Source of the DNA: Nitrososphaeraceae archaeon
GTDB taxonomy: Archaea; Thermoproteota; Nitrososphaeria; Nitrososphaerales; Nitrososphaeraceae
Assembly (NCBI GenBank): GCA_035297365.1
Contig: DATGZA010000033.1
Coordinates: forward strand, 1-10,864
Direction of reading: 5' to 3'
Length of the DNA: 10,864 nt
The position numbers were made by a program, and so were the translations under genes. Position 1 is the stretch's first letter; each line of letters opens with the position of its first letter. The notes under the pieces were generated by a model, which saw nothing but the letters and a program-made list of their open reading frames with translations, made no database searches and was not told where the DNA came from. Positions 1 to 10,864 of this stretch are shown in pieces.

Positions 1-279
1 TTGATTATTTTTTATCCATGATGCAATAGTGAAATTTTGAAGAGAGAGTGTATCATTATGAGGTATATCCTGGTACTCTGTTCCATTCAATAACAGAAAT
101 GGTTCAAAATTGTAATTAGCACTAGTAGTGAGGGATTCTGAATGAGAACCCGATCTTTTCTCAATGCTTTTAGAGGTATTATGGAAAGATGAATCCTGAG
201 CGTTAGCAAGTAGGTTCGAATTTATTATCGAAGCTAAGAAGATTACAGAAATAACTAATATCAGAAAATGGTACTTCAT
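1..279 (-). CDS. 5' part of a secreted LamG/concanavalin A-like domain protein (runs off the left edge; not in ORF track)
   Basis: ATG at 279-277, frame open to base 1: MKYHFLILVISVIFLASIINSNLLANA|QDSSFHN...PFLLLNGTEYQDIPHNDTLSLQNFTIASWIKNNQ. Signal peptide ending ANA; LNG..Y..IP...L....FTIASWIK is the typical start of LamG-like jelly-roll domains. Confidence 0.8.
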   Translation of the reverse strand, partial: MKYHFLILVISVIFLASIINSNLLANAQDSSFHNTSKSIEKRSGSHSESLTTSANYNFEPFLLLNGTEYQDIPHNDTLSLQNFTIASWIKNNQ

Positions 280-598
280 TTTATCTCTCTTTATACTCAA
301 ATTAAATGAATCAAATCTGACTTATTACGCAATTGAAATAAAAATGATTTTTTAAATATAATATCGTATATAATGGAAGTAAAATAACTTGCGTTAATTT
401 TAGATAAATATCTCGAAATTTGCACCCTCATTTTTAGTTAGTCACCATTTAAAAGTTATGTGATACAAAAGGATGAGTGATGACGACATTCTACTAGTCC
501 CAGAGTTTAGCAATTTACATATTTGTACTATTGTTGATTTCTTATACTTTATATGTTAAAGATTTTTATGCTTAATATCATTAGGTCTAATAATATTA

Positions 599-1135
599 AT
601 GCTAGATAATAGTATAAGAGTCTTAGAGTTTGTAAACAATCATCCTGGATGTCATTTTCGACACATAAAAAAGGAATTAGGGTTGTCTATGGGAACAATG
701 CAATATCAATTGAATAAGCTAGAAAAAGATGAAAAAATTATTTCTCTGCGAAAAGGTTTCTACAAATTTTATTATCCATATGGAATATTTCAAGAACATG
801 AGAAGGAGATATTGCAAATATTAAGCCATAAATCTTTACGAAATCTCCTTTTGTATATAATAGAAAAGAAAAATCCTACGAAAGGTGAAATAGCATGTCA
901 TTTGAATATTTCTTATTCAGCGACTAATTGGCACATTGAGAGATTGATATCTTATGGTGTGATAACAGAAAAAAAAGATGGAAAATTTATTAGATATTCG
1001 GTCAATAATAGTGAGTACTCTAACCTTCCTGAAATAATCAGATTATTACAAAGTTATTACAAAGGTGTTTGGGATAGATGGGCTAACAGGCTCGCAGAAA
1101 TATTTCTATTGCTGTCAGACGAAGATAGAAAGTAG
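599..1135 (+). CDS. Tandem winged helix-turn-helix transcriptional regulator (archaeal ArsR-like, two wHTH units), copy 1
   Basis: 178 aa; HTH1 PGCHFRHIKKELGLSMGTMQYQLNKLEK + wing; HTH2 NPTKGEIACHLNISYSATNWHIERL + wing KKDGKFIRY; clear paralog of 8271-8855. Confidence 0.92.
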   Translation: MLDNSIRVLEFVNNHPGCHFRHIKKELGLSMGTMQYQLNKLEKDEKIISLRKGFYKFYYPYGIFQEHEKEILQILSHKSLRNLLLYIIEKKNPTKGEIACHLNISYSATNWHIERLISYGVITEKKDGKFIRYSVNNSEYSNLPEIIRLLQSYYKGVWDRWANRLAEIFLLLSDEDRK

Positions 1136-1144
1136 ATTATTTTT

Positions 1145-1435
1145 ATGATTTTTCAATTTTTAAATATAGAACAATTGGAAGGAATCATATATTTTTTAAG
1201 TGGAGTACTATCTACAATTATATCATCTCTCTCTATTTATGCATATAGAAAAAAAGGCGTCAAGAAAATCCTATATGCAGTATTTGCATTTGTATTTTTT
1301 ACTTTTTATTTATTCTTCGAAGCTCTCGAAGATTTTTATCCTATACTACAATCTAATTCTGTATTAGAGCTTTTTGCTTCATCAATAACAACTTTAGTGA
1401 TTCTGTTCTTCTTTTTCGCTATCATAAAGAAATGA
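1145..1435 (+). CDS. Small 3-TM membrane protein, probably co-transcribed with regulator 1
   Basis: 96 aa, three hydrophobic stretches, basic loop AYRKKGVKK; starts 9 bp after the regulator stop; paralog of 8896-9186. Confidence 0.88.
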   Translation: MIFQFLNIEQLEGIIYFLSGVLSTIISSLSIYAYRKKGVKKILYAVFAFVFFTFYLFFEALEDFYPILQSNSVLELFASSITTLVILFFFFAIIKK

Positions 1436-1712
1436 TTGTTATTGTTTCTTTATGTTAACAAATTTGTATCACAATAACAAAATATATATTGGTTACGTTA
1501 ACGAGACATTTATGTAAATGATATATAATATATTTTCAATAAATATCTTAAAATGAATGTTTGTGATTAACTGTAAAAATGATCAAAATATATCATAAGT
1601 ATAGTTTATGGACATTTTTAAAACTTGAATTTCTAAGGACATGCAACTTATCACATGTTAGATTATACCTTCCGGGATATAGTTTCTCATATTCAGATCG
1701 ATTCTTTTCATT

Positions 1713-2069
1713 CTGGTTTGTGCTGGTATAATGATATCTGTTTCCAGTCTTTCTGACATCCAGATTTTCTACCTGTATTGCGGTCCATCCCTCTCTGCTG
1801 GACGGGAATCCTTTTTTAATCTTGTTAATCTCTCTTCTGGTATTTCTTCAGGTCTACCACTCTTTAATCTGTATTTAATCCTCTTATATCCTCTTCTCTA
1901 TATCCCTTTTACCAGTTTGAAGGCCACGTCTTGCTTCTATAACGTTCTCTTTCTATAGGTGTAGGAATAGATTTCACAGATACTAAATTTAAAACAAAAC
2001 ACATTCTTTTCGTTACCGTGTATTAGTTAGTTTTTTATATAATCTAATAAATTCATTTTTGGAATACAC
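1713..2069 (-). pseudogene. IS630-family transposase N-terminal (HTH) remnant
   Basis: Minus-strand translation across frameshifts and stops: ...RLYKK / VTKRMCFVLNLV...RSKTWPSNW*KGYREEDIRGLN / KSGRPEEIPEE / SSREGWTAIQVENLDVRKTGNRYHYT. Matches the remembered IS630 pattern W..RY...G..GL...+SGRP ... GWT..QV. No DDE domain seen; boundaries approximate. Confidence 0.8.
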
Positions 2070-2508
2070 AATCATTACATTACGAAATAAACATGATGAC
2101 ACATAGCTTTTACTCTCTGTCGTGTATGATAATAATAAAATCTTACTATAAAATATTTGTTAATTGATATAAATCAACAAAACATGGATTAAGTTAGCAT
2201 ATTATTTAAATTCATTGAATAAGAATCTGTAGAACGCCTTTCTATTGTGATTATATTTTCGTTAGTAATTTTATCTTTATACTTATAAACTAAATTATAG
2301 TTATGTTTAGCAATACCTTCTTCAATTCGCATCACCAAGCCAGTATTGTTTCCGTGTTTTTAATACTTTTTCAATGATTGCATAAAATTTTGAGTAATAT
2401 TTTTATCAGTAATGTTTTACTTAAATTAAATTAATTGATTTTTCCTGGATCATTATTATAAGTTATATATTACAAAAATATTTAAACCAATAAAATTTTT
2501 ATCTTAAT

Positions 2509-3627
2509 GTGTTAAATAAATATAATAAAATATTAATCATTTCTTTATGCTTGTCGTTATTACTTTCTACTCATATTTCATTAAAAAATGCATTTTCCAA
2601 AGATGATAATATTTTTGAATTGCCACTAGAAGAATATTACGACCCTAATGACTATATCGGTAAAAGCACTTCATCGCATAAAAGTGAAAACTCTGAAAGT
2701 CAAGATTCTAAAAGTCAACTTATGTCTTTTAAGGAAAAAAATGAACAGTTTGAAGATAAAAAAAATTCGTCTAATTTCAATATTGCAATTGTTGGTGATT
2801 GGGGTTGCACTAAAGATACTAAAAAAACAGTAGATTCTATTGAAGATCACAATCCAGTTATAGTCTTCAGTCTTGGAGATACATCCTATGGCACTGATAT
2901 GAATTGTTGGTTAGACATAGTTAAACCAATATCTGACAAAATGAAGTCAGTAATTGGTAATCATGATTACATGTCACCGATTATTTTCCAACAATATATG
3001 GAAAATTTTGGATTATCCGGGCAATATTACTCGTTTGATTACAAGAACATACATTTTCTAATGATGTCATCTGAATCTACATATAACGCTGGTGAGGAAG
3101 ACAGTTTCTCAGATGCTGAAGAAACAGAGCAATATGAATATGTTGATAAAGATTTGTCGCAGGCATCAAAAAATCCGGATATAAAGTGGATTATTGTTAT
3201 GACTCATAGACAGCAATATTCTTCACACTGTGGACTTCATGATTCGTGTGATCCAATAAAAAAATTGAGAGATACCTACCATCCCCTGTTTGAAAAATAT
3301 GGGGTTGATTTATTGTTTAGTGGACATGCCCATAATTATCAGAGAAGCTATCCTCTATCATATAATGAAAAAAATTCATCACAACCAATTATCAACGATA
3401 ATGGCAAAACTGAATACATATCCCCTAAAGGAATGTTTCAGATGGTTGTTGGCACTGGAGGTGTAAATTTCGATCGATTTTCTGACCAGCAACCATTTAT
3501 CGTATTTCAGCAAGATTCCAGCTATGGATTTTTGAATATCGATTTTCAAAAAGATGGAAATACGTTAATAGGTAAATACTATTCCAATGACGGAGAAGTG
3601 TTAGATGAATTCAAAATAATTAAATGA
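2509..3627 (+). CDS. Secreted purple acid phosphatase-like metallophosphoesterase (PAP1)
   Basis: GTG start, signal peptide ending NAFS, charged linker, then all five PAP motifs: GDWG, GDTSY, GNHD, VMTH, GHAH; C-terminal VVGTGG and YGFLNID. Confidence 0.93.
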   Translation: MLNKYNKILIISLCLSLLLSTHISLKNAFSKDDNIFELPLEEYYDPNDYIGKSTSSHKSENSESQDSKSQLMSFKEKNEQFEDKKNSSNFNIAIVGDWGCTKDTKKTVDSIEDHNPVIVFSLGDTSYGTDMNCWLDIVKPISDKMKSVIGNHDYMSPIIFQQYMENFGLSGQYYSFDYKNIHFLMMSSESTYNAGEEDSFSDAEETEQYEYVDKDLSQASKNPDIKWIIVMTHRQQYSSHCGLHDSCDPIKKLRDTYHPLFEKYGVDLLFSGHAHNYQRSYPLSYNEKNSSQPIINDNGKTEYISPKGMFQMVVGTGGVNFDRFSDQQPFIVFQQDSSYGFLNIDFQKDGNTLIGKYYSNDGEVLDEFKIIK

Positions 3628-3920
3628 GAAAAATAGTATTTTATTTCCCCTTGTATTTTGACAATTATGTTACCTGAAGCTTGGAATATGATAGTAGCAG
3701 AATCAAATCAAAATACTTGATTAGGATTTCTAAAAATAAGATTAATTTTTCTACCTCTTAAAGGTGACAGTCGTTACAACTATGAAAGATAAAAAATTGA
3801 TTTAATTTAAACACTTTTAACATCTAGTAATTTGATATTATCTCTACATCTTATATTATTAGAGATGGCCTCAAACTTTTTTCAATGAAGTTGTTATTTA
3901 ATTAAAGGTTAAAAATAATA

Positions 3921-3958
3921 TGATACAACCATGTATCTATAATAGGTTTATGATACAA
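3921..3958. promoter_or_regulatory. Two TGATACAA motifs 30 bp apart; the first lies in an inverted repeat GATACA-acca-TGTATC
   Basis: tgatacaaccatgtatct at 3921-3938 and tgatacaa at 3951-3958; the same 8-mer recurs in other spacers. Function inferred. Confidence 0.4.
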
Positions 3959-4780
3959 AGATTAATTTACTAAAATATATAATTGTATTATTTATTTTCC
4001 GTATCCAACAATTAAAAATTTGATTAAAAATTTTATACATATCAGTATAAGATTTACATATTTGTTTTCGGATTGATATGATAAATACAACCTAAAAATA
4101 TACTAATCAATAATTCAATGTTAAGTAACATAAATACTATTACGCTTTACAAATATGTAACCATAAATTACGTTGTTATAATTTATTTCTGGTTCTGATT
4201 TCATTATGCTATTTTCAACTAGGCTTTTTGCATGTGCTGTAGATTTGCATATTTCCCTAACTACCGTATTCAGTTCTATGCCATGATTATTTGATACTGA
4301 TCTTCTAATATCCCTCGAAACTATTTCATCTTTCTCTTTGTATATATTTTGATGCATCAATGGTTTGATATTTAATTTCTTTAGATCGTTTTTGCCTTTT
4401 TTCTAGGGTGTTAATATCCTATATGCACATCATAAATCACTTTTTCAACTAATATTTGGTTATTAGCTGTTCATTAGAATTTAAAAATTTGATTTGATTT
4501 CAATTGGAATTTCTCACAAATAGAAGCTGATATATTAGATATTTGCAATGAAGAGTTTTGTAAGTTAATAATTTCTAAACATTTTCTTATCCTATTTGGA
4601 TCAGCTTAATATTTCATATGACGTAACATTCGTTTTCACCATGCTACTACAGTCAAGTAAAAACTCGTAACAGGAGTTAAGTAATATTACATTTTTAATA
4701 ATTGTATTATATATATTAATTATCTAATATCTCTTGCTTAAACATCTCTTTATTACATATAAAAATACAGATATCTCGTC

Positions 4781-5797
4781 TCAAAGGTTATTAGATTTAT
4801 TATCTGGCCCATTATTTTCATTTGAAATGCTAAAATGATCTATTATGTTAATATTATCTGTACTAATATCTTTATAATTTGACACTGGATTTGCATAGAA
4901 AATTCCTTTCAATGACTTATCTTTTATATCAATATTTAGAAAACCAAAATTTTTATCATCTTGTTTTGAAACAAAAGATGATTGTTCATTAATTGCATAA
5001 TGAGATCTTCCTGCAGTACCACAAATAATGTAAATCACTCCATCATCATTGTTATAATCATTTGTATTTTTATTGAATACTAAAGGGTTAGAATTGTCAC
5101 CATTATTGTTATATTTTAGTGGAAAAGTTCTTTGGTAGTTATGGTTATCTCCACTAAATACTAGATCAACACCATATTTGTCAAATAATGGATGAAATAA
5201 ATCCCGGATAGAAGAATCTGATGGATGTTTTGAAGGAGAGGTATAAATTGGAATATGTTCTACAACGAATGTCCAGTCAATTTTCGGATTTTTAAAAGCA
5301 TTCTTTAGATCGTTTGCAATGAATTGATATTGATCTGATCCAGGACCATAATCGAGATAAGGATCGATAAAAACAAGATGAACATTATATAAATTAAAAG
5401 AATAATAGGTTTTCCCTAAATTAAGTGGATCCAAATATTCATTAATTACACCTATCTTACCACCTAGTGTATCACTATAATCATGGTCTCCCATCGCTAT
5501 CTTTAATTTTGATTTAAATGGTAAAATTTCATTAGACCAACAATCTGCGGACCCCTTGTAACTTAAATCACCAGCTGCAATTACAAGTTCAGGATTCTTA
5601 TTTTGGATATTTTGTGAGGTCTTTTTAGCGTCTTCATTACATCCCCAATCCGAGGCAATTGCTATGTTGAATGGCTTTTGTTTTTCGGTGAGTTTATTAC
5701 TTGGAGAAGGATCTTGAGCGTAAACAAGGTTACCACTAATTATTATCGAAGTAACTAACATTGTATATAGAAAATAAAATAAAACAATATATTTCAT
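4781..5797 (-). CDS. Secreted PAP-like metallophosphoesterase with variant metal ligands (PAP2)
   Basis: ATG start with GGTGA 8 nt upstream, signal peptide ending VYA|Q; motifs SDWG, GDLSY, GDHD (for GNHD), VVEH, GDNH (for GHxH). Confidence 0.93.
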   Translation of the reverse strand: MKYIVLFYFLYTMLVTSIIISGNLVYAQDPSPSNKLTEKQKPFNIAIASDWGCNEDAKKTSQNIQNKNPELVIAAGDLSYKGSADCWSNEILPFKSKLKIAMGDHDYSDTLGGKIGVINEYLDPLNLGKTYYSFNLYNVHLVFIDPYLDYGPGSDQYQFIANDLKNAFKNPKIDWTFVVEHIPIYTSPSKHPSDSSIRDLFHPLFDKYGVDLVFSGDNHNYQRTFPLKYNNNGDNSNPLVFNKNTNDYNNDDGVIYIICGTAGRSHYAINEQSSFVSKQDDKNFGFLNIDIKDKSLKGIFYANPVSNYKDISTDNINIIDHFSISNENNGPDNKSNNL

Positions 5798-5805
5798 CTA
5801 TTTTT

Positions 5806-5810
5806 TCACC
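5806..5810 (-). promoter_or_regulatory. Candidate Shine-Dalgarno GGTGA for PAP2
   Basis: Minus strand reads atGGTGAaaaaatagATG; a TATA-like TTTTATAA lies a short distance further upstream. Confidence 0.45.
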
Positions 5811-5960
5811 ATTTTGATAATCTTATTTATAAAATTGTATATGTTGAGTTTTTTTCAAAACATTAGGTAGAATTCTTTGAAAAGGGAATAATCCTTTATG
5901 CGTGGAATATTGTCTAATTTGCATTTATATAATAATTAAATACTAACAATAAATGTATTG

Positions 5961-6020
5961 TGATACAAGTACGTAACAATTAGCGAATATATTGATACAA
6001 GTACGTAACAATTAGTGAAT
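5961..6020. repeat. Direct repeat, 28 bp x2, 32-bp period, 1 mismatch
   Basis: TGATACAAGTACGTAACAATTAGcGAAT at 5961-5988 and TGATACAAGTACGTAACAATTAGtGAAT at 5993-6020. Confidence 0.95.
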
Positions 6021-6205
6021 TTTTATTTAAAATAACATGATAACAAATATATTCTTGTACTATTATTTTTTTTATCTAATTAAAATACATGTCTTTTTAT
6101 TGTGGAATATCTTTTACGTTTGAATTTAAAATATCCAAAGCCAATAAAGCATAGATATAATTATATTCCCATATATTGCTTTCATATTTTTTACATTATT
6201 TATTC

Positions 6206-6492
6206 TTGAGATTACATCTATCCAGCAGTGAGCACATACATGATGGAAAAGTACTACCAAAATTAGTTGAGAATATAACTATAAAACACATAAAGGAAGT
6301 AGATATCCCTATGGCAGACGGCTCATATGGCAGTATCAGTAATTTTCAATTTCTGTCATTTAAGGGAATCAAAGCAGCAATAAAAGTTAGAAAGAGTTCC
6401 AGATGTAGAAGGAAGACCAATCATTACCTTACAAACAACACTGAAAGATAAAGAAAAACATTTTGCAAGAAAGAAAAGATAGGGAAAGCTAA
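6206..6492 (+). pseudogene. IS5-family (IS903-like) transposase internal fragment
   Basis: SEHIHDGKVLPKLVENITIK...ADGSYGS..NFQFLSFKGIKAAIKVRKSSRCRRKTNHYL, then in another frame KKNILQERKDRES*. HD and ADG(A/S)Y motifs of the IS5 DDE core; N- and C-termini absent. Confidence 0.85.
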
Positions 6493-6552
6493 CTGTATAG
6501 GAACAAAATTATTAGATCCAAATCAGACGGTCAAGTATAATCTAAAAAGAAT

Positions 6553-6839
6553 ATGATGCTGATGAGGCATGTAGAAAAGGATTTACACAGGAACTATTTA
6601 GAAATCTTAGTTGTAAATGAGAAAGCCTAATGGAAAATGGTAAAATAGAAAATGGTAAAATAGAAAATAACATATACAAGATAGGAAAATGTTTTGTGCA
6701 TCTTATAAATATCAAGATAAAAATGCAGAATACTTACACTAAGGTAGTAATGGATCCTTCTTGTGTTTGGTATAAGATATATGAATATCTTACAGGAGAA
6801 AAAAATCCTAATGTAAAACTATCTAATGCGATTAAAACA
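6553..6839 (+). pseudogene. IS110-family transposase/recombinase N-terminal (DEDD RuvC-like) remnant
   Basis: 6553-6630 reads MMLMRHVEKDLHRNYLEILVVNEKA* (cf. VGxDLHK...AVVDExG); after a frameshift ENGKIENN...KVVMDPSCVWYKIYEYLTGEKNPNVKLSNAIKT (cf. VVMESs..WY..Y..L......V.LSNP.KT). Similarity ends before the KTDxxDA motif. Confidence 0.82.
6633..6668. repeat. 15-bp tandem duplication (2.4 copies) inside the IS110 remnant
   Basis: GAAAATGGTAAAATA GAAAATGGTAAAATA GAAAAT, giving ENGKI-ENGKI-EN. Confidence 0.92.
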
Positions 6840-6970
6840 ATATGTTATAAAATATATGCTATCTGTAATAACAAACTAACTGAAGATTATTTTGAAAAAT
6901 ATATCTTCTTTTATAATGTAATTGACTAAAGTCTTGATGAATTCAAATAAATAATAGTAAAATAGAAATA

Positions 6971-7981
6971 TTAAACAGATTTTTCTACAATAAATTTATC
7001 CAAAGGTTTTAATTGGTTGTTACTTTCGATTCCATAATATGTTAATTTTAGTTGTTCATCTGTGACATCAATATTCAAAAATCCGAAATGTGTGTTATCT
7101 TGTTTTGCAATATATTGTGGATGATCTAGTATTTCATAATGACTTTTTCCTCCTTCTCCCACAGTAACAAAAATTGGATAAGTATTCTTAAAAATATAGT
7201 CCTTCTGCAGATCTTGAGAATTCGTTCCTAATGATACTATAGGATTAGTAATACTGGATGGATTGTATTTTAATGGATATGTTCTTTCATATATATGATT
7301 ATGTCCTTGTATTACTAAATCAACACCATAGTTATCGAAAATAGTATGATATAACGAACGAAATTCTAATTCAGGTGGATGTTTAGATGTGGAAGTGTAT
7401 AACGGTTTGTGCAACATTACTATAATCCAGTCAAGTTTAGAATCTGTTGAACTGGTTTTTAAATCATTTATAACAAATTTATATTGTGCATCGTTTTTTG
7501 TCGGTTTAAGTTGTGTATCCATTACTAGAACATGTACATTTTTAACATTGAAAGAATAAAAGGGATTTTTCAATTTGTAATGGTTTTCATATTGTTGTTC
7601 TAATGTTTGTGACTGTTCTTCTGAAGAATCATGATTACCAATTGCTATTTTGGTAATACTGTCTAAAGGATTATCCTCATTGAACCAACAATTTCCATCA
7701 GTCTTATAACTTAAATCACCAGGAACTAGAAAAAGATCAGGATTTTTTTCTTTTATGATTTTAATATTATTATTTGCATCAGGCGAACATCCAAAATCAC
7801 TAGAACTAATAACATCAAATCCCTTATTAGTTAATTGCTGACTATATGAGCTTTGGAGGTTTATTACCGATATAAAAATTAAAAAAATGATTATGTGTTT
7901 AACATTATATTGTAAGTAGTTATAGATGATATGAGAATTATATATGAGAGGTCGATTATTTTCTTTTAAATTTTTAATCAA
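6971..7981 (-). CDS. Secreted PAP-like metallophosphoesterase (PAP3); start codon uncertain
   Basis: Motifs SDFG, GDLSY, GNHD, VMLH, GHNH; signal-like KHIIIFLIFISVINLQSSYS|Q begins 27 codons after the only available in-frame start (TTG 7981). Confidence 0.9.
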   Translation of the reverse strand: MIKNLKENNRPLIYNSHIIYNYLQYNVKHIIIFLIFISVINLQSSYSQQLTNKGFDVISSSDFGCSPDANNNIKIIKEKNPDLFLVPGDLSYKTDGNCWFNEDNPLDSITKIAIGNHDSSEEQSQTLEQQYENHYKLKNPFYSFNVKNVHVLVMDTQLKPTKNDAQYKFVINDLKTSSTDSKLDWIIVMLHKPLYTSTSKHPPELEFRSLYHTIFDNYGVDLVIQGHNHIYERTYPLKYNPSSITNPIVSLGTNSQDLQKDYIFKNTYPIFVTVGEGGKSHYEILDHPQYIAKQDNTHFGFLNIDVTDEQLKLTYYGIESNNQLKPLDKFIVEKSV

Positions 7982-8270
7982 ATTCTATTTCACATACTCA
8001 TCTTCTTGTTCTAATGGACCAAGTCCTAAAATTATTAGTTTTTTCATTATACCACTTTACAAGTTGAGATAATTAAGGAATTTGATACAACTAAATAAAT
8101 ACTAACAAAGCTACTGCTTCAAAAATTATATTCATTTAGCTAAGTGTACCAGAAAGATTAGATTGACAAGTATAATCAAAGTATAGATATAATCAAAGTA
8201 TAGGTATATTTTCATATCTACAAATATATTGTGAAATAATTTACTAAATACAGGAGTTAAAAAGATTATT

Positions 8271-8855
8271 GTGGATAACCAAGATGATAAACAAAAAGAT
8301 ATTGACATTAGCACTAAAATATTACAATTTATTAAACAAAAACCAGCCTGTCATCTTAGACAAATAAAGAAGGAATTGAAAATATCTATGGGTACAACAC
8401 AATATCATTTAGAAAAGTTAGAAAAAGAAGGAAAAATAACATCTACAAAAAACGGTCTATATAAATATTATTTTCCAATTGGCATATTTCATGAAAATGA
8501 GAAAAATTTATTACAAATTTTAACTCAAGAAACGTCACGTAAAATACTTATGTTTATTATTGAAAAACAAAATCCTACTCAAAATCAAATTAGTGAATCT
8601 ATCGGAATCTCAACACCATCTGTTAATTGGCATCTTTCTAGATTAATAGATTATGAAGTAATATATGAAATAAGGGATGGTAAATACAAAAGATATAAGA
8701 TAACTGACGATCCAAGACACCTTGTTGCACTAATGAAAAATTATTATCCTCATATTTGGGATAATTGGAGCAATAGACTTGTTGAAATATTTCTATCATT
8801 ATCTTACAATAATGACAATCATAATTATGATAAGGCGGTAAAAGATAGTGATTGA
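8271..8855 (+). CDS. Tandem winged helix-turn-helix transcriptional regulator, copy 2
   Basis: 194 aa from GTG; PACHLRQIKKELKISMGTTQYHLEKLEK and NPTQNQISESIGISTPSVNWHLSRL..RDGKYKRY; aligns end to end with 599-1135. Confidence 0.92.
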   Translation: MDNQDDKQKDIDISTKILQFIKQKPACHLRQIKKELKISMGTTQYHLEKLEKEGKITSTKNGLYKYYFPIGIFHENEKNLLQILTQETSRKILMFIIEKQNPTQNQISESIGISTPSVNWHLSRLIDYEVIYEIRDGKYKRYKITDDPRHLVALMKNYYPHIWDNWSNRLVEIFLSLSYNNDNHNYDKAVKDSD

Positions 8856-8895
8856 AAGTATTATCCTAATATCTGCATTTCTTCTCTCAAATTTA

Positions 8896-9186
8896 ATGTT
8901 AAATATATCTTTAGAATCCGAAACATTAGAACAAATAGTTAATACAGGAATTCTATGTTTTTCTGTTTTATTATTTATTTTGTCTATAAATGCTTACCGA
9001 AAAACTAGATTAAAAATAATATTATATGCTTCAATTGCATTTATACTTTTTACAATTCAATTAAGTTTGGAAATAGTAGAAGATACGATAAATACTGTGG
9101 AAAATCCATATAATGAGCTCGTAGTCTCATCAATAACACTTTCTATACTAGTGTTGTTTTTTTTAGCAATAGTTCGAAAAAGTTAA
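8896..9186 (+). CDS. Small 3-TM membrane protein, copy 2 (ATG 8896 preferred; GTG 8848 is the alternative start)
   Basis: ATG at 8896 gives 96 aa, the same length as copy 1, with near-ungapped alignment (E.LE, LSI.AYRK, ILYA..AF..FT, E..ED, EL..SSIT, FF.AI). Confidence 0.85.
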   Translation: MLNISLESETLEQIVNTGILCFSVLLFILSINAYRKTRLKIILYASIAFILFTIQLSLEIVEDTINTVENPYNELVVSSITLSILVLFFLAIVRKS

Positions 9187-9264
9187 AAATTCGATGTTCT
9201 GTAAAAATGATCACACCTAACAACATAACATATACAATTAATTATTGAATAAACAATAGTATAA

Positions 9265-9775
9265 TACATTCGATTAGCAAACCAAATATTACGTATTCTT
9301 GAACATTGCGGGATTCCATTATATCTTCTCCTTAGAAAGACCAATAGCATCTATACTGTATGGCAACACATTGTTCTTGTTGTGATAAGACAGTATAAAA
9401 GTAAGAGTCACATAATGTTTACAGACTGGTTGGTTTAAGCAACTTATCTTAATCTGTTTCTACAGTTGTCAAGAATACCCACTAGACAGCACTACAAAAA
9501 TTTACTGATAGAATCAATTCAGCGTCATTAGAAAAGATAATATATCCATTTATACTATTTATAGGAACAAGACACATATTTGCTGGGATAAATTTAATTG
9601 GATTCTAAATAATATATGAATCAGAATACTACACAAATAGAGCCAAATTAAGAAAGAAATATCCTATTTTTTAGGTGGTGCAGATGTTTTAAAACATATA
9701 ATTTGCAAGGTCAAGTTAAGACGAGCTCCAAAAAGACATGATATGATAGATTTCAAAACTATTGCAATAAGAAAC
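9265..9775 (+). pseudogene. IS5-family (DDE_Tnp_1-like, archaeal type) transposase remnant, N-terminal half; not in ORF track
   Basis: YIRLANQILRIL...IYTVWQHIVLVVIRQYKSKSHIMFTDWLV*ATYLNLFLQLSRIP / H*TALQKFTDRINS...HIFAGINLIGF*...SEYYTNRAKLRKKY / GADVLKHIICKVKLRRAPKRHDMIDF. IPH.T.LQKF, decayed GIDxTG and HD motifs; several stops and two frameshifts. Boundaries approximate. Confidence 0.85.
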
Positions 9776-9865
9776 ATTTTTTGCAAATGTATTATGGATC
9801 AAATAATAAGTATATTATGATTTAAAAATATTGTTTATTTTTGTAAATTATCCTGTAAGGAATAA

Positions 9866-10864
9866 TTATTTTATTCTATAAACAACACCCGATTTTTCTG
9901 ATTTTGATTGTTTTGTTCCTGATACCACATATAGGTTCCCATCTGGACCTTGCTTCAAGTCTGTAATAATACCAAAACCTTTTGCAAATAATATATCAGC
10001 AAACTCTGTATTATCTGTAGCTATTTTATCTTCCAGAACACCTTTTAAAAGCAGTGCAGTTCTATTGTCATTTAAATTAAAATGAAATATTTGCCCATCT
10101 GCAGATCCTACAAACATGTCATTTTCATATTCAGCTCCAAAGTTTTTGGAACTAAGAAATAATAGTGCAGTTGGAGCTATGGATTTATCCCATGTGAATT
10201 CAGGAGGGCTATAATGTCCTTTTCCTTCAAAATATACTAGGTCTTTAGGATAGTTATTTACAGTTACATATTCACCTTGCTTGCCCTCTGTTTGCAGTTT
10301 TTTACCTTCTTCATCAGCTCTCCAAATACCGAATATCTTATCAGAACCACTATTGAATCCTGGTTCTGCCAAATTAATTTCATCACCAAATTTGGGTCCA
10401 TTTTCTGTAACCCATAGTTTTTTCGTTACAGGATCGAAATCAATTCCAAAACTATTTTTTATTCCATAAGCATAATACAAGTTAAGAGGAAATTCACTTC
10501 CAAGTATTCCCCCACCCACGGGTTTACCGTCTTGTGTTATTCTTAGAACTCCAGCCCTTCCATCCACAGGTTTACCATCCTCATAATTTTGAGTCTTAGT
10601 TTTGTATACTTCTGATGGAATAGTATTTTGGAAATTTCCCACAGTAACATAAAGATTATTGTCTGGTCCTATATCTATTATTCCACCTATGTGTGCAGGA
10701 TCTGGAAAGGATGGAATACTTAACAATAATTTTGGATTAATAAGGACGTTATTCTTACTGTCCAAATCATATCTGTAAATTCGGTTCTCACAGTTTTGGG
10801 ATTTCCCTTTACCTTCACACTGGACAGCATACAAAAATACATAATGAGTAACATCGTTATTATT
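9866..10864 (-). CDS. PQQ-dependent sugar dehydrogenase (GSDH/soluble GDH-type beta-propeller), 5' end outside the window
   Basis: Frame is open to the right edge (NNNDVTHYVFLYAVQ...), so the TTG at 10834 is not the real start; motifs HIGG..IGPD..LY, YAYGIKNSFG..FDP, ENGP..GDEIN, APT, ITDL..GPDG.LYV. Confidence 0.9.
   Translation of the reverse strand, partial: NNNDVTHYVFLYAVQCEGKGKSQNCENRIYRYDLDSKNNVLINPKLLLSIPSFPDPAHIGGIIDIGPDNNLYVTVGNFQNTIPSEVYKTKTQNYEDGKPVDGRAGVLRITQDGKPVGGGILGSEFPLNLYYAYGIKNSFGIDFDPVTKKLWVTENGPKFGDEINLAEPGFNSGSDKIFGIWRADEEGKKLQTEGKQGEYVTVNNYPKDLVYFEGKGHYSPPEFTWDKSIAPTALLFLSSKNFGAEYENDMFVGSADGQIFHFNLNDNRTALLLKGVLEDKIATDNTEFADILFAKGFGIITDLKQGPDGNLYVVSGTKQSKSEKSGVVYRIK

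What the first reader, a model, noticed from the sequence alone, without database searches (positions are those of the whole stretch)
599..9186. Duplicated 'tandem wHTH regulator + 96-aa 3-TM protein' module facing away from secreted-protein genes: candidate split membrane sensor-regulator system
Seen: the same gene pair occurs at 599-1435 and 8271-9186, same order, both intact although clearly diverged. Each is divergent from a signal-peptide gene (LamG protein, start 279; PAP3, start about 7981). Known: similar wHTH + small membrane protein neighbours occur in archaea, largely as hypotheticals; I know of no characterised mechanism. Inference: the membrane protein senses an outside signal and sequesters or releases the regulator without phosphorelay, controlling extracellular phosphatases and dehydrogenases.
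Basis: partly seen in the sequence, partly recalled or inferred. Interest (0 to 1): 0.78.

Follow-up and report, generated by a model that had tools for sequence, protein, structure and literature searches.

The report
Archaeal regulator plus small membrane-protein pair
The window holds two diverged copies of a gene pair, a DNA-binding regulator and a tiny membrane protein, that is conserved across archaea and probably lets ammonia-oxidising archaea switch nearby secreted-enzyme genes in response to an outside signal, possibly metal supply.

Summary
regA/memA (599-1135, 1145-1435) and regB/memB (8271-8855, 8848-9186) are paralogous pairs (49% and 43% identity), each divergent from an exported-protein gene. 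The regulator is an HVO_0163-type tandem winged-helix protein with no sensor domain. The partner is a 3-4-TM protein related to DUF7471, acidic outside, with only a short basic loop inside. In 57 Nitrososphaeria loci, 52 of 55 testable regulators have the membrane gene directly downstream, often overlapping by 4 nt. The two gene trees are congruent, so the pair duplicated as a unit. 11 of 13 haloarchaeal or methanogen plasmid loci pair the same regulator type with a DUF7471-like protein in a different gene order. A conserved motif (AGgTACTTGTACCAGAA) lies upstream of regB, PAP2 and most related pairs; its core equals a published copper-limitation promoter motif of Nitrososphaera viennensis. 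The best reading is an SdpR/SdpI-like, phosphorelay-free membrane sensor-regulator module tuning local exported-metalloenzyme genes. Physical interaction, the regulator binding the motif, and the signal are all inferred. Pair A's clade lacks a strong motif. The pair is uncharacterised in the literature searched: a new variant of a known kind.

The parts
1..300 (-). 5' part of an exported-protein gene divergent from pair A (ATG at 279 or TTG at 300; signal-peptide-like segment). The LamG identity is not verifiable.
   Evidence: ORF list; N-terminal hydrophobic segment 7-34; no meaningful Pfam match.
517..536 (+). Only a weak motif-like site upstream of regA (9.4 bits; core TTGTACTA at 523-530).
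   Evidence: PWM best site; core located. The whole clade A lacks a strong site.
599..1135 (+). regA: HVO_0163-type tandem winged-helix regulator, 178 aa.
   Evidence: PF24266 53.5 bits (cut-off 31) plus PF13412 48.5 bits. AF2 model pLDDT 89.7 with two wHTH domains and two C-terminal helices.
1145..1435 (+). memA: 96-aa 3-TM partner, N-terminus outside and C-terminus inside, starting 9 nt after the regA stop.
   Evidence: Topology from the positive-inside rule. Model pLDDT 84.4 with three helices.
2509..3627 (+). PAP1: exported purple-acid-phosphatase-like metallophosphoesterase. It is a neighbour; no motif site >=10 bits lies upstream.
   Evidence: Pfam Metallophos and Metallophos_C; window scan.
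4781..5797 (-). PAP2: exported metallophosphoesterase with motif copies upstream.
   Evidence: Pfam; motif scan.
5955..6006 (-). Two direct copies of the motif (5955-5974 at 18.8 bits, 5987-6006 at 11.5 bits), 157-189 nt upstream of the PAP2 start and in the PAP2 orientation.
6971..7981 (-). PAP3: exported metallophosphoesterase divergent from pair B. The same arrangement occurs in L027, L007 and L016.
8138..8157 (+). Strong motif site (23.1 bits) between PAP3 and regB, 114-133 nt upstream of the regB start. It lies within a block conserved in 3 of 3 B-clade loci.
8171..8204 (+). 17-nt tandem direct repeat (2 copies) just downstream of the motif. It is kept with mismatches in L027 and degraded in L021.
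8271..8855 (+). regB: HVO_0163-type tandem winged-helix regulator, 194 aa.
   Evidence: PF24266 58 bits plus PF13412 65.8 bits; 96% identical to the L027 regulator.
8848..9186 (+). memB: 112-aa partner (GTG start) overlapping regB by 8 nt, with an extra N-terminal hydrophobic segment before the 3-TM core.
9866..10864 (-). GSDH-type dehydrogenase (5' end outside the window). This family recurs next to related pairs.
   Evidence: Pfam GSDH 103 bits. GSDH neighbours in L001, L022, L023 and L037.

Best explanation
The window holds two paralogs of an old archaeal two-gene signalling module. The regulator is a single-chain pseudo-dimer of two ArsR/SmtB-like winged helices (HVO_0163 type) plus a C-terminal helical hairpin, with no ligand-binding domain. 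It is made together with a DUF7471-related 3-4-TM protein. That protein's acidic N-terminus and loop 2 (invariant E59 and E62) face outside, and only an 8-residue basic loop and a 2-4-residue basic tail face the cytoplasm. Proposed working: the membrane protein perceives an extracytoplasmic or membrane signal. The best lead for that signal is metal-cation supply, with copper as first candidate. It then holds or releases the regulator at the membrane without phosphorelay, as SdpI does with SdpR. The free regulator binds the conserved motif AGgTACTTGTACCAGAA in its own divergent promoter and in front of neighbouring genes for exported metallo-enzymes (PAP-type phosphoesterases, GSDH and others). 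Shown here: the pairing, the tight coupling, co-diversification, topology, the motif and its positions, and the recurrence of the neighbour families. Inferred: the physical interaction, that this regulator is the protein that binds the motif, the direction of control, and the signal.
For: Pairing: 52 of 55 testable full-length regulators (50 of 53 outside the window) have a membrane-family gene directly downstream on the same strand. 49 of the 52 gaps are <=30 nt and 17 are 4-nt NTGA overlaps. All 57 membrane-family hits lie beside a regulator-type gene, apart from one split half. Co-diversification: the trees of 48 pairs share 18 of 45 splits (permutation mean 0.2, maximum 3 in 2000). Clade {L003, L006, L021a, winA} has support 97/98 and clade {L021b, L027, winB} 99/100, and L021 carries both types on one contig. 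Other phyla: 11 of 13 euryarchaeal plasmid loci have a DUF7471 or family-HMM-positive small membrane protein within two genes of an HVO_0163-type regulator, in a different order (upstream or divergent). So the adjacency survives rearrangement. No sensor domain: the model is two wHTH domains plus two helices, no Cys or His is invariant, and PDB relatives cover single domains only. Topology: loop 1 has a mean of 3.6 K+R and 0.04 D+E; the N-terminus 4.3 D+E; loop 2 3.35 D+E. Motif: ACTTGTAC occurs in 13 of 47 upstream regions against 0 of 48 controls. By leave-one-out PWM, 27 of 47 exceed the control 95th percentile, Mann-Whitney p=3e-6. The position is fixed at about 95-135 nt upstream in a fixed orientation, in both Nitrososphaeraceae and Nitrosopumilaceae. 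Further sites precede Metallophos, GSDH, SecDF and DUF347 genes and window PAP2. Signal lead: the core TTGWACYA of the motif published for Cu-limitation-induced genes of N. viennensis (PMC7785015, section 12 read) is exact in 19 of 47 upstream regions against 3 of 48 controls. Haloarchaeal homologs sit beside NosL, SCO and ApbE genes. L022 and L023 carry GSDH fused to a plastocyanin domain. HVO_0163 protein rises after hypochlorite (PMC10294847, passage). Precedent: SdpR/SdpI (PMC2910880, passages).
Against: The cytoplasmic surface of the membrane protein is tiny, about 8+3 residues, so a docking site is not obvious. Pair A and its whole clade lack a strong motif site (window A 9.4, L003 4.9, L021a 5.3, L006 -1.4 bits). 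28 of 55 strong sites lie away from the regulator-proximal position, and the motif's binding protein is unidentified both here and in PMC7785015. The published 18-mer fits the Nitrososphaera sites at only 14 of 18 positions. The exported-protein enrichment is moderate because the background is high (88 of 189; downstream neighbours 31 of 48), and the loci are not phylogenetically independent. 3 of 55 regulators lack the partner (L001, the second regulator in L002, and L026, likely a frameshift). No natural fusion was found: the 150 listed representatives are 40-233 aa, and the one chimera, P0190, looks like a deletion artefact. Sampling bias: the genome scan used a single peptide pattern and was anchored on the regulator.
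Confidence: 0.45

Rival explanations
1. Regulator plus cargo. The ArsR-like regulator senses a cytoplasmic signal itself and represses its own operon. The small membrane protein is the regulated effector (a small oligomeric ion or metal carrier, or an envelope-stress protein), as with ArsR-ArsB, CadC-CadA or MerR-MerT. No physical contact is needed.
For: Each half of the regulator is ArsR/SmtB-like. The order repressor-then-membrane-protein in one operon is the usual layout of metal-resistance operons (established knowledge). The membrane protein has conserved acidic residues at the outer ends of TM2 and TM3, and the haloarchaeal DUF7471 proteins have an HHxxEH stretch. HVO_0163 protein rises after hypochlorite stress.
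Against: No Cys, His or other ligand set is invariant in the regulator, and it has no extra domain. A 96-aa 3-TM protein is small for a carrier, and its model has no PDB match at E<=0.001. The motif also precedes unrelated exported-protein genes, which a self-contained resistance operon does not need. The 1:1 co-diversification of paralogs fits partner specificity better than a generic cargo.
Confidence: 0.3
2. The motif belongs to another transcription factor, for example a global copper-limitation regulator. The regulator/membrane pairs and their neighbours are merely members of that regulon, and the pair's own targets are unknown.
For: 28 of 55 strong sites are not at the regulator-proximal position. 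Clade A pairs lack the motif although their recognition helices look alike. In N. viennensis the motif precedes CopC/D, MCO4 and exported proteins, and its factor was not identified (PMC7785015 section 12).
Against: The site has a fixed distance and orientation relative to the regulator gene in 27-30 of 47 loci across two families, which is typical of autoregulation. The recognition helices are nearly invariant (G32, Q35, Y36, S105, W111), matching a family-wide conserved site.
Confidence: 0.25
3. The adjacency has no functional meaning: it is a chance or merely inherited neighbourhood.
For: None beyond the fact that loci from related genomes share ancestry.
Against: Adjacency holds in 52 of 55 regulators across Nitrososphaeria. 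It reappears with a changed gene order in haloarchaea, in 11 of 13 loci. The gene starts overlap. The paralog clades are congruent.
Confidence: 0.01

Closest known systems
SdpR / SdpI of Bacillus subtilis (ArsR-family autorepressor sequestered at the membrane by the signal-transducing immunity protein)
   Same: An ArsR-like regulator gene is followed in the same operon by a membrane protein. There is no kinase or phosphorelay. A 3-TM unit of SdpI is thought to do the sequestering, and 3-TM-only homologs exist (PMC2910880, passages). The regulators give sub-threshold matches to the SdpR model (36.8 and 41.7 bits).
   Different: The regulator here is a tandem double wHTH, not a single-domain dimer. 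It falls below the SdpR cut-off of 100 bits. The membrane protein gave no SdpI-family Pfam match at E<=0.01. No toxin-like ligand gene is present. Sequestration is untested.
Haloarchaeal HVO_0163-type regulators (Pfam PF24266 N-terminal HTH plus a second wHTH) with adjacent DUF7471 (PF24283) small membrane proteins
   Same: The regulator architecture and length are the same: 167-179 aa, with PF24266 at 75-123 bits. The small partners are detected by the window-family HMMs (L060 19.0/45.8, L071 32.3/45.7, L059 13.9/23.9, L068 17.6 bits). They share the 'AYR/AWR plus basic loop' feature and a C-terminal hydrophobic helix.
   Different: The gene order is membrane-then-regulator or divergent, sometimes with NosL in between. 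memA and memB themselves do not reach the DUF7471 cut-off. Loop 2 carries HHxxEH in DUF7471 and ExxE(D) in Nitrososphaeria. No function is published for either.
ArsR/SmtB metalloregulators (CadC, SmtB, CzrA, HlyU)
   Same: The fold of each half is the same. The second wHTH plus helix 142-153 aligns to HlyU, CadC and SmtB, with single-domain TM-scores of 0.63-0.81.
   Different: There are two wHTH domains in one chain, no conserved metal ligands, scores below the NCBIfam cut-off (43.5 and 50.5 against 55), and an extra C-terminal helix at 155-174.
Haloferax volcanii HVO_B0193 / HVO_B0192 (presumed to be L058 23454-23825 and 23141-23452): a single-HTH regulator plus a DUF7521 membrane protein
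   Same: The order is regulator then 103-aa 3-TM protein with a 1-nt gap. The two are co-transcribed as an mRNA of about 1,077 nt (PMC8406309, Fig. 3 legend). They respond to CdrS and QarA perturbation.
   Different: The regulator has one HTH_20 domain (123 aa). The DUF7521 protein is not detectably related to the window family (hhalign probability 0.09; HMM score within the shuffles). That these ORFs are HVO_B0192/3 is my inference from position and product names.

Membership tests
HVO_0163-type tandem wHTH regulators (Pfam PF24266 HTH_HVO_0163_N) | The N-terminal HTH domain matches PF24266 above the gathering score. | tested here: met
   regA 53.5 bits and regB 58 bits against a cut-off of 31.
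HVO_0163-type tandem wHTH regulators (Pfam PF24266 HTH_HVO_0163_N) | A second ArsR-like wHTH follows in the same chain of about 170-195 aa. | tested here: met
   PF13412 at 48.5 and 65.8 bits against a cut-off of 21.9. The model shows two wHTH domains. Haloarchaeal members have the same layout.
DUF7471 (Pfam PF24283) small membrane proteins | Match above the Pfam gathering score (27 bits). | tested here: not met
   memA and memB have no DUF7471 hit at E<=0.01. Of the 114 remote relatives scanned, only P0266 (28.9) and P0305 (27.7) exceed the cut-off; roughly a third give sub-threshold hits by my count of the listing.
DUF7471 (Pfam PF24283) small membrane proteins | Homology detectable by profile in the other direction, and the same partner gene. 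| tested here: inconclusive
   The window-family HMMs score the Pfam-positive DUF7471 proteins L059 (13.9/23.9 bits) and L068 (17.6 bits) above all shuffles. L062 scores only 0.6/10.3, and L064, L067 and L070 are not found at E<=0.01. All sit beside HVO_0163-type regulators.
DUF7521 (Pfam PF24365) | Match above the gathering score (27 bits), or profile homology to a true member. | tested here: not met
   memB scores 19.4 bits. The true member from pHV3 (41.1 bits) scores within the shuffles against the window-family HMMs.
ArsR/SmtB metalloregulators (NCBIfam NF033788) | Score above the curated cut-off. | tested here: not met
   43.5 and 50.5 bits against a cut-off of 55.
ArsR/SmtB metalloregulators (NCBIfam NF033788) | Conserved metal-ligand residues (Cys or His sites). 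| tested here: not met
   No Cys or His is among the invariant or nearly invariant columns of A2 and A3. Position 18 varies between C and S.
SdpR/SdpI system | The regulator reaches the SdpR family model. | tested here: not met
   36.8 and 41.7 bits against a cut-off of 100.
SdpR/SdpI system | The membrane partner belongs to the SdpI family. | tested here: not met
   No SdpI-family model appears among the Pfam hits of memA, memB or the 114 relatives at E<=0.01.
SdpR/SdpI system | The regulator gene is followed by the membrane gene in one operon. | tested here: met
   Gaps of 9 nt and -8 nt in the window; 49 of 52 gaps are <=30 nt elsewhere. Co-transcription itself was not measured.
SdpR/SdpI system | Signal-dependent sequestration of the regulator at the membrane. 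| not testable with these tools
   This needs localisation or binding experiments.
Two-component phosphorelay | Histidine kinase and receiver domains. | tested here: not met
   No HisKA, HATPase or receiver match in any of the four proteins.

The most novel reading that the evidence does not exclude
The HVO_0163-type tandem-wHTH regulator and its DUF7471-like 3-TM partner form a pan-archaeal, phosphorelay-free transmembrane metal sensor. In ammonia-oxidising archaea it would be the missing factor behind the copper-limitation promoter motif (TTGWACYA core). It would be present in several paralogous copies per genome, each wired to its own exported metallo-enzyme gene, much as ECF sigma/anti-sigma pairs are in bacteria.
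Probability: 0.2. Interest if true: 0.85.

Novelty: new variant of a known kind. Interest (0 to 1): 0.62.

Why it matters
Ammonia-oxidising archaea drive nitrification in soils and oceans and depend heavily on copper, yet how they sense their surroundings and regulate genes is largely unknown. The factor behind the published copper-limitation promoter motif has not been identified (PMC7785015). This module is conserved from Nitrososphaeria to haloarchaea, multiplies by duplication as a unit, carries that motif core in its own promoter, and sits next to exported metallo-enzyme genes. If it is a sensor-regulator pair, it would be a widespread archaeal way of signalling across the membrane without kinases. 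It would also give function to three families of unknown function (PF24266 regulators, DUF7471 and their Nitrososphaeria relatives), and it can be tested in Haloferax, which has genetics.

Tried and rejected
1. Complex prediction of regA with memA (alignments A3 and A1, collected). The tool's verdict was 'no answer' (score 0.00, mark 0.32), and it says this counts neither for nor against binding. Only one job was allowed, so cognate against non-cognate pairs could not be compared.

2. A direct link to DUF7521 was rejected.

3. A natural regulator-membrane fusion was not found. P0116 is an over-extended ORF. P0190 joins 53 residues of a regulator to mid-TM1 of the partner and looks like an artefact. 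P0208 (233 aa) has only extra N-terminal membrane segments.

4. The fold search of the membrane model against the PDB gave 0 hits at E<=0.001. For the regulator it gave only single-domain or generic tandem-WH hits.

5. The 17-nt tandem repeat as an operator is poorly conserved and not enriched elsewhere.

6. Rfam and tRNA scans of the window found nothing.

7. Permissive Pfam scans of the 1-300 fragment and of the recurrent secreted companions gave only chance-level hits.

8. ESM Atlas results are kept as leads only.

9. The literature searches found no characterisation of this pair. In one search only the listing of the top 10 of 39 papers was seen. PMC4158269 and PMC9240420 hold nothing on it in the passages read.

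Full report
OBSERVATION. The ORF map shows regA at 599-1135 and memA at 1145-1435, then regB at 8271-8855 and memB at 8848-9186. All are on the + strand and in the same order. regA and regB are 49% identical (E 9e-64). memA and memB are 43% identical (E 1e-16). Each pair is divergent from a gene whose product begins with a signal-peptide-like segment: ORF 1-300(-) and PAP3 at 6971-7981(-). The window is AT-rich (22-35% G+C). It also holds two more PAP-like metallophosphoesterases (2509-3627 and 4781-5797), a transposase fragment, and a GSDH-type dehydrogenase. First, memB starts at GTG 8848 and is 112 aa, not 96. The 16 extra codons differ from the L027 ortholog only at 4 synonymous positions, and L021 has an ATG there. 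Second, the LamG label of the 1-300 fragment cannot be verified.

THE TWO PROTEINS. The regulators match Pfam PF24266 (HVO_0163 N-terminal HTH; 53.5 and 58 bits, cut-off 31), followed by a second winged helix (PF13412; 48.5 and 65.8 bits). They fall below the cut-offs of the ArsR/SmtB and SdpR NCBIfam models. The AF2 model of regA (pLDDT 89.7) shows wHTH 4-60, wHTH 66-135 and two helices at 142-153 and 155-174. There is no further domain. PDB comparisons find only single ArsR/SmtB-like domains (SrnR, CadC, PagR, CzrA, HlyU, SmtB) or generic tandem-WH proteins, with TM-scores by query of at most 0.43. Invariant residues lie in both recognition helices (G32, Q35, Y36; S105, W111) and in the last helix (W158, W161, E167, F169). 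No Cys or His is invariant. The membrane proteins have three helices (model pLDDT 84.4). Across 48 family members, loop 1 (8 residues) has a mean of 3.6 K+R and 0.04 D+E, and the C-terminus is basic. The N-terminus (4.3 D+E) and loop 2 (3.35 D+E; invariant E59 and E62) are acidic. The protein is therefore N-out and C-in, with very little of it exposed to the cytoplasm. Some members, memB included, have an extra N-terminal hydrophobic segment.

IS THE PAIR CONSERVED? Word-based searches found both families in Nitrososphaeraceae-type sequences, and the two hit lists shared several contig lengths. A profile search extended the regulator family to Nitrosopumilaceae at about 48% identity (545 proteins at E<=1e-3). 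One genome scan with alignment A3 returned 57 loci from Nitrososphaeraceae, Nitrosocosmicus, Nitrososphaera, Nitrosopumilus, Nitrosarchaeum, Nitrosotenuis and Nitrosotalea. The scan used a single peptide pattern. HMMs of both families were run over all ORFs of these loci and the window. This gave 64 regulator hits, of which 56 are full-length and 55 have at least 350 nt of sequence downstream. Of those 55, 52 have a membrane-family gene directly downstream on the same strand (50 of 53 outside the window). The exceptions are L001, the second regulator of L002, and L026, which has a 48-aa remnant. 49 of the 52 gaps are <=30 nt and 17 are 4-nt NTGA overlaps. This survey was anchored on the regulator, so the reverse direction (does every membrane gene have a regulator?) is only tested within these loci.

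CO-EVOLUTION. Maximum-likelihood trees were built for 48 of the 53 pairs; 5 were dropped because their membrane score was below 40 bits. The two trees share 18 of 45 splits, against a mean of 0.2 and a maximum of 3 in 2000 label permutations. 15 of the 21 regulator splits with support >=95 recur in the membrane tree. The window's pair A groups with L003, L006 and one pair of L021 in both trees (97 and 98). Pair B groups with L027 and the other pair of L021 (99 and 100). Since L021 carries both types on one contig, the pair duplicated as a unit before these organisms diverged. This part of the congruence cannot be explained by the species tree.

BEYOND NITROSOSPHAERIA. An exhaustive profile search with the membrane alignment found only 157 clusters at E<=1e-3 among 1.84 billion representatives, all of them short. 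Of the 114 scanned, about a third give sub-threshold DUF7471, DUF7521 or DUF5985 matches, and three exceed a cut-off. ESM Atlas leads point the same way. tblastn of regB against PLSDB found 45 plasmid records, nearly all haloarchaeal, at 24-32% identity. I inspected 13 of them. All 13 regulator ORFs score significantly with the regulator-family HMM. The nine I scanned with Pfam all reach PF24266 above its cut-off, and seven of those are 167-179 aa with the same two-domain layout as the window's regulators. Four have a Pfam-positive DUF7471 protein directly upstream or divergent (L059, L062, L067, L068; 63-104 bits). Two have one two genes upstream, with NosL in between (L064, L070). Five have a directly upstream small 3-TM protein that the window-family HMMs detect (L060, L061, L065, L066, L071; 18.9-32.3 bits with the first HMM, 26.6-45.8 with the second). 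Two have none (L063, L069). L059 and L068 score in both Pfam DUF7471 and the window-family HMM, which bridges the two families. So 11 of 13 loci have the partner within two genes and 9 of 13 have it directly adjacent, and the gene order differs from Nitrososphaeria. Several of these loci are orthologous to each other, so they are not 13 independent cases. A distant reversed pair also exists in L041. In contrast, the Haloferax pHV3 pair of a single-HTH regulator with a true DUF7521 protein is not detectably related at the membrane-protein level. That pair is co-transcribed according to PMC8406309.

NEIGHBOURS. Of 46 upstream neighbours of complete pairs, 35 are divergent, with intergenic distances of 102-980 nt. 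29 of those 35 start with a hydrophobic signal or anchor segment, against 88 of 189 other ORFs in the same loci (Fisher p=7e-5; 27 of 33 without the window). The measure is crude, the background is high, downstream neighbours also score 31 of 48, and the loci are related to each other. Most neighbours have no Pfam family: 30 of 44 upstream and 22 of 38 downstream. The recurrent families are:
- PAP-type Metallophos (L006, L007, L008, L009, L016 twice, L027, and the window three times);
- GSDH (L001, L022, L023, L037 and the window), fused to a plastocyanin domain in L022 and L023;
- PepSY (L010, L025, L037, L048, and haloarchaeal L061);
- DUF347 and blue-copper proteins.
A secreted protein of about 245 aa with no Pfam match, and a small secreted protein with a poly-acidic tail, are frequent companions. 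In haloarchaea the neighbours include NosL, an SCO protein, an ApbE-type FMN transferase and a thrombospondin-type repeat protein.

A CONSERVED DNA MOTIF. Words around TGTACC are enriched in the 200 nt upstream of the regulators relative to the 200 nt downstream of the membrane genes: ACTTGTAC occurs in 13 of 47 upstream regions against 0 of 48 controls. A 20-nt matrix has the consensus AGgTACTTGTACCAGAAcgC, which contains GGTAC-TT-GTACC. In leave-one-out scoring, 27 of 47 upstream regions exceed the 95th percentile of controls (Mann-Whitney p=3e-6). High-scoring sites lie mostly 95-135 nt upstream of the regulator start, in one orientation, in both Nitrososphaeraceae and Nitrosopumilaceae. 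In 350 kb of loci there are 55 sites of >=16 bits. 27 are at that regulator-proximal position and 28 are elsewhere, of which 25 are intergenic. These other sites are often about 30 nt before the divergent exported-protein gene, or form arrays of three before the 245-aa companion. Genes behind such sites include Metallophos, GSDH, SecDF and DUF347. In the window the sites are:
- 8138-8157 (23.1 bits, between PAP3 and regB, inside a block conserved in 3 of 3 B-clade loci);
- 5955-5974 and 5987-6006 (18.8 and 11.5 bits, upstream of PAP2);
- only a weak site before regA (517-536, 9.4 bits).
The whole A clade lacks a strong site.

LINK TO PUBLISHED DATA. Reyes et al. 2020 (PMC7785015; I read the abstract, all of section 12, and further passages) report the motif TTCSGSMTTTGWACYANT. 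They found it 12 times at -35 to -70 from the start codons of genes induced by copper limitation in Nitrososphaera viennensis: CopC/D, MCO4 and exported proteins of unknown function. They also report an induced ArsR-family regulator presumably co-transcribed with a motif-bearing gene. The binding factor was not identified. The 8-nt core TTGWACYA is exact in 19 of 47 of my upstream regions against 3 of 48 controls. The full consensus fits the Nitrososphaera sites at 14 of 18 positions. The two motifs are therefore related, perhaps the same. The supplements that list the genes are closed, so I could not check whether that ArsR gene belongs to this family. The only other datum is that HVO_0163 protein increases after hypochlorite stress (PMC10294847, one passage).

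MECHANISM. The regulator has no input domain. It is made in fixed proportion with a membrane protein that co-diversifies with it and stays next to it through gene rearrangements across phyla. This fits best with a direct partnership in which the membrane protein supplies the signal. The characterised precedent is SdpR/SdpI, where a membrane protein sequesters an ArsR-type autorepressor and a 3-TM half is assigned that role (PMC2910880, passages). By family criteria, however, the present proteins are not members of that system. The acidic outer face, the ExxE and HHxxEH stretches, the ArsR-like fold, the metallo-enzyme and copper-chaperone neighbours and the copper-limitation motif together make metal supply the leading candidate signal. 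That remains inference. The rivals are a repressor-plus-cargo operon, and membership of another factor's regulon. Neither is excluded.

NOVELTY AND VERDICT. Searches for HVO_0163, DUF7521, DUF7471, DUF5985 and HVO_B0192/3, and for combinations of Nitrososphaera, wHTH, ArsR, copper and nosL, found no paper that describes or characterises this pairing. The finding is real and conserved. It is more than a hypothetical neighbourhood, but its mechanism is unproven. I file it as a new variant of a known kind (a membrane-partnered ArsR-type regulator), with interest 0.62.

Noticed in passing
window 8171-8204: A 17-nt tandem direct repeat (2 copies, 94% alike) lies 67-100 nt upstream of regB, right after the conserved motif. 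It is kept with mismatches in L027 and degraded in L021.
   Followed up: partly
window 6176-6451 and 6207-6945: A DDE_Tnp_1 transposase fragment (91-aa ORF, sub-threshold Pfam match) lies in a stretch with no counterpart in the otherwise syntenic L027. This suggests an IS remnant or indel between PAP2 and PAP3. L027 in turn has about 1.6 kb extra between the equivalents of window 9773 and 9813.
   Followed up: partly
window 2509-3627, 4781-5797, 6971-7981: Three paralogous exported purple-acid-phosphatase-like metallophosphoesterases lie within 5.5 kb. Only PAP2 and PAP3 have the motif nearby.
   Followed up: partly
window 1436-2508 and 3628-4780: Two stretches of about 1.1 kb have no ORF above 80 aa, no Rfam family and no tRNA. 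G+C drops to 22-25%.
   Followed up: partly
L019 5504-6427, L030 5655-6397, L032 5432-6354, L040 2404-3248: A conserved secreted protein of about 245 aa with no Pfam family (ESM Atlas lead: DUF3108-like) is preceded by two or three motif copies spaced about 63 nt apart in alternating orientation. Relatives occur in L014, L025, L033, L034, L035 and L057.
   Followed up: partly
L015 3335-3721, L020 2175-2558, L024 2093-2470, L040 3441-3761, L047 1712-2089: Small secreted proteins (106-128 aa) are the divergent partner of one regulator clade. They share the motif QIKNYLTEA..ALDSGNN and, in the three sequences read in full (L015, L020, L040), a poly-Asp/Glu tail. They may bind cations.
   Followed up: no
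L022 2762-4489, L023 6164-7930: GSDH-type dehydrogenase is fused to a C-terminal plastocyanin/azurin copper-binding domain, next to regulator/membrane pairs.
   Followed up: no
L052 and L056: Contigs labelled Bathyarchaeota (L052, complete pair) and Chthoniobacterales (L056, regulator fragment) carry Nitrososphaeria-type genes. This may reflect binning errors or transfer.
   Followed up: no
L058 23141-23825 (Haloferax volcanii pHV3): A single-HTH regulator plus DUF7521 3-TM protein, with a 1-nt gap, is presumably HVO_B0193/B0192, reported as co-transcribed and as derepressed on CdrS knock-down and qarA deletion. It is a parallel regulator-plus-small-membrane-protein pair that is not detectably homologous at the membrane protein.
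   Followed up: partly
protein P0190 (representative library): A 127-aa ORF joins the first 53 residues of an HVO_0163-type regulator to the middle of TM1 of the partner protein. It is probably a deletion or assembly artefact rather than a natural fusion.
   Followed up: partly

Follow-up and report, generated by a model that had tools for sequence, protein, structure and literature searches.

The window analyzed here, a stretch of 10,864 nucleotides from a Nitrososphaeraceae genome, consists of three paralogous calcineurin-like metallophosphoesterase open reading frames (ORFs) and their neighbours: PAP1 (2509-3627, plus strand), PAP2 (4781-5797, minus strand, 338 amino acids) and PAP3 (6971-7981, minus strand). 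In an alignment of the three paralogues, PAP1 shares 35% identity with PAP2 and 33% with PAP3. PAP1 and PAP3 are canonical, with an asparagine and a histidine at two metal-ligand positions (GNHD at 2956-2967 and GHAH at 3322-3333 in PAP1; GNHD at 7639-7628 and GHNH at 7306-7295 in PAP3), whereas PAP2 has aspartate at both. A sequence-only reading of the same DNA had proposed that two concerted exchanges at one site reflect a switch of the M(II) ion, perhaps along with a raised pH optimum, and not decay of the gene.

The two replacements are located where that reading had placed them. On the minus strand, the codon GAC at 5488-5486 specifies Asp104 within M-G-D-H-D (G-D-H-D block, 5480-5491), substituting for Asn, an M(II) ligand in GNH(D/E), and followed by a retained His105. 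The codon GAT at 5149-5147 specifies Asp217 within S-G-D-N-H (G-D-N-H block, 5141-5152), which takes the place of the first His in GHxH, an M(II) ligand. Our paralogue alignment reproduced the motifs GNHD and GHAH of PAP1 and GNHD and GHNH of PAP3 opposite these blocks, as well as the retention in PAP2 of all remaining motifs, namely the Fe(III)-type ligand Asp50 of DxG (5648-5650), the bridging ligand Asp77 and the tyrosinate ligand Tyr80 of GDxxY (5558-5569), the M(II) ligand His181 of VxxH (the pair Glu180-His181 is encoded at 5255-5260) and the final, Fe(III)-type ligand His219 (CAT, 5143-5141). The assignment also holds against proteins of known structure. When a profile of the PAP2 clade was aligned with solved plant PAPs by HMMER, Asp104 was paired with the GNHE Asn, residue 181 with the VxxH His and Asp217 with the first His in GHxH. 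Ten residues past the VxxH His, His191 (5225-5227) aligns with a His of the wheat PAP phytase.

The translation of PAP2 begins with a hydrophobic segment (residues 1-27, ending in VYA; 5717-5797), a probable signal peptide or membrane anchor; database copies of the protein are called from Met13 (P0001, 326 amino acids). Cys53 and Cys86 (5540-5641) form an invariant pair that is present in all three window paralogues, and a disulfide between them is possible. The hydrophobic N-terminus and the invariant cysteines point to export of PAP2, and the protein is probably secreted.

To which family PAP2 belongs was addressed at the level of sequence and of predicted structure. Pfam Metallophos (PF00149) matches residues 44-221 with 58.1 bits at a cut-off of 21.5, and none of the NCBIfam families matches PAP2. 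An AlphaFold2 model calculated from 55 clade sequences reached a mean pLDDT of 81.9, with a helix at residues 2-22 and a low-confidence linker (pLDDT below 50) at residues 21-39. In a Foldseek comparison of this model, plant PAPs ranked first (E = 2e-17, TM score 0.68) and PhoD 34th (E = 1e-9). We considered PAP2 as a member of the PhoD family and rejected this assignment, with no PF09423 match at E ≤ 0.01 and a structure nearer to PAPs. In a PDB sequence search with the clade profile, the PhoD entry 2YEQ was not reached at E ≤ 0.01. The HMMER alignment to plant PAPs, the Foldseek ranking and the lack of a Pfam PhoD match together bear out the earlier proposal that the scaffold is that of a PAP and not that of PhoD. 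With respect to the seven ligands that define a PAP, PAP2 has five, with Asp104 and Asp217 replacing Asn and His, and the Fe(III) set with its tyrosinate (Asp50, Asp77, Tyr80 and His219) is complete at the sequence level. PAP2 is a PAP-fold metallophosphoesterase which falls outside the seven-ligand PAP definition and does not belong to the PhoD family.

A word-indexed homologue search with PAP2 yielded 700 proteins at E ≤ 1e-5, the best 120 of which (56-100% identical) were tabulated. All 120 have Asp104; at position 217, 119 have Asp and one has Glu. Among the same best 120 of 700, Asp50, Asp77, Tyr80, His105 and His219 are each found in 120 sequences, His191 in 119, and Cys53 and Cys86 both in 120. 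The background looks different: of 149 other relatives, 134 carry Asn and 4 carry Asp at the first site, and 146 carry His and 3 carry Asp at the second. Since the aspartate pair is nearly fixed in the 120 nearest homologues, it exceeds what chance or sequencing error would produce, and the two substitutions are not singletons. Pairwise dN/dS ratios (Nei-Gojobori) of PAP2 against four relatives that are 90-66% identical (L020-L023) were 0.22, 0.28, 0.23 and 0.21. An intact ORF under purifying selection (dN/dS 0.21-0.28) agrees with the statement of the sequence-only reading that the gene is not decaying.

Three further clade-specific changes had escaped that reading. Of the best 120 of 700 homologues, 118 have Glu and 2 have Gln at position 180, which immediately precedes the His of VxxH and is hydrophobic in the 149 other relatives (Phe 58, Tyr 22, Leu 17, Met 12). 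The VxxH ligand itself varies: among the best 120 of 700, position 181 is Ser in 68, His in 47 (including PAP2), Thr in 3 and Pro in 2, compared to His in 139 of the 149 other relatives. Moreover, His181 pairs with Gly216 (47 sequences) and Ser/Thr181 with Ser216 (70 sequences), with three exceptions among these 120, and this covariation fits residues lining one and the same site. Because PAP2 retains His181, its site is less extreme than that of most of the clade. The third change concerns the Gly-rich loop S-D109-T110-x-G-G-x-x-G116 (5450-5476), which directly follows GDH(D/E)Y and is likewise specific to the clade (Asp109 in 114, Thr110 in 117, Gly112 in 119, Gly113 in 116 and Gly116 in 117 of the best 120 of 700). 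Positions 112-116 are gaps in 75-103 of the 149 other relatives. When a clade-specific position was defined by one residue in at least 90% of the sequences inside the clade and in at most 10% outside, twelve positions emerged: Asp104, Tyr107, Thr110, Gly116, Pro124, Leu125, Thr130, Pro146, Glu180, Ile197, Asp217 and Val254. Three of the twelve belong to the loop behind GDH. The notion of two concerted changes consequently needs to be amended. Both aspartates are indeed fixed across the whole clade, but the changes exceed two, as they include Glu180, the loss of His181 in many members and the loop.

In order to place the substitutions on a phylogeny, we ran an exhaustive search of representative proteins (9278 matches at E ≤ 0.001, the best 150 of which were examined) and built a FastTree phylogeny of 182 rows, comprising 16 paralogues from the source genome, 27 clade members and representatives. 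Eleven fragments were dropped, and the four columns that hold the motif traits were taken out before tree building. In this tree, 33 rows form a monophyletic Asp/Glu/Asp clade with support 100. Its sister group consists of canonical sequences apart from P0128, where only the first site is Asp. Outside the clade, at least two gains of the Asp/Asp pair are seen, one for P0181 and one for P0176; P0202, which is sister to P0181, carries the second Asp alone, and P0128 and P0252 have Asn replaced by Asp alone. The pair P0261 and P0269 was flagged for long branches and lies away from the PAP2 clade. A separate search with P0181, whose closest match among 151 genomes of the family is 52% identical, recovered 14 close relatives in which the pattern ADHD ... 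GD(I/L)H is fixed. The sequence-only reading had expected the two aspartates to occur together. As an obligate rule this does not hold: in the P0181 search, His was replaced by Asp with Asn retained in 15 of 122 sequences and Asn by Asp alone in 1 of 122, the latter state being that of P0128 and P0252 as well. The combination of GNH with GDxH, that is His replaced by Asp alone, occurs in P0287-P0292, P0202, P0301, P0305, P0306, P0310 and P0311, and these lineages are candidate evolutionary intermediates toward the Asp/Asp state of the P0181 lineage. In lineages other than that of PAP2, the exchange of His for Asp seems to precede that of Asn for Asp.

Parsimony on the 182 rows counted five gains of Asp from Asn and three of Asp/Glu from His. 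In phylogenetically independent pairs, both sites changed in the same direction in 2-3 of 3 cases and never in opposite directions; with 3-5 contrasts the median p was 0.5, and the coupling test is non-significant because the independent events are too few. Overall, the aspartate pair is fixed and selected in the PAP2 clade and recurrent elsewhere. In the same tree we observed another variant clade of 10 rows (P0126, P0131, P0137, P0143, P0158, P0175, P0191, P0198, P0215 and P0267; support 99). Here the Asn of GNH is replaced by Tyr, His, Glu, Phe or Leu and the His of VxxH by Tyr, Phe or Ser, with GHxH retained, and this metal site has thereby been remodelled in another way than in the PAP2 clade.

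Taken together, these data lead us to favour a change of the second metal site of PAP2 such that it now prefers a hard cation, a reading that we give a probability of roughly 0.6. Because the full PAP Fe(III) set is retained, a tyrosinate-bound Fe(III) is expected at site 1, where Fe3+ would be held by Asp50, the bridging Asp77, Tyr80 and His219. At site 2, the His2-Asp1-Asn1 set of PAPs would be converted to Asp77, Asp104 and Asp217 together with His181 (or Ser), with Glu180 adjacent. Such an oxygen-rich and more negative site should favour a hard cation and disfavour Zn2+ or Fe2+; Ca2+ would be the most likely occupant, as at the CaA position of PhoD, and otherwise Mg2+ or Mn2+. [quoted passage not shown] We infer from sequence that PAP2 is an active exported phosphoesterase on a PAP fold; its export, substrate, pH profile and metal identity are predictions of the same kind.

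Aspartate also ligates Zn, Mn and Fe in many enzymes, and for this reason carboxylates alone do not prove the presence of Ca. It is conceivable, if unlikely in our view, that the metals have stayed the same (Fe(III) plus Zn, Mn or Fe(II)), that the carboxylates alter only affinity or tuning of redox potential or pKa, and that the function is still that of a PAP. The retention of all Fe(III)-type ligands and of both auxiliary His, along with His181 of PAP2 itself, fits this explanation. The tolerance of His replaced by Asp alone in several lineages that retain Asn points in the same direction, since it implies a graded rather than a switch-like effect. An exchange of Asn for Asp in the glycerophosphodiesterase GpdQ is reportedly associated with raised metal affinity, which we counted for unchanged metals, although a literature search for it found no paper. 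However, His181, the last nitrogen ligand of this site, has given way to Ser/Thr together with Ser216 in 71 of the best 120 of 700 homologues, and the resulting all-oxygen site fits Zn2+ or Fe2+ poorly. In addition, the closest structurally characterised all-Asp site at this location binds Ca2+ (PMC4223295). These two observations weigh in favour of the hard-cation site.

The clade-specific loop adjoins an active-site motif, and an N-terminal Laminin_G_3 domain, a potential polymer binder, is present in many clade members, among them the second copy in the source genome. Both features would also suit a protein in which the main change concerns substrate or reaction (diesters, polymers or nucleotides) and the metal is secondary, and PhoD is described as chiefly a diesterase in PMC4223295. 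This explanation overlaps with a hard-cation site and, as a primary cause, appears doubtful to us. Laminin_G fusions (PF13385) are also found in many Asn/His-type proteins and do not track the Asp/Asp state, and the sharpest clade-specific positions are those of the metal ligands.

A more far-reaching version of the preferred hard-cation site is that of a natural convergence of a PAP on PhoD with living intermediates. The series would run from His2-Asp-Asn through His-Asp2-Asn (GNH with GDxH) and His-Asp3 (PAP2, P0181 and P0176) to an all-oxygen site with Glu180 and Ser181/Ser216. Asp109-Thr110 of the loop would then form a CaB-like site, and PAP2 would be a trinuclear Fe-Ca-Ca alkaline phosphatase/diesterase serving as the PhoD substitute of soil ammonia-oxidising archaea. 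We regard this full scenario as speculative and rather improbable.

PAP-fold proteins of a non-catalytic kind exist, GAP50 being an example. That PAP2 is likewise a binding or structural protein without hydrolysis is very improbable, as the replacing residues are invariant metal-binding Asp and not random ones, Asp50, Asp77, Tyr80, His105 and His219 (120 of 120) and His191 (119 of 120) persist among the best 120 of 700 homologues, dN/dS lies at 0.21-0.28, and PhoD, whose residues are of this kind, is an active enzyme (PMC4223295).

Additional information comes from the surroundings of the gene. PAP2 is bordered on either side by AT-rich spacers of about 1.15 kb (3628-4780 and 5798-6970), in which the ORFs 6176-6451 and 6630-6929 are short, of low complexity and probably not genes. 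Two copies of a gene pair are present on the plus strand (599-1135/1145-1435 and 8271-8855/8848-9186), the first gene of each encoding a double winged-helix regulator (HVO_0163 N-terminal HTH plus HTH_24) and the second a small hydrophobic protein of 96-112 amino acids. Both copies flank the three phosphatase genes and may control their expression. At the edges of the window, positions 1-300 (minus strand) encode the beginning of a secreted protein, of which the portion in view is without a Pfam match, and 9866-10864 (minus strand) hold a GSDH (glucose/sorbosone dehydrogenase) beta-propeller ORF that runs off the window. Contigs of RNA libraries (metatranscriptomes) from four studies match parts of the PAP2 ORF, one of 234 bases being identical; because such libraries can contain DNA, this is a mere hint of transcription. 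In the flanking stretches 4600-4787 and 5822-6000, no contig of the RNA libraries X15-X18 was found, a lack of coverage that carries no weight as evidence, and these contigs are uninformative on strand, ends and level.

The source genome (2.52 Mb, 30.5% G+C, 97% complete) contains 16 PAP-like ORFs: 14 carry the Asn/His combination and 2 are of the Asp/Glu/Asp type. One of the 16 (C91:40522-41778) may be inactive, because its ligand Tyr is Phe and its last His is Gln. The second Asp/Glu/Asp copy (L098:8867-10537, corresponding to G000:C11, plus strand) encodes 556 amino acids; Laminin_G_3 forms its N-terminal domain and Metallophos_C its tail. A distance of 3.7 kb, in which MgtC and CHRD-domain ORFs are located, separates this copy from a PhoX-family ORF (L098:3762-5177, minus strand). 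The genome has this one PhoX-family ORF (43 bits at a cut-off of 24), and owing to its presence the organism is not devoid of an alkaline-phosphatase candidate. Pfam Alk_phosphatase (PhoA-type) was not found in the source genome. Pfam PhoD (PF09423) was absent from it at E ≤ 0.001, with B. subtilis as the control in which it was found, and also from 201 genomes sampled across the phylum.

For the distribution of the clade, we used a match to PAP2 at E ≤ 1e-80 as a proxy, a threshold chosen because it separates both types in the source genome; membership is by score, with motifs unchecked for each match. By this measure, 23 of 151 family genomes are positive, with 19 of 21 in genus g1, both genomes of g6, 1 of 7 in g17 and none in 15 other genera. 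Patterns derived from the clade matched 285 stretches in a set of bacteria and archaea with one genome per species, and all 78 loci kept come from Nitrososphaeraceae or Nitrososphaerales assemblies (or assemblies named 'Thaumarchaeota' or 'Thermoproteota'). Soil metagenome runs of seven studies, besides the possible source study, contained 56-70% of the sampled words of the PAP2 gene. Nitrososphaeraceae, the only family in whose genomes we found the clade, are soil ammonia-oxidising archaea, and the findings point to an unrecognised class of extracellular phosphatases in this group, with up to 16 PAP-like genes per genome. PhoD is absent from every genome sampled. Studies that gauge phosphorus cycling in soil by the numbers of phoD, phoX and phoA genes would overlook such enzymes. 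A literature search, in which subscription journals were largely left uncovered, turned up neither a PAP variant of this kind nor any account of PAP-like enzymes from these archaea, and the searched passages of PMC7603488 make no mention of phosphoesterases.

The broader significance lies in the M(II) set itself, which PMC4223295 prints as the "invariant His2Asp1Asn1 set" of PAPs and which is replaced here, under selection, across a clade of hundreds of environmental sequences. The replacement yields a site of the kind that binds Ca2+ in PhoD, and partial versions of it exist in related lineages. This provides a natural series in which to ask how the metal preference and the pH profile of binuclear hydrolases depend on the nature of their ligands.

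The five-block PAP motif definition used to relate PAP2 to known enzymes appears in PMC4436580. Compared to the plant-type PAPs from kidney bean, sweet potato, lupin (PPD1) and wheat (PAPhy), PAP2 has Asp for Asn and for His, that is at two of the four M(II) ligands. Its clade additionally has a Glu preceding the third ligand position, at which most members carry Ser/Thr, and the five-residue loop insertion after GDH. No PAP2-clade match to the N-terminal region of the plant enzymes was found by sequence, and Pfam detects only Metallophos.

With PhoD of B. subtilis (PDB 2YEQ), PAP2 appears to share D-H-(D/E) and D-x-H at the corresponding blocks. The PhoD motifs DDHE and GDxH named in the sequence-only reading agree with the ligand motifs "DDhe/d, DxH" printed in PMC10987575. 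According to PMC4223295, CaA occupies the position of the PAP M(II) ion with ligands that are all Asp, and the Fe site differs from that of PAPs solely by Cys for Asp. At the sequence level, the second site of PAP2 is similarly carboxylate-rich at the M(II) position, and Tyr and His of the Fe site are retained. Both proteins are extracytoplasmic, PAP2 by prediction, and the authors of PMC4223295 tied the use of Ca2+ by PhoD to this location. Unlike the DD pair of PhoD, PAP2 has Gly103 at the first Asp, and its DxH is formed by Asp217-Asn-His219. The ligand mutants of PhoD listed there include D207, D265, D266, N271, N272 and D436, and Asn271/Asn272 are the ligands of CaB, the third metal site of this active enzyme. 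Asn271 and Asn272 follow Asp266 at +5 and +6, as Asp109 and Thr110 follow Asp104 in PAP2, and by analogy the two pairs may be equivalent. These equivalences to PhoD derive from printed residue numbers, motifs and fold-level matches. A further comparison is that with the canonical paralogues of the same genome (PAP1, PAP3 and 12 others). They share family, architecture, the Cys pair and the hydrophobic N-terminus with PAP2, but they have Asn and His at both sites (14 of 16), are hydrophobic at position 180 and are devoid of the loop.
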